From the NCBI GenBank assembly GCA_046757025.1, contig JBHHXN010000007.1, positions 1 through 64,000 of the forward strand: a stretch of 64,000 bases of DNA. The letters run 5' to 3'. This document shows, in pieces, positions 1-64,000 of the stretch (position 1 is the stretch's first letter; the number at the start of each line of letters is the position of its first letter). The position numbers were made by a program, and so were the translations under genes. The notes beneath the pieces are model-generated. The model was not told the DNA's origin and searched no databases. It saw only the letters and a program-made list of their open reading frames with translations. The DNA comes from a bacterium. GTDB lineage: Bacteria > Zhuqueibacterota > Zhuqueibacteria > Oceanimicrobiales > Oceanimicrobiaceae.

Positions 1-17
1 GCTGCGCTCGCAATGAC
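1..17. repeat. Partial REP-like element (right arm CTCGCAATGAC)
   Basis: Same arm family as the GTCATTGCGAG...CTCGCAACGAC hairpin at 10112-10153; cut by the window edge. Confidence 0.4.
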
Positions 18-198
18 AATTTGTTGTAACATTAATTAGGAAACGTTCTACTAGTAGAGCCGCGTCCCATTCGTAATGATTTCGCGCAATTGCCGAACGA
101 ATTAATCCCAAATAACACGGCAATTAAATATCAAATAAATTTCAATTTTTTAAACACAAAATCGGGAATAATTGGAATCAGGGCTTTGTTTCCCATTT

Positions 199-224
199 AA
201 CACATGCATACATCTGCATATATT
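199..224 (+). promoter_or_regulatory. Putative ArsR/SmtB-family operator (12-2-12 imperfect inverted repeat)
   Basis: AACACATGCATA-CA-TCTGCATATATT, 9/12 arm symmetry, 30 nt upstream of the operon start; RBS AGGAGGA at 238-244. Confidence 0.55.
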
Positions 225-254
225 AATGTGAAATAGCAGGAGGAATTACCTAAA

Positions 255-1514
255 TTGAGTACAATAAAAATTGCTGTGATCGGCGCCGGTCCCATCGGAT
301 TGGAAGCGGCGTTGTATGCCCGACAGCTCGGATTTGAAGTTGAGATTCTGGAAAAAAGATTCGTTGGAGCGAATATTTCTCACTGGGGTCACGTGCGATT
401 ATTCTCCCCCTGGAAAATGAATCATTCTGCGTTGGGTGTAAAATTATTAAAAGAAAATTTCGACAAGTGGCAAGAACCCACACAGGAAGCCTTTTTGACA
501 GGCAGGGAATATGTTGAATCTTACCTTCAACCTCTCAGCCAATTGCCGCAAATTGCCCAAAATCTCCACACAGGCATAGAAGTGTTGAGCGTCGGTCGCG
601 CCCGGGTTTTGAAAGGGGAGTTAATCGGCAACCCGCAGCGAGCAAACCATTCCTTTCGATTGTTAACCCGGGATGCGAGTGGAGAGGAAAAGATTTTTCA
701 CGCTGACATCGTCATCGATGCGACAGGGGTTTACGGCACGCCAAACTGGATCGGAGAAGGCGGAATTCCAGCCGTGGGAGAACGCCGGGCTCGGCCATTC
801 ATCGATTACCACCTCCGGGATATTTACGGCGCCGACCGTGCAAAATTCGCTGGCAAAAAGACCTTGCTCATTGGAGCGGGCTACTCCGCGGCCACTACCA
901 TTTGCGATTTCCAAAATTTGATCCGCGAAGAACCCGAGACTTCGGTCATCTGGGTAATTCGCGAGAACCGCACGGAGCCCATCCCAGTTATTGAGGACGA
1001 CGCGTTGCCCAATCGCGCCAGTCTGACGCGGACGGCCAATGCCATCGCACAAAACGGCGAAACACAAATTGCCTTCCGAAACAAAACCGTCATCCATTCC
1101 ATAGAGTATATTGAAAACGAAGCGCAATTTTTAGTGCTCCTGAAATTCGGTAACTCGAAAGAAGAAATCAAAGTCCATCGCATCATCGCCAACGTGGGTT
1201 ATGGGCCGGACAATTCTTTATACAGAGAATTGCAGGTGCACGAATGCTATGCCACTCGCGGCCCCATGAATTTAGCCGCTGCGCTTTTGGGAAGCGCCTC
1301 CGCCGACTGTTTGACTCAAGCCAGCCAGGGCGCGGAAACACTGAAAAATCCCGAACCGGATTTTTACATCATCGGCAACAAAAGTTATGGCCGCAATTCC
1401 ACATTTTTAATTCGCGTGGGTTTGAGTCAAATCGTTGAGGTTTTTTCACTCATAACAGGCAATAACCACTTAAACCTTTACGAAGATATTCATCAAAAAG
1501 TGAGCGTAAAATAA
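255..1514 (+). CDS. FAD/NAD(P)-dependent oxidoreductase (flavoprotein of the type found in ars operons)
   Basis: GAGPIG and GAGYSA Rossmann motifs, DATG, C-terminal EPDFYIIGNKSYGR..TFL; TTG start with strong RBS. Confidence 0.8.
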   Translation: MSTIKIAVIGAGPIGLEAALYARQLGFEVEILEKRFVGANISHWGHVRLFSPWKMNHSALGVKLLKENFDKWQEPTQEAFLTGREYVESYLQPLSQLPQIAQNLHTGIEVLSVGRARVLKGELIGNPQRANHSFRLLTRDASGEEKIFHADIVIDATGVYGTPNWIGEGGIPAVGERRARPFIDYHLRDIYGADRAKFAGKKTLLIGAGYSAATTICDFQNLIREEPETSVIWVIRENRTEPIPVIEDDALPNRASLTRTANAIAQNGETQIAFRNKTVIHSIEYIENEAQFLVLLKFGNSKEEIKVHRIIANVGYGPDNSLYRELQVHECYATRGPMNLAAALLGSASADCLTQASQGAETLKNPEPDFYIIGNKSYGRNSTFLIRVGLSQIVEVFSLITGNNHLNLYEDIHQKVSVK

Positions 1515-1515
1515 A

Positions 1516-2493
1516 TTGACAACCGAACAACTAAGTACCGGCGACAGCCAATGGCCGACCAGCAGCTCCTCCCCTGAACTTGTGGATCAAACAACTCAAG
1601 CCCAATATGTCGAACCCTCGGTAAAGGACGCACCCTGGGCGCCGCTTTATAGTCTCGACGCCCTGTGGTTTCAAGTCGGAGGCACCATTTGCAATCTCTG
1701 GTGCAGCCATTGTTTCATTAGCTGCAGTCCTCAGAACCACAAATTCGGTTTCATGGACCGGGCGACCGTTGGCAAATATTTAGCTGAATCAAAAGCCTTG
1801 GGTGTGAAAGAATATTATTTCACCGGTGGAGAACCGTTTATGAATAAGGACTTGCCGGACATTCTCAAAGACACCCTGGAAATCGGCCCCGCGACGGTGC
1901 TGACCAATGGTATCTTGATTCAAGAACGGGTGGCTAAAAAACTCCAGGAAATGGCGTCTCTTTCCATCTACTCTCTTGAAATCCGCGTGAGCATCGACGG
2001 TTTTAGCGCCGAAAGCCATGATCGGATTCGAGGAAAAGGCAGCTTTCAGAAGGCGCTTTCCGGCATCAAGAATTTAGTTGACCACGGATTTTTGCCCATC
2101 ATTACCGCGGCGCAAACCTGGGAGGAATCGGAAACCGAGAGCGTGTTTCAGGGATTTCGCCAAACGCTGAAAAAGTTAGGCTATTCCCGACCGCGAGTAA
2201 AACTGATTCCCCCTCTGCGAATTGGCCGGGAAAAAGTGCGCAGTCGCGGTTACGATAAATTTGAATTTATCACCAAAGAAATGATGACGGAATACGACGA
2301 CCATCTCCTGCAATGCACGCACAGCCGCATGGTCACCGACAAAGGCGTGTTTGTCTGTCCCATTCTCATCGATGACCCTGAGGCGAAAGTTTCCGATTCC
2401 TTAGTGGATTCTTTTTCGCCATATCCATTAAAACACCAGGCGTGCTATACGTGTTATTTGTCTGGCGCGATATGTCACAACTTTTCTTCATAA
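1516..2493 (+). CDS. Radical SAM protein with Cys-rich C-terminus (ArsS-like)
   Basis: CNLWCSHC (CX3CX2C), FTGGEP, TNG, VSIDG; C-terminal C..SRMV..CP..CYTC..C. Confidence 0.85.
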   Translation: MTTEQLSTGDSQWPTSSSSPELVDQTTQAQYVEPSVKDAPWAPLYSLDALWFQVGGTICNLWCSHCFISCSPQNHKFGFMDRATVGKYLAESKALGVKEYYFTGGEPFMNKDLPDILKDTLEIGPATVLTNGILIQERVAKKLQEMASLSIYSLEIRVSIDGFSAESHDRIRGKGSFQKALSGIKNLVDHGFLPIITAAQTWEESETESVFQGFRQTLKKLGYSRPRVKLIPPLRIGREKVRSRGYDKFEFITKEMMTEYDDHLLQCTHSRMVTDKGVFVCPILIDDPEAKVSDSLVDSFSPYPLKHQACYTCYLSGAICHNFSS

Positions 2494-2524
2494 AATACGA
2501 ACGGTAAATTTAAAGGAACAAAAA

Positions 2525-3721
2525 ATGAGCTCAAATTCAAACGGAAACTCTTCTCGAAAAACAAAAAAGCTAAACGTGGAAAAAGCGGTACGGCAGCGGT
2601 ACGAGCAAGGCGCCTTGACCCAGGAAGCGGCCTTGTGCTGCGCCTCTGCCGAATACGACAAAAAGTATCTCGAAGTCATTCCACCGGAAATTATCGAACG
2701 CGATTACGGCTGCGGCGATCCCTCCAAATATGTACAACCGGGAGAAACGGTTTTGGACCTCGGCAGCGGTACCGGTAAAATTTGTTACATTATTTCACAA
2801 ATGACCGGCGCGGAGGGACAGGTCATCGGCGTGGATATGAACCAGGAAATGCTCACCTTATCGCGCAGTTATTTAAAAGAGGTGGGGGATAAAATCGGCT
2901 ACCATAATGTAGAATTCAGACGCGGCAAGATCCAAGACCTGCGCTTGAATATGGACAAAGCCGACCTGTATTTGCGTGAGAATCCCATAAAAAATGCGGA
3001 TGATCTGATTGCGTACGATGAATTCGTTCAGGAACAAAAATTGAATCAGCCCATGATTGCGGACAATTCTGTGGATTTAGTGGTTTCAAATTGTGTGCTC
3101 AATCTGGTAAAAGATGAAGACAAAAAACAACTTTTCTCAGAAATTTTTCGTGTGTTGAAAAAAGGCGGCAGGGTAGCCATTTCAGACATCGTATCGGATG
3201 AAGACGTGCCCGAGCAAATGAAAAACAATCCCGAACTCTGGAGCGGCTGCATTTCTGGCGCTTACCGGGAAGACCTGTTTCTGAAAGAATTTGCAGACAT
3301 CGGCTTTTATGGCATTCAGATCGAGAAACGCGACGAACCCCCCTGGCAAACGGTGGAAGGCATCGAATTTCGCTCCATGACCATCACCGCCTACAAAGGC
3401 AAAGAAGGTCCTTGTTTAGAACGCAATCAGGCCGTAGTTTATCGCGGTCCCTGGAAAGCGGTCATCGACGATGACGGTCACACGCTCTATCGCGGCGAAC
3501 CCATGGCGGTGTGCGATAAGACCTTTCAAATTTATCAAAAGGCGCCTTATCAAAACGATATTATCGCCCTGGCTCCGCGTGAGGAAATTCCACTGGAAGA
3601 AGCCGTGCCATTCGCCTGCAACAAAAATGCTCGGCGCCATCCCAAAGAGACAAAAGGCCAGGAATACAACAAAACGAAATTTACCCAAGAGCCCTATTGC
3701 AATACCGACAGCTGCTGCTGA
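2525..3721 (+). CDS. arsM: ArsM/AS3MT-like SAM-dependent methyltransferase
   Basis: LCC, DYGCGDP, VLDLGSGTG, VVSNCVLNL, LWSGCISGA and terminal CC, matching the Cys pattern of arsenite methyltransferases. Confidence 0.7.
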   Translation: MSSNSNGNSSRKTKKLNVEKAVRQRYEQGALTQEAALCCASAEYDKKYLEVIPPEIIERDYGCGDPSKYVQPGETVLDLGSGTGKICYIISQMTGAEGQVIGVDMNQEMLTLSRSYLKEVGDKIGYHNVEFRRGKIQDLRLNMDKADLYLRENPIKNADDLIAYDEFVQEQKLNQPMIADNSVDLVVSNCVLNLVKDEDKKQLFSEIFRVLKKGGRVAISDIVSDEDVPEQMKNNPELWSGCISGAYREDLFLKEFADIGFYGIQIEKRDEPPWQTVEGIEFRSMTITAYKGKEGPCLERNQAVVYRGPWKAVIDDDGHTLYRGEPMAVCDKTFQIYQKAPYQNDIIALAPREEIPLEEAVPFACNKNARRHPKETKGQEYNKTKFTQEPYCNTDSCC

Positions 3722-3757
3722 TACTCACCTGAAAGCAAAAAAACGGGCTTCCGTTCT

Positions 3758-4552
3758 ATGCAGAAATTCGATTTCAAAAAAATAGCGGTATTTGGCGGCG
3801 TGTACAACAATTATCTGGCGCTGCAGGCTCTGGTTCACGACGCCCAAAAACGGGGAGTGGACCGACTTTACTGTCTGGGCGATCTCGGTGCTTTCGGTCC
3901 ACATCCGGACGCCGTTTTTCCGATTCTACTGGAGCAAAAAATAGAAGTGGTACAGGGGAATTACGATCATGCCATCGGGAATGAACTGGCGGATTGTCAG
4001 TGCGGCTACACCGATCCACGGGACAATCATTTTGCACAGATCAGTTATGATTACACGCTGGCACACACGAGTCGGGAATTCAAAATATGGCAGAAACAAC
4101 TACCGACAGAAATACGATTTGAAATGGGTGGGAAACGCTTTCTTTTGTGCCACGGCTCTCCAAGACAAACCAATGAATTTTTGTGGGAGTCCACCACCCC
4201 CACCCATTTTTTAGAAAAACTCTTTCGAGATTTCGAAACGGATGTGATTTTGACCACCCACACGGGCATTCACTGGCAACGTACTCTGGCGGATGGCAAA
4301 CTCTTTGCCAACGTAGGCGTGATCGGTCGGCCGGAAAACGAAGGCCAAACCAACGTCTGGTACGCCGTCATTTCAGTGAATGACGAGCCTCAAATCGAAT
4401 TTGTTCCACTGAACTACGATTACCCTGAATTAGCGCTTGAAATGGAAAAGGAGCAAATCCCGCAGGAGTTCATCCAAACTATCCTCACCGGCTGGTGGAC
4501 GACCTGTCTGGAAATTCTACCTGCCCGTGAGCGTCTGCGCGGTAAATACTAA
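3758..4552 (+). CDS. Calcineurin-like metallophosphoesterase-fold protein with degenerate metal site and CxC motif
   Basis: LGDL, GNYD, CHGSP, NVGVIGRP retained; DxH replaced by GVY and GHxH by THTG; CQCGY present. Confidence 0.8.
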   Translation: MQKFDFKKIAVFGGVYNNYLALQALVHDAQKRGVDRLYCLGDLGAFGPHPDAVFPILLEQKIEVVQGNYDHAIGNELADCQCGYTDPRDNHFAQISYDYTLAHTSREFKIWQKQLPTEIRFEMGGKRFLLCHGSPRQTNEFLWESTTPTHFLEKLFRDFETDVILTTHTGIHWQRTLADGKLFANVGVIGRPENEGQTNVWYAVISVNDEPQIEFVPLNYDYPELALEMEKEQIPQEFIQTILTGWWTTCLEILPARERLRGKY

Positions 4553-4556
4553 AAGA

Positions 4557-5894
4557 CTAACTGCCGATCTTATCACGCAAATATGGCAGCAAATTATCCT
4601 GCAAAACTCGCTCCTGATTCATGGAGTCGCGCTCGCGCACGGTGACGGTCTGATCTTCCAGTGTTTGCGAATCCACCGTAATGCAAAACGGTGTGCCGGC
4701 CTCATCCTGGCGGCGATAACGCCGTCCCACCGCGCCGCCTTCATCGTAAAAAACCATCATGTGTTTTTTCAAATGATCGGTTATTTTGTGAGCGATCTCC
4801 GGCATACCGTCTCTTTTCACCAGCGGGAAAATGCCGGTTTTTACCGGTGCGATTTTCGGGGAGAGCTTCACCACCACGCGGGTATCGCCGTTCAACTGTT
4901 CTTCTGTGTACGCATCCACCAGGCAGGTCAACAGGGTTCGGTCGCAGCCCGCCGAGGTTTCGATGATAAACGGAATGAAGCGCTCCCGCGTGGCATCGTC
5001 GAAATACTGCATATCTTTGCCTGAAAACTCCTGATGCTTTTTCAAATCAAAATCGGTGCGATTATGGATGCCTTCCAGCTCTTTCCAACCGAACGGGAAT
5101 TGGTATTCGATATCAAAAGCGGCCGCTGCATAGTGCGCCAGCTCGTCCGTTCCGTGCTGATGAAATTTTAAGTTTTCTTTGCGGATGCCCAGTTCATCGT
5201 ACCACTGAATGCGCTGCTGTTTCCAGTATTCAAACCATTCGGCAGCGGCGCCGGGCTTGACGAAAAATTGCATTTCCATCTGTTCAAATTCGCGGGTACG
5301 AAAAATGAAATTCCTCGGGGTTATCTCATTCCGAAAGGCTTTGCCGATTTGTGCAATTCCGAATGGCACTTTTTGCCGGGAAGATTGCAAAACATTTTGG
5401 AAATTGACGTAAATACCCTGTGCGGTTTCGGGCCGTAGATAAACCACCGAAGCATCGTCTTCCAGCGGTCCCATGTGGGTTTTGAACATGAGGTTGAATT
5501 TGCGCACCGCGGTGAGTTCGCCGCCGCAATGGCTCACCATTTTACTCGGCTTTTGCGGACAGGGCGTAGAATCGAGCTGATCAGCGCGGAAACGCCCCTG
5601 ACAGGTCTTGCAATCCACAAGGGGATCGGTGAAACCCTCTACATGACCGGACGCGTGCCAGATGGTTGGATGCATGAGGATGGAGGAATCGAGACCGACG
5701 ATGTCATCCCGTACCCGCACCATCCTGTTCCACCAGAAATCTTTAATGTTCTTTTTCAATTCACTGCCAAGGGGGCCGTAATCATAGCAGCTATCCAGAC
5801 CTCCGTAAATTTCACTGGACTGGTAAATAAAGCCTCGTCTTTTACACAACGAAACAATTTTCGACATGAGGTTGTTGGGCGACTCTTTGCTCAT
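4557..5894 (-). CDS. glyS: Glycine--tRNA ligase (homodimeric type)
   Basis: [36 protein letters not shown], anticodon-binding [13 protein letters not shown]. Confidence 0.97.
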
Positions 5895-5955
5895 AAATTC
5901 TCCCTCGTTTTTCGAATCGATTTAGAAATTTTCACTTCAAAACTCATCTCACAAG

Positions 5956-7011
5956 TTAACTATTTAAATTTTCACTTTTCAGAATGGCCGCAGCATTTTC
6001 AGGCGAAACCATATTGATGTGGAAACCGGAACCGATTTCAAAACTGGTGTATCCGCGAAACCGCGGTGTGATTTCAATATGCCAGTGATAATCGCGATCA
6101 AGAGTCTTCCAATATCCGCGCAATTTTCCGGTTGCCACATTGGGGCCCGAATGCAGTACCATGACGTAATTTGGATGGTATAAGATATTGTTTATTTTGG
6201 TCAGAATGCTTTGTAAAATCTCTGCTAACTGCCGGTAATCTTCGTTCCATTCGAAAAATGTTTCATGTTGTTTCGGCAAAATACAAACTTCAAAAGGCGA
6301 GCGTGAGGCAAAGGGTGCCATGGCTAAAAATTTATCGTTTTGATGAATGATCCGCTCGTCGTCATTAAGCTCCTGGTGGATGATATCGCAAAACAAACAG
6401 CGCTCTTTATATTGAAAATGCTCCATGGCATTTAACAGCTCGGTTTTGACTCTCGTGGGCGTAATCGGCGTGGCAATGATATGAGAATGAGAATGAAATA
6501 ACACTTCCTCATGACCATCACCAAAATTTTTATGCAAGAGAACATATCTGAATCTTTCATCTTTCTTGAGATCCAGTATGCGCTCACGATAAGTGTTCAG
6601 AACTTTAACCAGCTGATCATTGTCCATATTCATCAACTGCACATCATGCTGCGGATACTCAATCACCAGTTCATGGGCGCCAATGCCGTCCAGCACGTCG
6701 TAAATTCCGATTCCACGATTGTTCAATTCTCCATGAATTTGTAAAATCGGCTGGATATTGGGTATCACGCGCACATCCCAACCTGGCTTATCGACCGCGG
6801 CTCCTTCCTTTCGAATGGCATAAATTTCGGAAGGGGTTTTGGTTTCAAAGCCTTCACAAAATTGACAGCGGGATTTTTGATCCTTACTCGGCTTTTTTCT
6901 CGGTCGGATTCGCGCGAGAAGCTCCTCAAGATCGTTCTGTTGCTGCACGATGATGGACCAGTGCCCGGTGATGGGATTGCGTCGAAATTGATTGCTTTCG
7001 CTGTTTGTCAT
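5956..7011 (-). CDS. GalT-like nucleotidyltransferase/HIT-superfamily protein
   Basis: RRNPITGHW, CQFCEG, WDVRVIPN, GAHELVIE, CLFCD, YHWHIEITPR; active-site motif HSHSH. Confidence 0.85.
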   Translation of the reverse strand: MTNSESNQFRRNPITGHWSIIVQQQNDLEELLARIRPRKKPSKDQKSRCQFCEGFETKTPSEIYAIRKEGAAVDKPGWDVRVIPNIQPILQIHGELNNRGIGIYDVLDGIGAHELVIEYPQHDVQLMNMDNDQLVKVLNTYRERILDLKKDERFRYVLLHKNFGDGHEEVLFHSHSHIIATPITPTRVKTELLNAMEHFQYKERCLFCDIIHQELNDDERIIHQNDKFLAMAPFASRSPFEVCILPKQHETFFEWNEDYRQLAEILQSILTKINNILYHPNYVMVLHSGPNVATGKLRGYWKTLDRDYHWHIEITPRFRGYTSFEIGSGFHINMVSPENAAAILKSENLNS

Positions 7012-7080
7012 CCTATTTCTTACAAAATTAATTAATTCGTATTTGCTAACAATTGATTGTTTTTTAACGAACAGGTGAAT

Positions 7081-8205
7081 TTATTTAGGTGCCATTTTTT
7101 CAACCGCATTCACTAATTCATCCTCTGGTTCTTTCAAAATATTTTCTCCCTCTTTCTGCCAATAGAGTAATATGTAGGATAAAGTGGTACCTGAATTGAA
7201 GCCGGTAAAAAGATACGAAATTAGTAAGGCGCCCACCAATAACAAATTTAATGCCATCAGATGTGCTGCGATGTTTAAGGCCCAGGATACTCCGGCGTCC
7301 TGAAATTCATGCGTAAAATAAACCCAGGGTGCGATGGGACCCAGGAGATTTTTTAAATGCGGTTCCAACGGTGTCATCCAATTTTGCAGAAAATATTGAG
7401 CCTGATTTGAAATAGCTAAATATTTTTCCTGCATGGCAAATAAGAAGATATTGTTCATCAACAAAACAGCACCCTTCACAAAAAGGGCAAAGAGCAAAAA
7501 CCCGACGACGCTCAGGCCAATGACAACGGCTTCATAAAACAACAACCTCAAAGGCTGACGCCAGGCCAGAGACAAACTCTGATAAATGGACTCGAATCCG
7601 TCTTCGTCGCTGACCGCTAACACCGACGGTGTAAAAAACAGAGATACTCCCAAGGCATAAAATAAAAACAGCAGTACCATCGAAGAAAATATCCAAATCA
7701 CCGTAAACAAAGAAATGCTTAACTCGCCGATAAAAGAAATTTTACCGCTCAATGCCGCCAACCCGATGAACAGAACCGTGAGTCCCGCAATAAAAGAGAT
7801 AGCGATGGGCGTAATCACAACCGAGCCGCTTTTTTTAAAAGCAAATTGTAAAGCGTCGCGCCAGGAATAAAACTGATCGTTTCGCAAACTCATAAAAGTT
7901 GAACGGGACACAGCGGTGTTTGCGATCATCAACATCATTACAAAGTAAATACAAGCGAGAATAAAGACGGCATTAGCAGCCAGGTTCACTGGTTTGTTCA
8001 ATGTAAAAAGACAGGGAAAGAATCCGAATTGGGTGACGAATTCATTGATTCCAAAGCCCGCTAACAAAAAGCTGATGAGGGTGAGTAAATAATATCCGGC
8101 ATAGCTGAGAATCAGTCCGATAAACTGAATCCAGATTCTCTGCAAACTAAAAGTCAGGCCGGGAGCTTTGAATAAGTCCAAAAGATTAAATCTTAATGGC
8201 TGCAT
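7081..8205 (-). CDS. Multi-pass membrane protein of unknown function
   Basis: 374 aa ORF with several long hydrophobic segments. Confidence 0.75.
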   Translation of the reverse strand: MQPLRFNLLDLFKAPGLTFSLQRIWIQFIGLILSYAGYYLLTLISFLLAGFGINEFVTQFGFFPCLFTLNKPVNLAANAVFILACIYFVMMLMIANTAVSRSTFMSLRNDQFYSWRDALQFAFKKSGSVVITPIAISFIAGLTVLFIGLAALSGKISFIGELSISLFTVIWIFSSMVLLFLFYALGVSLFFTPSVLAVSDEDGFESIYQSLSLAWRQPLRLLFYEAVVIGLSVVGFLLFALFVKGAVLLMNNIFLFAMQEKYLAISNQAQYFLQNWMTPLEPHLKNLLGPIAPWVYFTHEFQDAGVSWALNIAAHLMALNLLLVGALLISYLFTGFNSGTTLSYILLYWQKEGENILKEPEDELVNAVEKMAPK

Positions 8206-8321
8206 AATTTAACACAAAATGCAAATCTGAAAAAACAACGTGATGTTTAAGCGACAAGACGCATTTTAACCAATTTTATAGACAATTCAAATAATTATTT
8301 TGGAAATAAGACTAAAATACA

Positions 8322-8489
8322 AATTGAGTCGTTGGCAAAAAGGTGTCCTGTTTCAGCCGCTGACTTCTCCTGAAAAAGCTGCCGTGGCGGCCAAGGGTTG
8401 TTATTAAGCAGTCCGAGCACAAATGTTTTACGACACCAGGTCCCATCGGTTAATGATCTGAATTGGGCCAATTTGCGGTTGACTCAATT
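8322..8489 (+). ncRNA. ssrS: Probable 6S RNA
   Basis: Terminal 9-bp stem AATTGAGTC/GACTCAATT, inner pairings GCAAA/TTTGC, TTCAG/CTGAA, CCTG/CAGG; collinear motifs AGCCG, GTGGCG, GGTTG, GTCCGAG, ACGACAC recalled from E. coli 6S; TAAAAT at 8313-8318. Confidence 0.65.
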
Positions 8490-8490
8490 A

Positions 8491-8707
8491 CTAACATTTC
8501 TCACTTCGTGACATGAAACAGCAAATACATATAAATCTAAAGGTTACGCACTCATACTACTTCATCCTGAGCGCAGTCGAAGGGTGATTCGTTGGGTTAA
8601 TAATTCATGTTTTCCCGAATTTATTTCGGGACTCAGCATGAAGTAAAATGTCCTATTTAACTGTTTTTTCAAAATATAAATTCATAATTTGAAGTGAGAA
8701 ATGTTAG
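8491..8707. mobile_element. MITE, 217 bp, with 17-bp perfect TIRs and 7-bp TSD
   Basis: CTAACATTTCTCACTTC (8491-8507) / GAAGTGAGAAATGTTAG (8691-8707); TCAATTA at 8484-8490 and 8708-8714; internal REP-like motifs. Confidence 0.8.
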
Positions 8708-8728
8708 TCAATTAGAAAACAAAAGCCA

Positions 8729-10027
8729 TCAAGTATCGATCTCATTTTCTATTTTCGACATTTGTTTTATTATTTTGACCCACATAATTCGATTTCTTTC
8801 AACTTTTTCCACCACAAATTTATAGCTGTTTAGTTCAACCACCTCTTTTTCTTCGGGCACATAACCTGTGATATTCAGAATTAACCCCCCAAGACTTTCA
8901 AATTCGCCTTCGGTGGGCAAATCCAATCCGAGCTTCTCGTTCAACTCATGTAGGTCAATTTTCGCATCCACCATAAACGTATTTTCATCTAATTTTCGAT
9001 ACAGGGGTGGCTCCTGGTCATATTCGTCCTGAATATCGCCCACAATTTCTTCTATGACATCTTCCAGGGTGATCAAGCCGGCAGTGCCGCCGTATTCATC
9101 CACCACGATGGCCATGTGGGTTTTTTCTTGCTGGAACTCTTTGAGCAAATTATGCAGCTTTTTACTTTCTGGAACAAAATAGGCCGGGCGCGCCAGACTT
9201 TTTAAATCGAACTTTTCGGTAGTGTCGCCGATCACGCGCAAAATATCTTTTGCATGAACGATTCCCAGGATATTATCCACTCCTTCGCTGTACAACGGAA
9301 TACGGCTGTGCCCCTTTTCTTTTATCAATTTTGTCAGCTCTGTCAGTTTGATATTTTCCTCCACACAAATCATATCGATCCGGGGCACCATGATTTCATG
9401 CACTTCTGTTTCACTAAACTCAAAGATGGAATGGATCATTTCGCGTTCGCGATCTTTTAAATTATTCGCTTCATCTCCATCATTCATCATCGCGAGTATT
9501 TTTTGATGGCTCAAGTAGCTCGCTTTATCCATGAGCTCGAGTTTGGTGGAAAAACGAGTGAGGATTTTAGCGATGACGTTTGCAAACGGTTTGACCAAAT
9601 TAAAATAAATCAAAACTGGTAAGGAAACCCATTCTGCAAACAAAATGTTATTTCGCAATACGATCAAATTAGCCCAGAATTCATTGAGGAAAAACAATGC
9701 TAAGACTATTAGGCCCACAATGATTACCAGCGCATAACCGAACGGGATGGCTACCAAATCGGCGGTATAATTTGCCATTAAAAACCCTGAGCAAATGACG
9801 GCCGTATCCATTAAAATCGTGACCAGCTTTAACGATACAAATAGCGCTTTCGGATTGCTCAACAACTTTAAAGTTCGAAGAGAACGTTTCGTCCCCCTTT
9901 TCTGAAGCTCCTGCCTTTGAAATTCGGATAGCGATAAATAGGCGGTTCTCGTTCCGGAGAAAAGTGCAGATAATATAATAAGGCAACAAGTGATAATAAA
10001 AGTAATGATTAATGGTTCAGCTTCCAA
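8729..10027 (-). CDS. CNNM/CBS/CorC-HlyC membrane protein (hemolysin/GldE-like)
   Basis: N-terminal TM domain, EIMVPR, GHSRIPLY, HMAIVVDEYGGTAGLITLEDVIEEIVG. Confidence 0.92.
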   Translation of the reverse strand: MEAEPLIITFIITCCLIILSALFSGTRTAYLSLSEFQRQELQKRGTKRSLRTLKLLSNPKALFVSLKLVTILMDTAVICSGFLMANYTADLVAIPFGYALVIIVGLIVLALFFLNEFWANLIVLRNNILFAEWVSLPVLIYFNLVKPFANVIAKILTRFSTKLELMDKASYLSHQKILAMMNDGDEANNLKDREREMIHSIFEFSETEVHEIMVPRIDMICVEENIKLTELTKLIKEKGHSRIPLYSEGVDNILGIVHAKDILRVIGDTTEKFDLKSLARPAYFVPESKKLHNLLKEFQQEKTHMAIVVDEYGGTAGLITLEDVIEEIVGDIQDEYDQEPPLYRKLDENTFMVDAKIDLHELNEKLGLDLPTEGEFESLGGLILNITGYVPEEKEVVELNSYKFVVEKVERNRIMWVKIIKQMSKIENEIDT

Positions 10028-10111
10028 TCGATTTTATGATCCCAAAAAGTGAATAATTGATTTATGTTTAAATAATGCTTGAACTCAAGCTATAGAAATC
10101 AAATAGGATGA

Positions 10112-10177
10112 TGTCATTGCGAGCGCTCCCGCTGAACGGAACTCGCAACGACAGGGCGTTGGGGAGTTTCCGTTCAG
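10112..10177. repeat. REP-like overlapping inverted repeats
   Basis: TGTCATTGCGAG/CTCGCAACGACA (10112-10153) and CTGAACGGAACTC/GAGTTTCCGTTCAG (10132-10177). Confidence 0.5.
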
Positions 10178-10315
10178 ACACTAAATAGTTAAAACAACCT
10201 ATTTCACCATTCCCGAATGCGGCAATCGCAAATGTCGTGCCCAACCCACGCCGGATTCCCAGTACAATTTTGCAGGGAAGGACAATCCAAAACATTTTGA
10301 AAAAATTAGATTAGC

Positions 10316-10732
10316 TCAGTAACTCAAATAAAAATCTTCACGATCTGTCATGGCTTGTTTCGCTTCTTGCGTTTGATCATCATAACCCAGAAAATGCAGC
10401 ACACCGTGAGCCGCTACCCGCTTTAACTCCTGCAGAAATTCAATCTGAAAACGTTTGGCATTTGCCTGCACCCGATGCAGGCTGATATAAATTTCACCTT
10501 CAAAAGGCTCTTCCTCATCATTCGTCAACGGAAAAGCAATGACATCGGTTACTCGATCCTTTCTAAGATATTTTTTATTCAAATTCCGAATGAAGCTATC
10601 CGGCACCAGAACAATGGTGATGTGTGCATCCTTTTGACCTTCCTGGCGCCAAATAGTGGTTGTGAGTTTTTTAATCGTGCGGGAATCAATGCTTCGGTTA
10701 GTTTCATTAATGACTTCAATTTGAATTTTCAC
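10316..10732 (-). CDS. ybeY: rRNA maturation endoribonuclease YbeY
   Basis: TDVIAF, GEIYIS, AHGVLHFLGYD; the third His of the H3xH5xH motif appears as D. Confidence 0.9.
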   Translation of the reverse strand: MKIQIEVINETNRSIDSRTIKKLTTTIWRQEGQKDAHITIVLVPDSFIRNLNKKYLRKDRVTDVIAFPLTNDEEEPFEGEIYISLHRVQANAKRFQIEFLQELKRVAAHGVLHFLGYDDQTQEAKQAMTDREDFYLSY

Positions 10733-13082
10733 TCGCTTTTTCTGTAGGGCCTTTCACCTTTTTTCGAAACAATTTATTATTTTGCTCAGGATATTCAATT
10801 CGGCCGTGAAATACGCCGGTCAGATTGTTTACGAAGCTTTCCTTTACCAGATTTAGATCTTTCATAGTTAAAGGGCATTCGTCTAATTCAGAATCTATCA
10901 ACCTTTCTTGAATAAAAGAGTTCACTAGGTTGCGTATCCGGCTAACGGTCGGCTCTTTTAAGGTTCGGGATCCCGCCTCAACGGCATCTGCGAGCATGAC
11001 GATGCCGGTTTCTTTGGTTTGCGGCTTGGGACCAGGATAACGAAAGTCTGATTCATTCACTTCATTGTCGTCCGAGGTTTCCAACGCTTTGTTATAAAAA
11101 TATTTGATCAAATTCGTACCGTGATGCTGTGGGATGAAATCCCGAATTTCTTTGGGCAAGTTGTATTCTTCCGCAATCTCTAAGCCACGTTTCACATGAT
11201 TTATGAGGATTAAACAGCTCATATTGGGCGTTAGCTTTTCATGCGGATTTTTACCGCCTTTTTGATTTTCAACAAAATATTCCGGCATCTCCATTTTACC
11301 GATGTCATGATAATACGATGCCACACGCGCCAAAAGCGCGTTGGCCCCAATGGCTTCCGCAGCGGCTTCAGAAAGATTCCCTACCATGATGCTGTGATGA
11401 TTGGTGCCGGGTGCGCGAATGGCCAATTGGCGCAACAACGGTTTGTTCAAATCCGAGAGCTCCAGCAACGTTGAATTGGTGGTCATTTGGAATATATACT
11501 CGAAGATGATCATCAGGCCGTAGGTTAATATAGGGGAGAGGGTGCCATTCATGGTGGCGTAAATCAAATCACTGCGATTAATGCTTTCTGGATTTCTCAA
11601 AAATTCCACGGAAGCTACGGCAATCATATAAGCGGCTGTAATAAACAAAATTCCCTTTAAAATCCACGAACGAGCCTGAATTTCACGTACAGAAAAAATG
11701 GAAATGGTGCCCACAAACAATGAAGTAAGCATAATTCCAAATTCGTTTCCCCGCAGCGCTCCGATGAGCAGGCTCAATGTCACCGTGCCGATAAAAGCTG
11801 TGCGAGTATCAAAGAAAATCATCAGCAGCATGGCGGCGATGGAAATGGGAATAAGATATTTATATTTCGTGAAACCGAGCTGTGTAATTAAAAATGTGAA
11901 AATGATAATTATCATCATGATGATGAATATCATCAACATGGTTTTGACATTCTCGAAGAGCTGTCTTCGGGATACCATCAGAAAAATAATGGTGAAAGAA
12001 AGCGAGAGTGTGACGATCAAAGCTCTTCCGAGATAAGGAATGATCAATCTCCATCCACCCTCTTGTGATTCCTTTTCGGATCTCGCCAGAGCCAGGGAGT
12101 TTAACTTTTCAATGATCTCTTTGGTGATACGTTCATGCGTGTCCACAATTCTTTCTTTCGCCAGTACGGTGCCTTTGGCGATGGCCACCCTGGCAATCGC
12201 TTCATCGATTCGGCTTTCTGTTTCGGCCTGCTGGTAAATCAAATTGGGTCGAATAAATGCAGTAATAATGGCATAGCCAATTTTTACTGCGGTTTCGTTA
12301 TCCTGGTATATCTGTCGTAGTTTATCTTCCAACAGGACATTTTCAATGTTATCGACCCGATAAAAATTATTAATATCTTCAACAATTTCTTGCTTTTGGG
12401 TCTTTAATGAAATTTTCACCGCAGGTGTTTGGGTCTCCTCAAATGGCAGATTCAAAATGCCAATCGAGTACGTATCTATAACAATTCGCTTCAAATCACT
12501 TTTTAGTAAATCATAATTCAATTCGGTTTCATCAGCGGAAGCGACGTTTTTTTTGTCCGCGACTTTTTTCTTAGACGATCTTGATGGCTGCGATTTTTGA
12601 GCCGAATTTAAAAGCAGGGGAATATAATTTTGTTCAATGATGATTGACGCATTATTCAAGAAATCGCTTAATCTTCTGACTTTAATGGAATCCGGGGACA
12701 CAGATTCTCTAATGGCATCAATGCTTTTAAAAAAGTTCTCCAGCTCAGTTAAGGATTTTTGTTCAATGCTGTCCTCACGTGCAAAAACCAGCGGCACTTT
12801 CTGAGCGGCTAATTGCTTGTCTCGGTTATATTCTTCCTCACTTTTCATAATATGAAAAGTGAATGGGGCGATTATCTCATCGCCAATGTAAACATCGCCC
12901 TCGTTTAAATGAGCAAACCGATAGGACTGTTCATAAGGAAACATGAACGTAGTCGAGACAATAATTGCCACACCCATTAGAATTTGGGGCGTATAACGCC
13001 AAAATTTATGGGCTTGCATGGTCAGTATTAGCGCCTTAAAATAATTCTTTAAAGCGATGGTTGTTTTCGTAATTTTCGTCAA
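10716..13082 (-). CDS. 7TM-HD (HDIG) phosphohydrolase, PgpH-like
   Basis: Extracytoplasmic domain, 7TM block, APGTNHHS, YYHDIGK, HHGT, FRYPGPKP, MLADAVEA; phoH-HD-ybeY synteny. Confidence 0.9.
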   Translation of the reverse strand: MTKITKTTIALKNYFKALILTMQAHKFWRYTPQILMGVAIIVSTTFMFPYEQSYRFAHLNEGDVYIGDEIIAPFTFHIMKSEEEYNRDKQLAAQKVPLVFAREDSIEQKSLTELENFFKSIDAIRESVSPDSIKVRRLSDFLNNASIIIEQNYIPLLLNSAQKSQPSRSSKKKVADKKNVASADETELNYDLLKSDLKRIVIDTYSIGILNLPFEETQTPAVKISLKTQKQEIVEDINNFYRVDNIENVLLEDKLRQIYQDNETAVKIGYAIITAFIRPNLIYQQAETESRIDEAIARVAIAKGTVLAKERIVDTHERITKEIIEKLNSLALARSEKESQEGGWRLIIPYLGRALIVTLSLSFTIIFLMVSRRQLFENVKTMLMIFIIMMIIIIFTFLITQLGFTKYKYLIPISIAAMLLMIFFDTRTAFIGTVTLSLLIGALRGNEFGIMLTSLFVGTISIFSVREIQARSWILKGILFITAAYMIAVASVEFLRNPESINRSDLIYATMNGTLSPILTYGLMIIFEYIFQMTTNSTLLELSDLNKPLLRQLAIRAPGTNHHSIMVGNLSEAAAEAIGANALLARVASYYHDIGKMEMPEYFVENQKGGKNPHEKLTPNMSCLILINHVKRGLEIAEEYNLPKEIRDFIPQHHGTNLIKYFYNKALETSDDNEVNESDFRYPGPKPQTKETGIVMLADAVEAGSRTLKEPTVSRIRNLVNSFIQERLIDSELDECPLTMKDLNLVKESFVNNLTGVFHGRIEYPEQNNKLFRKKVKGPTEKASENSN

Positions 13083-13115
13083 TTGGTTTCGTGAGATATT
13101 AAATAAAGTCCGAGG

Positions 13116-14087
13116 TTATTTCTTATTTTCAAATTCGTTATACGCTTTGATAATCTCTCGCACCAGTCGATGACGCACCACATCTCGATCCATCAAATAA
13201 ACAAAATCAATCCCCTCAATATCTGATATGATGGATTGGACTTGAACCAGCCCGGACATTTTCGGCTTCGGAAGATCAATTTGAGTGATATCGCCGGTGA
13301 TGATGGCTTTTGAATTTATCCCCAGACGCGTTAAAAACATTTTCATCTGATTGAAAGACGTATTTTGAGCTTCATCTAAAATCACAAAGGCGTCATTTAA
13401 AGTCCGACCTCGCATGTAAGCGAGAGGAACGATTTCGATTACTTGGGTTTCTAAATATCTTTTTAATTTATCTGCGGGAATCATCTGGTGGAGGGCGTCA
13501 TAAAATGGTTTCAAATATGGATCCACTTTATCTCGGAAATCGCCAGGCAGAAATCCCAAACTTTCGCCCGCTTCAACTGCCGGCCGGGTTAAAACAATCC
13601 GGTTGACTAATTTATCGCGCAAAGTAGCCACAGCAATGGCCACCGCCAAAAACGTTTTGCCGGTGCCCGCTGGCCCAATAACAAAAACGATATCATTTTT
13701 TATGGATGAATCGTAAAATTTTTTCTGTCCCAGACTTTTCGGTTTGATGTGTCCATTTTTAGTAAATAAAATAACCGATTCAATGTTATTATGATTGTGA
13801 TTTTCAAATTTCTCTTTGGCAGCAACCAGTTCAAACACGGTTTCCAGATCCTTTTCAGTGATGGTCTGATCCCTGGAAACCATCAAGGTCAACTCGTAAA
13901 ATATTTTTTGTATTTTCTCGATCTCTTCAGGCGGGCCTTCCAGAATTATTTCTGTACCGCGGGCTACAATTTTTGAGTCGAAATGCGCATCGATTTTATT
14001 CAGATTTTGGTCCTGAAAGCCAAAAAGTTTTAATTGATCAATCCCTTTGATGGAAATTCTTTTCTTGATAGTTGTTTTCGTTACCAA
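13116..14087 (-). CDS. phoH: PhoH-family ATPase
   Basis: GPAGTGKT, RPAVEAGESLGFLPG, YMRGRTL, DEAQN. Confidence 0.95.
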   Translation of the reverse strand: MVTKTTIKKRISIKGIDQLKLFGFQDQNLNKIDAHFDSKIVARGTEIILEGPPEEIEKIQKIFYELTLMVSRDQTITEKDLETVFELVAAKEKFENHNHNNIESVILFTKNGHIKPKSLGQKKFYDSSIKNDIVFVIGPAGTGKTFLAVAIAVATLRDKLVNRIVLTRPAVEAGESLGFLPGDFRDKVDPYLKPFYDALHQMIPADKLKRYLETQVIEIVPLAYMRGRTLNDAFVILDEAQNTSFNQMKMFLTRLGINSKAIITGDITQIDLPKPKMSGLVQVQSIISDIEGIDFVYLMDRDVVRHRLVREIIKAYNEFENKK

Positions 14088-14114
14088 AATAATTTCGAAA
14101 GTGAGTTGATGATT

Positions 14115-14169
14115 AAAAAAAAGCTCTTGAAACGTTCTGCCGCTATGGCCTACGCTTCAAGAGCTTTTT
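14115..14169. terminator. Long hairpin, putative intrinsic terminator (possibly bidirectional)
   Basis: 14-bp stem AAAAAGCTCTTGAA/TTCAAGAGCTTTTT with A/T tracts. Confidence 0.55.
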
Positions 14170-14274
14170 ATCTAATTGTAAGCTTTACAATAATTAATTG
14201 AATACCACACAAACTCCAAGCGACAGCTCCAAGTTTGTGTTGATTAAAATTCGATATCAATCCCAATCTTAGAT

Positions 14275-14320
14275 AAAAAAGCAGGTCACGAGCAATGACA
14301 TCCCAACTCATCAACCTGCT
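14275..14320 (-). terminator. Putative intrinsic terminator downstream of the LysM gene
   Basis: AGCAGGT/ACCTGCT stem followed by a T-tract on the minus strand. Confidence 0.5.
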
Positions 14321-14369
14321 AAGTACATTAAGACGTTTCGCAAAGCACCACCGCAAAACTTTGAATTTA

Positions 14370-15218
14370 CTACCGAGGAAGCTTTAACACTTGATATGGA
14401 TAAATTAAACTAGGTTCGTCACCGATGACGTCTTTATTGGCTTCATAAATTTGACGCCATTTGGTGGGGTCACCCATAACATCCATACTCCCAGCAATCT
14501 TGGAAAGATTATCACCGGGTCCCACTAAAATTTCGTTTGGTCCGTTTTCTCTGTGAATTTTAAAAATTTGATCGGGATAAATTAAGTCGGGATCCTTAAT
14601 CTGATCTTTGTTGTAAGAATAGATACGGACCCACTGTAAGGGATCGCCGTAAATGTCGGATTTTTTCGATACTTTCCAGAGATAATCACCGCGAACCACG
14701 GTATATTCATCGTACATGCCTTTGGGCATTTTCGCTCTGAGCTGAGCAATTTTACCTTCCAGCGCTGCAATTTTATTTCGCATTTCAGTCAAAACAGAAA
14801 TTCGATTGTTTTTATGTTCTTGCAGACTTTCTTCAATTGCGTCCAGCTCTTTGCGTCTTTTAAAGAGTTCTTCCGGGGAAAGCGCACCCAGAGAATTCAA
14901 CTGCCTGTCCATGTCATTTAATTGCTGGCGGTATGCATTAACATCGGCCTCGGTGACGCCGATGGCTTTATATATCTCAGCCCAAACATCTTTGGTCTGA
15001 CTATCAACATCCGCCTTTTGCGATTTGAGCGCTTCTATTTCGCCGTCTAATTTTGCAATTTCATCTTGTGCTGCCCTCTCGCGATTTGCCCACTCTTGTA
15101 ATTGAGTATTACACTCATCCATGGTCATTTCTTGAGCCAGACAAACATTCGGTCCAACGAATATTAAAAGAGCAACAAATAAAGAACAGGCAAAAAGCGT
15201 TTTTGCCACAGCTTTCAT
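14370..15218 (-). CDS. Secreted coiled-coil protein with two C-terminal LysM domains
   Basis: Signal peptide, long heptad region, YTVVRGDYLW..IYGDP..W..IY..N..I.DPDLIYP and a second similar repeat. Confidence 0.88.
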   Translation of the reverse strand: MKAVAKTLFACSLFVALLIFVGPNVCLAQEMTMDECNTQLQEWANRERAAQDEIAKLDGEIEALKSQKADVDSQTKDVWAEIYKAIGVTEADVNAYRQQLNDMDRQLNSLGALSPEELFKRRKELDAIEESLQEHKNNRISVLTEMRNKIAALEGKIAQLRAKMPKGMYDEYTVVRGDYLWKVSKKSDIYGDPLQWVRIYSYNKDQIKDPDLIYPDQIFKIHRENGPNEILVGPGDNLSKIAGSMDVMGDPTKWRQIYEANKDVIGDEPSLIYPYQVLKLPR

Positions 15219-15258
15219 GTTTACCCTCCTTATTTCAAAATTAAAATGTCATTCTCAA

Positions 15259-15528
15259 TTACTGAGCAAGTCGTTGTTTAACTGCTTCTAATTCAGCTTT
15301 TGCGTCTTGTAATTCTTTTCTTTTTTGATTGAGTTCACTTTCTACTTTACTCTTTTCCCTCCGCCTTTCTTCCAGAGTGTTTTCTGCAGAAAGCGCTGCA
15401 TTTTTTTGTTCCTCTAATGCCTGTAACTGTTCTGCGTTAGGATGCTTGGTACATCCCACAAAAGAGAAAAAAGACATTACAAATATCGCAACCAACAATA
15501 ACACAAAACCTTTTGAAGATTTTCTCAT
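15259..15528 (-). CDS. Small coiled-coil lipoprotein
   Basis: Lipobox FVGC then coiled coil; ATG at 15528 fits the AGGAGGTGA RBS better than GTG at 15540. Confidence 0.8.
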   Translation of the reverse strand: MRKSSKGFVLLLVAIFVMSFFSFVGCTKHPNAEQLQALEEQKNAALSAENTLEERRREKSKVESELNQKRKELQDAKAELEAVKQRLAQ

Positions 15529-15634
15529 CGATTCTTTCACCTCCTTCCAGAATTTGAAATTTAATTCGTAAATAATTTGCCAGTGGTGAATGTATTAGCC
15601 AAGATACTTGAATAGTATTTTTACAATACCTCGC

Positions 15635-15663
15635 ATATTAACAAAAAAAATGCTAATTGTCAA
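15635..15663 (-). promoter_or_regulatory. Sigma70-type promoter for the lipoprotein-LysM operon
   Basis: TTGACA-17 bp-TAATAT. Confidence 0.65.
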
Positions 15664-15676
15664 GAAAAAAATCGAC

Positions 15677-17455
15677 TTAGGTTAATTTCAATCCCAATTC
15701 GTCCAGTTGCCGTTTTGAAACTTCTGAAGGCGCCCCATCCATCAACGATAGTGCGCTGTTTGTTTTCGGAAAAGCGATGACGTCGCGGATGGATTTCGCC
15801 TTTGCTAATAACATGACCAGGCGATCAAATCCAAAAGCAATTCCCCCGTGGGGCGGGGCTCCAAACTCAAATGCATCTAACAAAAAACCAAATTTACTTT
15901 TGGCTTCTTTCTCCTGAATATTTAACAAACGAAACATTTTATTTTGCAACTGGCGATCATGTATTCGAATGCTGCCGCCTGCGATTTCGTAACCGTTTAA
16001 AACCAGGTCATAAGCCTTTGCTCTGACGGCTTCAGGCTGCTTGTCTAACAATGGTAGATCCTCATCCATTGGCGCGGTGAAAGGATGATGACGTGCAACA
16101 TAACGCTTCTCCTCTTCATCGTACTCAAAAAGCGGGAATTCAACAATCCAGACCAGCCGAAATTCGTCTTCCGGGATCAGTTGTTCATCGTGTGCCAGAA
16201 TCAATCTTAACGTGCCCGCCAGAGTCAATGCTTTCATTTTTTCATCCGCGAATAAAAAAATCATGTCCCCGGCCTTTGCAGAAAAAGCGTTGTTGATTTT
16301 ATGAATGGCCTTTTCCGAGAAAAACTTGCTGAGAGATGAGTCCCAGCCACTGTCTGAGACTTTGATAGCCACTAATCCCCTGGCGCCTTCTACCAGCATT
16401 TTTTTCGTCAAATCATCTACCCGTTTTCGCGAATATTTGGCGCCTCCGGGTAACAGCAATCCGCAAACGATTCCGCCATTTTTCAGATTTTCATCAAAAA
16501 CTTGAAATCGGCTATCTGCAACCAGCTCGCTGATATTCTGAATTTTCATATCAATGCGGATGTCGGGTTTATCGGTGCCATAGGTAGTGATGGCTTGTTC
16601 GTAACTCATGCGCGGTATGGGGCGCGGCACCGGTAAATCTAAAACATCTTTAAACACGCTGATCATCAACTGCTCAACCATATTCAACACATCGTCCCGT
16701 TCCACAAACGACATTTCCACATCAATTTGCGTAAACTCCGGCTGACGGTCGGCGCGCAGATCCTCATCACGAAAACAGCGAACAATTTGAAAATAGCGAT
16801 CCATACCCGCCACCATGAGAATCTGTTTGTAGGTTTGCGGACTTTGTGGCAGCGCATAAAATTTTCCATGGTGAATGCGACTCGGCACTAAATAATCCCG
16901 GGCGCCTTCGGGGGTACTGCGCATGAGTGAGGGAGTCTCGACTTCCACAAAATCGTGGCTGTTAAAAAAGGACCGCACCGCCTCATAGGATTTTGCACGC
17001 AACAAGAGATTATTTTTCATGAAAGAACTTCTTAAATCGAGATAGCGATATTTTAAACGCAATTCTTCGGAAGTACTCTTGTTGTCATCGATACCAAATG
17101 GGGGAGTTTTTGCGGGGTTGAGTATTTTCAAGCCGATGACAGAAACCTCAATCTTCCCGGTCGCTAAATTCGGATTGACTAAATCCTCTGGTCTTCTTTC
17201 AACCAAACCCTTAATCGCGATGACGAATTCACCTCTCAAATCTTTGGCTTTCTGATAGGCTTCTGAGTCCACTCTTGGATCAAAGACAATTTGAGTTATG
17301 CCGTAGCGATCACGTAAGTCGATAAAAATCAATTTACCATGATCCCGGCGCCGATGCACCCAGCCCATCAAAATGACTTCATCGTTTTCGTTGGACTCGT
17401 TTAAAACACCGCAAGTATGGGTTCTTTTCCAACCCTCCAGTTTTTCCAAATTCAC
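15677..17455 (-). CDS. aspS: Aspartate--tRNA ligase
   Basis: RTHTCG, FIDLRDRYG, TPEGARDY, ALPQSPQ, FRDEDLRADRQPEFTQID, GAPPHGGIAFGFDR. Confidence 0.97.
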   Translation of the reverse strand: MNLEKLEGWKRTHTCGVLNESNENDEVILMGWVHRRRDHGKLIFIDLRDRYGITQIVFDPRVDSEAYQKAKDLRGEFVIAIKGLVERRPEDLVNPNLATGKIEVSVIGLKILNPAKTPPFGIDDNKSTSEELRLKYRYLDLRSSFMKNNLLLRAKSYEAVRSFFNSHDFVEVETPSLMRSTPEGARDYLVPSRIHHGKFYALPQSPQTYKQILMVAGMDRYFQIVRCFRDEDLRADRQPEFTQIDVEMSFVERDDVLNMVEQLMISVFKDVLDLPVPRPIPRMSYEQAITTYGTDKPDIRIDMKIQNISELVADSRFQVFDENLKNGGIVCGLLLPGGAKYSRKRVDDLTKKMLVEGARGLVAIKVSDSGWDSSLSKFFSEKAIHKINNAFSAKAGDMIFLFADEKMKALTLAGTLRLILAHDEQLIPEDEFRLVWIVEFPLFEYDEEEKRYVARHHPFTAPMDEDLPLLDKQPEAVRAKAYDLVLNGYEIAGGSIRIHDRQLQNKMFRLLNIQEKEAKSKFGFLLDAFEFGAPPHGGIAFGFDRLVMLLAKAKSIRDVIAFPKTNSALSLMDGAPSEVSKRQLDELGLKLT

Positions 17456-17514
17456 TTACCTCCTTTTATTACAATTAGTTGGCGAAACATCATTCACTAA
17501 TTTAACAATAAAAT

Positions 17515-17549
17515 AAAAAACCGCCATAAAAATCTTCAAAATGGCGGTT
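17515..17549 (-). terminator. Putative intrinsic terminator closing the TPR-ExbBD-TonB-like operon
   Basis: AACCGCCAT/ATGGCGGTT stem followed by a T-tract on the minus strand. Confidence 0.6.
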
Positions 17550-17592
17550 AAATTTAGTATGTGGAGGAGGAAAATCTCTCAACTTTCAGGTT

Positions 17593-18687
17593 TCAGTAAC
17601 CAAAGGCATAAACCTGGCGAATGGTGGTATCGCCGTAGGAGGGTTCAACAGAACCGAAATCAGACCATCTTCGGATCCGGCTCAAAACACACTGTTCAAT
17701 TTTTCGGTTATTCAGTGTTGAAGAAACGATGTGTGCATTTTTTATGACACCCTGGGCAGTAATCGTAAATCGAATGACTACCTTGCCTTTTAAGTTGGGG
17801 TTGCGTCGCAGCTGCTTCTCATAACAATATTGGATGGATTTATTATGTTTGACCACCACCGCCTGGATCAAATTTTGATCCCGACCCTTTACCGGAGTTT
17901 TACCATCTCCTTCAATTAACGGCGCTTCATTGACGACCATTAAATCTCCGCTGCGCTTGAAGGATTCGGTTTTAGTTTTACCCAGCTCTCCGACCAGGTC
18001 ATCGATATTGCCACCGCTTTTTTTACGGCCACCTTTTACCCGGCCTCCGGCTTTCCCATAACTGCTGCCGCCGCCATTCAATCCACCGCTTGAAGTGGTT
18101 GCGGTCAAATTTGACAGCACTTTATCTAAATCGTGTTGCGACTGATTGGTATTGACGATAATATCCTCAACTTCACTACCCTGTGCAATCGAGCTGGTGG
18201 TGGTTAGCAAACCCAGAAGGCCTTTTGAGCCCACGTTCTTTGCAATTTCCTTGGCCGTTCTGACTTTTTTAGCCGGTCTACCACGTTTTGATTTGGCAGT
18301 AACCGTTCTTTTCTTGCTGCCAGATTTTTTGGATTGTGATTTCTTCTGCGCTACTTTTGGTGCAGTGGGCTTCTCCTTTTTTTCGACCTTTTTTTCTTTC
18401 CTTTTATGTTCGGAATCGGGAAATTCAAATTTAGCCTGGCGATTGGTCAATTCCACTTTCTTGCCAGTGATTGCTCGCGCCAAATTTTCTTGAATTTTTG
18501 CAATCTTACTTAACTTGTGTTCTTTGGAAATGGGATTAGCTAAAAAGTAACAAACCAGTAGAATGTGTACGGTTAAAGAGCTAAGCAAGATCGAATAAAA
18601 CCGTTTATCTATTCTATCGGATAATGTTTTGCGAAAATCTTTTTGATTGTCCTGCGACTTGAGCTCAAAAGTATCAAATTCGCTCAT
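17593..18687 (-). CDS. TonB/TolA-like energy transducer with AgmX/PglI-type C-terminal domain (GltG-like)
   Basis: TM with SLTVH (SxxxH), Lys-rich linker, GLLGLL, C-terminal IQYCYEKQLRRNPNLKGKVVIRFTI..C..RW. Confidence 0.8.
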   Translation of the reverse strand: MSEFDTFELKSQDNQKDFRKTLSDRIDKRFYSILLSSLTVHILLVCYFLANPISKEHKLSKIAKIQENLARAITGKKVELTNRQAKFEFPDSEHKRKEKKVEKKEKPTAPKVAQKKSQSKKSGSKKRTVTAKSKRGRPAKKVRTAKEIAKNVGSKGLLGLLTTTSSIAQGSEVEDIIVNTNQSQHDLDKVLSNLTATTSSGGLNGGGSSYGKAGGRVKGGRKKSGGNIDDLVGELGKTKTESFKRSGDLMVVNEAPLIEGDGKTPVKGRDQNLIQAVVVKHNKSIQYCYEKQLRRNPNLKGKVVIRFTITAQGVIKNAHIVSSTLNNRKIEQCVLSRIRRWSDFGSVEPSYGDTTIRQVYAFGY

Positions 18688-18744
18688 AATAATTCCTTCA
18701 GTAGCTATTAGTACAGGTTCAAAAAATCCATTCTAATTGATAGT

Positions 18745-19239
18745 TCAAGTGCCCTTGTTGTAAACCACCAGACGCATATTGGGATATTCAGCCGAACCGC
18801 AAGTAGCCATGACTTTTACCAAATTTTTATATTCGATACTTTGATCGCCCTGAATGGTCACCTTACCCGAAAAGGGAATGCCGAATTGAGCCTCCATTTT
18901 TTTTGCCCGTTGAGCATGGTGCAACAAAGCCTGTTGCAGCGGTTCAATAATAAATCCCTTTTGATTGGTAACTTGTTCGTATTTGAGCACGACTTTGCTG
19001 TTCAGCAATATGACGTCCTTGGAAACCACTAAATCCAGCGCAGTTTCCGGCGGATTCTGAATTGTGCTCTTGGGAAGGGTCAAAGACTCGGACGGCTGAA
19101 TTAGTTGACCTTCGGTTGCGTAGGTCTTCAGCAGAAAAACTAAAATAATCGTGAACATATCCATCATGGAAGTGAGGTTCAACTTCGCCACATTTTGTGG
19201 ACTATAATGCTTTTTAATACGCGACGGAATATAAGCCAT
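18745..19239 (-). CDS. ExbD/TolR-family protein (AglS-like)
   Basis: LNLTSMMDMFTIILVFLLK with conserved TM Asp; IQGDQSIEY. Confidence 0.9.
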   Translation of the reverse strand: MAYIPSRIKKHYSPQNVAKLNLTSMMDMFTIILVFLLKTYATEGQLIQPSESLTLPKSTIQNPPETALDLVVSKDVILLNSKVVLKYEQVTNQKGFIIEPLQQALLHHAQRAKKMEAQFGIPFSGKVTIQGDQSIEYKNLVKVMATCGSAEYPNMRLVVYNKGT

Positions 19240-19295
19240 GAATTCTCCAAAATTGATTAATTAACCTTCCGAAATGCCACTCATACTTTTCACCG

Positions 19296-19829
19296 TCACA
19301 ATGTGACGGCGCTAAGAGAAACATTGGGGAACAAACCAATGATTTCACCATCCAATTTGATCATCCGAGTTGCGTCCATAGTGCTAACCAACGTCTGGTA
19401 ATCGATGGATGCTTCCGCCTGAATAATCACCGAATCGGTATCTTTGAAGCGTCCTTTGGCCTTTTTCTTGATTTCATAGAGCTGCTTCGTCAGCAGCGCG
19501 TAATCGAATTGACCATTTTTAAGCGGAATGGAAGGACCGTGATCTCTATTTTTTAGAATGGCTTGTGAACTGGACACATAAAATCCCTGATCGGTGATGG
19601 TCACAGCCAGATCTAATTTGAGTTCCTTCTCCTTGTTTTGCGTGGTTTCCAAGGACTTGGCGCCTTTCGCTGGAGGCAGATTGAGCTCAATGACACTGAG
19701 CCGAATTAACTGTGCAGAAGAAAGAAGCAGCGGGATGAGCACGACCATCAAATTCATGATCGGCGTCATATTGGGTTCCGCCTCTTCCACTATTACACGG
19801 GTTCGACGAAGTGAAGGTCGGTATGCCAC
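19296..19829 (-). CDS. ExbD/TolR-family protein (AglQ-like)
   Basis: PNMTPIMNLMVVLIPLLL (Asn at the TM Asp position); YQTLVSTMDATR..LFP.V. Confidence 0.88.
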   Translation of the reverse strand: MAYRPSLRRTRVIVEEAEPNMTPIMNLMVVLIPLLLSSAQLIRLSVIELNLPPAKGAKSLETTQNKEKELKLDLAVTITDQGFYVSSSQAILKNRDHGPSIPLKNGQFDYALLTKQLYEIKKKAKGRFKDTDSVIIQAEASIDYQTLVSTMDATRMIKLDGEIIGLFPNVSLSAVTL

Positions 19830-19832
19830 GGT

Positions 19833-20483
19833 TTATTTATCTCCTGTCAGTAAATTAATTAATTTCACCGTGTGTTCATCGATTTCATCAATGATACGCA
19901 CGGTTTTGTTGTGAATAAAGGTATAGAACAAAATGGCCGGCACCGCAATCGACAGCCCCAGAAGGGTGGTGTTCATGGCGGTAGAAATGCCCGCAGCTAA
20001 AAACGCCGATTTCTGCGCGGCATCAAAGCCGGCTTCTGAGACAGCGCTGAAAGCCAAAATCAGGCCGTAAATCGTACCCATCAATCCGATCAAAGTCGCC
20101 ACGTTGCCGATCATCGCTAAAAAACCCGTACGCTCTTGCAGCTTGGGAATCACTTCCAGCGTGCCCTCGTCCACCGAGTTTTGGATGGCACGAAAATCCA
20201 CTTTTTCTGTGCTTGCCACCTTGCGCAAACCCGCGCTAACCACTTTAGGCAAAGCTTTGTCGTGCACGGCATCGCACAGCTCGATGGCCTTTTTAAATTC
20301 ACCGGCTTTCACGTATTTTCTGATTTCCGCCATGAAAGCATTTGAATTGATATTCGACTTGATTAAAACATAATAGGCTCTTTCCAGAGCGATGGCAATC
20401 ATAAAAGCCGCAGTAAACAACAAGGCCCACATAAATAACCAGCCAGAAGCACCAGGACGAAAATGTTCAAATAAATCAGCCAT
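19833..20483 (-). CDS. MotA/TolQ/ExbB proton-channel protein (AglR-like)
   Basis: ALER, RTGFLAMIGNVATLIGLMGTIYGLI, GISTAMNTTLLGL. Confidence 0.92.
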   Translation of the reverse strand: MADLFEHFRPGASGWLFMWALLFTAAFMIAIALERAYYVLIKSNINSNAFMAEIRKYVKAGEFKKAIELCDAVHDKALPKVVSAGLRKVASTEKVDFRAIQNSVDEGTLEVIPKLQERTGFLAMIGNVATLIGLMGTIYGLILAFSAVSEAGFDAAQKSAFLAAGISTAMNTTLLGLSIAVPAILFYTFIHNKTVRIIDEIDEHTVKLINLLTGDK

Positions 20484-20514
20484 AATTTTTATCTCCTACG
20501 ATTAATTCATTTTT

Positions 20515-20865
20515 TTATGGAATTTCTTTCTCAAGAAGTTTTTTCAAATCACTTATCGTTTTGATTTTCGCGTAATCCACTTCGATTGCTTTAAGTGCTT
20601 CCGGAGCGGATTTCAGCTCATTTAAGAAAGAACGGTCGATGAATTCAATCTCCTCGAATTTAGATTCCATCCGTTTTGGCAGCACATAAACATTGGGTTT
20701 TTCAATGATGGCTTCAATGACGATTTCTTCCAGAATGATTTCATTTTTTAATTTTTTGATATCTTTTATGTCTGCCACATTCGAAGAATCCGCCTGCGCG
20801 AAGGCATTTGCCGCACTCACTCCGAATATTATAATCAAAAACAAAATGGCACATCTTCCTATCAT
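20515..20865 (-). CDS. Small secreted protein, GltF/CglF-like
   Basis: Signal peptide then IE..IEKP....L.KR....F......F..EL pattern resembling myxobacterial CglF as recalled. Confidence 0.6.
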   Translation of the reverse strand: MIGRCAILFLIIIFGVSAANAFAQADSSNVADIKDIKKLKNEIILEEIVIEAIIEKPNVYVLPKRMESKFEEIEFIDRSFLNELKSAPEALKAIEVDYAKIKTISDLKKLLEKEIP

Positions 20866-20893
20866 TGCCGTCTCCTTGTCAATAGTTTCACGT

Positions 20894-23800
20894 TCAATTC
20901 ATATCCAGGTTTTGAGAGTTTCTTACATTTTCCTGCTCTAATTCATGGCGCAGTTTCGACCAATCCGGCATATTTTTAATCTCAAGCACTGCTTCGAAAT
21001 GGCCATGTGAGCTGTCGGAATCAAATGCCTCCACGGCCAATACGTTGCGACCACTTTTTACATATTCCAGAATATTGAAATGGTGGGTTTTTAAATTTTG
21101 TTCTTGTCCATGGCGATATTCAGCTATTTTTTGGCCGTTCAAGTAAAGAAAAAATGAATCATCCACAAAAAGCTGTAACATGCCCGACACCGGCAGGCCT
21201 GCTACGTCAAAGGATTTACGAAAATACACTTTTTCTGGTCGAATAAGGACTTTAGATAGCTTATCAATTGGTTGCGTGCTTTCGGTTGAAATTTGTCCTA
21301 ACAGATTGCTCGAATCCTGCTCAGTAAGTTGACTCTTATCGATATTTACAAACCAGATGGCGTTGGTGCCGTTGCCGGTCAGTCCCTTGGCGGGGCCCTC
21401 ATTGTAAGCATGATTCCAGAGCGTGTCCGGAAAATCTGGTTCGGTCCAGCCCGGAACAAATTCTGATGCCGCAAACCAGTTGGAGCCGGTATGAATCATT
21501 TCGGTTTCAATGTTTAATTTCAGTTTGTTAGCAAACTCTTCCGGTTTTTTCATTACCAGCGCTAAAATAATTTTTCGACTCCATTGATTATTTAATTTAA
21601 ATTCCTGACCGATGGTTAAGCCATTTTCCAGCACTTCCTGCGAACCGTCCACAAGCGCAAAATATTGTTCGTCGAAATTCAATGAAGCTTCATCGAAGTC
21701 CGTATTATCGGTGTTCTTGAAAAGCTCTTGAAAATACAAGCGCTGCGCATTTGCCATCAATGCCAGGGAATCCGCAATGGTGCTAAAATTAAAAACAGCT
21801 TTCATCACATTTTCTTCAGCCCTTTTGGCTTCGGGAGTCTGAATGTTTAACTTACGCACCTGCTGAATATTCTCGCGGTAACTCTGAATCATGGACGCTG
21901 CGGTTTTTCTGCTCAAGTCAAGGTAGTTCAACATTTGCTCGGCCACATCAAAAGCGGCCTCGTCGCCACTTTTGACCACACGTTTGTAAGATTCGATCAA
22001 ATCGCCATACGCGTTTAAAGCTCCAAAACTAATTTTTTGGAATTCCTGAGCGGATATTGTGCCGGCCGCCAGCAATTTTTTCTTGGACTTTTCAATCCAC
22101 GGATTGTCCAAATCCAGAGCTCGGCCTTCCTGGATGTTGCGAATGTGCGCATCCGTGATTTCACGGAGAACAGGGCTTATGACTTTCTCAATTAATTGAT
22201 TTCGATAGATTAACAACTCCAACTTGTCCAAACCTGGTGGGTTAATAGCGGTCAATAATTGACTGACTGTTTTGTCGTTTATCTCAGCTATGGCGTAGAG
22301 ATTTTCTGAAATTTTGTTTTGACATTTTTCGATCCACCCTTCGGCAACCGACAGCGTGGAATCATCGGAAATTTTTGTTCGAGAATAATCATCGTGGTTA
22401 TTAGCCGCTACGGACTTGCGGTAGGAGTCCGAAATTTTGGTCAGGGTTTTCACACCTTCTTTGTACGTTTTCACGGCTTTTTCAAAAAGTTCTGCCGATA
22501 CCTTGTTGACTTCTTTTTGCGCCAGGATACGTTGATTATCATTTGTAGTAAAAATTTCCTGCTCGGCCCAGGTTTTCGCAAACTCTTCATAAGCCAATCC
22601 CTGGCAATAGGTGGCCTCGTAAAGTCGGATGGTGCCTGCACTGATCACTTTGCCGTAGTTATCAAGCAAATCCAACAACATTGCCTTCTTTTTTGCTTTA
22701 TTTTGCACCACATATTGCGGGGAAATATTGAAGCGTATGCTCTGAAATTCCTTGAACTTAATTTTGGTAAGCTGATACAACGCTTCTACCGCAAAGAAGT
22801 CGTTTGTGGGTCTGTCCCGCTGTTTCAGATAATTGTTTTTGTTGATGGCTTTCTCAAATTCCGTTTTGGCTTCAACTGTGCGGTTGTTGTCCAGAAAATA
22901 CTTGCCGCGATGGAATAAGGCTTCTACGACGCCGGGTGAATCCGGATATTTCCGCGCAAACTCATCGTAAATTTTATTGGCCTGTTGAATGTCGTTCAAT
23001 TTTAAATAATAGCTGGCATTGTTGAACAACAGATTATCCGCATCCTCTGCTTTTGGAAATCGCTCAACAAATCGGGTGTTGATTCTTATCGCTTGCTGCC
23101 AATCTTCAGCCTCCACATAAGAAACGCTGGCATTGTACAAAGCAATCTCTGCCTGTTTTTCATCTGTTTGTAAATTGGCCAGCTTTTCGTAGGTCACCGC
23201 TGCCTTGTGGAAATCTTTCATTTCACGATAATCAAAAGCCAGATTGTTTAACGCATTGAGATAGTGTTTGGAATTTGGATAGTTTTGGATCAGCAGTTTG
23301 TAACTGGTGACCGCTTTTTCAAATTCACTGGCTTTTTTGTATTCTATGGCAGAATTGTATAAAGCCAAATCGGCAAATTCAGCCGTTGGAGCTTCCTGGA
23401 GCACGCGTAAATACTCTTCTGCAGCCATCACATGCTGAGAGGAGCCCGAGTACGCTTTCGCTTTCAGAAAGATGGATTCTGCCAATCGCGCCGTGGCTTT
23501 AGTGCGGTATTGCGGATCTTCATTCCGCAATCTTTTGGCAATGATTTCAGTGCTCTCAAAATCGCCCTTACCAAAATAACTTTCCATGATAACAAACTGC
23601 GCATCTCTGGCTTCCGGGCTATCCGGAAAATGCTTCAGCAAGGTTTTATTGTACATCAAAGACTCGGTGAACTGATGCTTTTCATAATACAAGGCGCCCG
23701 CTCGTGCTAATATTTTTGCTGTCCCTGGTTCATGCGGAAAAAGCCGGATGTAATTGTCCAGAGCAAAAGCTAATTTCTTTTCCTCTGCCGACAATTCCTG

Positions 23801-25399
23801 TCGCGAAATTTCTTTGCCCATTTGTAATTCCGGCCCGCTTTTTTCTGCCGATCTCGTTTGAATCGCTTCATCCCAAATGGCAATGGCGTTTTCAGCCGCT
23901 AGCTTTTGCAAATCAGTATTGAGGTACAAATTGCTTATTTTGATGTATTCCTCAAACGCCTCCTCCGTTTTACCCAGTTTGCTATCCAGTGTTAAGGCGA
24001 TATTCCAGTGTATCTGCACCGCATGACTGTCGGAGGGAAAAGTTTTTAAATAATCGCGACTGTCTTGAATCGCCTGCTGATAGAGAGCCGGGTCGTTGGA
24101 TTCTTCCGCTGTGCTGAGAATATAATTGATGTTTTCCCGCAGAGCTTTTTCCGCCAGAGAAATGGCTTCGGTCTTGGCAGTCAGGTCGCGAGTATTTTTC
24201 CACCAGTCTCCTTCAAAATTATATTTTTTGAACAGTTCAGACCGTCTTGCGTAAACCATCTGCTCGTCTTTCTTGCGACGATAAGCCTCGGTGATGTTGG
24301 CTTGAATCGTCGGCGCGTTAGGCGAGTTCGGGTACAAGCTCAACAGCAGTTGATACGACTCGATGGCTTTATCATATTCTTCTTTTTCATTTAAAAACAA
24401 ATCCCCGATCTTTTTTAAAACATCGAAGCTGTATTCCCGGCCGCCGATGATATCGAAATATTTTGCCGCCTGGCTGGGCCCACCAAAATCAAAAAAACTG
24501 ATACCAATGTACTCGATGGCCTCTTCCCGGACCTCGGGGAAATGATACTTTTTATCGGGGTCCATTTCCTGCACCAGGTCGATATCATCCGCCAGAGTTG
24601 TAAAGTAGGAAATGGCTGCCGGATAATCACTCAATCGGTAATAAGCCCAACCCAATCGATAAAGAGCCGCGTCGTATTTTGAGCTGGTCTTGTACTGCAA
24701 AACCTGGTTATAAATCTCGATTGATTTTTCAATATCGCTAACAGGGGGATTGAAATAGTATTCCGCCATGATCATCAAGGCATCGGGGATGTAGGGACTG
24801 TCGGGATATTTCTCCCTCAGCTCCTGAAAAATGTGAAACGCCTCCTCCGGTTCTCCCAGCTCCTGCAGTAAAAATCCTTTATTATAAATGGCGTCGTCTA
24901 AATACGGGCTGTCGGGAAAACGATCGATAATTTTTTGACACAAGGATAACGGTTTGCTGTAATCGAGTTTCGGTTCGATGGGAGGTTGCTTGATTTTTCC
25001 TCGTTCATAGAGATTAAGCTGTTGATTATATTTATCGTTGGCCGTGCCGTAATCCTGCACCGCCTTTTCATACTGTAGATTGGCCAGCCGAAAAATAACT
25101 TTATCGATTACAGGACTATCCGGATGCTTATTGACAAAAGCTTCCAGCTCCTGAATCGTTTCCAGACGCAATCGATCATTCTCATTTAATAATTTCTCTG
25201 TTTCCTGGTTGTATTCCTGTAAAAATTTTTCAAGCTCCTCGTCTGAGTATTTATTGAAAATTGAATCCGTGTCAGCCGTATGCGGTCGAGACTTGAGCAG
25301 ATTTTTAGAGGAAGAAAAGCTTTGACTAAAAGAATCCACCACCTGCAAATACGGCAGGAGCAGGACGGCACAAAGTATCGAAAAAGGTGTATTTCTCAT
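20894..25399 (-). CDS. Giant secreted TPR protein (GltD/AgmU-like) with C-terminal beta-sandwich domain
   Basis: Signal peptide, many TPR repeats with (Y/F)PDS turns; C-terminus W..PDF.D..W, YFRKSF, VDDSFFLYLNG, GRNVLAVE. Confidence 0.8.
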   Translation of the reverse strand: MRNTPFSILCAVLLLPYLQVVDSFSQSFSSSKNLLKSRPHTADTDSIFNKYSDEELEKFLQEYNQETEKLLNENDRLRLETIQELEAFVNKHPDSPVIDKVIFRLANLQYEKAVQDYGTANDKYNQQLNLYERGKIKQPPIEPKLDYSKPLSLCQKIIDRFPDSPYLDDAIYNKGFLLQELGEPEEAFHIFQELREKYPDSPYIPDALMIMAEYYFNPPVSDIEKSIEIYNQVLQYKTSSKYDAALYRLGWAYYRLSDYPAAISYFTTLADDIDLVQEMDPDKKYHFPEVREEAIEYIGISFFDFGGPSQAAKYFDIIGGREYSFDVLKKIGDLFLNEKEEYDKAIESYQLLLSLYPNSPNAPTIQANITEAYRRKKDEQMVYARRSELFKKYNFEGDWWKNTRDLTAKTEAISLAEKALRENINYILSTAEESNDPALYQQAIQDSRDYLKTFPSDSHAVQIHWNIALTLDSKLGKTEEAFEEYIKISNLYLNTDLQKLAAENAIAIWDEAIQTRSAEKSGPELQMGKEISRQELSAEEKKLAFALDNYIRLFPHEPGTAKILARAGALYYEKHQFTESLMYNKTLLKHFPDSPEARDAQFVIMESYFGKGDFESTEIIAKRLRNEDPQYRTKATARLAESIFLKAKAYSGSSQHVMAAEEYLRVLQEAPTAEFADLALYNSAIEYKKASEFEKAVTSYKLLIQNYPNSKHYLNALNNLAFDYREMKDFHKAAVTYEKLANLQTDEKQAEIALYNASVSYVEAEDWQQAIRINTRFVERFPKAEDADNLLFNNASYYLKLNDIQQANKIYDEFARKYPDSPGVVEALFHRGKYFLDNNRTVEAKTEFEKAINKNNYLKQRDRPTNDFFAVEALYQLTKIKFKEFQSIRFNISPQYVVQNKAKKKAMLLDLLDNYGKVISAGTIRLYEATYCQGLAYEEFAKTWAEQEIFTTNDNQRILAQKEVNKVSAELFEKAVKTYKEGVKTLTKISDSYRKSVAANNHDDYSRTKISDDSTLSVAEGWIEKCQNKISENLYAIAEINDKTVSQLLTAINPPGLDKLELLIYRNQLIEKVISPVLREITDAHIRNIQEGRALDLDNPWIEKSKKKLLAAGTISAQEFQKISFGALNAYGDLIESYKRVVKSGDEAAFDVAEQMLNYLDLSRKTAASMIQSYRENIQQVRKLNIQTPEAKRAEENVMKAVFNFSTIADSLALMANAQRLYFQELFKNTDNTDFDEASLNFDEQYFALVDGSQEVLENGLTIGQEFKLNNQWSRKIILALVMKKPEEFANKLKLNIETEMIHTGSNWFAASEFVPGWTEPDFPDTLWNHAYNEGPAKGLTGNGTNAIWFVNIDKSQLTEQDSSNLLGQISTESTQPIDKLSKVLIRPEKVYFRKSFDVAGLPVSGMLQLFVDDSFFLYLNGQKIAEYRHGQEQNLKTHHFNILEYVKSGRNVLAVEAFDSDSSHGHFEAVLEIKNMPDWSKLRHELEQENVRNSQNLDMN

Positions 25400-25458
25400 A
25401 TCATTACAGTTTTTATGAATAGCAGCAAAATACCTTCAAATTTTCTTCAGTTTGGTTT

Positions 25459-28230
25459 TTATTTCTCCTCGACTTCTCGCTGTCTTAAATCGAAATAGGA
25501 TTCTTTAAAAGACGGATCGGAAAGGGATTGCTCTATCAGGATTTTTTCTTGCTTCTGAACATTTTCAGCCATGCGTTTTTCCCAATCTTCTTCGAGCTGT
25601 TTTATTCGTTCGGCATTTTTTCGTTCTTGCAAAAGATTATGAATAAATTGACCATTTTGTGAAAGCTCCATGATCCTTTGCTTCTTTTCAGCAATGGCAG
25701 TTAATTTGACATTGCTCAATCCAAAACCGGAAAAATCCGCATAGTGATCAAATTGTGTGTTCATCTCTTGCTGGTGGTTTTCAACCAGCCAGGCGTTGAT
25801 TTTCGTGGAACGATCTTTGAGTCGATTTATATCGTTCTGCAATATTTCCAGCTCTATCTTTGTACTGACAGAAGTTTTCGCATAATCAATCCTGCGCTGT
25901 AAGTTTTGTAATTGAAAGAATATCTTTTCAATTTGCTCCAATTCAGACTGGATGTTTTTTTTGATATCGTCTAACATCTTTTTTCGGTAATTTACCATTC
26001 CTTCTTGAGATGCCAGCGGATATTCTGAATAATAATTTGAATTGAGGCCGTTATGTCTGCTGTTTATGGCTTGCATAGCCATGCTGAATCTATCTTTTCG
26101 ATTCTTTTCTAAATCAAATCCCGCAAAGCTGGTTTCTCCATATTTTTGTGTCACCAGGCTGGTAAATTCCTCCAATTGATTCAAAAGGTTCACGCCGTCC
26201 TGGTTTGCCAGGATGGCCTCGAATTTACCGCTTTTTTCAATTTTCTGATATTGTTCCAACATCTGCTGAAACTGTTCTCGTAACTGCACCAAGGTTTCGT
26301 ACAGTGGCTTGTCCCTATGTTCAAGAATCAATTTCTCCACTTCTTCCAGTGCCATGAGTTGATTTAAGATAAATCTTCTTTCTGAATTATAGAGCTCGAC
26401 TATCTCCAGCGCTTCTCGAGCCTCGGAAATATAATTCAAATCTCTCAATGCTGAATCGTGTTGATTGAGGATTTTTTTGCAATGCGCAGACAAGGTGAGT
26501 GCCTCGTAGGTATGCAGGGAAGCCAAATCGTAAGTCACCAGCAGTTTCACGTTGGCAATGGCGTGCTCATAATTTTTCAATTTTAAATTGGCCCAGGCAG
26601 CCCCCAACAATGCCTTATCAAAGTAAGTCGATTTCTTATTCAAACTGTTAAAATAAAATAATGCATCCTGAAAATTGCCGGATTCATAATTCAAATAACC
26701 CAATTTTAACAGCGCTTTATCCTGGAATTGGGCGATTTCTCGATCAGATGAGGGATAATCATCGATCTGCAGGATTTGATTAAAAATCGCCTCAGCAGAT
26801 GCGTAATTCCGAAGATTCACTTCCACCACGCCGGCGAGATACCTGGCAGACAAATAATACGCTGATTCTTTCGGAATTTGTGCAAGCCGTTTTCTGGCGC
26901 CTTCAAAATCGCCATATTTGAAATGCAAATAGCCGGCTAAATAAAAAGTCTTATCTCGCAATATTCCGGACAGTTGCTGAGCATGGGTTTGGAGCAGCCG
27001 GGCATATTTTGAACACGCCTCTCGGTCTTTGAGGCGATTGTTGACCATCAGCAACCGATAAACACTTTCCGTGAAATATTGAGACCCGGCCATTTGAAAC
27101 GCGAGTCGCTCATAATCCGCACGCGCCTGTTGGTACAATCGTTGAATAAAATAACTTTCTGCCCGATAAAAAAGAACGGTCGCAAGGAAGGGGTTTTGCT
27201 GGTTGTATTCGTCTAATATCGCATCGAACTGTTTAATGGCCAGCGGGAAATTTTCATCCCGATAATTGGTCAAGGCATCTCGCAAATCCGACTTCAGCAT
27301 GCGGGTTTTTTCTGCCGAAGTTGCCTGTTGCAACAGCAGTTTTTTGATGATCAAATAGCGCGTTAACACCACTTGATATTGAATATATTCTCGCGCTTTC
27401 CATTCATTAAATGCTTCGGTGATGTTGATTGCATTGTTTGAATCGATTTTTTCGTAACCCATCAAGGATAGAACTTTGGCATCTAAATTATTTAAAATAA
27501 CCCTCTTGGTGTCTTCAATTTCATAGCTCAGACTGGAATTTAGCTGCCTGGTTTTTTCCAGGAGCCGATCCAGCTCAACCAGCGCCTTTTTGAGTAATTG
27601 CACTTCGTTCAAATATTCTTCCGAGATCGCTTTGAAGCGGGCGCTGTCCGCAAGTACAGACTTTCTGGCCGGCTCAGAGTTGGACCGCACGTTTTCTGCA
27701 TAATATTGATGGCGGCTTTTATTCCGCAGATCATTATCTTCTATTAGTTTAGTGATTCTGCTACGGATATTCTCGAGCTGACTCCAGGATTCTCTGTCCA
27801 GTTCGGGATCGACCATTTGTTTAAGCAGATCGATTTCATCGATGATCTGAATCAGCAAATTCAGCTCATTGGAATAGGCTTCAACCAGTTGTTCAGAATT
27901 TCCATAAACCACGCGAACCTCATTCAATATTTGGCTGTTTGGAAATTGTCCCCTTTTTTTGATTTCCTGAATAATGTTTTCAATTAATTGTAAAAGAAAT
28001 TTCTCCCGCACCACCATATCATTTAGATGAGGTTTGCTAATTTGATTTAAATAAAAAGCCAGTCGATCTTCAAAACTGATTTCTTTGTATCTGCCTGAAC
28101 CGTAGAGGCCTTGTGAGTAAATGAGTAATGAAAAACAAAAACCCGCGAGCAGCAAAATGGTCAGAGAAACCCTTGTTTTATCGAATAATTTTTTAGGTAA
28201 AAAGCGATACCGCGTTTTCATGGCGTGCAC
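25459..28230 (-). CDS. Secreted/anchored TPR and coiled-coil protein (GltC-like)
   Basis: N-terminal hydrophobic segment, central TPRs (LFYRAESYF, ALLGAAWA), coiled-coil flanks; start could be the ATG at 28221. Confidence 0.75.
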   Translation of the reverse strand: MHAMKTRYRFLPKKLFDKTRVSLTILLLAGFCFSLLIYSQGLYGSGRYKEISFEDRLAFYLNQISKPHLNDMVVREKFLLQLIENIIQEIKKRGQFPNSQILNEVRVVYGNSEQLVEAYSNELNLLIQIIDEIDLLKQMVDPELDRESWSQLENIRSRITKLIEDNDLRNKSRHQYYAENVRSNSEPARKSVLADSARFKAISEEYLNEVQLLKKALVELDRLLEKTRQLNSSLSYEIEDTKRVILNNLDAKVLSLMGYEKIDSNNAINITEAFNEWKAREYIQYQVVLTRYLIIKKLLLQQATSAEKTRMLKSDLRDALTNYRDENFPLAIKQFDAILDEYNQQNPFLATVLFYRAESYFIQRLYQQARADYERLAFQMAGSQYFTESVYRLLMVNNRLKDREACSKYARLLQTHAQQLSGILRDKTFYLAGYLHFKYGDFEGARKRLAQIPKESAYYLSARYLAGVVEVNLRNYASAEAIFNQILQIDDYPSSDREIAQFQDKALLKLGYLNYESGNFQDALFYFNSLNKKSTYFDKALLGAAWANLKLKNYEHAIANVKLLVTYDLASLHTYEALTLSAHCKKILNQHDSALRDLNYISEAREALEIVELYNSERRFILNQLMALEEVEKLILEHRDKPLYETLVQLREQFQQMLEQYQKIEKSGKFEAILANQDGVNLLNQLEEFTSLVTQKYGETSFAGFDLEKNRKDRFSMAMQAINSRHNGLNSNYYSEYPLASQEGMVNYRKKMLDDIKKNIQSELEQIEKIFFQLQNLQRRIDYAKTSVSTKIELEILQNDINRLKDRSTKINAWLVENHQQEMNTQFDHYADFSGFGLSNVKLTAIAEKKQRIMELSQNGQFIHNLLQERKNAERIKQLEEDWEKRMAENVQKQEKILIEQSLSDPSFKESYFDLRQREVEEK

Positions 28231-28284
28231 CTACAGTTGAATTTTCCGTGTGAGAAGATGCAAAAATAACTATTCCAAATGGAA

Positions 28285-28342
28285 TAAAAAAAGTGAATGA
28301 CCATAGAATCATTATTATTTATTCTATTTCGTCATTCACTTT
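28285..28342 (-). terminator. Putative intrinsic terminator of the atp operon
   Basis: AAAGTGAATGAC/GTCATTCACTTT stem with inner ATAGAAT/ATTCTAT, T-tract on the minus strand. Confidence 0.6.
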
Positions 28343-28437
28343 AAATTCTTGAGCAATTGGCCCAACAATAATCATCTGCAAAAATTCGTTTGCAGACAAT
28401 TTTTTTAGAACGCCTGGAAGATTTTAACAGGGGAGAA

Positions 28438-28845
28438 TTATTGCTTGGAAGCGATTTGAATTCGATTGATGGCGCGATAAAGCGCGGCCCTGGCGCGAAC
28501 CAGGTCCCACGATTTGCGGCCTTCTTCCAATCTCTTCAGGGCACGCTGTTTGGCATTTTCAGCCCGTTCGAGATCGAGCGCATCCGCGGGTTCGGCGGTT
28601 TCAGCCAGCATAGCCACGCTATCGGAAAAAACTTCCACAAAGCCGCCGCTGGTGGCGAAGTAATTTTCCTCCTGGCCCTTCTGAATTTTCACTTCGCCAA
28701 TTTTCACCGCCGCTAAATAAGGTGTGTGCCCGGGCAAAACACCAAAATAACCTTTCAAGCCGGGCAATCGAATGGCATCCACTTCTTCGGAATATACTTT
28801 TTTATCGGGAGTAATAATCTCAAATTGAATTTTTTCGTGACTCAT
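28438..28845 (-). CDS. atpC: ATP synthase F1 epsilon subunit
   Basis: EIITPD, G.FGVLPGHTP, SGGFVEV, C-terminal helical hairpin. Confidence 0.96.
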   Translation of the reverse strand: MSHEKIQFEIITPDKKVYSEEVDAIRLPGLKGYFGVLPGHTPYLAAVKIGEVKIQKGQEENYFATSGGFVEVFSDSVAMLAETAEPADALDLERAENAKQRALKRLEEGRKSWDLVRARAALYRAINRIQIASKQ

Positions 28846-28892
28846 AAATCAAATCGATATTCTGGTTCAATCCATAATTGATAATTTTTAAT

Positions 28893-30296
<1,404 letters not shown>

Positions 30297-30355
30297 TTAT
30301 TTCCTCTTATAATTTAAATTCTTAACTAAATTCGTTTGTAAATTTATTACTTCAA

Positions 30356-31216
30356 TTACGTCCGCAGCGCTTCGGCGCCGCCCACGATTTCCGAGATTTC
30401 CTCGGTGATGGCAGCCTGACGAACTTTGTTGTAATACAACGTGAGATCGTAGATCATTTCTTCGGCGTTTTCCGTGGCGGATTCCATAGCTACCATTCTG
30501 GCGCCCTGCTCTGAAGCATACGATTCCAGCAAGATACGCCACATCTGCACATTCAAATGTTTGGGACAAAGCTCATTCAAAATATCCTGGATAGATGGCT
30601 CGTACAGATAATCCACCGGCTGATATTTTTCTACCTCCGGCATTTTCGCTTCAATGGGCAATAATTGATGCACCACCATTTTCTGCACGGCTGCAGACTT
30701 GAATTGATTGTAGATTACGTAAATCCGATCAAATTCGTCCGCTAAATACTTTTCCTGAATCAGAGCCGAAATGGTTTCCGCATTTTTGAATGCCAGCTCA
30801 TCGAAAATATTATCATATTTTTCAACTATCTCAAATCCCCGCCGGGCAAAATGCTCGGAGCTCTTCCGGCCCACCGTGATGAGATTATGGTCGCCATCGT
30901 GGCGTTCAATTTCGTTTTTTGCCGTGCGCAAAACGTTGGCGTTGAAACTGCCGCAGAGTCCTCTATCGGCCGCCACAACCACATAACAGATCTTTTTCGA
31001 ATCCCGTTCTGCCAGCAGGGGATGCTGGCTGCGGTCAACTTTCGCGGTCACATGCGCCAGCAATTCAGCCATACGCTCGGCGTAGGGCCGGGAGTGGATG
31101 AGTCGGTCCTGGGCTTTGCGCAGTTTTGCAGCCGAAACCATTTTCATAGCTTTGGTGATTTGCTGCGTGCTTTTAACGCTGCTGATTCGTCTTCTAATAT
31201 CGCGTAAAGTTGCCAA
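30356..31216 (-). CDS. atpG: ATP synthase F1 gamma subunit
   Basis: QITKAMKMVSAAK, DRGLCG, RQAAITEEI. Confidence 0.98.
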   Translation of the reverse strand: MATLRDIRRRISSVKSTQQITKAMKMVSAAKLRKAQDRLIHSRPYAERMAELLAHVTAKVDRSQHPLLAERDSKKICYVVVAADRGLCGSFNANVLRTAKNEIERHDGDHNLITVGRKSSEHFARRGFEIVEKYDNIFDELAFKNAETISALIQEKYLADEFDRIYVIYNQFKSAAVQKMVVHQLLPIEAKMPEVEKYQPVDYLYEPSIQDILNELCPKHLNVQMWRILLESYASEQGARMVAMESATENAEEMIYDLTLYYNKVRQAAITEEISEIVGGAEALRT

Positions 31217-32731
31217 TTATTTTTCCACCGTAAATATTTTCATAAATTCCTCACAAATGGACTGCATTTTTTGCCGCAATTCGTCATCGAGCTGCTTTTT
31301 ATCGGCGATAGCCTTCAACGTCTCAGCGTAATTCGAATCCAGGAATTGATAAAACTCACCCTCCAACCGGGCGATTTGATCCACAGGAATGTCATCCAGA
31401 AAGCCGTTGACTCCGAGAAAAATAATAGCGATTTGCTTTTCCACCCACAGGGGAACATACTGATCCTGTTTCAGGATTTCGACCATTCTCTGACCGCGGG
31501 TAATTTGAGCCAGAGTCGCCTTATCCAGATCCGAGCCAAATTTAGCAAACGCTTCCAACTCCCGGTACTGAGCCAAATCCAGCCGAAGCCGGCCCGCCAC
31601 CTGCTTCATGGCTTTGATTTGCGCATTGCCGCCCACCCGTGAAACCGAAAGTCCCACATTGATCGCCGGCCGCACGCCCGCATAAAACAGGTCGGACTCC
31701 AGGTAAATTTGACCATCTGTGATGGAAATGACGTTGGTTGGAATGTAAGCAGACACGTCACCTGCCTGCGTTTCGATGATCGGCAGGGCGGTCAAAGAGC
31801 CGCCGCCCAGCTCATCGTTCAACTTCGCCGCCCGTTCCAGCAACCTCGAATGGAGATAAAAAACGTCGCCGGGATAGGCTTCGCGCGCCGGTGGCCGCCG
31901 CAGCAGCAACGAAAGCTGTCGGTAAGCCCAGGCGTGTTTTGAAAGATCGTCGTAGATGGCCACCGCGTGTTTTCCGTTGTCGCGAAAGTGCTCGCCGATG
32001 GTGGCGCCGCTATAGGGAGCGATATATTGCAGCGGAGCCGGATCACTTGCAGATGCCGAAACCACCACGGTGTAATCCATGGCGCCGGCTTCTTCCAGCG
32101 TCTTAACCACTTTTGCCACACTGGAAGCCTTTTGACCGATGGCGACATAAATGCAAAAAACATCGGTGTCTTTCTGGTTGATGATGGTATCGATAGCTAC
32201 GGCTGTTTTGCCGGTTTGCCGGTCTCCGATTATCAACTCACGCTGGCCGCGGCCGATGGGAATCATGGAGTCGATGGCTTTCAAACCCGTTTGCAGCGGT
32301 TCTTTCACCGGCTGCCTTTGCACCACACCCAGGGCTTTTCTTTCGATGGGCAAATACTCGCTGGTTTTAATGGGCCCCTTGCCATCGATGGGCTGCCCCA
32401 GTGGATTGATGACCCTTCCCAGCATTTCTTCACCAATTGGGATTTGCATGATTTTGCCGGTTCTTTTAGCGGAATCCCCTTCTTTGACGTGGGTGTCATT
32501 TCCAAACAGTACACAACCGACGTTGTCTTCTTCGAGGTTTAAAGCCATGCCAAGTAACCCGCCGGTAAACTCGACTAACTCACTAGCCATGACTTTTTCA
32601 AGCCCGTAAACGCGAGCGATACCGTCTCCCACCTGCACCACTTCGCCCACTTCTTCCAGTTGAATGCTGGTTTCAAAACTCTCGATTTGCTTTTTGATTA
32701 TGGAAGTAATTTCTTCAGGACGAATTTCCAT
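31217..32731 (-). CDS. atpA: ATP synthase F1 alpha subunit
   Basis: [33 protein letters not shown]. Confidence 0.99.
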
Positions 32732-32761
32732 CCTATTTCAAATCTCCTCAATTAAAGGTTG

Positions 32762-32971
32762 TAGATTTCTGCAAAATGCAATTACGGAGGGGTGCTGCAA
32801 GCGAAAGAGACTGTGTGAAAATGTAACGCATGCATCTTGCTTGCGAGAATGGATTGCAAGAAAACAAAAGCGTAGCTTAAATTACAGACCCGCCTTAACA
32901 AGCCAGAGGCTTGTTTTACCATGTTTTCACACAGGCTCGAAAGGTTGAACACCCTATTTTGCAAAAATCTA
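32762..32971. mobile_element. MITE (outer), 16-bp TIRs, 8-bp TSD
   Basis: TAGATTTCTGCAAAAT (32762-32777) / ATTTTGCAAAAATCTA (32956-32971), 15/16; AAAGGTTG at 32754-32761 and 32972-32979. Confidence 0.75.
32807..32938. mobile_element. MITE (inner, nested), 15-bp TIRs, 4-bp TSD
   Basis: GAGACTGTGTGAAAA (32807-32821) / TTTTCACACAGGCTC (32924-32938), 14/15; GAAA at 32803-32806 and 32939-32942. Confidence 0.75.
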
Positions 32972-33074
32972 AAAGGTTGATTTACCAATAATGCTATTTG
33001 TCTTTCAAATAATACATTACTTAATTTCAGCGCAAATTGAAACGATGTCAGCCCTGCAGTACGTTCTCAATCTT

Positions 33075-33632
33075 TCAGTGCAAATTAGAATTCGACTTTG
33101 CGATCAATTTAGATTTAAGCCGATGTAGCTGACTCTGCAGACAACCATCGAAGACCTGTCCCTGAATGTTGACAATGATCCCCCCAAGAATGGACGGGTC
33201 GACTTGATTGCTGATCTGGACATCTGCCGAATAAGCATTATCCAAATGCGATTTTAAATTGCTGAACGATTTTGAATCCAGGGGCACGGCCGTAGTGGCT
33301 TTTGCGCGAATTTTCTTGTTGTGATCATCAAACATAATCCCGAATTGTTTGGCAATGGTCGAAAATAAGCTTTCCCGATTTTTCATCAATAGCAGCGAAA
33401 GAAAATTGAAAAAGACGTTTGACACCCGATCTTGCAGCATCTTATCCAGGGTTGTTTTCTTTTCTTTTTTACTCATTTCCTGAGAACTGAAAAACAACTG
33501 CAGTTCTTCGTTGGATTGCAAGTTTTTGTTCAAAAAGTCTATTTCGTGATAGATTTTATCCAGAAGGCCGCGCTCTTTTGCGATCTCAAATAAAGCCCGG
33601 GCATATCTTTTAGCTAAAACGTTTTCTTTCAA
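33075..33632 (-). CDS. atpH: ATP synthase F1 delta subunit
   Basis: [17 protein letters not shown]; operon position. Confidence 0.95.
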
Positions 33633-34123
33633 TTTATCTCCGTCATTTTATCCAGTGAATCTTTGATGATATTTTTGTGATCGTCAACAGACAATGACTT
33701 ACCAATCAATTTAGATGCAATGGAAACAGACAATTCAGCCGCTTGTTGTTTAATGACCTCCACGGCTTTTTCCCGCTCGAGGGCAATCTCCTTTTTGGCC
33801 CGTTCAAGCATATTGGCAGCTTCTGCCTGGGCTTTTTGAAGTATTTCCTCTTTAGTGGTTTCAGCGGTTTTACGACTGGTGGCCAAAAGCTCCTGCGCTT
33901 CTTTTTTAGCTGATTCGATCAATTCCTGATTCTTAACCATAGTCTCTTCGCTCTCTTTTTGAGCGACATCAGCTTTTTCAAGCGCATCCTTTATTCTTTT
34001 CTCTCGATCTTCCAACGCCTGCAGAATGGGTCCCCAAGCCATTTTCCTGAGAATGAAAAGCAAAACAACAAAGGTTAAAATCGTCCAGAAAATCGTACCG
34101 GGTTCGGGATTCAATAAATTCAT
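33629..34123 (-). CDS. atpF: ATP synthase F0 b subunit
   Basis: N-terminal TM, AWGPI..LEDRE, long helix. Confidence 0.95.
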
Positions 34124-34144
34124 TTTTACTTTACCTTATGTAAT

Positions 34145-34384
34145 TTAGGCGCCAGCCGTTTTGAGACTTAACAAGAAACAAATAACCAATGACAAGAGAG
34201 CGACACCTTCGATCATGGCTGCGGTAATAATCATCGCACCCCGAATGTCTCCAGCCGCTTCAGGCTGTCTGGCAATTCCTTCCATTGCCGCGCTTGCTAA
34301 TTTACTTACTCCATAAGCGCCACCGATTACGGACACGGCTGCTCCAAATCCTGCAGCTAAAAATGCCATTGCTAAATCTGTCAT
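34145..34384 (-). CDS. atpE: ATP synthase F0 c subunit (likely H+-type)
   Basis: ARQPEA loop, IEGVALL; lacks the Q/ES(T) Na+ signature. Confidence 0.96.
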   Translation of the reverse strand: MTDLAMAFLAAGFGAAVSVIGGAYGVSKLASAAMEGIARQPEAAGDIRGAMIITAAMIEGVALLSLVICFLLSLKTAGA

Positions 34385-34419
34385 GAAACCTCCTAATTAG
34401 GTTAAATTAATAATTACGA

Positions 34420-35235
34420 TTAATGCTCCTGATGTATTGCCATACCAATGAATACGGACGATAAAATTGTGAAAATATACGCTTGAATTAAAGCGATCAA
34501 TATTTCAAGCAAACTGACAAATAAAATTCCTCCGAGCGTTGCAAAGCCTACAAACCAGTTTTTAAAGGTAAAAACAATCAACAACAAAGCAAATATAACC
34601 ACGTGACCGGCCACCATATTGGCAAACAGTCGAATGGCCAGAGCAAAATGCTTCGTAAACAAACTGATAAACTCCACGGGCACCATGATAAACAACAACG
34701 GAAACGGCAATCCCGGCGGAATTAAACCCTTGATATATCCGAACAATCCGTGATTTCGTACACCGGCGATTTGAACCATGCTAAACGTCAACAACGCCAG
34801 GGCAGCGGTTACGCTAATGTTGCCAGTGGCGGTGGCGGCCATAGGTACCAGTCCCATTAAATTGCTAATTAAAATGAAAAAGAAGGCGGTTAGAAGATAG
34901 GGAGCGTATTTGCGGCTGTGACTACCCAGGTACGGCCGCATGACTTCTTCTTCCAGATAGACCACCAGAAACTCAAAAAAGTTGGCCAATCCTTTGGGGA
35001 TCAGTTTCGGTTTACGAAACAAAATTGTCAGGGTCACGATCAACAAAGCCGATGTGATCCACAACATCACAATGTGTTTAGTGATGGAAAGATCAAAACC
35101 GAACAACTGGATTTTAAATATCACGTGATCCGTGATGTGGTGCATAATAAAATCCGCACCCAATGGTTCATGTTCCCCCGTTCCCTGGCTGCCATCAGCA
35201 ATCGATGCCAATATTCCTGTCAATGTTCTCATCAA
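34420..35235 (-). CDS. atpB: ATP synthase F0 a subunit
   Basis: ALAIRLFANMVAGH, IQAYIFTILS. Confidence 0.97.
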   Translation of the reverse strand: MMRTLTGILASIADGSQGTGEHEPLGADFIMHHITDHVIFKIQLFGFDLSITKHIVMLWITSALLIVTLTILFRKPKLIPKGLANFFEFLVVYLEEEVMRPYLGSHSRKYAPYLLTAFFFILISNLMGLVPMAATATGNISVTAALALLTFSMVQIAGVRNHGLFGYIKGLIPPGLPFPLLFIMVPVEFISLFTKHFALAIRLFANMVAGHVVIFALLLIVFTFKNWFVGFATLGGILFVSLLEILIALIQAYIFTILSSVFIGMAIHQEH

Positions 35236-35238
35236 TAT

Positions 35239-35628
35239 TTACACTGCCTTCCTGCCATTCAGCTGTTTTTGAATATATCTCACCTCGAAAACCTGTAACA
35301 TCAAATAAAAACACACCAGCGAAACGATAAAGCCCGTCAATGGGACGGGTAGAAATTTCCAGACAAAAAAAAGGGCGAGTACGAGAAAGACAAATCGAAT
35401 TCCCATACCGCCTAAGACCACCGTAAAAAAAGTTTTATTGGATTTATTGAAAGCCCATTTAATGGAATAAAATGCAAATATGATGTTGACCAAACTCACC
35501 AAATATCCGTAAAACACTCCCAGGGCTAACCGGGAATCCCCAAAATAATTTATGGGGATAAGTGAGATCACCAGCAACAGCGAGGTCACCCCACTTATTT
35601 GTAAAAGAAATTTTAAATTTTCATTCAC
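35239..35628 (-). CDS. atpI: ATP synthase subunit I-like membrane protein
   Basis: Four TM segments directly upstream of atpB. Confidence 0.75.
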   Translation of the reverse strand: MNENLKFLLQISGVTSLLLVISLIPINYFGDSRLALGVFYGYLVSLVNIIFAFYSIKWAFNKSNKTFFTVVLGGMGIRFVFLVLALFFVWKFLPVPLTGFIVSLVCFYLMLQVFEVRYIQKQLNGRKAV

Positions 35629-35866
35629 CCTTTCCAGCCTTTGTCGAATCGTCCTGATACACCGTTCGATATATACTCAGAAAACCGGAAGCCGCCCCCA
35701 GAAAAAGTCCGATGATTAGAAATAGTGGCATGGTATGCAATTTTGAATCGAGCCAGTATCCACCACCCACACCCAGCGAAATTGCAAGAGCAAATCGAAG
35801 TCCTAAATCGAGGTAGAGGGCCAATCCCTGGTGTCTATTGTGGGAATTCTGAGTGTTTTTTGTCAA
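35621..35866 (-). CDS. AtpZ/AtpI-family small membrane protein
   Basis: GYWLD...T.P.FLIIGLFLG motif. Confidence 0.8.
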   Translation of the reverse strand: MTKNTQNSHNRHQGLALYLDLGLRFALAISLGVGGGYWLDSKLHTMPLFLIIGLFLGAASGFLSIYRTVYQDDSTKAGKGE

Positions 35867-35867
35867 T

Positions 35868-36317
35868 TTATTTTGCTATATTAATTTCTTCCGATTCTCC
35901 CTTCTTGTCGAGAATTTCAGAAACGCTTTTCGTGTAACTCGGTCGCTTCTCCGGAACCGTTGCTTCCGCCATAGAACAATTTCCCTCAAAAATAGCGCCT
36001 TCGTCGATGACTAATTTAGAAGTTTTCAGGTCACCGTTAAATACCGAATTGGCTTCTAATACCACTTTGCCGGTCGCAGCCAATTTTCCCTTTAATTTTC
36101 CGCCGATTATGGCATTCCGTACTTTCACTTCACCGTCGATTGCTCCTTCTTTCCCCACTACCAATGAATCACTTGTTGTGACATTTCCTTTAACACTGCC
36201 ATCCACACGCAGGGTGCTTTGCACCTTCAATGTGCCCTCAAAAGACGAACCTTTGCCAATAATCGTATTAAGATTTCCACTCACGTTAAAATCGTCGCTT
36301 TTTTTATCACCAAACAT
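35868..36317 (-). CDS. Bactofilin (polymer-forming cytoskeletal protein)
   Basis: TIIGKGSSFEG, LRVDG, LVIDEGAIFEGNCSM. Confidence 0.92.
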   Translation of the reverse strand: MFGDKKSDDFNVSGNLNTIIGKGSSFEGTLKVQSTLRVDGSVKGNVTTSDSLVVGKEGAIDGEVKVRNAIIGGKLKGKLAATGKVVLEANSVFNGDLKTSKLVIDEGAIFEGNCSMAEATVPEKRPSYTKSVSEILDKKGESEEINIAK

Positions 36318-36347
36318 GTTAAGCCTCTATTTCTTAAATCTTGTGCA

Positions 36348-37235
36348 TCAATTTGTGGTTTCGGGGTTATTAAATGCCAGAATAAATTGTTTCGGATCGA
36401 CCGGGGTACCATTCTTCCAGATTTCAAAATGCAAATGGGGTCCCGAGCTTTTCCCGCTACTGCCCAGCAAAGCAATAGGCTGGCCTTTTTTCACTTGTTG
36501 TTTTTCAGATACCAAAATTCTTTGAGTATGACCATAATAGGATAATAAATCTCCCCCATGCTCGATGATGATCAAATTCCCCAAATCCGACGACCAATCT
36601 GCAAAAATTATCACGCCGGCGCCGGCAGCTCGAATCAAAGTGCCTTTCTTAGCTACGATGTCCACGCCCGAATGTGATTTGGGAACAAGCCGGCCTTCAT
36701 CCTGAAAATCCATGGTTAGAAAACCTTTTACCGGCAGCAAGGTCGGAACGTTCTCAGCATAATCAAGTACTGTACTGCGTTTCGGCGTGACCAGGTAGCG
36801 TTGTTTAATTGTAGTCAAATCGTTTCCTTTGTTGGGGCGCGGAGACATCGCCGGCACGATGCTGTCATAAATAATATTCGAATCCCGGTTCTCAATCGAA
36901 TGATTTGGCTCGGGAATCAATTCCGGATTCACACCCAGTAAACTGCGTACCTTTTTGTACGCGTTTTCCAATGCTTCAAATTCTCTTTCTAATGCTTTGG
37001 TCCTTTCAGTATATTCCCTTAATTGCATGTTCTCAAAAATGGTCTGTTTATTATTCGCCAATAAACTTGCATACTTCCAGTAAAAAATCGCGCCAACAAT
37101 AATGTGTAAGATCAACAAAGCTCCGAGCACATACAGTGACTTCACCACCCACGTCTTCAATCGAAAACTGTAAGGCTCGGCGTTGTCTTCCGGAACGATG
37201 AGTATGGAGATTTTATTTGCACGCCTTTTCTGCAT
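36348..37235 (-). CDS. M23-family metallopeptidase
   Basis: TM anchor, coiled coil, HSGVD, YGH, SSGPHLHFEI. Confidence 0.93.
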   Translation of the reverse strand: MQKRRANKISILIVPEDNAEPYSFRLKTWVVKSLYVLGALLILHIIVGAIFYWKYASLLANNKQTIFENMQLREYTERTKALEREFEALENAYKKVRSLLGVNPELIPEPNHSIENRDSNIIYDSIVPAMSPRPNKGNDLTTIKQRYLVTPKRSTVLDYAENVPTLLPVKGFLTMDFQDEGRLVPKSHSGVDIVAKKGTLIRAAGAGVIIFADWSSDLGNLIIIEHGGDLLSYYGHTQRILVSEKQQVKKGQPIALLGSSGKSSGPHLHFEIWKNGTPVDPKQFILAFNNPETTN

Positions 37236-37306
37236 GAACTAAGCAATCTAAATTTAATCTTTTCTTATTATATCCATAAACCGCCATTTTGGAGAAAATG
37301 GGTCAA

Positions 37307-37335
37307 AATTTATAGAATATTTCTTAAAAAATCAA
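37307..37335 (-). promoter_or_regulatory. Putative sigma70 promoter for M23-bactofilin(-atp)
   Basis: TTGATT-17 bp-TAAATT. Confidence 0.45.
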
Positions 37336-37367
37336 GCTCTTTCCCAAAGTTACAATTACTTAAAGTA

Positions 37368-37494
37368 TGAATGACCAGTTGAAAATCTGTTTTAATGGAT
37401 AATAATAAGTTTTCATGGTTCGACTACTCTCACCATGAAAAAATGCGCTTCTGCCTGAACGGTGTCGAAGGCTCTTTTTTCAACGGGTCATTCA
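37368..37494. mobile_element. MITE-like element with internal REP hairpins
   Basis: TGAATGACCAGTTGAAAA / TTTTCAACGGGTCATTCA (17/18); internal TTCATGGT..ACCATGAA hairpin; no clear TSD. Confidence 0.6.
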
Positions 37495-37559
37495 CATATC
37501 AAAATAAACCATTCCCCGAGTGTGAACTCGGTAGAGTGTTGCCCTTTTCCCTCTTTCTT

Positions 37560-38423
37560 TTATTGCTTCTCTATCAATTCAATGATTCTTTCCATGTCGT
37601 CATTTGAATAGTATTCAATTTCGATCCTTCCGCTTTCACCGCGCGAGTTAGCAACGATGCGTACTTTAGTGGCTAAAACTTCTCTCAATCGTTCTTCGGT
37701 TTCCTTGTAGAATGGATGTTCTTCTTTTTGAACTTTGGCCGGCTTGGGTGCAGGCTGGTCCTTCTTTTTGACTAGATTTTCTACCTGCCGTACCGAGTAC
37801 TTATTTTTTACGGTTTTTTTCCAGAGGGCTATTTGCTCGGATTTATTGGTCAAAGCTAAAAATGCTCTGGCATGACCTGCCGTAATATCGCCTTGTATCA
37901 AGCTTTCTTGAATGGGATTGGGCAACTTTAATATTCGCAAAGAATTTGTAATAGTCGAACGATCCTTGCCAACTTTTTTGGAAACCTCTTCCTGGGTCAG
38001 CTTGCATTTGGTGATGAGCGTCTGATAACCTTTCGCTTCATCGATGGGATTCAAATTCTCTCTTTGTAAGTTTTCGACGAGCGACAGCTCGATCATCTCC
38101 TCGTCGGAATGAACTTCCAAAATGTACGCAGGAATGGAATCTAAACCCAGATCGCGTACCGCCCGCAAACGACGCTCGCCGGCGATGAGCTGGTAGCCGG
38201 AATCCACGGCGCGCACGGTAATCGGTTGGATGATGCCGTTTTCCAGAATAGATTGTTTCAACTCTTCTAAAGCGGTCTCATCGAATGATTCGCGCGGTTG
38301 GAACGGGTTGGGGACAACTTTGGAGATTTCGATGTCTTTTAAACGCTGCTGCTGGAAATCATCTTCATTTGAAATGTCCGGTATGAGCGCACCTAATCCT
38401 TTGCCTAACCTTTTAACGGCCAT
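37560..38423 (-). CDS. parB: Chromosome partitioning protein ParB
   Basis: [41 protein letters not shown]. Confidence 0.96.
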
Positions 38424-39177
38424 TAACTAAAATTTCCTCAGCTAAGTTCATATAATTCTCTGAACCTTTTGAAATGGCGTCATACAAAATAATCGGTTTG
38501 CCATAGCTCGGCGCTTCACTCAAACGAACATTGCGATCGATAATGGTTTTGAAAACCTTGTTGTCGAAATATTTTTTCACGTCTTCAGCAACCTGACGGG
38601 ATAAATTCAGGCGGCTGTCGTACATGGTGAGGAGCACGCCTTCAATCACCAACCTTGAGTTCAGGTGCTTTTGTACAAGGCGAATGGTATTGAGTAGCTG
38701 ACCCAATCCCTCCAGTGCATAATATTCACACTGAATGGGAATGAGCACGGAACTGGCTGCCGTCAAGGCATTGATGGTCAACAACCCCAGCGAGGGTGGG
38801 CAATCAATAAAAATGTAATCGTACTCTTTTTTCAAATTTTGCAGGGCATTATTCAAAATGCGTTCTCTTGAAATGGTGTTGACCAGCTCAATTTCAGCGC
38901 CGGCCAACCTGACGTGCGATGGCAGCACATCTAAATATTCCAGGTTGCTGGAAGTAATGGCATGTTGAATATCCAAATTTTCAATGATGACTTCATAAAT
39001 ACTATTTTTCACTTTTTTAGGGTCAATGCCAATACCGCTGGTAGAATTCGCCTGGGGATCGATATCGATCAGAAGCGTGGGGTGCTCAGCCACCGCTAAA
39101 CACGCCGACAAATTTACCGCTGTTGTCGTTTTTCCAACTCCACCTTTTTGATTTGCAATGGAAATAATCTTGGCCAT
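38413..39177 (-). CDS. parA: Chromosome partitioning ATPase ParA/Soj
   Basis: [33 protein letters not shown]. Confidence 0.96.
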
Positions 39178-39212
39178 GGATGCTCCGCAATCCAGATAGT
39201 TAAATTTTTACG

Positions 39213-39241
39213 AATATAAGATTTTAACTTGCTAAAATCAA
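39213..39241 (-). promoter_or_regulatory. Putative sigma70 promoter of parAB with internal inverted repeat
   Basis: TTGATT-17 bp-TATATT; GATTTTA/TAAAATC IR at 39220-39239. Confidence 0.5.
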
Positions 39242-39302
39242 GTTAAAATTTGGGGGTACATTTGTGAGTAAATTCAAACCTCCGGTTTGAATTCAGTAAT
39301 GT

Positions 39303-42002
39303 CTACAACGGTCGGAAAATCGAAGAAGAGCCGCCGCGTTGTTCAAACTTGATATCGCGCAAATGAGGGGCCTTGATGCCGATTCGGAAGTAAAAGCCCT
39401 TGCTGAATCCCGAAGGCGTCCAATTGAACTGCGCCTCCCAGCAATGCAAATCGCGATAAAAGGAAATGCGCTGATCCACCACTTCTTCTTTTTCAAAATT
39501 ATAGCGAATGCGGTAGCCAATGCGCCAGTTCTTCGTCAATTGCACTTCGACATTTGAAAGATCGATGTAGGCATTACGAGAGGGATTGGCCGGATTAAAT
39601 TTATTTACGCTGTACGAAAACGATAGCGTGGCTCGCCAGGGGATGTCAAATGCCGAAAACGCGCTTTCCGGCCCGAAGCGGTCCTCGCCGCCCGTACCAA
39701 AGGGGCGCTGCGATTCCGGCACCACTTGTATGGGTACATTGGGCAAGTTTTGCTCGCCGGAGCCCGGCGAACCGCTCGGGTTCTGTGGTGTTGAACTTTT
39801 TTGTTTACCGCTCAGGGTCCATCGCGAAGTCAGATTAAATTGTGTCAATCTCAAAAAATTGAACAGACCACGGGTTTCAAATAAAAGCTTGTCCACACGC
39901 TGATTTATCTCGCGGTCGAATTCGTAAAAACTGTGCGACATGCTCATGGTCACACTTAAATTCTTTTTGGGATTGGCTTGAAATCGGGTTGACAGATCCT
40001 GCCATTTAAAACTCTTTGCCGCAAAATTGTAACCGCTGCTAAAATTGAGGGTAAACAAATCGATTTTCTTTTCTTTTTGACCTTCGCCCCATTTCATCTG
40101 AAAAAGATTGGAGAGACTGAAACTCAAGCGGTTTTGCTCGATGGCCGGCGTGGCGCGCGCGCCCAAACCTTGAAAGCGATCTTTTTTTACCGGCTTGCCT
40201 GTAGAATCGTTGACCATTTCATAATAACTCCACAACGAGGACGAAAAGTCGGGCTGGTAAATAAACGAAAGCGAAGGCGTCATCACATGCCGTAACGCTT
40301 TCATGGGCCCGATACCGGTATTGAATGTCCCGTACAACTTGGTGCTAGTGGAGGCGGAATATTGAAACAAGTGCCGGGCTGCAAAGCCGCTTTTGTCTGA
40401 AGTTTTAATGGTCTTGGTGGTGGAATCAAAGCTAAAAGTTTTGGTCTTGGCAAACCAATCTTCATCGTAAGTGACCGACTGGTTGAACGTGAGCCAGCCA
40501 AATATTTTATTGGGATTGGTAAAAGTCAATCTGAAATCGTGCTCAGCTCGCCTTACTACTTCCGGGTCATCATCCTCTGAGCTGGTTTTGCTCACCGAAT
40601 TTAACAGCAGCCCTTTGTAGTCATATCGAATATAGTTAAACCATTTTGGTTTTGCTTTGGTGCGGGCTGTTTTATCTTCTCGAACCGGAATGATGGCGCT
40701 CTGGCTGCGAATAAATTGCGCCTGGGGAAACGTCACAAAATTGGAGCCGGTATCCAGATCTTTGGTTTGAGAAAGATTCAAAGTGAGACTATTTTTTCCT
40801 TCCCCCCATCTTTTTGAGAAAGTCGCATTTGAGACGATTTGCCGGCTCAATCGCTGGCTGCGGTTAGTGCTGAACTCCCGGTAAAAACTGTTGTTGCTCA
40901 CAAAACTTGCGTTGACCGAGAAACGCGTGTTCTCGTCGACGGTTTGAGAATGCCGCACTCTCAAATCCCATCGGCGCTGCTTGGAGCCATCGGGGAAATT
41001 TTTACGTGTAAACGAGCCCGAAACCGAGCCAGTAAATTTATAGCGCAAAGCATAATTGGTCGAAGTTTTAAACAGGATGCCGGTCCGTTCAAAAAAAGAC
41101 AGGGTGAATCGCGCATCAAAATAATCGTTGGCAGCCCAGTAGTACCCCAGGTCCTGGAGGTAGCGGCCTTCCACTGGGCTGGTTCCAAATTGCGGCAAAA
41201 TCAGACCCGATTGGCGGCCATCTTCCTGCGACGGAAAAAAGGCAAACGGCAGGATCGCCAGCGGAATTTTGCCGATGAAAAAAATCACCGGTTTTGCAAT
41301 GACTTTATCTTCGGAGATGATCTTCATTTTTTTGCCTAAAAAATGAAAGTGGGGCTCTTCATTTTCGCAGGTGGAATAGACGCCATTCTTGATGTTGATT
41401 TCATCCGGGGAAATGCGTTTCACCGCTTCACCAACATAGTAGCCGCCCTGAAATTCCGTACGCCCGCGAATGATGCGACCGCGCTCGGTTTTAAAATTGA
41501 ACTCCATTTTATCTCCCACCATTTTCTCTTTGCCATCTGTAAAAACCGGCAAGCCTGCTTTGTTGCCTTTGGATGAATCCGATACCGCCAGGGAGCCTCG
41601 GAGACTATCGGGCAGACTTTCGGCTACGATGGTGTTGTCGTTCCAGCGTATCGTGATGCGGGCGGCAGTGATCTTCATATTTTTGTATTTGATGGTGGCG
41701 TCGCCGATCAAATAAGTTAGGCCGTCCTTTTTGTAGCTGTCAATGACGCGCGCGGAATAAACCACCGACGAGTCCAGGCCGACTTGGCTAATTTTAATGT
41801 GGCTTTTTTGAGTCGTATCGTTTTTTGAATTTGCAAATCCTTGGTCCGATGGTTTCTTAAATGTATCTGATTTGACTTTGCTGCTATCGGTCAAGGCCGA
41901 TTTCACAGCCGAGCTGTCGGGCAATGACTTTTCCTGAGCAAGGAGTATGGCAGGCAGGAGCAGAAAAGCAGCTAAAATGATCATTCGAAACAACTTATTC
42001 AT
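39303..42002 (-). CDS. lptD: LPS-assembly outer-membrane protein LptD (FCB-type)
   Basis: Signal peptide, OstA-like N-terminus, YSTCE..PHF, SGLILP, RDLHCWE, beta-barrel character. Confidence 0.85.
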   Translation of the reverse strand: MNKLFRMIILAAFLLLPAILLAQEKSLPDSSAVKSALTDSSKVKSDTFKKPSDQGFANSKNDTTQKSHIKISQVGLDSSVVYSARVIDSYKKDGLTYLIGDATIKYKNMKITAARITIRWNDNTIVAESLPDSLRGSLAVSDSSKGNKAGLPVFTDGKEKMVGDKMEFNFKTERGRIIRGRTEFQGGYYVGEAVKRISPDEINIKNGVYSTCENEEPHFHFLGKKMKIISEDKVIAKPVIFFIGKIPLAILPFAFFPSQEDGRQSGLILPQFGTSPVEGRYLQDLGYYWAANDYFDARFTLSFFERTGILFKTSTNYALRYKFTGSVSGSFTRKNFPDGSKQRRWDLRVRHSQTVDENTRFSVNASFVSNNSFYREFSTNRSQRLSRQIVSNATFSKRWGEGKNSLTLNLSQTKDLDTGSNFVTFPQAQFIRSQSAIIPVREDKTARTKAKPKWFNYIRYDYKGLLLNSVSKTSSEDDDPEVVRRAEHDFRLTFTNPNKIFGWLTFNQSVTYDEDWFAKTKTFSFDSTTKTIKTSDKSGFAARHLFQYSASTSTKLYGTFNTGIGPMKALRHVMTPSLSFIYQPDFSSSLWSYYEMVNDSTGKPVKKDRFQGLGARATPAIEQNRLSFSLSNLFQMKWGEGQKEKKIDLFTLNFSSGYNFAAKSFKWQDLSTRFQANPKKNLSVTMSMSHSFYEFDREINQRVDKLLFETRGLFNFLRLTQFNLTSRWTLSGKQKSSTPQNPSGSPGSGEQNLPNVPIQVVPESQRPFGTGGEDRFGPESAFSAFDIPWRATLSFSYSVNKFNPANPSRNAYIDLSNVEVQLTKNWRIGYRIRYNFEKEEVVDQRISFYRDLHCWEAQFNWTPSGFSKGFYFRIGIKAPHLRDIKFEQRGGSSSIFRPL

Positions 42003-42114
42003 TTAGAGGACTCGTGCGATAAAAAGCGGGTAAATTCGGCAGTTGGTCGTAACGGTATTTGTATAACCTGTTTAGAACCAATTTGTTCCGTCTTAGATGC
42101 AAAACGCATAAAGG

Positions 42115-43467
42115 TTAAGATTCTTTTTCGGGCTTCTTATTTTCCTGCCACAGATATTTTTGCCAGAGCCGAAAAAGTCTCTCACGGATCGACTTCTCCG
42201 CACCCATCTCAGACGGCCAGTAGAAAATTTGGTCCTGCAGTTCTTCGGGCAAATAATTTTGCTGCACAAAATGTTCGTCATAGTCGTGTGGATATCGATA
42301 ACCGTCGGCATAACCGGCGTCTTGCATGAGTTTGGTGGGAGCGTTTCTCAAATGCAGGGGGACCGCTGCCAGCGGCGATTGGTGCACGCTTTTCTGTGCC
42401 GCTGCGATGGCTTTATACGATGCGTTGCTTTTGGGCGCAGAGGCTAAATAGGTGGTGGCCTGCGCCAACACCAGTCTGCCTTCAGGCATTCCGATATAGG
42501 TGACGGCAGTAAACGCGGCTGTGGCCAGCACCAGCGCTTGCGGATCGGCGTTACCGATGTCTTCCGAGGCTAAAATGATCAAACGCCGCGCGATAAATCT
42601 GGGCTCCTCGCCGGCTTCGAGCATGCGGGCAAGCCAGTACAAAGCGGCATTGGGATCGGAACCGCGTACGCTTTTGATGAAAGCTGAAATCGTGTCGAAA
42701 TGCAGATCTCCCTGTTTGTCGTAAGGCATGGATTTGCGCTGCAGGGCTTCGTTGATCAATTTGTCATCGATGACTATCTGACCCTGCTTATTTGGAGCCG
42801 CCAATTTCACCGCCAATTCCAACGCATTCAAAGCCACACGAGCATCGCCGCCTGAAAAATTAACCAACGGTTGTTTTGCATTTTCGGTGAGCACCAGATT
42901 CTCTTGTGTTAGAAAATCATCCGTGCTCAGTGCGCGCTCGACCACCCTGGCTATCTCTTCGCTCGACAGCGGATGAAGCTGGACAACCCGGCTGCGGGAT
43001 AGCAGCGGGGCGATCACTTCAAATGAGGGATTTTCCGTGGTGGCGCCCATCAAAACAACCGTGCCGTCTTCCACGCTGTGCAGCAGGGCGTCCTGCTGGG
43101 CTTTGTTAAAGCGATGGATCTCATCGATAAACAAAATCGTGTTTTTTGCCAATTGGCGATTGGCCCGGGCTTTCTCGATGACTTTTCGAAGATCCGCTAC
43201 ACCCGCTGTGACCGCACTCATGGAATAAAAATCCGATTTCGTTTCGGCCGCGATGATGCGCGCCAGCGTGGTTTTACCCACGCCGGGAGGCCCCCAGAAA
43301 ATCATGGAAATCAGCTCCTGGTTTGCCAGCGCCTGCCGCAGAATTTTTCCCTCACCCACTAGATGTTCCTGCCCAACAAAATCTGCAAGCGATTTTGGCC
43401 GCTGGCGCTCCGCCAGTGGCGTGGACTGTGAAATGGTTTTGCGAGCTTCCTGGTCGAAGAGTTGCAT
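42115..43467 (-). CDS. rarA: Replication-associated recombination protein A
   Basis: PLAERQRP, WGPPGVGKTT, DEIHRFNKAQQD, ISAFIKSVRGSD, ASEDIGNADP. Confidence 0.96.
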   Translation of the reverse strand: MQLFDQEARKTISQSTPLAERQRPKSLADFVGQEHLVGEGKILRQALANQELISMIFWGPPGVGKTTLARIIAAETKSDFYSMSAVTAGVADLRKVIEKARANRQLAKNTILFIDEIHRFNKAQQDALLHSVEDGTVVLMGATTENPSFEVIAPLLSRSRVVQLHPLSSEEIARVVERALSTDDFLTQENLVLTENAKQPLVNFSGGDARVALNALELAVKLAAPNKQGQIVIDDKLINEALQRKSMPYDKQGDLHFDTISAFIKSVRGSDPNAALYWLARMLEAGEEPRFIARRLIILASEDIGNADPQALVLATAAFTAVTYIGMPEGRLVLAQATTYLASAPKSNASYKAIAAAQKSVHQSPLAAVPLHLRNAPTKLMQDAGYADGYRYPHDYDEHFVQQNYLPEELQDQIFYWPSEMGAEKSIRERLFRLWQKYLWQENKKPEKES

Positions 43468-43473
43468 GATGTT

Positions 43474-43651
43474 TTATTGCTTAAATTTGATTTTGGGCTT
43501 GTAAGGCAAATTAAGTTGTTTAATCTCATTCTCAAGCTGGATAAATTCAGGATCCTTATGAATCAGAATTGCCTTTTTTATTTTTGCCAGCCTAGCTATA
43601 CAACAAAATGTAAGCTAAAATAGCTGAAGTATCCAGGACGTATTTCTTCAT
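43474..43651 (-). pseudogene. vapC: VapC/PIN toxin pseudogene with internal deletion and frameshift
   Basis: ATG overlapping the antitoxin stop gives MKKYVLDTSAILAY then a stop; another frame carries LAKIKKAILIHKDPEF..LPYK; middle of the PIN domain is missing. Confidence 0.8.
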
Positions 43652-43875
43652 TGAAGCTTATCTTTTTCCCGCTCTTGTAAAAGAATATCTACAAGATTGC
43701 CATTTCCTGATCCTCTAAGTTTTCTCATGGCTTCCAATGCTTTTTGCCGCTTCACAGCTTTTTGTGTCACATCGTTATCTTCAATAGTTAAAGTCACCTT
43801 AGTATCTTTGGGTAAATGCAATGATTGTATTATTTTTTCTAATTCAGACAAAGGGATATGTTCAATCCTTGGCAT
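43648..43875 (-). CDS. Putative antitoxin (VapB-like)
   Basis: 75 aa, ends KLRGSG...LLQEREKD, ATGA overlap with the PIN remnant. Confidence 0.7.
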   Translation of the reverse strand: MPRIEHIPLSELEKIIQSLHLPKDTKVTLTIEDNDVTQKAVKRQKALEAMRKLRGSGNGNLVDILLQEREKDKLQ

Positions 43876-44015
43876 AAAAGGTTTCTCCTACCAATTATTT
43901 CTACTAATAATTCAAATTCGATACAAAAAATGTAGAATTCTCTAAGCTAAATAACGTTAAGGGAATTATGACCAAAAGCCGAAATTTCAGGTGAAGAGAA
44001 AAACCAATCTGCAAC

Positions 44016-45686
44016 TCAATCGACCCTATTCGGATCATTCCAGAAAAATTGGGTGAGACCGCTGTCGGTGCCGAACCAGATATAATCGCCATCCAACAAA
44101 ATGGCATTGACGCGATTGTCGAGTAAGCCGTCCTCTGTATCAAAAGTGCGCCACGCTTTGCTGCGCCGCTCGTACTTCAAAATACCCTGATTGGTGGCCG
44201 CCCAGACAGCTTCCTTGGTGGCCAAAATTTTATTGATGACTTTGTTCGGGAAAAAGCGCCCCTCCGGAACCCCGCGCCAGGTTTTGTTTGCCAGGTCATA
44301 CACATCGATGCCCTGGTCGCTGCCAAACCAAATTTCATTTTCATATCGAGACAAGGTGGTTACCCGTCGATTCACCGGGCCACCCACCTCCGCATTAAAT
44401 CCGCCTTCTTTCTTTTTCGTGTCGTAAACATAAATACCCTGGCTGGTGGCAGCCCACAGCAGGTTCGCAATCCGCTCCAGCTCGTAAACTTCGACGATGG
44501 TCAAATTTCCCGGATTGATCTTTTCGACATTCAAGCTGTCTTTGCGGGTTAAATTGCGTTTCAAAATTCGGTCGATGCCATTGGCTGTGGCAACCCAGAT
44601 TGTAGAATCGTCCACTTCGATATCAAAAACGAGATTGTCAGACAATCCGTCGAAATTGTTCAGGGTCTTCCAACTTCTTTCTCTGGGAGAATAATAGCTC
44701 AATCCATAACCAGTAGCAAACCAGAGAAATTTACCATCGGAGGTGATAGAGTAAATTTTATCGCTCAACAGCGCCGACACGTCGCGTTGTTCGTAATAAT
44801 CCCAGGTAGAACGATTCATGTCCCAGGCGGTAATGCCGGTGACCGAGCCGAAATTTTCATTTCCTCCTAACCAGAGCACGCCCTCGTGAAAGGTCATGGC
44901 GTTCACCGAAGCGTTCAGCAAGCCAAAATTCAACATTTCCAGACGCAGACTGTGCACATCTCCCCGGCCTGCTCCAAGCCCGTTGGTGCCGATCCAGAGA
45001 TTTCCCCAATCGTCCTTGAAGGAAACCTGAATTTCGGCGCTTCGAAAATGGAAGTCTTCCACAAAACCACTGGGATCAAACAGGTAACCGTTGGACATAA
45101 AAAAGTGCTGAAAATTATCGTTTTTTGAACGAGCGAACGAAATGCCGTTTCTAGCATTTAGAATGACTCCGCCATATATATTGGTTTCAAACACTCGACC
45201 GTTCACACTCTTAAAATAAACGGCATTTTTCGTTATTTTGATCAGCTCGATGTCATCAAATACCGGCAAACCGAATTCGTCCTTGAAAAAATTGCTCCAG
45301 CGCTCCGCCGTGGGGTGGTAGTAGCTGATGGCCGTACGGGAAGCGCACCATAAAAATCCGGTACTAAAATCAAACGCCACTGCGGTGATTTCGTTGTCTG
45401 CCAGACCGTTGCTGGTGGTGTACGGATAATCCCAGCGATTTTGAAATTTGTTGTAGCGGGTGATGCCGGCGTGCCGGGTTCCAAAAAATATGTGTTCATC
45501 GCCTTCAGCAATGGAGGTGATGTAGCGGGCAACCGAATAACTAATCCAGTCTCCCTGCTGGTAATTGGGATTGCTGCCCGCATTTCTGTGATACGAAGCT
45601 TGCGCCAGCAAACCCACAAACCCTGAAATCACCAGGCCCAGAGTGAAAACAAACGCGGCAACCATCATTTGCGAGTTCTTACTCAT
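44016..45686 (-). CDS. Secreted beta-propeller protein (two-component regulator propeller-like repeats)
   Basis: Signal peptide; repeated GL.DN.V..I..D...IW..T..G motifs; no kinase domain. Confidence 0.8.
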   Translation of the reverse strand: MSKNSQMMVAAFVFTLGLVISGFVGLLAQASYHRNAGSNPNYQQGDWISYSVARYITSIAEGDEHIFFGTRHAGITRYNKFQNRWDYPYTTSNGLADNEITAVAFDFSTGFLWCASRTAISYYHPTAERWSNFFKDEFGLPVFDDIELIKITKNAVYFKSVNGRVFETNIYGGVILNARNGISFARSKNDNFQHFFMSNGYLFDPSGFVEDFHFRSAEIQVSFKDDWGNLWIGTNGLGAGRGDVHSLRLEMLNFGLLNASVNAMTFHEGVLWLGGNENFGSVTGITAWDMNRSTWDYYEQRDVSALLSDKIYSITSDGKFLWFATGYGLSYYSPRERSWKTLNNFDGLSDNLVFDIEVDDSTIWVATANGIDRILKRNLTRKDSLNVEKINPGNLTIVEVYELERIANLLWAATSQGIYVYDTKKKEGGFNAEVGGPVNRRVTTLSRYENEIWFGSDQGIDVYDLANKTWRGVPEGRFFPNKVINKILATKEAVWAATNQGILKYERRSKAWRTFDTEDGLLDNRVNAILLDGDYIWFGTDSGLTQFFWNDPNRVD

Positions 45687-46983
45687 CTTCGTCTCCTGTC
45701 ATGCCGTCGTCGTTTTGCGATTGCGCGCTCAACAGTCGTGCAATTTTGTGTGATTTATCCTGACTGGTGCGCAATTTCAACTGAACACCGTGCTTATCGT
45801 ATTTCGAGTCTAGCACTTCGGACAATTCATATATTTTCGAAATCAGCTCGGAACAGTTGAGAGCCAGGGACACAGTCATTTCCACCACAGAGTCGCTGAG
45901 CACCTCGGCAATTTTTTCTTTCAAATCCTGTAAAAAGAGTCCTTTGGTTGCCGACACAAACACCGCCGGTGCATACTCATTTTGCAAGCGCAGCAGCAAA
46001 CCTTTGTGTTCGAGTAAATCGATTTTATTAAACACAAAAATGGTGGGCTTGTTTAAAATGTTCAACTGACTCAGCACCTCTTTCACCACGGTTAAATGTT
46101 CAAATAAATGCGGATGGCTCATGTCCACCACGTGCAGCAACGCGTCCGCTTCCTTGGCCTCTTCCAGGGTGCTCATGAAAGACGCCACCAGATGGTGCGG
46201 CAATTTGCGAATAAAGCCCACCGTGTCGATGAGCAAAACGTCGGTCTTTTTCGAAAGCGTCAGGCGCCGAACCGTGGCGTCTAACGTAGCAAACAACCGA
46301 TTCTCAACAAACACACTTGATTGGGTCAGGGCATTCATGAGCGTCGATTTACCGGCGTTGGTGTAGCCCACCAGCGCGATTTTCATGGGCACTTCGCGGT
46401 TTCTCCGCCGCACTTCGCGCTGATGTTTGATCTTTTGCAGTTCTTTCGTGAGCGTGCTAATGCGCTTGCGAACCAGGCGTCGGTCCACCTCGAGCTGGGT
46501 TTCGCCCGGTCCCCGGGTGCCAATTCCGCCCACCTGCCGTGAAAGATGCGTCCATTGCCGGGTGAGTCGCGGCAAAAGATAGTTCAACTGCGCCAGCTCT
46601 ACCTGAGTTTTCGCCTCCCGCGATTTAGCCCGGCGAGCAAATATATCCAGAATTAAACCGCTGCGATCAAGAATTTTTTTTCCAGACAGTTTTTCAAGAT
46701 TGCGCACCTGTGCGGGGCTGAGGTCATCATCAAAAATCAGTAAATCGACGTCATTATCTTTAGCCCGGTCGGCAATCCACTCGGCCTTGCCCCGGCCAAT
46801 ATAAAAAGCCGGATCAATTTTTTCTTTTTCCTGGATGCATTTTTCGAACACCTCCGCGCCGGCGGTGTCCGCCAGCAACGCCAGTTCCTCTAAATGCTCC
46901 TCGGTTTCCCAGCGCCCCTTGCTGGTTAGGGTTAATCCAATCAACAAAGCGCGCTCTTTTTCAATATTTTTCAATTCATGCAA
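45679..46983 (-). CDS. hflX: GTPase HflX
   Basis: RGPGETQLE, GYTNAGKST, LFATLD, DTVGFI, NKID. Confidence 0.97.
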   Translation of the reverse strand: MHELKNIEKERALLIGLTLTSKGRWETEEHLEELALLADTAGAEVFEKCIQEKEKIDPAFYIGRGKAEWIADRAKDNDVDLLIFDDDLSPAQVRNLEKLSGKKILDRSGLILDIFARRAKSREAKTQVELAQLNYLLPRLTRQWTHLSRQVGGIGTRGPGETQLEVDRRLVRKRISTLTKELQKIKHQREVRRRNREVPMKIALVGYTNAGKSTLMNALTQSSVFVENRLFATLDATVRRLTLSKKTDVLLIDTVGFIRKLPHHLVASFMSTLEEAKEADALLHVVDMSHPHLFEHLTVVKEVLSQLNILNKPTIFVFNKIDLLEHKGLLLRLQNEYAPAVFVSATKGLFLQDLKEKIAEVLSDSVVEMTVSLALNCSELISKIYELSEVLDSKYDKHGVQLKLRTSQDKSHKIARLLSAQSQNDDGMTGDEDE

Positions 46984-47119
46984 AAGGGGGATTTCATCCT
47001 CCAGAAAAGCGATGTTTTGTTTTTTAAGAATAAATTCTTTTTACACCGAACAACAAGTTAAAAATTCCAAATTTTAAAAACAAAATCGCAAACAAACTTC
47101 AAATTCAAATTTCAAAACA

Positions 47120-47262
47120 GGGACTGTTCCAAAAGTCTCGAAATGCAAACAACTTAATACTGCATCCCGAAGTAAACTCGGGAAAGAAGATTACTTTTTA
47201 AACAACTTAGATACCCTTTGGCTCCGCTCTGGGTGAAGAACCACGATTTTTTGCACAGCCCC
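47120..47262. mobile_element. Degenerate MITE
   Basis: GGGACTGTTCCAAAAGTC / GATTTTTTGCACAGCCCC (14/18); internal TCCCGA..TCGGGA hairpin as in the 8491 element; no intact TSD. Confidence 0.5.
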
Positions 47263-47268
47263 AAGGCT

Positions 47269-49359
47269 TTAAACCTCGGCCTTCTCACGAAACAGCAGCA
47301 TTTCCGCCACTAGCAGCAGTAAGGCTGCTGCCGCAAAATATTTCCACAATTCGCGTCCAAAGCGAGACTCTGTCAACATGCCGGCCACATTCTCTTGATT
47401 TTTGATGACCGTCCATTCCACGGGGTGAGTAATCTTCTGTAATTCTTCCGGGTCAAACATGGTAATTTCGGCTTCTGAGGGATCAAAATTGACCGCCCAC
47501 TGCGCCAAACTTTTATCTTTGTGCACGATTTGATAGATGCCCGGCAAATCGGTTTCAACGAATTGCAAAAAATATTGGCCTTTCAAAACTTCGGGTTTGA
47601 TTTTGACTTCGTTGCCGTCGGGCTTAACCATGTTCATATCGGGATTGAATGACTGGCTTTCGGGATTGAACGTGAGCTCTTCGCCGATTAAAAATTCATC
47701 CTTGGTTTCTGCGTCGGTGCCGGCTAAATAACTAACCGAACGGTTGACCAACGGCACAAAGATCCCTCGCAAGGCCAAATCCGACCAGTCATTGACGATT
47801 CCCGAGGTGCTGTACATGATGCGTCCATTTTGAAATGAGGCCTCGAATAAAAACGGCGCCCCGTTGCTAAATTCCATGATCGTGTTGATGGACTTTTCGG
47901 CTTTCAGACTGACGGCGAATCGAAAATGCGGCGACACGACGTTTTTTTCATCTTCAAATACATCTTTAAAAATGGGGTGGCTGAAATCAATTTTGCCCAA
48001 TGAAAGAAATTGATTTTCATTCTCACTGGTAATCGATTCGGCCAGCAACGGTAAATTTAACTTTTTATGCAAATTTTCATTATAATTGCGCAGATCCACA
48101 TCGGCTCCTAAAAAGACCAGCAAGCCGCCGCCGTCTGCCACGAACTTTTGCAGTTTCGAGGCCTCCACATAATCTAACCTGGCCACATTGGATAAAATGA
48201 TCATTTTATACGCATCTAAACTTTCCTGGCTTAGCTGGGGGGTTAAAATCGATTTGGCTTTGATGTAACTGGTCAAATCGTCGTCCGGACTTAACGCCAG
48301 CCTTAAAAAATATGTGTCGGATTCATGGTTGCCTACCATGAGCACCGGAATTTCATCCGGAATGTTAAAGGTGAAATACCGCCGGTTGTCCATCACCAGA
48401 CCATCGTCTTCCAGGAGTACAAATCCGGATTGCCGGCCGGTGCGGTCGGGTACCAGCCGAAAAACCACTTTGGTGGAAGCGTTCGCCTCCAGGTCGATGG
48501 CATTCTGCCCCACTCTTTTACCGTTAACAAATAAATGCACCAGTTTATTCTTCACTGATTGTTGGGAATTATTTTTGATCACTGCATCCACTTCAATGAC
48601 TTTGCCTTTCTCCAATATCTGATTGCCGATTCGTACGTTAGTAATAGTTAGATTTTCGGCGCGGGAGCTGGAAACCGGCAGCAGGAATAAATTGACGTCT
48701 TCACCGAACCTGGCACCGCCGTCGCTCTCCACCGCTTTTGTTAAGCCATTTTTTTGCAGGTCGCCTATCAGATAAATCTCTTTGTTGATGTTTTTCGAAC
48801 CGCTCATGATGGCAAACGCCAGACTGAGTGTGCCGATATAATCCGTCGCGGTGTAGGCAAGCTCGGTATTTTCGATGAGCTCTTTCATGGAGTCTAAATT
48901 ATATTTGGCACCGTCATGGGCAAAAACCGGCGGCGCGCCTGGATAAAGTAGATATAATTCATCGCCCGGCCGCATCAGATTCACGATTTCCAGCGCGCGT
49001 TTTTTGGCCACTTCTAACAGCATCCGCCCCTCGTGTTCCAGACCCATACTCAGAGTATTGTCCAGTATTATCACCGCGGTAAGCTGCGCACCGGATTCCA
49101 GAGACGCGCTCGGTGCATTTTTGAGTGCCGGACGCGAAAAGGCCAAAATCAGCATCAAAATCAACAACGCCCTGAGAATCAACAATAAAATCTGGCGAAT
49201 CTTTAAACGACGGATCTTTTGCTTTTGCAGCTCCTTGAGAAATCGCAGGCTGCTAAAATTTACAATTTTGATTTTTTGACGGGTGAAAAGGTGAATGAGT
49301 ATGGGAATGGCAACGGCCAACACACCGATCAAAACAGCCGAGTTTAAAAATGTAAGCAT
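47269..49359 (-). CDS. BatA N-terminal / vWA domain membrane protein
   Basis: PILIHLF..FSSLRFL, LAFSRP, vWA DNTLSM, DNRRYF, C-terminal TM. Confidence 0.85.
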   Translation of the reverse strand: MLTFLNSAVLIGVLAVAIPILIHLFTRQKIKIVNFSSLRFLKELQKQKIRRLKIRQILLLILRALLILMLILAFSRPALKNAPSASLESGAQLTAVIILDNTLSMGLEHEGRMLLEVAKKRALEIVNLMRPGDELYLLYPGAPPVFAHDGAKYNLDSMKELIENTELAYTATDYIGTLSLAFAIMSGSKNINKEIYLIGDLQKNGLTKAVESDGGARFGEDVNLFLLPVSSSRAENLTITNVRIGNQILEKGKVIEVDAVIKNNSQQSVKNKLVHLFVNGKRVGQNAIDLEANASTKVVFRLVPDRTGRQSGFVLLEDDGLVMDNRRYFTFNIPDEIPVLMVGNHESDTYFLRLALSPDDDLTSYIKAKSILTPQLSQESLDAYKMIILSNVARLDYVEASKLQKFVADGGGLLVFLGADVDLRNYNENLHKKLNLPLLAESITSENENQFLSLGKIDFSHPIFKDVFEDEKNVVSPHFRFAVSLKAEKSINTIMEFSNGAPFLFEASFQNGRIMYSTSGIVNDWSDLALRGIFVPLVNRSVSYLAGTDAETKDEFLIGEELTFNPESQSFNPDMNMVKPDGNEVKIKPEVLKGQYFLQFVETDLPGIYQIVHKDKSLAQWAVNFDPSEAEITMFDPEELQKITHPVEWTVIKNQENVAGMLTESRFGRELWKYFAAAALLLLVAEMLLFREKAEV

Positions 49360-49529
49360 GTACAGTCCAATTGCGGAATCAAATAAAATATGGCTTAAAT
49401 GGTACTACTTTTAAGCTAGACTTAGAGCTTTTCATCAAATATTATACTTTGTACATTTTTTGTAAGTTTCAAAGCAATAGGAAGTTAGAGACAACCAACT
49501 GTTTTTTGAAAAAAACACCCATTCGGCAG

Positions 49530-50327
49530 TTACCCTCTAATCAAACTTTTAATCATCTCGAATGGATTAAGGAGGCCGGATTTCCTGGTCGCTTTAAGGG
49601 GCAGAGGTTCCGGCGGAGCGATCGCTTTGCCGGCGATGGCCTTGCTGGGATTTTCACGAAATAGCAATTCGGCTCGGTCTTCTCCCCACTCGTTGGAAAC
49701 CAGGTCAAAGGCGTCTTTCAGTCTAAAGGGACGCCTGGTGGTATTGTGAGCGTCGGTGCTGATAAAATGAATCAGGTTGCAGTCCAATAATTTGACAGCG
49801 GTTTGTTTGATGGTGCCGCCATGCCGGCCCACAATACTGCCGGCGTTCATCTGCAGCAAGGCGCCGCGCTGTACAAACTCAAACGCGCGTTCAGGATAGC
49901 GAATGATTCCGCCGTTTCTTTCCGGATGCGCAATGATGGGCACCATGCCATCCAATATCAGATCAAAAAAACGCTCGGCGACAAATTTGGGGATGTCCTG
50001 CATGGGGAATTCGACTAAAAAATATTTTTTGTTGTTGTTGTAAGTGGAAATGGTATGAAACAGCTCCATATCCACTTGAGCATAAATTTCGGAACCCAGG
50101 TGCGCTTTGATGTTTAACCTGGCCTGAGAAATGCGCTTTTTTAATTCCTGGAATTTCGCTTTGATTTCATCTTCTCGTTCATAAGCCAGGTTGCTCAAAA
50201 TATGGTGGGTGATGGCAAATTCCGTTATGCCGTCTGCGGCCGCCTGATGCACCATGGCCATGGTCCCCTCCCAGTCGCCGGGGCCGTCGTCAATTCCAGG
50301 GAGTACGTGCGAGTGGATGTCTATCAA
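49530..50327 (-). CDS. PHP-family protein-tyrosine phosphatase (CpsB/YwqE-like)
   Basis: MIDIHSHVLPGIDDG, PIIAHPERN, STDAH. Confidence 0.9.
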   Translation of the reverse strand: MIDIHSHVLPGIDDGPGDWEGTMAMVHQAAADGITEFAITHHILSNLAYEREDEIKAKFQELKKRISQARLNIKAHLGSEIYAQVDMELFHTISTYNNNKKYFLVEFPMQDIPKFVAERFFDLILDGMVPIIAHPERNGGIIRYPERAFEFVQRGALLQMNAGSIVGRHGGTIKQTAVKLLDCNLIHFISTDAHNTTRRPFRLKDAFDLVSNEWGEDRAELLFRENPSKAIAGKAIAPPEPLPLKATRKSGLLNPFEMIKSLIRG

Positions 50328-50447
50328 AGCATCTCCTTATACGATTCTATTTAAACTCCGAAAGTAGTTAATTTTTGTTCATTCTACAGATACAAATGAT
50401 TTGGATTTTTGCAGATACTAAAACTCAAATTGTTCAAAATAGCACAT

Positions 50448-51188
50448 CTATCCGTGAATCGCATCGGCAAATTCCCGGATCAAGCTCAAGTCACCACCGT
50501 TTTCCAGAACGTTGCCGGTGACCACAAAGCCGGCGCCAGCCTGGACTTTGCGATGCGCATCTTCCGGTGTTTGGATGCCGCCGCCCACGATTATCGGTAA
50601 AGAAACGTAGCCATGGACGGCTGCCACCATTTCTTCCGGCACCGAATGCTCGGCTCCGCTACCCGCTTCCAGATAAATGAGTTTCATGCCCAGATATTCT
50701 GCTGACAGAGCGGTGGCTTTGGCGATATTCAGCTTGTCCCTCGGAATTGGGCGGGTGTTGCTCATAAATTCAGCCGAAGTGGTGCGCCCGGATTCAATGA
50801 GCATGTAACCCACCGAAATGGGTTCCACATCCAGTGCTTTGATCACCGGCGCCGCTTTAATTTGCTCGCCGATCAGATAAGTCGGGTTGCGGCCGCTGAT
50901 CAAAGACAGAAAGAAGATGGCATCCGCGTAGCGGGATACCTGCGTCGGGCTGCCAGGGAAAATAATGAGTGGAATATTTATCTGATTCTTGATCAATCCC
51001 ACCACATTATCGAACGAAGAAGACAGAAGTAAACTGCCGCCAATGAGCAGCCCGTCGGCACCGTAGTTGTTGGCGGCCTCAGCCAGCTCGAGCAGGTGGT
51101 CTTGCGGCCAATTGTCCGGATCGATCAAAACAAAATAACCCGCGCCGTGCTGCTTTTTTATGGTGAGAATCCGTTCTAATGTCGTCAA
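50448..51188 (-). CDS. Geranylgeranylglyceryl/heptaprenylglyceryl phosphate synthase (group II-like)
   Basis: LIDPD, IGGS, IFPG, SLISGRNP.YLIG, YLEAGSGA, VGGGI, VTGN. Confidence 0.9.
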   Translation of the reverse strand: MTTLERILTIKKQHGAGYFVLIDPDNWPQDHLLELAEAANNYGADGLLIGGSLLLSSSFDNVVGLIKNQINIPLIIFPGSPTQVSRYADAIFFLSLISGRNPTYLIGEQIKAAPVIKALDVEPISVGYMLIESGRTTSAEFMSNTRPIPRDKLNIAKATALSAEYLGMKLIYLEAGSGAEHSVPEEMVAAVHGYVSLPIIVGGGIQTPEDAHRKVQAGAGFVVTGNVLENGGDLSLIREFADAIHG

Positions 51189-51201
51189 GTCAAAAATCCT
51201 T

Positions 51202-53856
51202 TTACTGTTTCAGAAAATGCAAAACAATTTCGGGGGTTTTGGACAGCGCATGCTGCAGCTTCTGGATGTTTTTCCCGCCGGCCAGCGCCATGTGCGGCCG
51301 ACCGCCGCCGCTGCCGTCTGCCAGCGCCGCCACTCGCTTGATAATTTTACCGGCGTTGAGATTTTTCTGCCGGATCAAATCGTCCGTGACCACACAAACA
51401 AAAGACGCTTTATTGTCGATCACAGAAGCGAGCACACCGATTCCGGAACCGATTTTTGCCCGCAAGGTATCGCTGATCTTTTTGAGCTCTTCGACATTTT
51501 CAACCTGGATCTGCGAAGCCACGACTTTCAGGCCGTTGACATTTTGCGCTTCCTCCACCAGCTTTTGCATGTATTGTCCCGCCGCCTGGATGCGCAGTTG
51601 TGTCAGCTCTTTTTCAAGCAGCTGCTGGTTTTTGAGAAGGCTGGCGGTTTTCGAGTAAATGTCCTCCGCTTTACAGTTCAAAAGATCCTGAATTTGCGCC
51701 AATTGCTTTTTTTCATGACGCAGAAGGGCGTCGGCTCTTTCGCCGGTGACCGCTTCCAGTCGGCGAATCCCGGCCGCGGCGCTGGTTTCAGTCAAAATTC
51801 TGAAATAGCCCATTTCGCCGGTGTGCTGCAAATGCGTCCCGCCGCATAACTCCAGGCTGTAATCGGAGATTTTAACGACCCGCACCTGTTCGCCATATTT
51901 TTCTTCAAAAATGGCCATGGCGCCCATTTTCCGCGCTTCCACAAACGTGGTCTGCAACGTTTCCACCGCAAGATCGGCGCGAATTTTTTCATTGACGCGC
52001 TGTTCGATTTCCTCGATCTGTTGATGGTCGATTTTTTGAAAATGCGTCACATCGAATCGCAAGTGGTCCGGTGCCACCAACGAACCCGCCTGAGTCACGT
52101 GCGTTCCTAACGTTTCCCGCAGGGCTTTGTGCAGCAGGTGGGTGGCGGTGTGATTGCGAGCGGTTGATTTGCGTCGCTCCGCGTCCACCTGCGCCTGTAC
52201 TTTGGCACTTTTTATTTCGCCTGAACCAACTAATTTGCCCACGTGCACAATGTTGTTGCCCGCCCGCACCGTGTCCTGAATTTCAATTTTAAACCCGTCG
52301 CCCAGGAGCTTTCCGACATCGCCCACCTGCCCGCCGGCTTCTCCGTAAAAAGGGGTTCGATTTAATGTCAGAAAAACCTGGTCTTTCTCATGAAGAATTC
52401 GGCGAATTTCAGCTTCGGTCTCTAACTGGGAATATCCAATAAACTCAGAGTCAATACCGCCGGTCATTTCGGTCCATTTTTCCAGATCAAACTCCGCGGA
52501 ATAACTCCACTTGCCGGCTTTTCTTGCCCGTTCGCGTTGTGCCGTCATGGCCTTTTCAAATCCTTCTTCATCCACGGTCAGATTTTTTTGCCGTGCCATC
52601 AATTGCGTCAGATCAAGAGGAAAGCCGTACGTATCGTACAGTTTAAAGGCATCTTCGCCCGCGATGACGGTTTTACGGCTTTTTTGCATATCTTCAACCA
52701 CCCGCTCAAAAATTTCGATTCCCCGGTCCAGCGTGCTGTTAAAGCTTTCCTCCTCGGCTTTCAGAACCGTTGAAACGAACTGGTGTTTTTCTTTCAATTC
52801 CGGGAAAACGTCTCCCATGGTATCCACGATGACGGGTACCAGCTTGAAAATAAACGGCTCGTGCATGTTCAAATTCCGGCCAAAGCGGGCGGCCCGCCGC
52901 AGAATACGGCGCAAAACATAACCGCGCCCTTCGTTGGAAGGCATGGCGCCGTCGGTGATGGCAAAGGTGAGGGCACGAACGTGATCCGCGATCACCCGAT
53001 GAGCCACACCGCTGTCGCTGCCCGGATATTTGATGCCCGTGAGCTCGTCTATTCTGGCCAGAATCGGGGTAAAAATATCGCTGTCGTAGTTTGAATTGAG
53101 CCCGTTAAGCACGGCCGTGACGCGCTCAAATCCCATACCGGTGTCCACATGCTGTGCTGGCAAGTCAGTTAGCTGGCCATCCAGTCCGCGATTAAACTGA
53201 ATAAAAACGAGATTCCAGATCTCGATGAAGCGTGCGCAACCGGCGTTTACGGCGCAAACGTGATTGGCGTCTTTTTGCCGGTCACATTTGCCTTCGCCCA
53301 GATCATAATGAATTTCAGAGCAGGGGCCGCACGGTCCTGTGTCCCCCATTTCCCAAAAATTATCCTTTTTGCCAAATCGCAGAATGCGGTCTCTTGGGAT
53401 AGGCGTCAATTCTTTCCAGAGCGTCTCAGCTTCCTCGTCCGGCGCTAAGTTTTCGGTTTCGTCACCGCCAAACACGGTTGCCCATATTCGGTCCTTGTCC
53501 AATCCCCAAACCTTGACCAAAAGCTCCCAGGCCCATGCGATAGCTTCCTTTTTGAAATAGTCGCCAAAAGACCAGTTGCCGAGCATTTCAAAAAAAGTAT
53601 GATGATAGGTGTCAAAACCCACATCTTCCAGGTCGTTGTGTTTGCCGCTCACGCGGATGCATTTCTGTGTGTTGGCGGCGCGTTGACATTGGCGGCTTTC
53701 TTGTCCCAGGAAAATTTTTTTAAATTGATTCATACCGGCGTTGATAAAATACAAACTCGGATCATCAAAAGGCACCACCGGCGAACTGGGCACAAATTCG
53801 TGATCTTTGCTCTTGAAAAATTCAATAAATGTGTTGCGAATGTCTCTCGATTTCAT
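51202..53856 (-). CDS. alaS: Alanine--tRNA ligase
   Basis: NAGMNQFK, HHTFFEMLGNWSFGDYFK, DTGMGFER, NHTATHLLH, ELCGGTH, GGGRP. Confidence 0.98.
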   Translation of the reverse strand: MKSRDIRNTFIEFFKSKDHEFVPSSPVVPFDDPSLYFINAGMNQFKKIFLGQESRQCQRAANTQKCIRVSGKHNDLEDVGFDTYHHTFFEMLGNWSFGDYFKKEAIAWAWELLVKVWGLDKDRIWATVFGGDETENLAPDEEAETLWKELTPIPRDRILRFGKKDNFWEMGDTGPCGPCSEIHYDLGEGKCDRQKDANHVCAVNAGCARFIEIWNLVFIQFNRGLDGQLTDLPAQHVDTGMGFERVTAVLNGLNSNYDSDIFTPILARIDELTGIKYPGSDSGVAHRVIADHVRALTFAITDGAMPSNEGRGYVLRRILRRAARFGRNLNMHEPFIFKLVPVIVDTMGDVFPELKEKHQFVSTVLKAEEESFNSTLDRGIEIFERVVEDMQKSRKTVIAGEDAFKLYDTYGFPLDLTQLMARQKNLTVDEEGFEKAMTAQRERARKAGKWSYSAEFDLEKWTEMTGGIDSEFIGYSQLETEAEIRRILHEKDQVFLTLNRTPFYGEAGGQVGDVGKLLGDGFKIEIQDTVRAGNNIVHVGKLVGSGEIKSAKVQAQVDAERRKSTARNHTATHLLHKALRETLGTHVTQAGSLVAPDHLRFDVTHFQKIDHQQIEEIEQRVNEKIRADLAVETLQTTFVEARKMGAMAIFEEKYGEQVRVVKISDYSLELCGGTHLQHTGEMGYFRILTETSAAAGIRRLEAVTGERADALLRHEKKQLAQIQDLLNCKAEDIYSKTASLLKNQQLLEKELTQLRIQAAGQYMQKLVEEAQNVNGLKVVASQIQVENVEELKKISDTLRAKIGSGIGVLASVIDNKASFVCVVTDDLIRQKNLNAGKIIKRVAALADGSGGGRPHMALAGGKNIQKLQHALSKTPEIVLHFLKQ

Positions 53857-53951
53857 TTTCTACTCGAATCTTTCTCCATCTTTGCACGTTTCAGAGATTT
53901 TCGGCAATCCTGCATGAATTAATAAAAGATGGCCGGAATATTACACAAGTT

Positions 53952-54587
53952 TCACCTTTCTTCAACGACTTCCTTCACCACTTCCCAATCAAATCCCCGG
54001 CGCACGAGAAAATCGCTCATGCGTTTTTTGGCTTGCCAGGCATCCAAATTTTGATAGCGCGCTTTATGTTTGTTAAATAATTCAGCGGCGATGTCTTTTT
54101 GACTTTTTTCTGAATAAACCTCTGAGATGGCGTTTTCAACCACGGCTTCAATTACGCCTTTCTGCAACAGCTCCCTCCGCAAAACATGCTCACCCACCGG
54201 CCGATTGACCATGCGACTGCGAGCAAATGTCCGGGCAAAAGCCTCATCGTCCACCAAACCGGCGTCGGCCAATTTTGTCATGACCTCTTCGATCAGACTC
54301 CGGTTAAAACCTCGAAGCCGAAGCTTCGTTTTCAATTCGTGTTCACTGTGCGCACGCCCTGCCAGAAAACGCAGCGCTTTATCCCGAATTTTCTTTTTTT
54401 CTTCTTGCAGCAGGATCTGGGTTACTTGTTCCTCGGTGAGAAAATCACCCTTTCTTAAACCTAACTGCCCGACAATGGTTAGGTCCAGACCAAAGGCAAA
54501 TTCATCGTTGAGATAAATGGCCGCTCGCCTTTTATTCTTTTTTTGAACCTCTATTTTTGAAATTTGTGCTGGATATTGCGCGTCCAT
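53952..54587 (-). CDS. recX: Regulatory protein RecX
   Basis: HSEHEL..KL, VDDEAFA, LVRRGF; directly downstream of recA. Confidence 0.9.
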   Translation of the reverse strand: MDAQYPAQISKIEVQKKNKRRAAIYLNDEFAFGLDLTIVGQLGLRKGDFLTEEQVTQILLQEEKKKIRDKALRFLAGRAHSEHELKTKLRLRGFNRSLIEEVMTKLADAGLVDDEAFARTFARSRMVNRPVGEHVLRRELLQKGVIEAVVENAISEVYSEKSQKDIAAELFNKHKARYQNLDAWQAKKRMSDFLVRRGFDWEVVKEVVEER

Positions 54588-54604
54588 TCAATCACAAATT
54601 GACC

Positions 54605-55675
54605 TTAAGCATTTTGAGCTGTGCTCGTCGCCTTTTGTTGTGGTTTGGCGTCTTGCGCTTTGGCGTTTGCCGATTTGTTGAGCCCCAGGGCCTCCCGCAC
54701 CTGCAGGGTGATTTTTTTCAGCAAATCCGGGCTTTGAATGAGATATTGCTTGACATTCTCGCGCCCCTGGCCCAAACGTTCTTCGCCATACGAAAACCAG
54801 GTGCCGCTTTTTTGGATCAGGTTGTGCTTCACAGCGGTATCGATGATGTCTCCTTCCTGTGAGATTCCTGTGCCGTACATGATATCAAATTCCGCTTCCC
54901 GAAACGGCGGGGCTACTTTATTTTTCACCACTTTCACTTTGGTACGGTTGCCGATGATATTTTCCGAATCTTTGATGGAAGCGGTTCGGCGGATGTCGAT
55001 GCGTACGGTAGAATAAAACTTCAGCGCACGGCCGCCGGTGGTGGTTTCCGGATTGCCGAACATCACACCGATTTTTTCGCGAATCTGGTTGATGAATATG
55101 ACGCAAGTCTTGGACTTACTGATGGCGCCGGCCAGCTTGCGCATGGCCTGCGACATCAAACGCGCTTGCAGACCCATTTGCGCGTCTCCCATGTCGCCTT
55201 CGATTTCCGCTCGGGGAACCAGCGCTGCCACCGAGTCAATGACGACGACGTCCAGGGCGCCGCTGCGTACCAGGGTCTCGGTGATTTCCAGCGCCTGCTC
55301 ACCGGTGTCCGGCTGTGAAATAAGCAGGTTGTCGGTATCCACTCCCAGATTTTTGGCGTAGCGCGCGTCCAGTGCGTGTTCTGCATCCACAAAGGCGGCC
55401 AGGCCATTGCGCTTTTGCGCCTCCGCGATGATGTGCAGCGTCAGGGTGGTTTTACCCGACGATTCCGGTCCGAAAACCTCGATTATCCGGCCGCGTGGAA
55501 CGCCTCCAACCCCCAGAGCCGCATCCAATGAAATGGAGCCTGTGGGAATAGCCGCGATACCTGCCGTCTTTTTCTCATCACCCAAGCGCATAATGGAGCC
55601 CTTACCAAATTGACGGTCGATTTGGGTCATCGCCAATTCCAGCGCTTTTAACTTTTCATTTTTTTCCTCGCTCAT
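54605..55675 (-). CDS. recA: Recombinase A
   Basis: [33 protein letters not shown]. Confidence 0.99.
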
Positions 55676-55708
55676 TCTGCACCCCTCCGATTTATTAGTG
55701 CTATATTT

Positions 55709-56278
55709 TTACTCATTGTAAGCTAACTTAATTTTACGTAATGGTGTATAAAGCGCACCGCTCGGTAGTAAATCGCTTCTCATCACAACGATCTCCTGTG
55801 CGTGTGTTTCGCCACCTTCGAACTGATATTTGATTATTTTATCCACAAATGTTTTGTTGACAACCGATTTCACTCGGCCAATTGTCAGATGCGGTGTGAA
55901 ACTTCTCGGTTCCTTTTTAAAACCCAATTGACTCATCCCTTCCTCCAAACGTGAAACCAGTTTGGCGAACTCTTCATGCACATTCTCAATGCCAGCCCAG
56001 ATCACTCGCGGCCGATTTACATTGGGGAACACACCCAAACCGGCGACCTTAAATGAAAAAGCGCGCCATTCCTGACCCAGCGTGGTCAGAACATCGGCGA
56101 TATTCAAAATCACTTTTTCTTCTACCTCCCCCAAAAATTTTAATGTCAGATGAACATTTTCTGGCCGGGTCCAGCTTATGCGCTCACCACTTTTTTTTAA
56201 ATCTTCCTGTACTTCCGCAATTCTTTTTCTGACGTCTTCGGAAATTTCAATGGCAATAAAAGTTCGAATTAAAGACAT
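55709..56278 (-). CDS. thpR: RNA 2',3'-cyclic phosphodiesterase (2H family)
   Basis: RTFIAI, HLTLKFLG, PHLTIGR. Confidence 0.93.
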   Translation of the reverse strand: MSLIRTFIAIEISEDVRKRIAEVQEDLKKSGERISWTRPENVHLTLKFLGEVEEKVILNIADVLTTLGQEWRAFSFKVAGLGVFPNVNRPRVIWAGIENVHEEFAKLVSRLEEGMSQLGFKKEPRSFTPHLTIGRVKSVVNKTFVDKIIKYQFEGGETHAQEIVVMRSDLLPSGALYTPLRKIKLAYNE

Positions 56279-56305
56279 GTTTAACCCGGCTTAAATTTTC
56301 CCTGT

Positions 56306-57538
56306 TTATGGTTTTAAAATTTCCCTTCGCAGTAAATTTAATGCAGCCTGCACGGTGCGCTCTTTGTTCAGGAGACGGTCTTTGAAAAAATGAAATTTCT
56401 TACTGAAGCATCTTTCCTTTTGAGCCAGACCAACGTAAACCAAACCCACTGGTTTTTCGGGTGTGCCGCCAGTGGGTCCGGCAATGCCGGTAGTAGAAAG
56501 TCCGAAATCCGCTCCGCTGATTTTTTTCACTCCCCCCGCCATGGCTCCGGCAACCTGCGGGCTGACTGCGCCATATTTATCTAACAAATCTTGAGGAACC
56601 CGCAGCAGCTGCATTTTGGCTTCGTTGCTGTAAGCGATCACGCCTCTCTCAAAATAGTTGGAGCTGCCGGAAATATTGGTCAGTTTGTTCGACAACAATC
56701 CTCCTGTGCACGACTCCGCCACCCCCAAGGTTTTGTGATTTTCCAACAGCAACTTCGCAACCGTCTGTTCCAATTCTTCTTCATCGAATGCATAAACATA
56801 TTTGCCAATTTTTTCAACAAAAAAAGCCAGCGCCTTTTCAATGTTTGTTTGGCACTCTTGTAGAATTTCTCCTCTGGCGGTGAGTCGAATATCCACCCCT
56901 GCTGCTTTAGGCAAGAAGGCCACTTTCACAAACTTTTGGATATTTTTCAGATCACCGATTCGCTCAAACAGCGTGGATTCCGGTAAACCCGTGGTGCGAA
57001 TGGTTTTTTGCACAATTTTTTGTGATTGATCTGCGAGGGTTGAAAAAACGCTCTGTTCGCATATAGCTTTCATTTCTGCCGGTACGCCGGGTAAAATGAA
57101 GCATTTTTTGCCATTTTTGTGAAAGAGCAATCCGGGAGCGCTCCCAAGTGGATTTTCCAGCACCCGGGCTTTTTCAGGAACCAGGGCCTGCTCTTCATTG
57201 ACCGCTGCCATTTTAATTCCACGTTTCGAAAACTCTCGCTTCAACCGCTCTAAAATATCCGCCCGGAAAATTAATTTCGACTGGAAGAAATCTGCCGCCA
57301 CGGTTTTAGTGATATCGTCGTGGGTGGGTCCCAGCCCACCGGTGGCGATCACCACCTCGCTGCGACTCATGGACAAAGCGAGGGCCTGTTTCAGATCCCC
57401 GGCATGGTCGCCCACCGTGGTCACCCATTTGATTTCGTATCCGAGTCGGGTTAAATGCTTTGACAAATAAGCTGCGTTGGTGTTGACGATTTGACCGATT
57501 AAAAGTTCATCACCGATGGAAAGGATTTCAGCAATCAT
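56306..57538 (-). CDS. cinA: Competence/damage-inducible protein CinA (with NMN deamidase domain)
   Basis: IGDELL.G..NTN, GGLGPTHDDIT, AESCTGG, TGIAGP. Confidence 0.95.
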   Translation of the reverse strand: MIAEILSIGDELLIGQIVNTNAAYLSKHLTRLGYEIKWVTTVGDHAGDLKQALALSMSRSEVVIATGGLGPTHDDITKTVAADFFQSKLIFRADILERLKREFSKRGIKMAAVNEEQALVPEKARVLENPLGSAPGLLFHKNGKKCFILPGVPAEMKAICEQSVFSTLADQSQKIVQKTIRTTGLPESTLFERIGDLKNIQKFVKVAFLPKAAGVDIRLTARGEILQECQTNIEKALAFFVEKIGKYVYAFDEEELEQTVAKLLLENHKTLGVAESCTGGLLSNKLTNISGSSNYFERGVIAYSNEAKMQLLRVPQDLLDKYGAVSPQVAGAMAGGVKKISGADFGLSTTGIAGPTGGTPEKPVGLVYVGLAQKERCFSKKFHFFKDRLLNKERTVQAALNLLRREILKP

Positions 57539-57993
57539 AGAACTTTATGTACAATAAAAAAAATCAATCGCAAGCTGACGGCGCTGTAAATTCCTGCCAC
57601 TACATCGTCCATCATCACGCCCCACCCGCGGGGCAGACGTTCAGTATTTTTCGCTGGAAAAATTTTAACAATATCAAATAATCTAAAAAGAATGAATCCA
57701 ATTGCAAGCCATATAATTTTTTTTTCAAATAAAATAAATGTAATAAACGTGCCGACTACTTCATCGATTACAATAATCTGGTTGTCGTTTACGCTGGTTT
57801 GTTTTTCAACTTCGGAGGCAGCCCAGACACCCACTAAAAAAGTTAAAGCGATAAAACCTAAAAAATAGATCTTTTCGCTTCCAGGAATGATCCAATACAA
57901 AAAAAGCCCCAAAAAACTACCCATGGTTCCGGGAAAGAATGGGGCATATCCAAAAAAGAAACCTGTCGCAATGACGCGGGAAATCAGATGCAT
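57535..57993 (-). CDS. pgpA: Phosphatidylglycerophosphatase A
   Basis: PGTMGS, IVIDEVVG, FRLFDIVK, GVMMDDVVAG. Confidence 0.93.
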   Translation of the reverse strand: MHLISRVIATGFFFGYAPFFPGTMGSFLGLFLYWIIPGSEKIYFLGFIALTFLVGVWAASEVEKQTSVNDNQIIVIDEVVGTFITFILFEKKIIWLAIGFILFRLFDIVKIFPAKNTERLPRGWGVMMDDVVAGIYSAVSLRLIFFIVHKVL

Positions 57994-58617
57994 TTATCGA
58001 ACGTTTGTGGGCACGAATACGCGATAAAAAGCTACGGCCGCTCGTTTAAGTTGCTGGCGGTTTTCGATCAGGTAGCTCAATCCGGTGGCCGCGGTAAAAA
58101 ACGTGACGAGCAGCATCAAGTTTTCCACAACATTCCAATCCTTGATAAAGATGACGGCAACCGGCAATTCGGAAACTCCTTCGTAACTTTTTTCTGTGAT
58201 GATCCAGATTAAAATCAGGTAGATAGCAGCCATCTGGCAGACCGTTTTCCATTTGGCAAAATTGCTGGTAACGAATTTCCTGCCTTTCGAAAGGGCGTAA
58301 GAACGCAATCCGGTAATCAAAATATCCCGAAGAGCAATAATGATAAACATCCACAGTTTCATATAACCTAAATAGGTAAATATTCCAAATGAAGTAGAAA
58401 TCAGGAGTTTATCAGCCAGGGGATCCAAATATTTGCCGGTGGAAGTGACGTTGCCCGATTTACGCGCGATATAACCGTCATACCAATCTGTGATCGAAGC
58501 GAAAATAAAAATGAGCAGCGCAGCATACTTGCAATAAATTGACTCAAACAATAAAAAAATCGCAAAAATAGGGGTTGCAATCATGCGAGCCACGGTCCAT
58601 TTGTTGGGATGAGACAT
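57994..58617 (-). CDS. pgsA: CDP-diacylglycerol--glycerol-3-phosphate 3-phosphatidyltransferase
   Basis: PN..T..R, TDWYDGYIAR, GKYLDPLADK. Confidence 0.9.
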   Translation of the reverse strand: MSHPNKWTVARMIATPIFAIFLLFESIYCKYAALLIFIFASITDWYDGYIARKSGNVTSTGKYLDPLADKLLISTSFGIFTYLGYMKLWMFIIIALRDILITGLRSYALSKGRKFVTSNFAKWKTVCQMAAIYLILIWIITEKSYEGVSELPVAVIFIKDWNVVENLMLLVTFFTAATGLSYLIENRQQLKRAAVAFYRVFVPTNVR

Positions 58618-58673
58618 AAAAATCTCTCTAATTATTGAATAAAAATTAAAACACCTTTTAATTGGCTAAACTT

Positions 58674-59270
58674 TTACAGAACAATTCTACCTTCTAATGC
58701 CCGGGTCAAAGTGATTTCATCAGCGTATTCGATATCTCCTCCCACAGGAATTCCGCGTGCGATGCGGCTAATCTTGACATTCAAAGGCTTAATGAGTTTT
58801 TCTAAATACAGGGCCGTGGCTTCCCCTTCCGCATTGGGATTGGAGGCGATGATGACTTCGTTAATTGTACTATCCAATCGGGATAAAAGTTCTTTAATGT
58901 GAAGATCTTCTGGCGCGATACCTTCCAGCGGCGACAAGGCGCCACCCAACACATGGTACAATCCTTTGTACTCGCCGGTTTTTTCTAACGCTAAAACGTC
59001 ATTAGCTTCTTCCACAACACATATCGTGCTGCGGTCCCTCTGGTTGCTAACACAAATGTAGCACGGATTTTCTTCGGTAATGTTAAAACACTGATTGCAG
59101 AAATTGACTTTTTCTTTGATAGCGATGAGCGCATCGGCGAGCTCCTGGACTTCCCACTTAGGAGATTTTAGCAGATAAAAAACCAAGCGCTGGGCGGACT
59201 TACGGCCGATTCCCGGAAGTTTTGAAAATTCCGAAATGGCCTTTTCCATGGAAACGGATGGATACTGCAT
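58674..59270 (-). CDS. recR: Recombination mediator RecR
   Basis: LPGIGRKSAQR, C4 zinc finger, YHVLGG, EGEATA. Confidence 0.97.
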   Translation of the reverse strand: MQYPSVSMEKAISEFSKLPGIGRKSAQRLVFYLLKSPKWEVQELADALIAIKEKVNFCNQCFNITEENPCYICVSNQRDRSTICVVEEANDVLALEKTGEYKGLYHVLGGALSPLEGIAPEDLHIKELLSRLDSTINEVIIASNPNAEGEATALYLEKLIKPLNVKISRIARGIPVGGDIEYADEITLTRALEGRIVL

Positions 59271-59306
59271 TGTGTCTAAACTGACCTCGATGATACAAAT
59301 AGAATT

Positions 59307-59645
59307 TTAAAAACCTGGAATTTTGAAACCCGGCGGCAAATTCCCGAGCATGCCGCTGGTCACTTTCCCCATTTCTTGAGATGCCAAATCCTGAGCATTT
59401 TGAAGCGCCTGATTGGTTGCCGCCACCACCAGGTCTTCCAGCATTTCGATGTCTTCCGGATCCACCACTTGTTTATCGATTCGTATCTCCAGGATTTCCT
59501 GTTTGCCGTTGGCCACCGCCGTCACCATACCGCCGCCCGCGCTGCCTTCGGCTTGTAAATTGCCAAGTTCATCCTGAACTTTTTGCATTTTTTCTTGCAT
59601 CTTTTGGGCTTGTTTGATTATATCGCCCATACCCGGCTTGGCCAT
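59307..59645 (-). CDS. ybaB: Nucleoid-associated protein YbaB/EbfC
   Basis: [23 protein letters not shown]. Confidence 0.95.
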
Positions 59646-59677
59646 ATCATTCTCCTTAATATATTGTTACGACTGCT

Positions 59678-61381
59678 CTATCTGACAATTTCGCCGTCGA
59701 ATAATTCGATTACTTTTTTTATGATGGGAATTTGTAATGAGCTTTCATCTTCAACCGGCCTTTCCGCCACCGAATCGGGTTTGTGCTTCGACAAAATTTC
59801 TTTGAATTCTTCGCTGTCATTTTTTTTGCAGTGGATCTGCAGCTTTATGCCGGTTAATTTGAGAATGACCTCCTGAATAAGCAGCTTATTTTGATTGATG
59901 GCATTGATATGAAAGCCATTTTCTTTGCCGAATGAAATCTCTAAAATCCCGTCATGAAAATGCGTAGGATACCCCTCGTTCAAAAAAGATCCCAGATGAA
60001 TTTTTTTGCTGCGCACTTCTTCAACGATTTCGCTCCACTTTTCCTTAATCTTGCCCAGTGAGGCGGCAGCAGCTTCATCGGTTTGACCTGCGGACACGGA
60101 GGCGTGTGAAGCATCGTTGCCATTTTCTTTTTTGCGCTCACTTGAAGCTGAAGTGGTCACATTTTTTATCACCGGCACACCGGCCGGGTGGTCATGAACA
60201 ACACCGTACGGCATCGCGCTCTTTTCCAGCGGTTTCGAAACCGACGAAGATTTGAAATCGGAAATCTCTGTTAACAACCGCTCCAAATCAACACTCTTTT
60301 CCAGGTTGATCATTTTGATCAGCAGCATTTCCAACACAATCTTTGGGTTAGAACTACGTTTAATTTGATAACTAGTTTCCGAAGACATTTTAATTAAACG
60401 CAGTAAATCCGTATCTGAGAAAGCCTGGGCGGTTTCGGTGTAACGTTTTTCAAACGCTTCCAGTCCTTCTAAAAAGGCAGTTTGTTGAGTGTTTTTTAGA
60501 ACCAGGACATTTCTAAAATGTTCGGTCAATCCGTTCAAAAATTCACTCAAGTCGAAACCCTGAGCAAAAACAGAATTCACCAAATTTAAAACAGCCGTCA
60601 CTTTTTTGTTGACAATACAATCGCTGCATTCAAAATAGAGCTCCTGATCGATAATGCCGAGCAGCTCGGAAAGCTCTTTTAACTTGACTTTTTGTCCACA
60701 GAAGGAGACCACCTGATCCAGCAGGCTCTGGCTGTCGCGCATGCTGCCTTCCGATTTTTTGGCGATCAAAAATAAGGATTCATCGTCAATTTCGATCTGT
60801 TCCTCGGAGCCTATCTTGCGCAATTGTTCAACAATTTCGTTCAAAGGGATTCGTCGGAAATCGTAGCGCTGGCAGCGAGAAAGAATGGTAGCTGGAACTT
60901 TATGCGGTTCGGTGGTGGCAAAAATGAAAAGGACTCGGGGCGGTGGTTCTTCCAGGGTTTTTAACAGGGCATTAAACGCCTCGGTGGTAAGCATGTGCAC
61001 TTCGTCAATGATATAAATTTTGTGCTTACCCTTAGCGGCGGCATACTTCAGATTTTCGCGCAAATTGCGAACTTCATCGATGCCGCGATTGGAGGCGCCG
61101 TCAATTTCAAATACTTCCAGACTGCGGCTATCGGTAATTTCCTGGCAGCTTGAACACGTGTTGCAAGGGTCGGGAGTTGGCCCGGTGTCGCAATTGATAG
61201 CTTTGGAAAAAATACGTGCGGTGGTGGTTTTACCCACACCCCGAGGCCCGGAAAAAAGATAGGCGGAAGCCAGCCGATTATTTTTAATCGCATTGCTCAA
61301 AGTGGTGGTGACATGTGATTGCGCCACGACATCTTTAAATTGCAACGGTCGCCATTTTCTGGCTATTACCACATAAGACAT
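59678..61381 (-). CDS. dnaX: DNA polymerase III subunit gamma/tau
   Basis: MSYVVIARKWRP start with GGAGG RBS, GPRGVGKTT, DEVHML, SRCQ; the longer ORF start overlaps the SRP RNA. Confidence 0.96.
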   Translation of the reverse strand: MSYVVIARKWRPLQFKDVVAQSHVTTTLSNAIKNNRLASAYLFSGPRGVGKTTTARIFSKAINCDTGPTPDPCNTCSSCQEITDSRSLEVFEIDGASNRGIDEVRNLRENLKYAAAKGKHKIYIIDEVHMLTTEAFNALLKTLEEPPPRVLFIFATTEPHKVPATILSRCQRYDFRRIPLNEIVEQLRKIGSEEQIEIDDESLFLIAKKSEGSMRDSQSLLDQVVSFCGQKVKLKELSELLGIIDQELYFECSDCIVNKKVTAVLNLVNSVFAQGFDLSEFLNGLTEHFRNVLVLKNTQQTAFLEGLEAFEKRYTETAQAFSDTDLLRLIKMSSETSYQIKRSSNPKIVLEMLLIKMINLEKSVDLERLLTEISDFKSSSVSKPLEKSAMPYGVVHDHPAGVPVIKNVTTSASSERKKENGNDASHASVSAGQTDEAAAASLGKIKEKWSEIVEEVRSKKIHLGSFLNEGYPTHFHDGILEISFGKENGFHINAINQNKLLIQEVILKLTGIKLQIHCKKNDSEEFKEILSKHKPDSVAERPVEDESSLQIPIIKKVIELFDGEIVR

Positions 61382-61446
61382 CCGAACTACCCTCCCGAGT
61401 TCATGACAAAATTGCTGCTTCAAACCTTTCAAAATTTCTTTTGATG

Positions 61447-61719
61447 GGCTGTGCACCCACCCTCGACCTTTCCTTCCCGCGTGCGAATTTTCGCAAGCGA
61501 CTCCGTTCAAGTATTCCCCCGGCACATAAAATAAATACTTACCGCTGCTACCTTCCGGTCCTGACGGGGTTGGGTACCATTTCATTGCGGAGGACTTGAG
61601 CTATCAACATCGATTGCGAAAACCGCCATCGTGGGGGAGCAAGCCTCAAGTGGGAATTCGACCCTGCTATAGCGGATTGCAGGCAACAGGGCACCGCTGA
61701 CTCCCCGTCTAGCACAGCC
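61447..61719 (-). ncRNA. ffs: Signal recognition particle RNA, large (Alu-domain) type, about 273 nt
   Basis: 5' GGCTGTGCTAGACGGGGAG..GCGGTGCCCTG, helix 8 GTCAGGACCGGAAGGTAGCAGC, terminal helix GGCTGTGC/GCACAGCC. Confidence 0.92.
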
Positions 61720-61722
61720 TTG

Positions 61723-61795
<73 letters not shown>

Positions 61796-61871
61796 ATTTT
61801 CCGTGAACGATCGAACACAAATCCAATCACCCATTTTCAACGATTTGCCGATTTGTTCGATCTTCCATCAG

Positions 61872-61959
61872 CGGAGAGGGAGGGATTCGAACCCCCGGTG
61901 ACGAAACGCCACAACGGTTTTCGAGACCGCCCCGATAAGCCAGACTCCGGCACCTCTCC
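61872..61959 (-). tRNA. tRNA-Ser(CGA)
   Basis: GGAGAGG acceptor, loop CTCGAAA, long variable arm. Confidence 0.95.
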
Positions 61960-62071
61960 GGTCAACTTCTTCTTCAAAGTCATATCCCCCTTCAAAACAC
62001 CACCCACATCCTGCGCTCAGTAAACGTTTTCACACAATTGACGGATTAACAATTTTAAACCCGACTTTCAG

Positions 62072-62152
<81 letters not shown>

Positions 62153-62162
<10 letters not shown>

Positions 62163-62620
62163 TGATTTTTTTTCCTGATATTCTTAAAAAATGTCTGCAA
62201 AATCCCTAAACATTTATCCTGCAGAATGCCCATGTTTACGTCAACCCTGGCATGAATCGCCGAATTTTGCAGTATGTTTATTGCGGTACCACAAGCTCCC
62301 ATTCGAGCATCGCTTACGGCATACACCACATGATTTATTCGAGATAAAAAAATTGCCCCGGCACACATGGGGCAAGGCTCCTTGGTTACATACAAAATCG
62401 CATCTTCCAGACGCCAGGATTTCTTTGTATTGGCGGCAGCGGTAATGGCAATCATTTCTGCGTGTGCCGTAGGGTCCTGCAAACTTTCAACCCGATTGTG
62501 TCCACGGCCGATTATGCGATCTTGCTCGACAATAACAGCACCAATTGGAACTTCTTCATTTTCAAACGCTTTTTCAGCCTCACGAAATGCCTGCTCCATC
62601 CAAATTTCGTGAGTTGTCAT
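62153..62620 (-). CDS. tadA: tRNA adenosine(34) deaminase TadA
   Basis: EVPIGAV, DPTAHAE, EPCPMCAGA; stop codon lies inside tRNA-Ser(GGA). Confidence 0.93.
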
Positions 62621-62719
62621 ATTCCATCATTTATTATATTGAATGGTATTTAAAAAAGCCCATACTCGCCGCGTTCATTCAGCACGGGTGCAAACAATTG
62701 ATGATTACAGTCAAATTTG

Positions 62720-62793
62720 TACGCCCGGGAGGACTCGAACCCCCAACCTCTTGGTCCGTAGCCAAGCGTTCTATCCAATTGAACTACGGGCGC
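62720..62793 (-). tRNA. tRNA-Arg(ACG)
   Basis: GCGCCCG acceptor, loop CTACGGA, GTTCGA. Confidence 0.95.
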
Positions 62794-62856
62794 AGTTAGA
62801 TGAATCAGTCGTTGATGAAGTGATTTTTTGAATTCACCAGAAAACTTCCCAACCAA

Positions 62857-62906
62857 GTAGCGTATATGCCAGTCGAACCCGGGTTGTCCCGACAGAAAGT
62901 CGGGAC
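62857..62906 (-). repeat. Degenerate copy of the tRNA-Glu 3' end plus hairpin (possible att scar)
   Basis: 62857-62885 matches 62942-62970 at 23/29; perfect hairpin GTCCCGAC/GTCGGGAC at 62886-62906. Confidence 0.55.
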
Positions 62907-62942
62907 GGGCTTATTCCGCAATTTTTATTAAAGCTTTTCCTG

Positions 62943-63015
62943 TAGCGCATACGGGACTCGAACCCGTGTTACCGGCGTGAGAGGCCGGCGTCCTAGGCCA
63001 CTAGACGAATGCGCC
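62943..63015 (-). tRNA. tRNA-Glu(CTC)
   Basis: GGCGCAT acceptor, loop CTCTCAC, GTTCGA. Confidence 0.95.
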
Positions 63016-63037
63016 AAGTATTTAAAAAACGAAAATA

Positions 63038-63066
63038 AATATATCCAATTCTGCAGTTAAAATCAA
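63038..63066 (-). promoter_or_regulatory. Putative sigma70 promoter for the tRNA cluster
   Basis: TTGATT-17 bp-TATATT just upstream of tRNA-Glu. Confidence 0.55.
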
Positions 63067-63151
63067 GCCTTATTTTGCGCCATTTTGAAAATTCAAAATG
63101 GCGAACGGAAATGAAATACTTGATTCAATTCAAATGAGCACCATTTTCAAT

Positions 63152-63826
63152 TCAAGGTACCGGTGCAGGCCAACATTCCTGCAGCCAACCCATCTCGAAA
63201 AACATGAGCTCAAACCGACTGCTTTGCAAATACAGTTTGTACCAATGTTCTTTGTCCGAGCTTGAGGCAATTTGCGCAAAACCATCCATTTTTTCCTTCA
63301 GCCAGTCAGCCCAGCCAACAAACTCATCCGAAGCGTAGGTTTCGATCCAGTCGCGATAGTGGGGGGCTTCGGGCAGGCCTTTGTCTTTGAGAGTTATCGC
63401 GATATGCGCATAGCCCCAGGCGCAGGGCAGGAGCACGGCCAGGATACCGGGCAAAGGCTCTTCATAACAGGATTTGACCAAAAAACTGGTGTAGGCCAGA
63501 GTGACGAACGCCGGCTCGGTGTTTTCAAGCTCCGATTTGCTTATGTCAAATTCAGCACAAATACGGCGGTGCAAATCCATCTCGGTGTTCAAAGTCAAAT
63601 CCAACAATTTCGCAAAATAGCTCATGTCCTCCAGATTACGTGCTTTGGCCGACGCCAGCGCAAACACTCGACTGAATTCGATCAAATAAACGTAATCTTG
63701 TGTAAGATAGAATTGATATTTTTCTTTATCGAGCGTACCCTCGCCGATTCCGCAAACGAAGGGATGGTGTAAGATAGCTGCCCAGATGGCGTGTGATCTT
63801 TCCTGCATTTGCTCTGAAAATGACAT
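63152..63826 (-). CDS. tenA: Thiaminase II / TenA-family protein
   Basis: HPFV..G.L, YLTQDYVYL, LLPCAWGY (catalytic Cys), WIETY, FE.MFF; ATG at 63826 has an AGGAG RBS. Confidence 0.9.
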   Translation of the reverse strand: MSFSEQMQERSHAIWAAILHHPFVCGIGEGTLDKEKYQFYLTQDYVYLIEFSRVFALASAKARNLEDMSYFAKLLDLTLNTEMDLHRRICAEFDISKSELENTEPAFVTLAYTSFLVKSCYEEPLPGILAVLLPCAWGYAHIAITLKDKGLPEAPHYRDWIETYASDEFVGWADWLKEKMDGFAQIASSSDKEHWYKLYLQSSRFELMFFEMGWLQECWPAPVP

Positions 63827-63926
63827 CTTCGTCACTCCTGTGATTTGATCGAACAATTAATAAACCTTCATCAATTCGTGCCGATGATAAATGAAATTAA
63901 GTGAATACAGACTTACACGATTGATT

Positions 63927-64000
63927 ATGAATACCAAAAAGATTTTGCTTGTTGAAGATGATCAGGCGTTTGTGGATCTGATCAAATTAGCACTGCGTGA
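63927..64000 (+). CDS. Response-regulator receiver domain protein (5' fragment)
   Basis: MNTKKILLVEDD..., runs off the window end. Confidence 0.6.
   Translation, partial: MNTKKILLVEDDQAFVDLIKLALR

Follow-up and report, generated by a model that had tools for sequence, protein, structure and literature searches.

Four tightly packed plus-strand open reading frames lie within the 64,000-nucleotide stretch that we analyzed ("the window"; contig JBHHXN010000007.1), with intergenic gaps of 1, 31, and 36 nt (Table 1), just as a first-pass annotation had described them. The same annotation described the window as otherwise almost all minus-strand, and this held up as well: 42 of the 56 open reading frames of at least 150 amino acids are on the minus strand, and the 10 other plus-strand frames each overlap a longer minus-strand frame. 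Its earlier start for the operon, at 199, has to be abandoned because that position sits in an upstream stop codon; the flavoprotein gene begins with TTG at 255, behind AGGAGG. The scan that yielded the putative promoter found 4 sites versus 4.8 expected by chance, and a terminator scan was at chance level too. All four genes are present in 23 of the 61 genomes searched, and in the closest loci they are adjacent and in the same order as here, so the grouping is not due to chance. Among the datasets listed as carrying the sequence, none is RNA, and the four DNA datasets come from a single study, which may be its source.

Table 1. Coordinates of the four genes and of a candidate promoter in the window.
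Feature	Position	Strand	Size or sequence
Putative sigma-70-type promoter, weak	197..224	+	TTAACA-16-TATATT, 10/12 matches
Flavoprotein gene	255..1514	+	419 aa
Radical SAM gene	1516..2493	+	325 aa
ArsM-clade methyltransferase gene	2525..3721	+	398 aa
Remodelled metallophosphoesterase-fold gene	3758..4552	+	264 aa

The motifs quoted earlier for the methyltransferase, the radical SAM enzyme, and the flavoprotein were all located in the translations. The radical SAM enzyme has CX3CX2C at residues 59–66 (CNLWCSHC59; numbers attached to motifs mark the first residue) and five twitch-like C-terminal cysteines (C267, C281, C310, C313, and C320). The HQACYTC of the C-terminal cluster is present, but the final cysteine comes 6 residues later (HQACYTC-x6-C307) and not 2 as had been noted. 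The description of this enzyme as "ArsS-like" is correct as a statement of resemblance but not of membership. When we aligned the family's profile to ArsS, the match was full-length (276 columns, probability 99.5, ~20% identity), with all five C-terminal cysteines and CX3CX2C in register. (For a ScmF-type SPASM enzyme, used as a control, the alignment covers the first 177 columns only, and over this core the control outscores ArsS.) On the ArsS model TIGR04167, the enzyme scores 59.8 bits, as compared to a cut-off of 300 and to 458.5 bits for the true ArsS in the same genome. DUF3641, the C-terminal domain of ArsS, was found in none of 36 family members at E 0.05 and in both ArsS controls (E 1e-55 for ArsS). 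In a FastTree phylogeny with local supports, built after removal of three outgroup sequences that were short or partial, the family falls outside the ArsS clade (support 1.0), and a sister relation to ArsS receives a support of only 0.74. Nested in this larger family is a paralogue clade with a similar cysteine layout, for which no arsenic neighbors were seen in five loci, so the layout is not specific to arsenic.

We also saw no likeness to ArsL (hhalign probability of 1.9), and the enzyme lacks the RCCLKC tail with which a control ArsL ends (this control scores 653 on NF040542, cut-off 450). The best model overall was that of the Rv1681 family (NF049973), yet at 113 versus a cut-off of 380 we rejected this identity. 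The predicted structure (pLDDT 86) has SkfB and BlsE as its nearest folds among the matches listed. More broadly, the matches listed for this enzyme and for the phosphoesterase-fold protein are generic SPASM/twitch and phosphoesterase folds, with no ArsS, ArsL, or Car1 among them, and an Atlas search returned only radical SAM clusters without names. ArsS and ArsL are the two radical SAM enzymes forming C-As bonds that are named in the literature we searched. As judged from the profiles and the tree, this enzyme is neither of them and belongs to an unnamed and unstudied family.

The methyltransferase carries CC38-39, YGCG61, SNCV188, GCISGA241, and CC397-398; when aligned with annotated ArsMs, it keeps C38/C39, C63, C190, and C242. 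Solved structures of arsenic methyltransferases match it (E 2e-30). Its best model is that of the arsinothricin ArsM (NF040538), although at 379 it is below the cut-off of 500 (a genuine arsinothricin ArsM scores 609), and it misses the other named ArsM models as well (NF008823, 202/263; NF038099, 144/400), as do the ArsS-linked ArsMs of its relatives. In a FastTree phylogeny (local supports, one outgroup only), it groups with the arsinothricin ArsM and with Staphylococcus and Cupriavidus proteins (0.84/0.97), and it shares an insertion of about 35 residues with the arsinothricin ArsM. The cysteine columns and the tree thus bear out the label ArsM-like: by clade placement, the protein is a long-form ArsM and a predicted As(III) methyltransferase.

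The phosphoesterase-fold protein is remodelled. Although it retains D42, N68, H132, and H168, the canonical dimetal ligand set (DxH, GD, GN, H, HxH) is incomplete, with the changes D14G, H16Y, and H170G in all 52 aligned members. C80/C82 (a CxC motif) and C250 are also present in 52 of 52. Its fold matches, among those listed, include SapH, 3rqz, and 1nnw (TM up to 0.77). C80/C82 align to C74/C76 of homologues in ars operons of Paraclostridium and Adhaeribacter; in PMC12124457, C74/C76 are reported to be essential in Car1, an arsenate reductase with a metallophosphoesterase fold from Rufibacter tibetensis. The fold is the same as that of Car1 and the position of the CxC matches, as judged via the ars-operon homologues rather than from Car1's own sequence. 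These Car1-like homologues (~30–35% identity) keep D, H, and H as metal ligands where the operon protein has G, Y, and G, and they are linked to arsR/acr3 rather than to a radical SAM enzyme; the operon protein also has an extra WWTTCLE tail that includes C250. We consider it likely to be a Car1-type As(V) reductase. ArsS-only genomes have no orthologue (best E 1e-17, versus 1e-125 or better), which implies that ArsS works without such a partner.

The flavoprotein has two Rossmann domains (Pyr_redox_3, E 2e-15) and the tail motif KSYGRNSTFL376. The KSYGR..TFL family is found in ars operons, and the protein is 35% identical to flavoproteins of arsR-X-arsK and other ars operons, which we presume may be ArsV or ArsZ. 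It does not belong to ArsO by the NF040505 model (33.8/425). With the ars-operon flavoproteins (ArsO and the methylarsenite oxidases ArsV, ArsU, and ArsZ), it has in common KSYGR..TFL and one invariant cysteine (C352), but it lacks the Cys-rich C-terminal tail that its ars-operon relatives carry. At four loci (L012, L061, P0123, and P0128), the flavoprotein is fused to the radical SAM enzyme, and it is likely to be a redox partner. A TGA flagged in its homologues from three genomes as possible selenocysteine proved to be the terminal stop, with no stop in the aligned region.

Across 44 loci, the radical SAM enzyme and the phosphoesterase-fold protein form a core pair (41/44), while the methyltransferase (13/44) and the flavoprotein (11/44) are accessory. 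The four-gene combination proposed in the first-pass annotation therefore co-occurs, as noted above, but is not an obligatory unit. Genes for arsenosugar-type accessory proteins lie within 17 of the 44 loci; in related loci, the order is radical SAM - phosphoesterase - DUF2064-like - PiT - methyltransferase - TIGR04169. Members of the radical SAM family are also fused to DUF2064 and, in both orders, to ArsM (L006 and L064 are among the fused loci); for two of these fusions, the ArsM portion groups with ArsMs that are linked to ArsS (clade support 1.0). These neighborhoods, fusions, and contexts support the organoarsenical role that had been suggested for the operon. In contrast to the arsinothricin pathway of ArsL and ArsM (NF040542 and NF040538), operon-type loci contain no arsQ or arsN1.

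The lack of glycosyltransferase-like genes and of an efflux pump in the window had been taken to hint at a different product, but this argument fails because those genes are elsewhere in the genome. TIGR04282 (190.7 bits, cut-off 134) and TIGR04283 (236.8 bits, cut-off 182) are both present there, as are two DUF547-like genes, a canonical arsM, an acr3 fragment that lies where a contig ends, separate arsC-like and arsN2-like genes, and the true ArsS, at C12:5583-6656, with a TIGR04169 partner. (That TIGR04282 and TIGR04283 are arsenosugar genes is the NCBIfam annotation.) Among 61 related genomes, TIGR04282 is above its cut-off in 30 of the 34 with the radical SAM enzyme or ArsS and in 4 of the 27 with neither; by family, the counts are 6/6 and 0/6. 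Because the genomes are related, these counts are not independent, and most of the genomes are incomplete MAGs. In 30 further genomes reached via loci of the radical SAM enzyme, 27 have TIGR04282 and none has ArsS, apart from one broken copy. Altogether, of 57 genomes with the radical SAM enzyme, 51 have TIGR04282 and just 2 (this genome and G058) have ArsS.

Could the operon simply detoxify arsenic, or act on antimony or selenium, with a radical SAM enzyme whose role is unrelated to C-As bonds? Relatives of the reductase-like protein, the methyltransferase, and the flavoprotein are all known from resistance operons, and bioRxiv 2021.08.12.456183 attributes protection from MAs(III) and Sb(III) to flavoproteins of the ArsV type. 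However, no regulator or efflux gene was detected in any of the 44 loci (tblastn with acr3, arsB, arsK, arsC, arsH, and arsR queries), the genome has separate arsM, acr3, arsC-like, and arsN2-like genes, the radical SAM enzyme tracks TIGR04282 closely, and the four genes contain no selenocysteine codon. We view plain detoxification as very improbable.

We lean, by a little, towards a reading in which the operon is an entry module, distinct from ArsS, for arsenosugar-type synthesis. The phosphoesterase-fold protein would reduce pentavalent arsenic (arsenate or methylated As(V)) to the trivalent state, and the ArsM-clade enzyme would convert As(III) to dimethylarsenite. As in the ArsS reaction, the radical SAM enzyme would then cleave SAM, and dimethylarsenite would take up the 5'-deoxyadenosyl radical to give 5'-deoxy-5'-dimethylarsinoyladenosine. 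The flavoprotein could supply or remove electrons, and the unlinked TIGR04282, TIGR04283, and DUF547 genes would complete the sugar. In favor of this reading are the tracking of TIGR04282, the full-length alignment to ArsS with five matching cysteines, the fusions to ArsM and DUF2064, the arsenosugar-type accessory genes in 17 of the 44 loci, and an apparent cassette swap: PiT and the methyltransferase accompany the core pair in related loci, whereas on a Cupriavidus plasmid PiT and the same methyltransferase subfamily accompany a true ArsS. PMC13598754 describes DDMAA as the product that ArsS forms by adenosylating DMAs(III), and it states that ArsL requires a trivalent substrate, which would give a reductase partner a purpose. 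As in the pathway of ArsM and ArsS (TIGR04167, radical SAM plus DUF3641), ArsM adjoins the radical SAM enzyme, and TIGR04169, TIGR04282, and TIGR04283 partners are found at related loci or at other sites of this genome; unlike in that pathway, the glycosyltransferase-like genes are unlinked from the operon and the remodelled phosphoesterase-fold protein is a constant companion. We found no paper describing this module in the literature searched. Uncultured bacteria of one family share the four adjacent genes, and the radical SAM enzyme is a predicted stand-in for ArsS. If the enzyme family does perform ArsS chemistry, then arsS-based surveys overlook many producers of arsenosugars (ArsS is absent from 55 of the 57 genomes), and the reductase-like partner would account for the supply of an air-sensitive trivalent substrate.

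Redundancy poorly explains why this genome and G058 keep both enzymes, and this counts against the entry-module reading. So do the low identity to ArsS, the missing DUF3641, the higher core score of the ScmF control, the low support for a sister relation, the cysteine layout shared with a paralogue clade, and the lack of a phosphoesterase-fold orthologue in ArsS-only genomes. An alternative, which we regard as rather unlikely, is a third radical SAM route to C-As bonds, with its own Cys reductase and a product that is neither DDMAA nor arsinothricin, in KSB1/Calditrichota-like bacteria, Ignavibacteria, Gemmatimonadota, Planctomycetota, and Elusimicrobia. The radical SAM enzyme would act first on As(III)/MAs(III), or would transfer another fragment of SAM, with methylation afterwards as for arsinothricin; the glycosyltransferase-like genes would be shared, and ArsS would be kept alongside because the products differ. 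The presence of both enzymes in two genomes, the affinity of the methyltransferase to the arsinothricin ArsM (best model and insertion), the obligatory remodelled partner with its conserved extra C250, absent from ArsS systems, and the low identity to ArsS are consistent with this. But the same methyltransferase subfamily is found in a plain arsR-permease operon and, on a Cupriavidus plasmid, next to a true ArsS (465.7/300; PiT - methyltransferase - AhpD-like - ArsS - TIGR04283 - TIGR04282), so it is not a pointer to an arsinothricin-like order of reactions. There is also no likeness to ArsL or its tail, and the long-form methyltransferase is in 0 of the 30 further genomes. If the product does differ, this would be a new organoarsenical pathway, and the host genome allows the radical SAM enzyme and ArsS to be compared side by side.

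Transport genes raise one more alternative, in which the radical SAM enzyme and the reductase modify or break down an imported methylarsenical or arsenosugar fragment. A membrane protein with no Pfam or NCBIfam match at the thresholds used is directly upstream in 25 of the 44 loci, porin O/P is found in 11 of 44, and in Roseomonas a phosphonate-type ABC transporter sits between the two core genes; furthermore, 8 of the 30 further genomes have no ArsM match. Uptake of a precursor is equally compatible with an entry module, though, and many members have ArsM linked or fused. Since ArsS is missing from nearly all of the 57 genomes, there would be no in-house intermediate to tailor. We think that such salvage is improbable. 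The related idea that a transporter replaces ArsM is weakened by the presence of a canonical ArsM, above the cut-off, in 19 of those 30 genomes.

The four-gene module is real and conserved. The four plus-strand genes, their gaps of 1, 31, and 36 nt, and all of the motifs named in the first-pass annotation were found again in the open reading frames (see table). Its proposed start at 199 lies within an upstream stop codon; the flavoprotein starts at the TTG at 255, which is preceded by AGGAGG. A class II tRNA synthetase gene, convergent with the module, ends at 4557. The window is the beginning of contig C7 of a 5.96 Mb genome in 374 contigs, and GC content is 48.5% versus 47.2% for the genome. 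The closest named loci include KSB1, Caldithrix sp., and Calditrichaceae MAGs.

Module genes and related genes elsewhere in the studied genome (figures in brackets are bit score/model cut-off)
Feature	Contig	Position	Strand	Type
Flavoprotein	C7	255-1514	+	ORF
Radical SAM enzyme	C7	1516-2493	+	ORF
Methyltransferase	C7	2525-3721	+	ORF
Phosphoesterase-fold protein	C7	3758-4552	+	ORF
TIGR04282	C3			
TIGR04283	C32			
DUF547-like genes	C11, C4			
True ArsS with its partner TIGR04169	C12	5270-6656 of locus L074		
Canonical arsM (305.9/263)	C119			
acr3, part of gene	C180			

An ortholog of the radical SAM enzyme (E of 1e-72 or better) is present in 27 of 61 related genomes, and orthologs of the other three genes are confined to those 27 (25, 26, and 25 genomes). 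All four genes occur together in 23 of the 61. At 44 radical SAM loci, the phosphoesterase-fold gene is present in 41 (two of the other three reach a contig end), the methyltransferase in 13, and the flavoprotein in 11. Fusions join the flavoprotein to the radical SAM enzyme (loci L012 and L061; proteins P0123 and P0128), the radical SAM enzyme to ArsM (L006, L064, P0131, and P0179), ArsM to the radical SAM enzyme (P0224), and DUF2064 to the radical SAM enzyme (P0267). A set of 30 genomes at greater distance yielded no long methyltransferase; 4 of them have the flavoprotein, and canonical ArsM scored above the cut-off in 19.

Judging from its sequence, the methyltransferase (METHYLTRANSFERASE) is an ArsM-clade enzyme, as had been proposed, and presumably has the corresponding activity. 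Its highest-scoring models in NCBIfam are of ArsM type, each falling short of its cut-off (NF040538, 379/500; NF008823, 202/263; NF038099, 144/400). Its best five matches among solved structures are arsenic methyltransferases, and C38/C39, C63, C190, and C242 are invariant in an alignment with annotated ArsMs. In a 20-sequence tree, its clade contains a protein from Cupriavidus, another from a Staphylococcus plasmid, and the arsinothricin ArsM of Pseudomonas; these relatives share its insertion of ~35 residues. The Staphylococcus protein (51% identity), a member of this long ArsM subfamily annotated merely as a “methyltransferase domain-containing protein,” lies in an arsR-permease-methyltransferase operon (L156:4693-7062). 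The arsM of a Paraclostridium plasmid (L078:5779-6537) has an in-frame stop precisely at the column of the catalytic C242, which is either a selenocysteine or a sign of a broken gene.

The phosphoesterase fold of the fourth protein was confirmed (model pLDDT of 88.5; TM of 0.77 to SapH). All 52 aligned close members have replaced metal ligands (D14G, H16Y, and H170G) and keep C80, C82, and C250. PMC12124457 describes Car1, of the metallophosphoesterase fold, as an enzyme that reduces As(V) and for which Cys74 and Cys76 are essential, and it places Car1 homologs between arsR and arsM. Plasmid homologs in such a setting (Paraclostridium, Adhaeribacter, and Pontibacter) are 30–35% identical to the module's protein. 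Their CxC, at 74–76 or 75–77, aligns with C80/C82, but they retain the metal ligands, three of which the module's protein lacks; this protein thus likely works like Car1, as a further-remodelled branch.

Membership of the radical SAM enzyme in ArsS is ruled out by its score against the ArsS model TIGR04167 (59.8/300). No NCBIfam model scored above its cut-off (best, NF049973, 113/380), and DUF3641 matched 0 of 36 family members versus both ArsS controls. What stands of the proposed likeness to ArsS is a profile alignment with eight ArsS members (276 columns, probability 99.5, 20% identity), in which C267, C281, C310, C313, and C320 are matched. A ScmF-type control aligned with the family profile over the first 177 columns only, and it outscores a single ArsS. 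In a FastTree phylogeny of 71 sequences, ArsS is its own clade (1.0) and the family is separate (0.88), with support of just 0.74 for their being sisters. The predicted model (pLDDT of 86) is nearest to the twitch-type enzymes SkfB and BlsE. A profile search (E up to 1e-30) gave 196 clusters at 50% identity, many of them fragments. No similarity to ArsL was found, and the enzyme lacks ArsL's RCCLKC tail, which binds arsenite (bioRxiv 2024.02.01.577332). An ArsL-related radical SAM protein in the studied genome (C4:30261-31487) is under the cut-off (309.6/450). As radical SAM enzymes that form C-As bonds, PMC12159101 names ArsS and ArsL; our literature search, which covered a minority of subscription journals, turned up no paper that describes this family or the module.

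According to PMC13598754, ArsS joins a 5'-deoxyadenosyl radical to dimethylarsenite, DMAs(III), forming 5'-deoxy-5'-dimethylarsinoyladenosine (DDMAA), and ArsL is inactive on As(V) unless it is reduced in situ. In the most economical reading of the module, toward which we lean slightly, the CxC phosphoesterase-fold protein would perform a reduction, the ArsM-clade enzyme a methylation, and the radical SAM enzyme an adenosylation, with completion by unlinked genes. Against this reading, the enzyme has low similarity to ArsS, two genomes keep both, and ArsS functions without a phosphoesterase-fold partner. That the module makes a different product is rather unlikely in our judgment. Also against the most economical reading, the Cys layout recurs in a paralogous clade (L132–L136, from five same-family genomes) with no arsenic neighbors seen in those loci, where several paralogs adjoin a second radical SAM gene and a HemN-like gene. 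Detoxification, or chemistry of another element, seems improbable; by tblastn with the queries used, none of the 44 radical SAM loci yielded a regulator or efflux gene.

As an ArsO, the flavoprotein was rejected (33.8/425). Its plasmid relatives (about 35% identity), which may be ArsV or ArsZ, lie in arsenic operons in all three regions read (one of them arsR-X-arsK) and have a Cys-rich C-terminal tail that the module's flavoprotein lacks. Solved relatives include thioredoxin/bacillithiol reductases as well as flavin monooxygenases, which is compatible with electron flow in either direction. At other loci, this position is occupied by another flavoprotein, suggesting that the redox helper is interchangeable. 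Elsewhere in the studied genome, a 786-aa YpdA-like flavoprotein is fused to a 4Fe-4S membrane domain (L090:55-2415, contig C290); its homologs adjoin the radical SAM family in 10 of 44 loci and ArsS in genome G058. A membrane protein of ~450 aa, with no Pfam or NCBIfam match at the thresholds used, lies directly 5' of the radical SAM gene in 25 of 44 loci (e.g., L030:6641-7993) and is a candidate transporter for arsenic species. Salvage of imported organoarsenicals by the module is quite unlikely in our estimate.

The first-pass annotation had also argued from missing glycosyltransferase-like and efflux genes. This argument fails: TIGR04282 and TIGR04283, which are arsenosugar glycosyltransferase-like, and part of acr3 are on other contigs. 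Among the 61 related genomes, TIGR04282 exceeds its cut-off in 24 of the 27 that have the radical SAM family, in 6 of the 7 that have only ArsS, and in 4 of the 27 that lack both. It also does so in 27 of the 30 distant radical SAM genomes, all of them without an intact ArsS. Because related genomes are not independent samples and the MAGs are incomplete, these counts are patterns, not statistics. Since ArsS is absent from all 20 same-family genomes, the ArsS of the studied genome, the sole one in its family, may be a later arrival. It has no adjacent ArsM or glycosyltransferase. In G080, a genome with the radical SAM family, a broken ArsS (several stops; C135:4910-6438) adjoins TIGR04282, which is consistent with decay of ArsS where the family is present.

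In family f10, the loci of the radical SAM/phosphoesterase pair also hold a DUF2064-like gene, a PiT transporter, the methyltransferase, and TIGR04169. On the Cupriavidus plasmid, PiT is accompanied by a methyltransferase of the same subfamily, an AhpD-like gene, a true ArsS, and both glycosyltransferase-like genes. In Roseomonas, a more distant radical SAM member occurs with TIGR04282, DUF547, a phosphonate-type ABC transporter, and a phosphoesterase-fold gene. On contig C119 of the studied genome (L084:3761-6612), a MarR-like gene and the canonical arsM lie together with hgcA (430/275), and a small ferredoxin-like ORF that is likely hgcB comes next; mercury methylation genes are linked there to arsenic methylation.

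Follow-up and report, generated by a model that had tools for sequence, protein, structure and literature searches.

We found that a seven-gene operon in the window, the whole 64,000-nucleotide stretch that was analysed, is best supported by sequence comparison as a variant of the Agl-Glt 'core complex' without GltE and without the FHA domain of GltG. Its function is probably housekeeping envelope work and not gliding. The assignment follows from the clade of the motor, the profile matches of the GltD- and GltC-like proteins and a weak GltF likeness; together with gliding_GltG as the best family of the transducer, they uphold the Agl-Glt-like identity proposed in the first-pass annotation.

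A seven-gene operon between atpC and aspS

The operon consists of seven minus-strand ORFs (28230-17593) encoding, in that order, proteins of 923, 1501, 116, 216, 177, 164 and 364 aa, with gaps of 3-59 nt, and lies between atpC and aspS. Pfam searches of the seven proteins returned TPR for two, MotA_ExbB for one, ExbD for two and a weak TonB_C match; the 116-aa protein had no Pfam match. The features are as follows:

28284..28342, minus strand: upstream hairpin with T-run, terminator-like, after atpC (MFE -21.1 kcal/mol, z -4.95, 0/200 shuffles)
25459..28230, minus strand: GltC-like periplasmic TPR/coiled-coil protein, 923 aa (gliding_GltC best NCBIfam family; myxobacterial profile)
20894..25399, minus strand: GltD-like TPR scaffold, 1501 aa (profile of three myxobacterial GltD-position proteins)
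20930..21517, minus strand: predicted sugar-binding-like jelly-roll C-domain of the GltD-like protein, residues ~1295-1490 (profile, Pfam, structure model)
20515..20865, minus strand: small secreted protein of 116 aa, weakly GltF-like; residues ~43-87 form a conserved core (35-row alignment, hhalign)
19833..20483, minus strand: AglR-like MotA/TolQ/ExbB subunit, 216 aa, three predicted TM helices (PF01618, tree, hydropathy)
19296..19829, minus strand: first ExbD-like (AglQ-position) subunit, 177 aa; the position of ExbD Asp25 is Asn26 here (codon 19752-19754)
18745..19239, minus strand: second ExbD-like (AglS-position) subunit, 164 aa; its Asp27 (codon 19159-19161) is invariant
17593..18687, minus strand: GltG-like TonB-type transducer, 364 aa, with a TM helix carrying S37-x3-H41, a low-complexity linker and an AgmX/PglI C-domain at ~17617-17880
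17510..17549, minus strand: downstream hairpin with T-run, terminator-like, before aspS (MFE -12.8 kcal/mol, z -3.43, 2/200 shuffles)

Neither hairpin was listed by a simple terminator scan; both fold better than shuffled sequences. The ORF list and the folding bear out the earlier description of seven co-oriented genes flanked by hairpins, and no TonB-dependent receptor, tolB or pal was found among the ORFs of 12-34 kb, as that description had stated. Its further term 'self-contained' is open to doubt, since another contig encodes a candidate for the outer-membrane partner.

Motor subunits and periplasmic proteins

The MotA-like subunit fell in an AglR-like clade with SH-aLRT 99, both in a tree of 104 AglR-like and 17 ExbB/TolQ rows and in a pruned tree of 58 and 16 rows, each a quick tree with AglR-like references from myxobacteria other than M. 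xanthus. In these trees it stood apart from the TolQ and ExbB proteins of its own genome, and the grouping with ordinary ExbB/TolQ that the first-pass annotation had named among the grounds for refuting its reading did not appear. A PDB sequence search with this subunit returned TolQ/ExbB only and no Agl/Glt structure, and a plasmid search gave only distant ExbB-like matches in 6 records.

At the proton-binding site, 35 of 36 loci have Asn in the AglQ-position subunit, and all 36 have Asp in the AglS-position subunit. In other phyla, Asn was found in 78/78 genuine pattern matches of the AglQ-position subunit, and the ExbD/TolR subunits of this genome's Tol-Pal and ExbBD-TonB operons keep Asp. 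Asp28 is essential in M. xanthus AglQ, where its change to Asn inactivates the motor, and the same change in E. coli ExbD is inactivating and dominant negative. The AglQ Asp28 position is Asn26 here, so the Asp expected of the gliding machine is missing. An AU test did not reject one common origin for the myxobacterial subunits that bear Asp (p-AU 0.336). Since Asp-to-Asn kills AglQ and ExbD, the replacement may count against proton pumping by the Asn/Asp pair, and a stator that uses sodium or serves as a passive scaffold would agree with an Asn at one of two proton sites, a change lethal to two studied motors. Against such a stator, the second Asp is invariant, the SxxxH is kept, and the threonines, proline and acidic residues in the channel region of the AglR-like subunit are invariant as well, and we consider it very improbable. 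As a natural Asp-to-Asn stator, the motor offers a direct test of whether 5:2 motors require two alternating proton sites.

The 364-aa protein holds S37-x3-H41 within its single TM helix, and the C-domain scores 91 bits with NCBIfam myxo_SS_tail (AgmX/PglI), over the cut-off of 40. Its best NCBIfam family is gliding_GltG at 115 bits, under the equivalog cut-off of 650, and it has no FHA domain. The TonB-like protein with SxxxH and a characteristic C-domain noted earlier is therefore confirmed, also by the weak TonB_C match. The exact SxxxH occurs in 18/20 type-A rows and 0/8 type-B rows. A search that carries little weight found no longer fused GltG forms (857-2445 aa), comparison with PDB sequences gave only E > 0.07 and no Agl/Glt structure, and there was no true-family GltG at E 1e-150 in 251 myxobacterial genomes.

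The 923-aa protein has gliding_GltC as its best NCBIfam family (38 bits, far under the cut-off of 450). Among the 21,690 ORFs of the genome, it ranked first with a myxobacterial GltC-like profile (65 bits, the next at 25), and it came top with each of the three GltC-like profiles used (32-76 bits). With the GltD-position profile, the 1501-aa protein led the same ORFs at 192 bits, followed by its paralogue at 176 and the next at 44, and it was the reverse best match with three independent GltD profiles. These results agree with the GltC- and GltD-like nature first suggested for the two TPR proteins.

Sequence profiles and a structure model predict a CBM67/GH2-like, putatively sugar-binding fold at the C-terminal end of the GltD-like protein. 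The best sequence matches of this C-domain are CBM67-like modules, namely the rhamnosidase SaRha78A (PDB 3w5m, E 3e-17) and a Pleurotus lectin (PDB 6kbj, E 3e-12); we take the aligned part of 3w5m to be CBM67, which binds rhamnose via calcium. Acidic residues D1413, D1460 and D1462, aligned with the 'ADN' loop of 3w5m, are retained in 30, 29 and 26 of 39 rows, and Pfam Glyco_hydro_2_N was matched in 18 of these rows. The model (pLDDT 90.7) fits GH2 sugar-binding domains at TM ~0.5, and the Foldseek matches listed are GH2 domains, unlike the CBM67 sequence matches. GH2 accessory domains are often structural. Unlike those modules, the C-domain sits on a TPR scaffold and not on an enzyme. It is less conserved than the TPR body (27-33% vs 41-64%), and the shorter GltD-like protein of a second operon in this genome lacks it.

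The 116-aa protein appears weakly GltF-related, with weak direct homology and moderate homology via intermediates. Against myxobacterial CglF, hhalign gave P 44% and E 2e-4 over a gapless core with the same spacing of P, R, F and E, and F-position proteins of other phyla gave P 98% and 90%, these intermediates having been chosen by position and partly with an F profile made in this analysis. The GltF/CglF family NF033764 (cut-off 90 bits) matched 3/35 alignment rows, all under the cut-off (best E 0.0019), and one of the 73 relatives scanned out of 150 listed (18.5 bits); the NF033764/CglF search of this genome gave no match. In a profile search the protein came first in the genome at a weak E of 0.18; with the core alone it did not, and real members then scored no better than shuffles. 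ESM Atlas returned unnamed clusters only. The GltF likeness suggested at first is moderate through the intermediates and weak in the direct comparison.

Distribution, candidate barrel and proposed function

The F marker, the small protein, was found in 132/133 genomes of the phylum and this operon type in 90/113, and this genome carries the second, paralogous operon. The order F-R-Q-S-G is kept in 28/28 loci of this type; a full-length GltC-like gene is present in 26 of them, and the remaining two run off the contig. The operon is often flanked by atpC and aspS, and named Calditrichota records show this arrangement as well. By its nearest named homologues, the host belongs to KSB1/Calditrichota. 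Near-universal presence, conserved order and the atpC/aspS neighbourhood form a pattern that fits housekeeping. Such phylum-wide retention marks the operon as basic KSB1/Calditrichota cell biology, in a group where cultured species exist. In many loci, an alanine-zipper lipoprotein and a LysM protein are encoded 3' of aspS.

A 12-stranded predicted barrel with a coiled-coil tail, encoded away from the operon at G000:C11:21914-23134, is a candidate for its outer-membrane partner. A member of the barrel family leads 7/8 second-type operons, and in locus L176 an operon of this type is immediately preceded by an orthologue of the C11 barrel (37% identity, E 4e-64, compared with 26%, E 1e-13 for the other paralogue). 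The orthologue was found in 62/66 genomes with the operon vs 5/21 without it, at a threshold (E 1e-80) picked after the data were seen and among kin genomes that are not independent.

The barrel model (pLDDT 62) fits channels of the COG4313, FapF and FadL kinds (TM 0.62 with 4rl8, normalised by target). With the SxxxH and TonB-like C-domain of the transducer, this resemblance speaks for TonB-like transport, in which the motor would open or gate the barrel, the GltF-like protein would act as a detached TonB box, and a small molecule, lipid or peptide would be imported or exported. Two giant TPR scaffolds would be superfluous for this task, the genome already has two ordinary ExbBD-TonB operons elsewhere (read from translations), and no substrate genes are linked, the neighbours being atpC and aspS; we regard it as unlikely. 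The barrel's long predicted periplasmic coiled coil, which is highly conserved, would equally suit a Tol-Pal-like role in tethering, redistributing or constricting the outer membrane in growth or division without glycan cargo, as would the near-universal presence, the housekeeping neighbourhood and the lipoprotein and LysM genes after aspS. This role seems quite unlikely to us, given a complete tolQ-R-A-B-pal-cpoB operon on contig C97 (read from translations) and a motor not grouped with TolQ.

The reading that we tentatively prefer, at a little under an even chance, is a proton-driven single-site Agl-Glt-type motor that would pull the predicted barrel partner and envelope sugar polymers in routine envelope building. 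The Asn in one axle subunit and the predicted sugar-binding domain on the scaffold point to a likely housekeeping puller, not a gliding motor. By analogy with the AlphaFold model of the Myxococcus complex, the source for the R/Q/S/G/F/D/C arrangement (PMC11761067), G would dock on an R5-Q-S stator via its SxxxH helix, and its linker would pass through the peptidoglycan and wrap D. The TonB-like C-domain of G would grip a beta-strand of F, much like TonB on a TonB box, and F and D would bridge to C, which would face the outer membrane. We further suppose that the GltC-like protein holds the conserved coiled-coil tail of the C11 barrel, that the motor, with one Asp, would make a single power stroke in place of alternating two-site rotation, and that the cargo may be a glycan. 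The lower conservation of the sugar-like domain and its best fold matches to GH2 accessory domains count against sugar-polymer pulling, and the barrel orthologue that persists in genomes without the operon counts against the barrel partner.

A wider proposal is possible, though we would not expect it to hold: the ancestral Agl machine of at least ten phyla would be a 5:1:1 motor with one proton-binding Asp; in FCB bacteria it would serve, next to Ton, Tol and Mot, as a fourth machine for envelope housekeeping, pulling glycans or a coiled-coil-tailed outer-membrane barrel through a lectin-tipped TPR shaft; and myxobacterial gliding would have arisen on regain of the second Asp, which would have made a processive motor out of a one-stroke puller. 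New here are the small-protein marker of the phylum with the second operon, the Asn/Asp pair, the predicted sugar-binding fold and the barrel as candidate outer-membrane partner. For the Agl-Glt core, whose function has been sought since 2011, the candidate glycan-binding domain and the candidate outer-membrane partner offer the first tangible leads on cargo.

Comparison with Agl-Glt and related machines

We found no GltE: in KSB1 loci nothing lies between the D and F genes, and the best genome-wide score was 46.5 bits with a cut-off of 225, with generic TPR matches only, as expected from the first reading, which had seen neither GltE nor the FHA domain. Candidates on contigs C65, C9 and C143 were rejected as generic TPR proteins. 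MglA was searched with PF00025 (Arf) as a proxy, which had no match at E 1e-5 in this 94.8% complete genome. TIGR04565, which we take as a stand-in for the GltA/B/H outer-membrane barrels, scored over its cut-off once here, in an unrelated-looking locus, and in 11/113 genomes. The one OMP_myx_plus barrel of this genome over cut-off, on contig C53, lies beside a hydrazine-synthase-alpha-like gene and was rejected as a partner because such barrels are sporadic (11/113 genomes). Weak OMP_myx_plus barrels that recur as a pair were traced to a sigma-54/CHASE2-like locus, which is unrelated and which this genome lacks.

We judge an Agl-Glt-like gliding motor distinctly improbable, even though each of the seven proteins has a counterpart in the gliding machine, a search of this genome found no flagellin, and the C53 barrel is present. 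The missing GltE, MglA-like match, FHA domain and AglQ Asp and the sporadic barrel speak against it, the available text of Luciano et al. (PMC3169522) judges the core alone improbable as a driver of motility, and the available text on cultured Caldithrix abyssi reports tumbling and flagellar genes and does not mention gliding. Within the 'surface transport or motility machine' first proposed, a transport or force machine fits better and motility is the weaker half.

In the available sections of the 2011 survey (PMC3169522), the Group B 'core complex' comprises aglR, aglQ, aglS, gltC, gltD, gltE, gltG and one extra gene. The features by which the core is recognised were found here, namely the AglR clade, two different ExbD/TolR-like genes after aglR, an AgmX/PglI GltG, GltD, GltC and their clustering. 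As in the core described in those sections, AglR/Q/S-, GltG-, GltD- and GltC-like genes form a single operon with a small secreted gene 5' of aglR, and gliding accessories are absent. Unlike it, the operon has no GltE in the cluster, which makes it a variant and not a canonical member; both GltC and GltD are far longer, a sugar-binding-like domain closes GltD, GltG has no FHA domain, and the operon is near-universal in a phylum that those sections do not name. The extra small gene appears GltF-related here, whereas they confine gltF to Myxococcales and Bdellovibrionales.

With ExbB-ExbD-TonB and TolQ-TolR-TolA, the operon shares the 5:2 stator family, the SxxxH helix and a TonB-like C-domain, but its motor forms a separate clade and it has no receptor, TolB or Pal. 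According to the available text of PMC3858216, Glt/Nfs machines carry sugar polymers along the cell surface. Compared with the Agl-Glt gliding and Agl-Nfs spore-coat machines of M. xanthus, the operon has Asn in place of AglQ Asp28, GltE and MglA were not found in this genome and GltA/B-type barrels are sporadic, whereas the heterodimeric axle, the GltG-type C-domain and the GltC/D/F-like periplasmic parts are common to all of them.

Operon structure and spread

The first-pass annotation described seven co-oriented genes bounded by hairpins, and we found seven minus-strand ORFs of the same lengths and order, spaced 3-59 nt apart and placed between atpC and aspS. We lettered them C (923 aa), D (1501 aa), F (116 aa), R, Q, S, and G, with Q and S named from their position after R, following the M. 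xanthus gene table in Luciano et al. (PMC3169522). Both bounding hairpins folded better than shuffled sequences (z -4.95 and z -3.43), and a simple terminator scan of the window listed neither of them. The GC content of the operon equals that of the surrounding DNA. Behind aspS (window 14370-15540) lie genes for an alanine-zipper lipoprotein (93 aa) and a coiled-coil LysM protein (282 aa), retained in 15 and 14 of 42 mapped loci, respectively.

The closest named Q homologues were KSB1, Calditrichota, and Zhuqueibacterota proteins. G was matched in all 41 genomes searched. Of the regions around these matches, 40 were retrieved: 27 held an operon of the window's type (type A), 7 an operon of another kind (type B), and 6 a lone GltG-like gene (L054-L059, with no other core gene inside the regions fetched). 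Adding the window and a type-B copy from the source genome gave 28 type-A and 8 type-B loci. The order F-R-Q-S-G was found in all 28 type-A loci and a full-length C in 26, the remaining two running off the contig. Among the 113 genomes with a completeness of 90% or more, 90 have type A, and the F profile matched in all but one of the 133 phylum genomes with a completeness of 85% or more (132 of 133). These counts, taken over kin that are not independent, amount to near-core retention across the phylum. Related operons were mapped as follows (L, mapped locus; G000, source genome; C, its contig).

L001:6901-15817 (G000:C33:18900-27816): type-B paralogous operon of the source genome
L112:7610-18810: Cloacimonadota version; likewise L127, L150, L155, and L170

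The C33 operon comprises a barrel gene, C, D (958 aa), F, R, Q (Asn), S (Asp), and a 441-aa G with an additional N-terminal domain; its C gene is split into two pieces, as in L066. The Cloacimonadota set consists of a coiled-coil-tailed barrel-like gene and a gene for a ~2000-aa TPR protein, then a small gene of 90 aa, the R, Q, and S genes, and a G that is divergent. Searching GTDB with a degenerate Q motif yielded at least 119 matches, among whose record titles are Calditrichota, Cloacimonadota, Fibrobacterota, Latescibacterota, Krumholzibacteria, Gemmatimonadota, Nitrospirota, Gammaproteobacteria, Desulfobacterales, Myxococcota, Bradymonadales, and Spirochaetales; 78 of the 80 examined were genuine.

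Several other arrangements were observed. Two Fibrobacterota loci (L142:9451-10758 and L154:9284-10573) carry a second R fused to an Asn-type Q, and genes resembling Wza and Wzc by eye follow G in L177:14688-17488. In the source genome, contig C21 (L077:644-9513) holds an odd motor operon that encodes a 545-aa protein with a part resembling MotA, two or three ExbD-like proteins, and a TPR-like protein of 1073 aa. On contig C53 (L083:8833-14617), three small beta-barrel genes stand in a row with a gene resembling hydrazine synthase alpha and one for a barrel-like protein of 370 aa. A locus that recurs in KSB1 (L087-L098) pairs barrel genes of about 220 and 540 aa, in several copies together with a sigma-54/CHASE2-like regulator; it was absent from the source genome.

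Identity of the core components

In a quick tree that took in the source genome's own ExbB and TolQ proteins, R was separated from ExbB/TolQ and grouped with AglR-like proteins (104 vs 17 rows, SH-aLRT 99). The split persisted after removal of 8 long or fused and 39 redundant rows (58 vs 16 rows, SH-aLRT 99), with the window's R in a KSB1-Calditrichota-Electryoneota clade. A complete Tol-Pal operon is also present in the source genome, as are two operons of the ExbBD-TonB kind, all three identified by reading their translations; Tol-like tethering by the present operon is a doubtful reading. Myxobacterial, other deltaproteobacterial, and Nitrospira/gamma profiles ranked both D paralogues and the window's C top among 21,690 ORFs. 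The best family of G was gliding_GltG, and its C-domain cleared myxo_SS_tail. The myxobacterial references were picked by NCBIfam scores and did not include M. xanthus itself.

F carries a signal peptide and also a 45-residue core, which aligns to CglF without gaps. The direct comparison gave a weak match: F ranked first in the genome at E 0.18, but a core-only profile failed. F-position genes of Nitrospira, gamma, Fibrobacterota, and other clusters, partly selected with our own F profile, matched both F (P 98%) and CglF (P 90%). Luciano et al. (PMC3169522) describe in non-delta cores one extra gene "with no homologues in Myxococcales"; it is probably a divergent GltF. Taken together, the operon is very probably a variant of the Agl-Glt core complex; the earlier interpretation was correct and the feature is real.

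E profiles and the GltE family found generic TPR proteins only across the 21,690 ORFs, no FHA domain was found on the operon's G, and the Arf profile found no MglA in the source genome. There is thus no sign of a cytoplasmic gliding platform, and gliding, the function of the M. xanthus reference machine, is unlikely here.

The Asn/Asp axle

Among the 36 loci, which were selected through G and independently of the axle residue, the position of ExbD Asp25 was Asn in Q in 35, and S had Asp in all 36. The sole locus with Asp in the first ExbD-like subunit (L046:3042-5545) is also the sole one that has lost the SxxxH His of the GltG-like helix. Asn was likewise found in all 78 genuine Q-motif matches (80 examined of at least 119 in GTDB); the pattern permitted Asp, but its sequence context is blind to the Asp-bearing myxobacterial types. 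In myxobacterial AglR-like loci (five genomes, 30 of 36 R matches), the first subunit had Asp in seven, Asn in four, and one was unread. Both Asp groups were nested inside Asn lineages, and a single origin gave p-AU 0.336, one and two origins not being separated. By a sequence motif, L237-L240 are putative true AglQ orthologues.

In the reports concerned, AglQ D28N abolished proton conductance and motility (PMC3858216), ExbD D25N was inactive and dominant negative (bioRxiv 2022.09.26.509584), and a review places Asp in both AglQ and AglS (PMC9389320). A stator that is unpowered or sodium-driven is nevertheless very unlikely: Asp27 of S and the channel residues of R are invariant and SxxxH is present, which at the sequence level argues for a motor that is still active.

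Outer parts and proposed function

Residues 1295-1490 of D matched 3w5m, a Pleurotus lectin, and sugar-binding Pfam families by sequence profile, and their confident model resembles GH2 accessory domains. The TPR body is better conserved than this domain, in which several acidic residues are retained; the matching part of 3w5m is a CBM67 that binds rhamnose through calcium. CBM67-like lectins are reported to bind Gal, GalNAc, GlcNAc, and L-Rha (PMC11186620).

A PF13557-like barrel gene came first in 7 of 8 type-B loci, and a paralogue lies elsewhere in the source genome.

L265:9915-11135 (G000:C11:21914-23134): barrel paralogue whose C-terminal coiled coil is strongly conserved

It is the orthologue of the barrel immediately upstream of the type-A operon in L176. 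Barrels of this type matched in 110 of 113 phylum genomes, with further paralogues common, and a sugar-phosphate nucleotidyltransferase-like gene preceded the barrel in most own-family loci examined. At E 1e-80 or better, a threshold fixed after data inspection just above the next paralogue, the barrel was found in 62 of the 66 genomes that have a type-A operon vs 5 of the 21 that lack one (hand count, window's class), and both were jointly absent in three families. The predicted structure (pLDDT 62) is a COG4313/FapF-like barrel of 12 strands that ends in a long helix at its C-terminus; barrel-like genes with similar tails occur in loci of Cloacimonadota and Gemmatimonadota. The C11 barrel is a candidate outer-membrane partner of the operon.

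The phylum-wide retention, housekeeping neighbourhood, and sugar-binding-like tip lead us to favour, tentatively, a role in routine envelope or glycan handling. Gated transport is possible, with a lower probability. The operon is not in itself new; the novelty lies in the axle with a single aspartate, in the lectin-like tip, and in the candidate barrel, which make the old question of the core's job testable. In a literature search that mostly covered papers outside subscription, we found none that treats this KSB1 operon or an Asn/Asp axle occurring in nature. Force generated by R5QS would reach the outer membrane by way of G and then D, F, and C, a route modelled on the predicted Myxococcus complex as described in PMC11761067.
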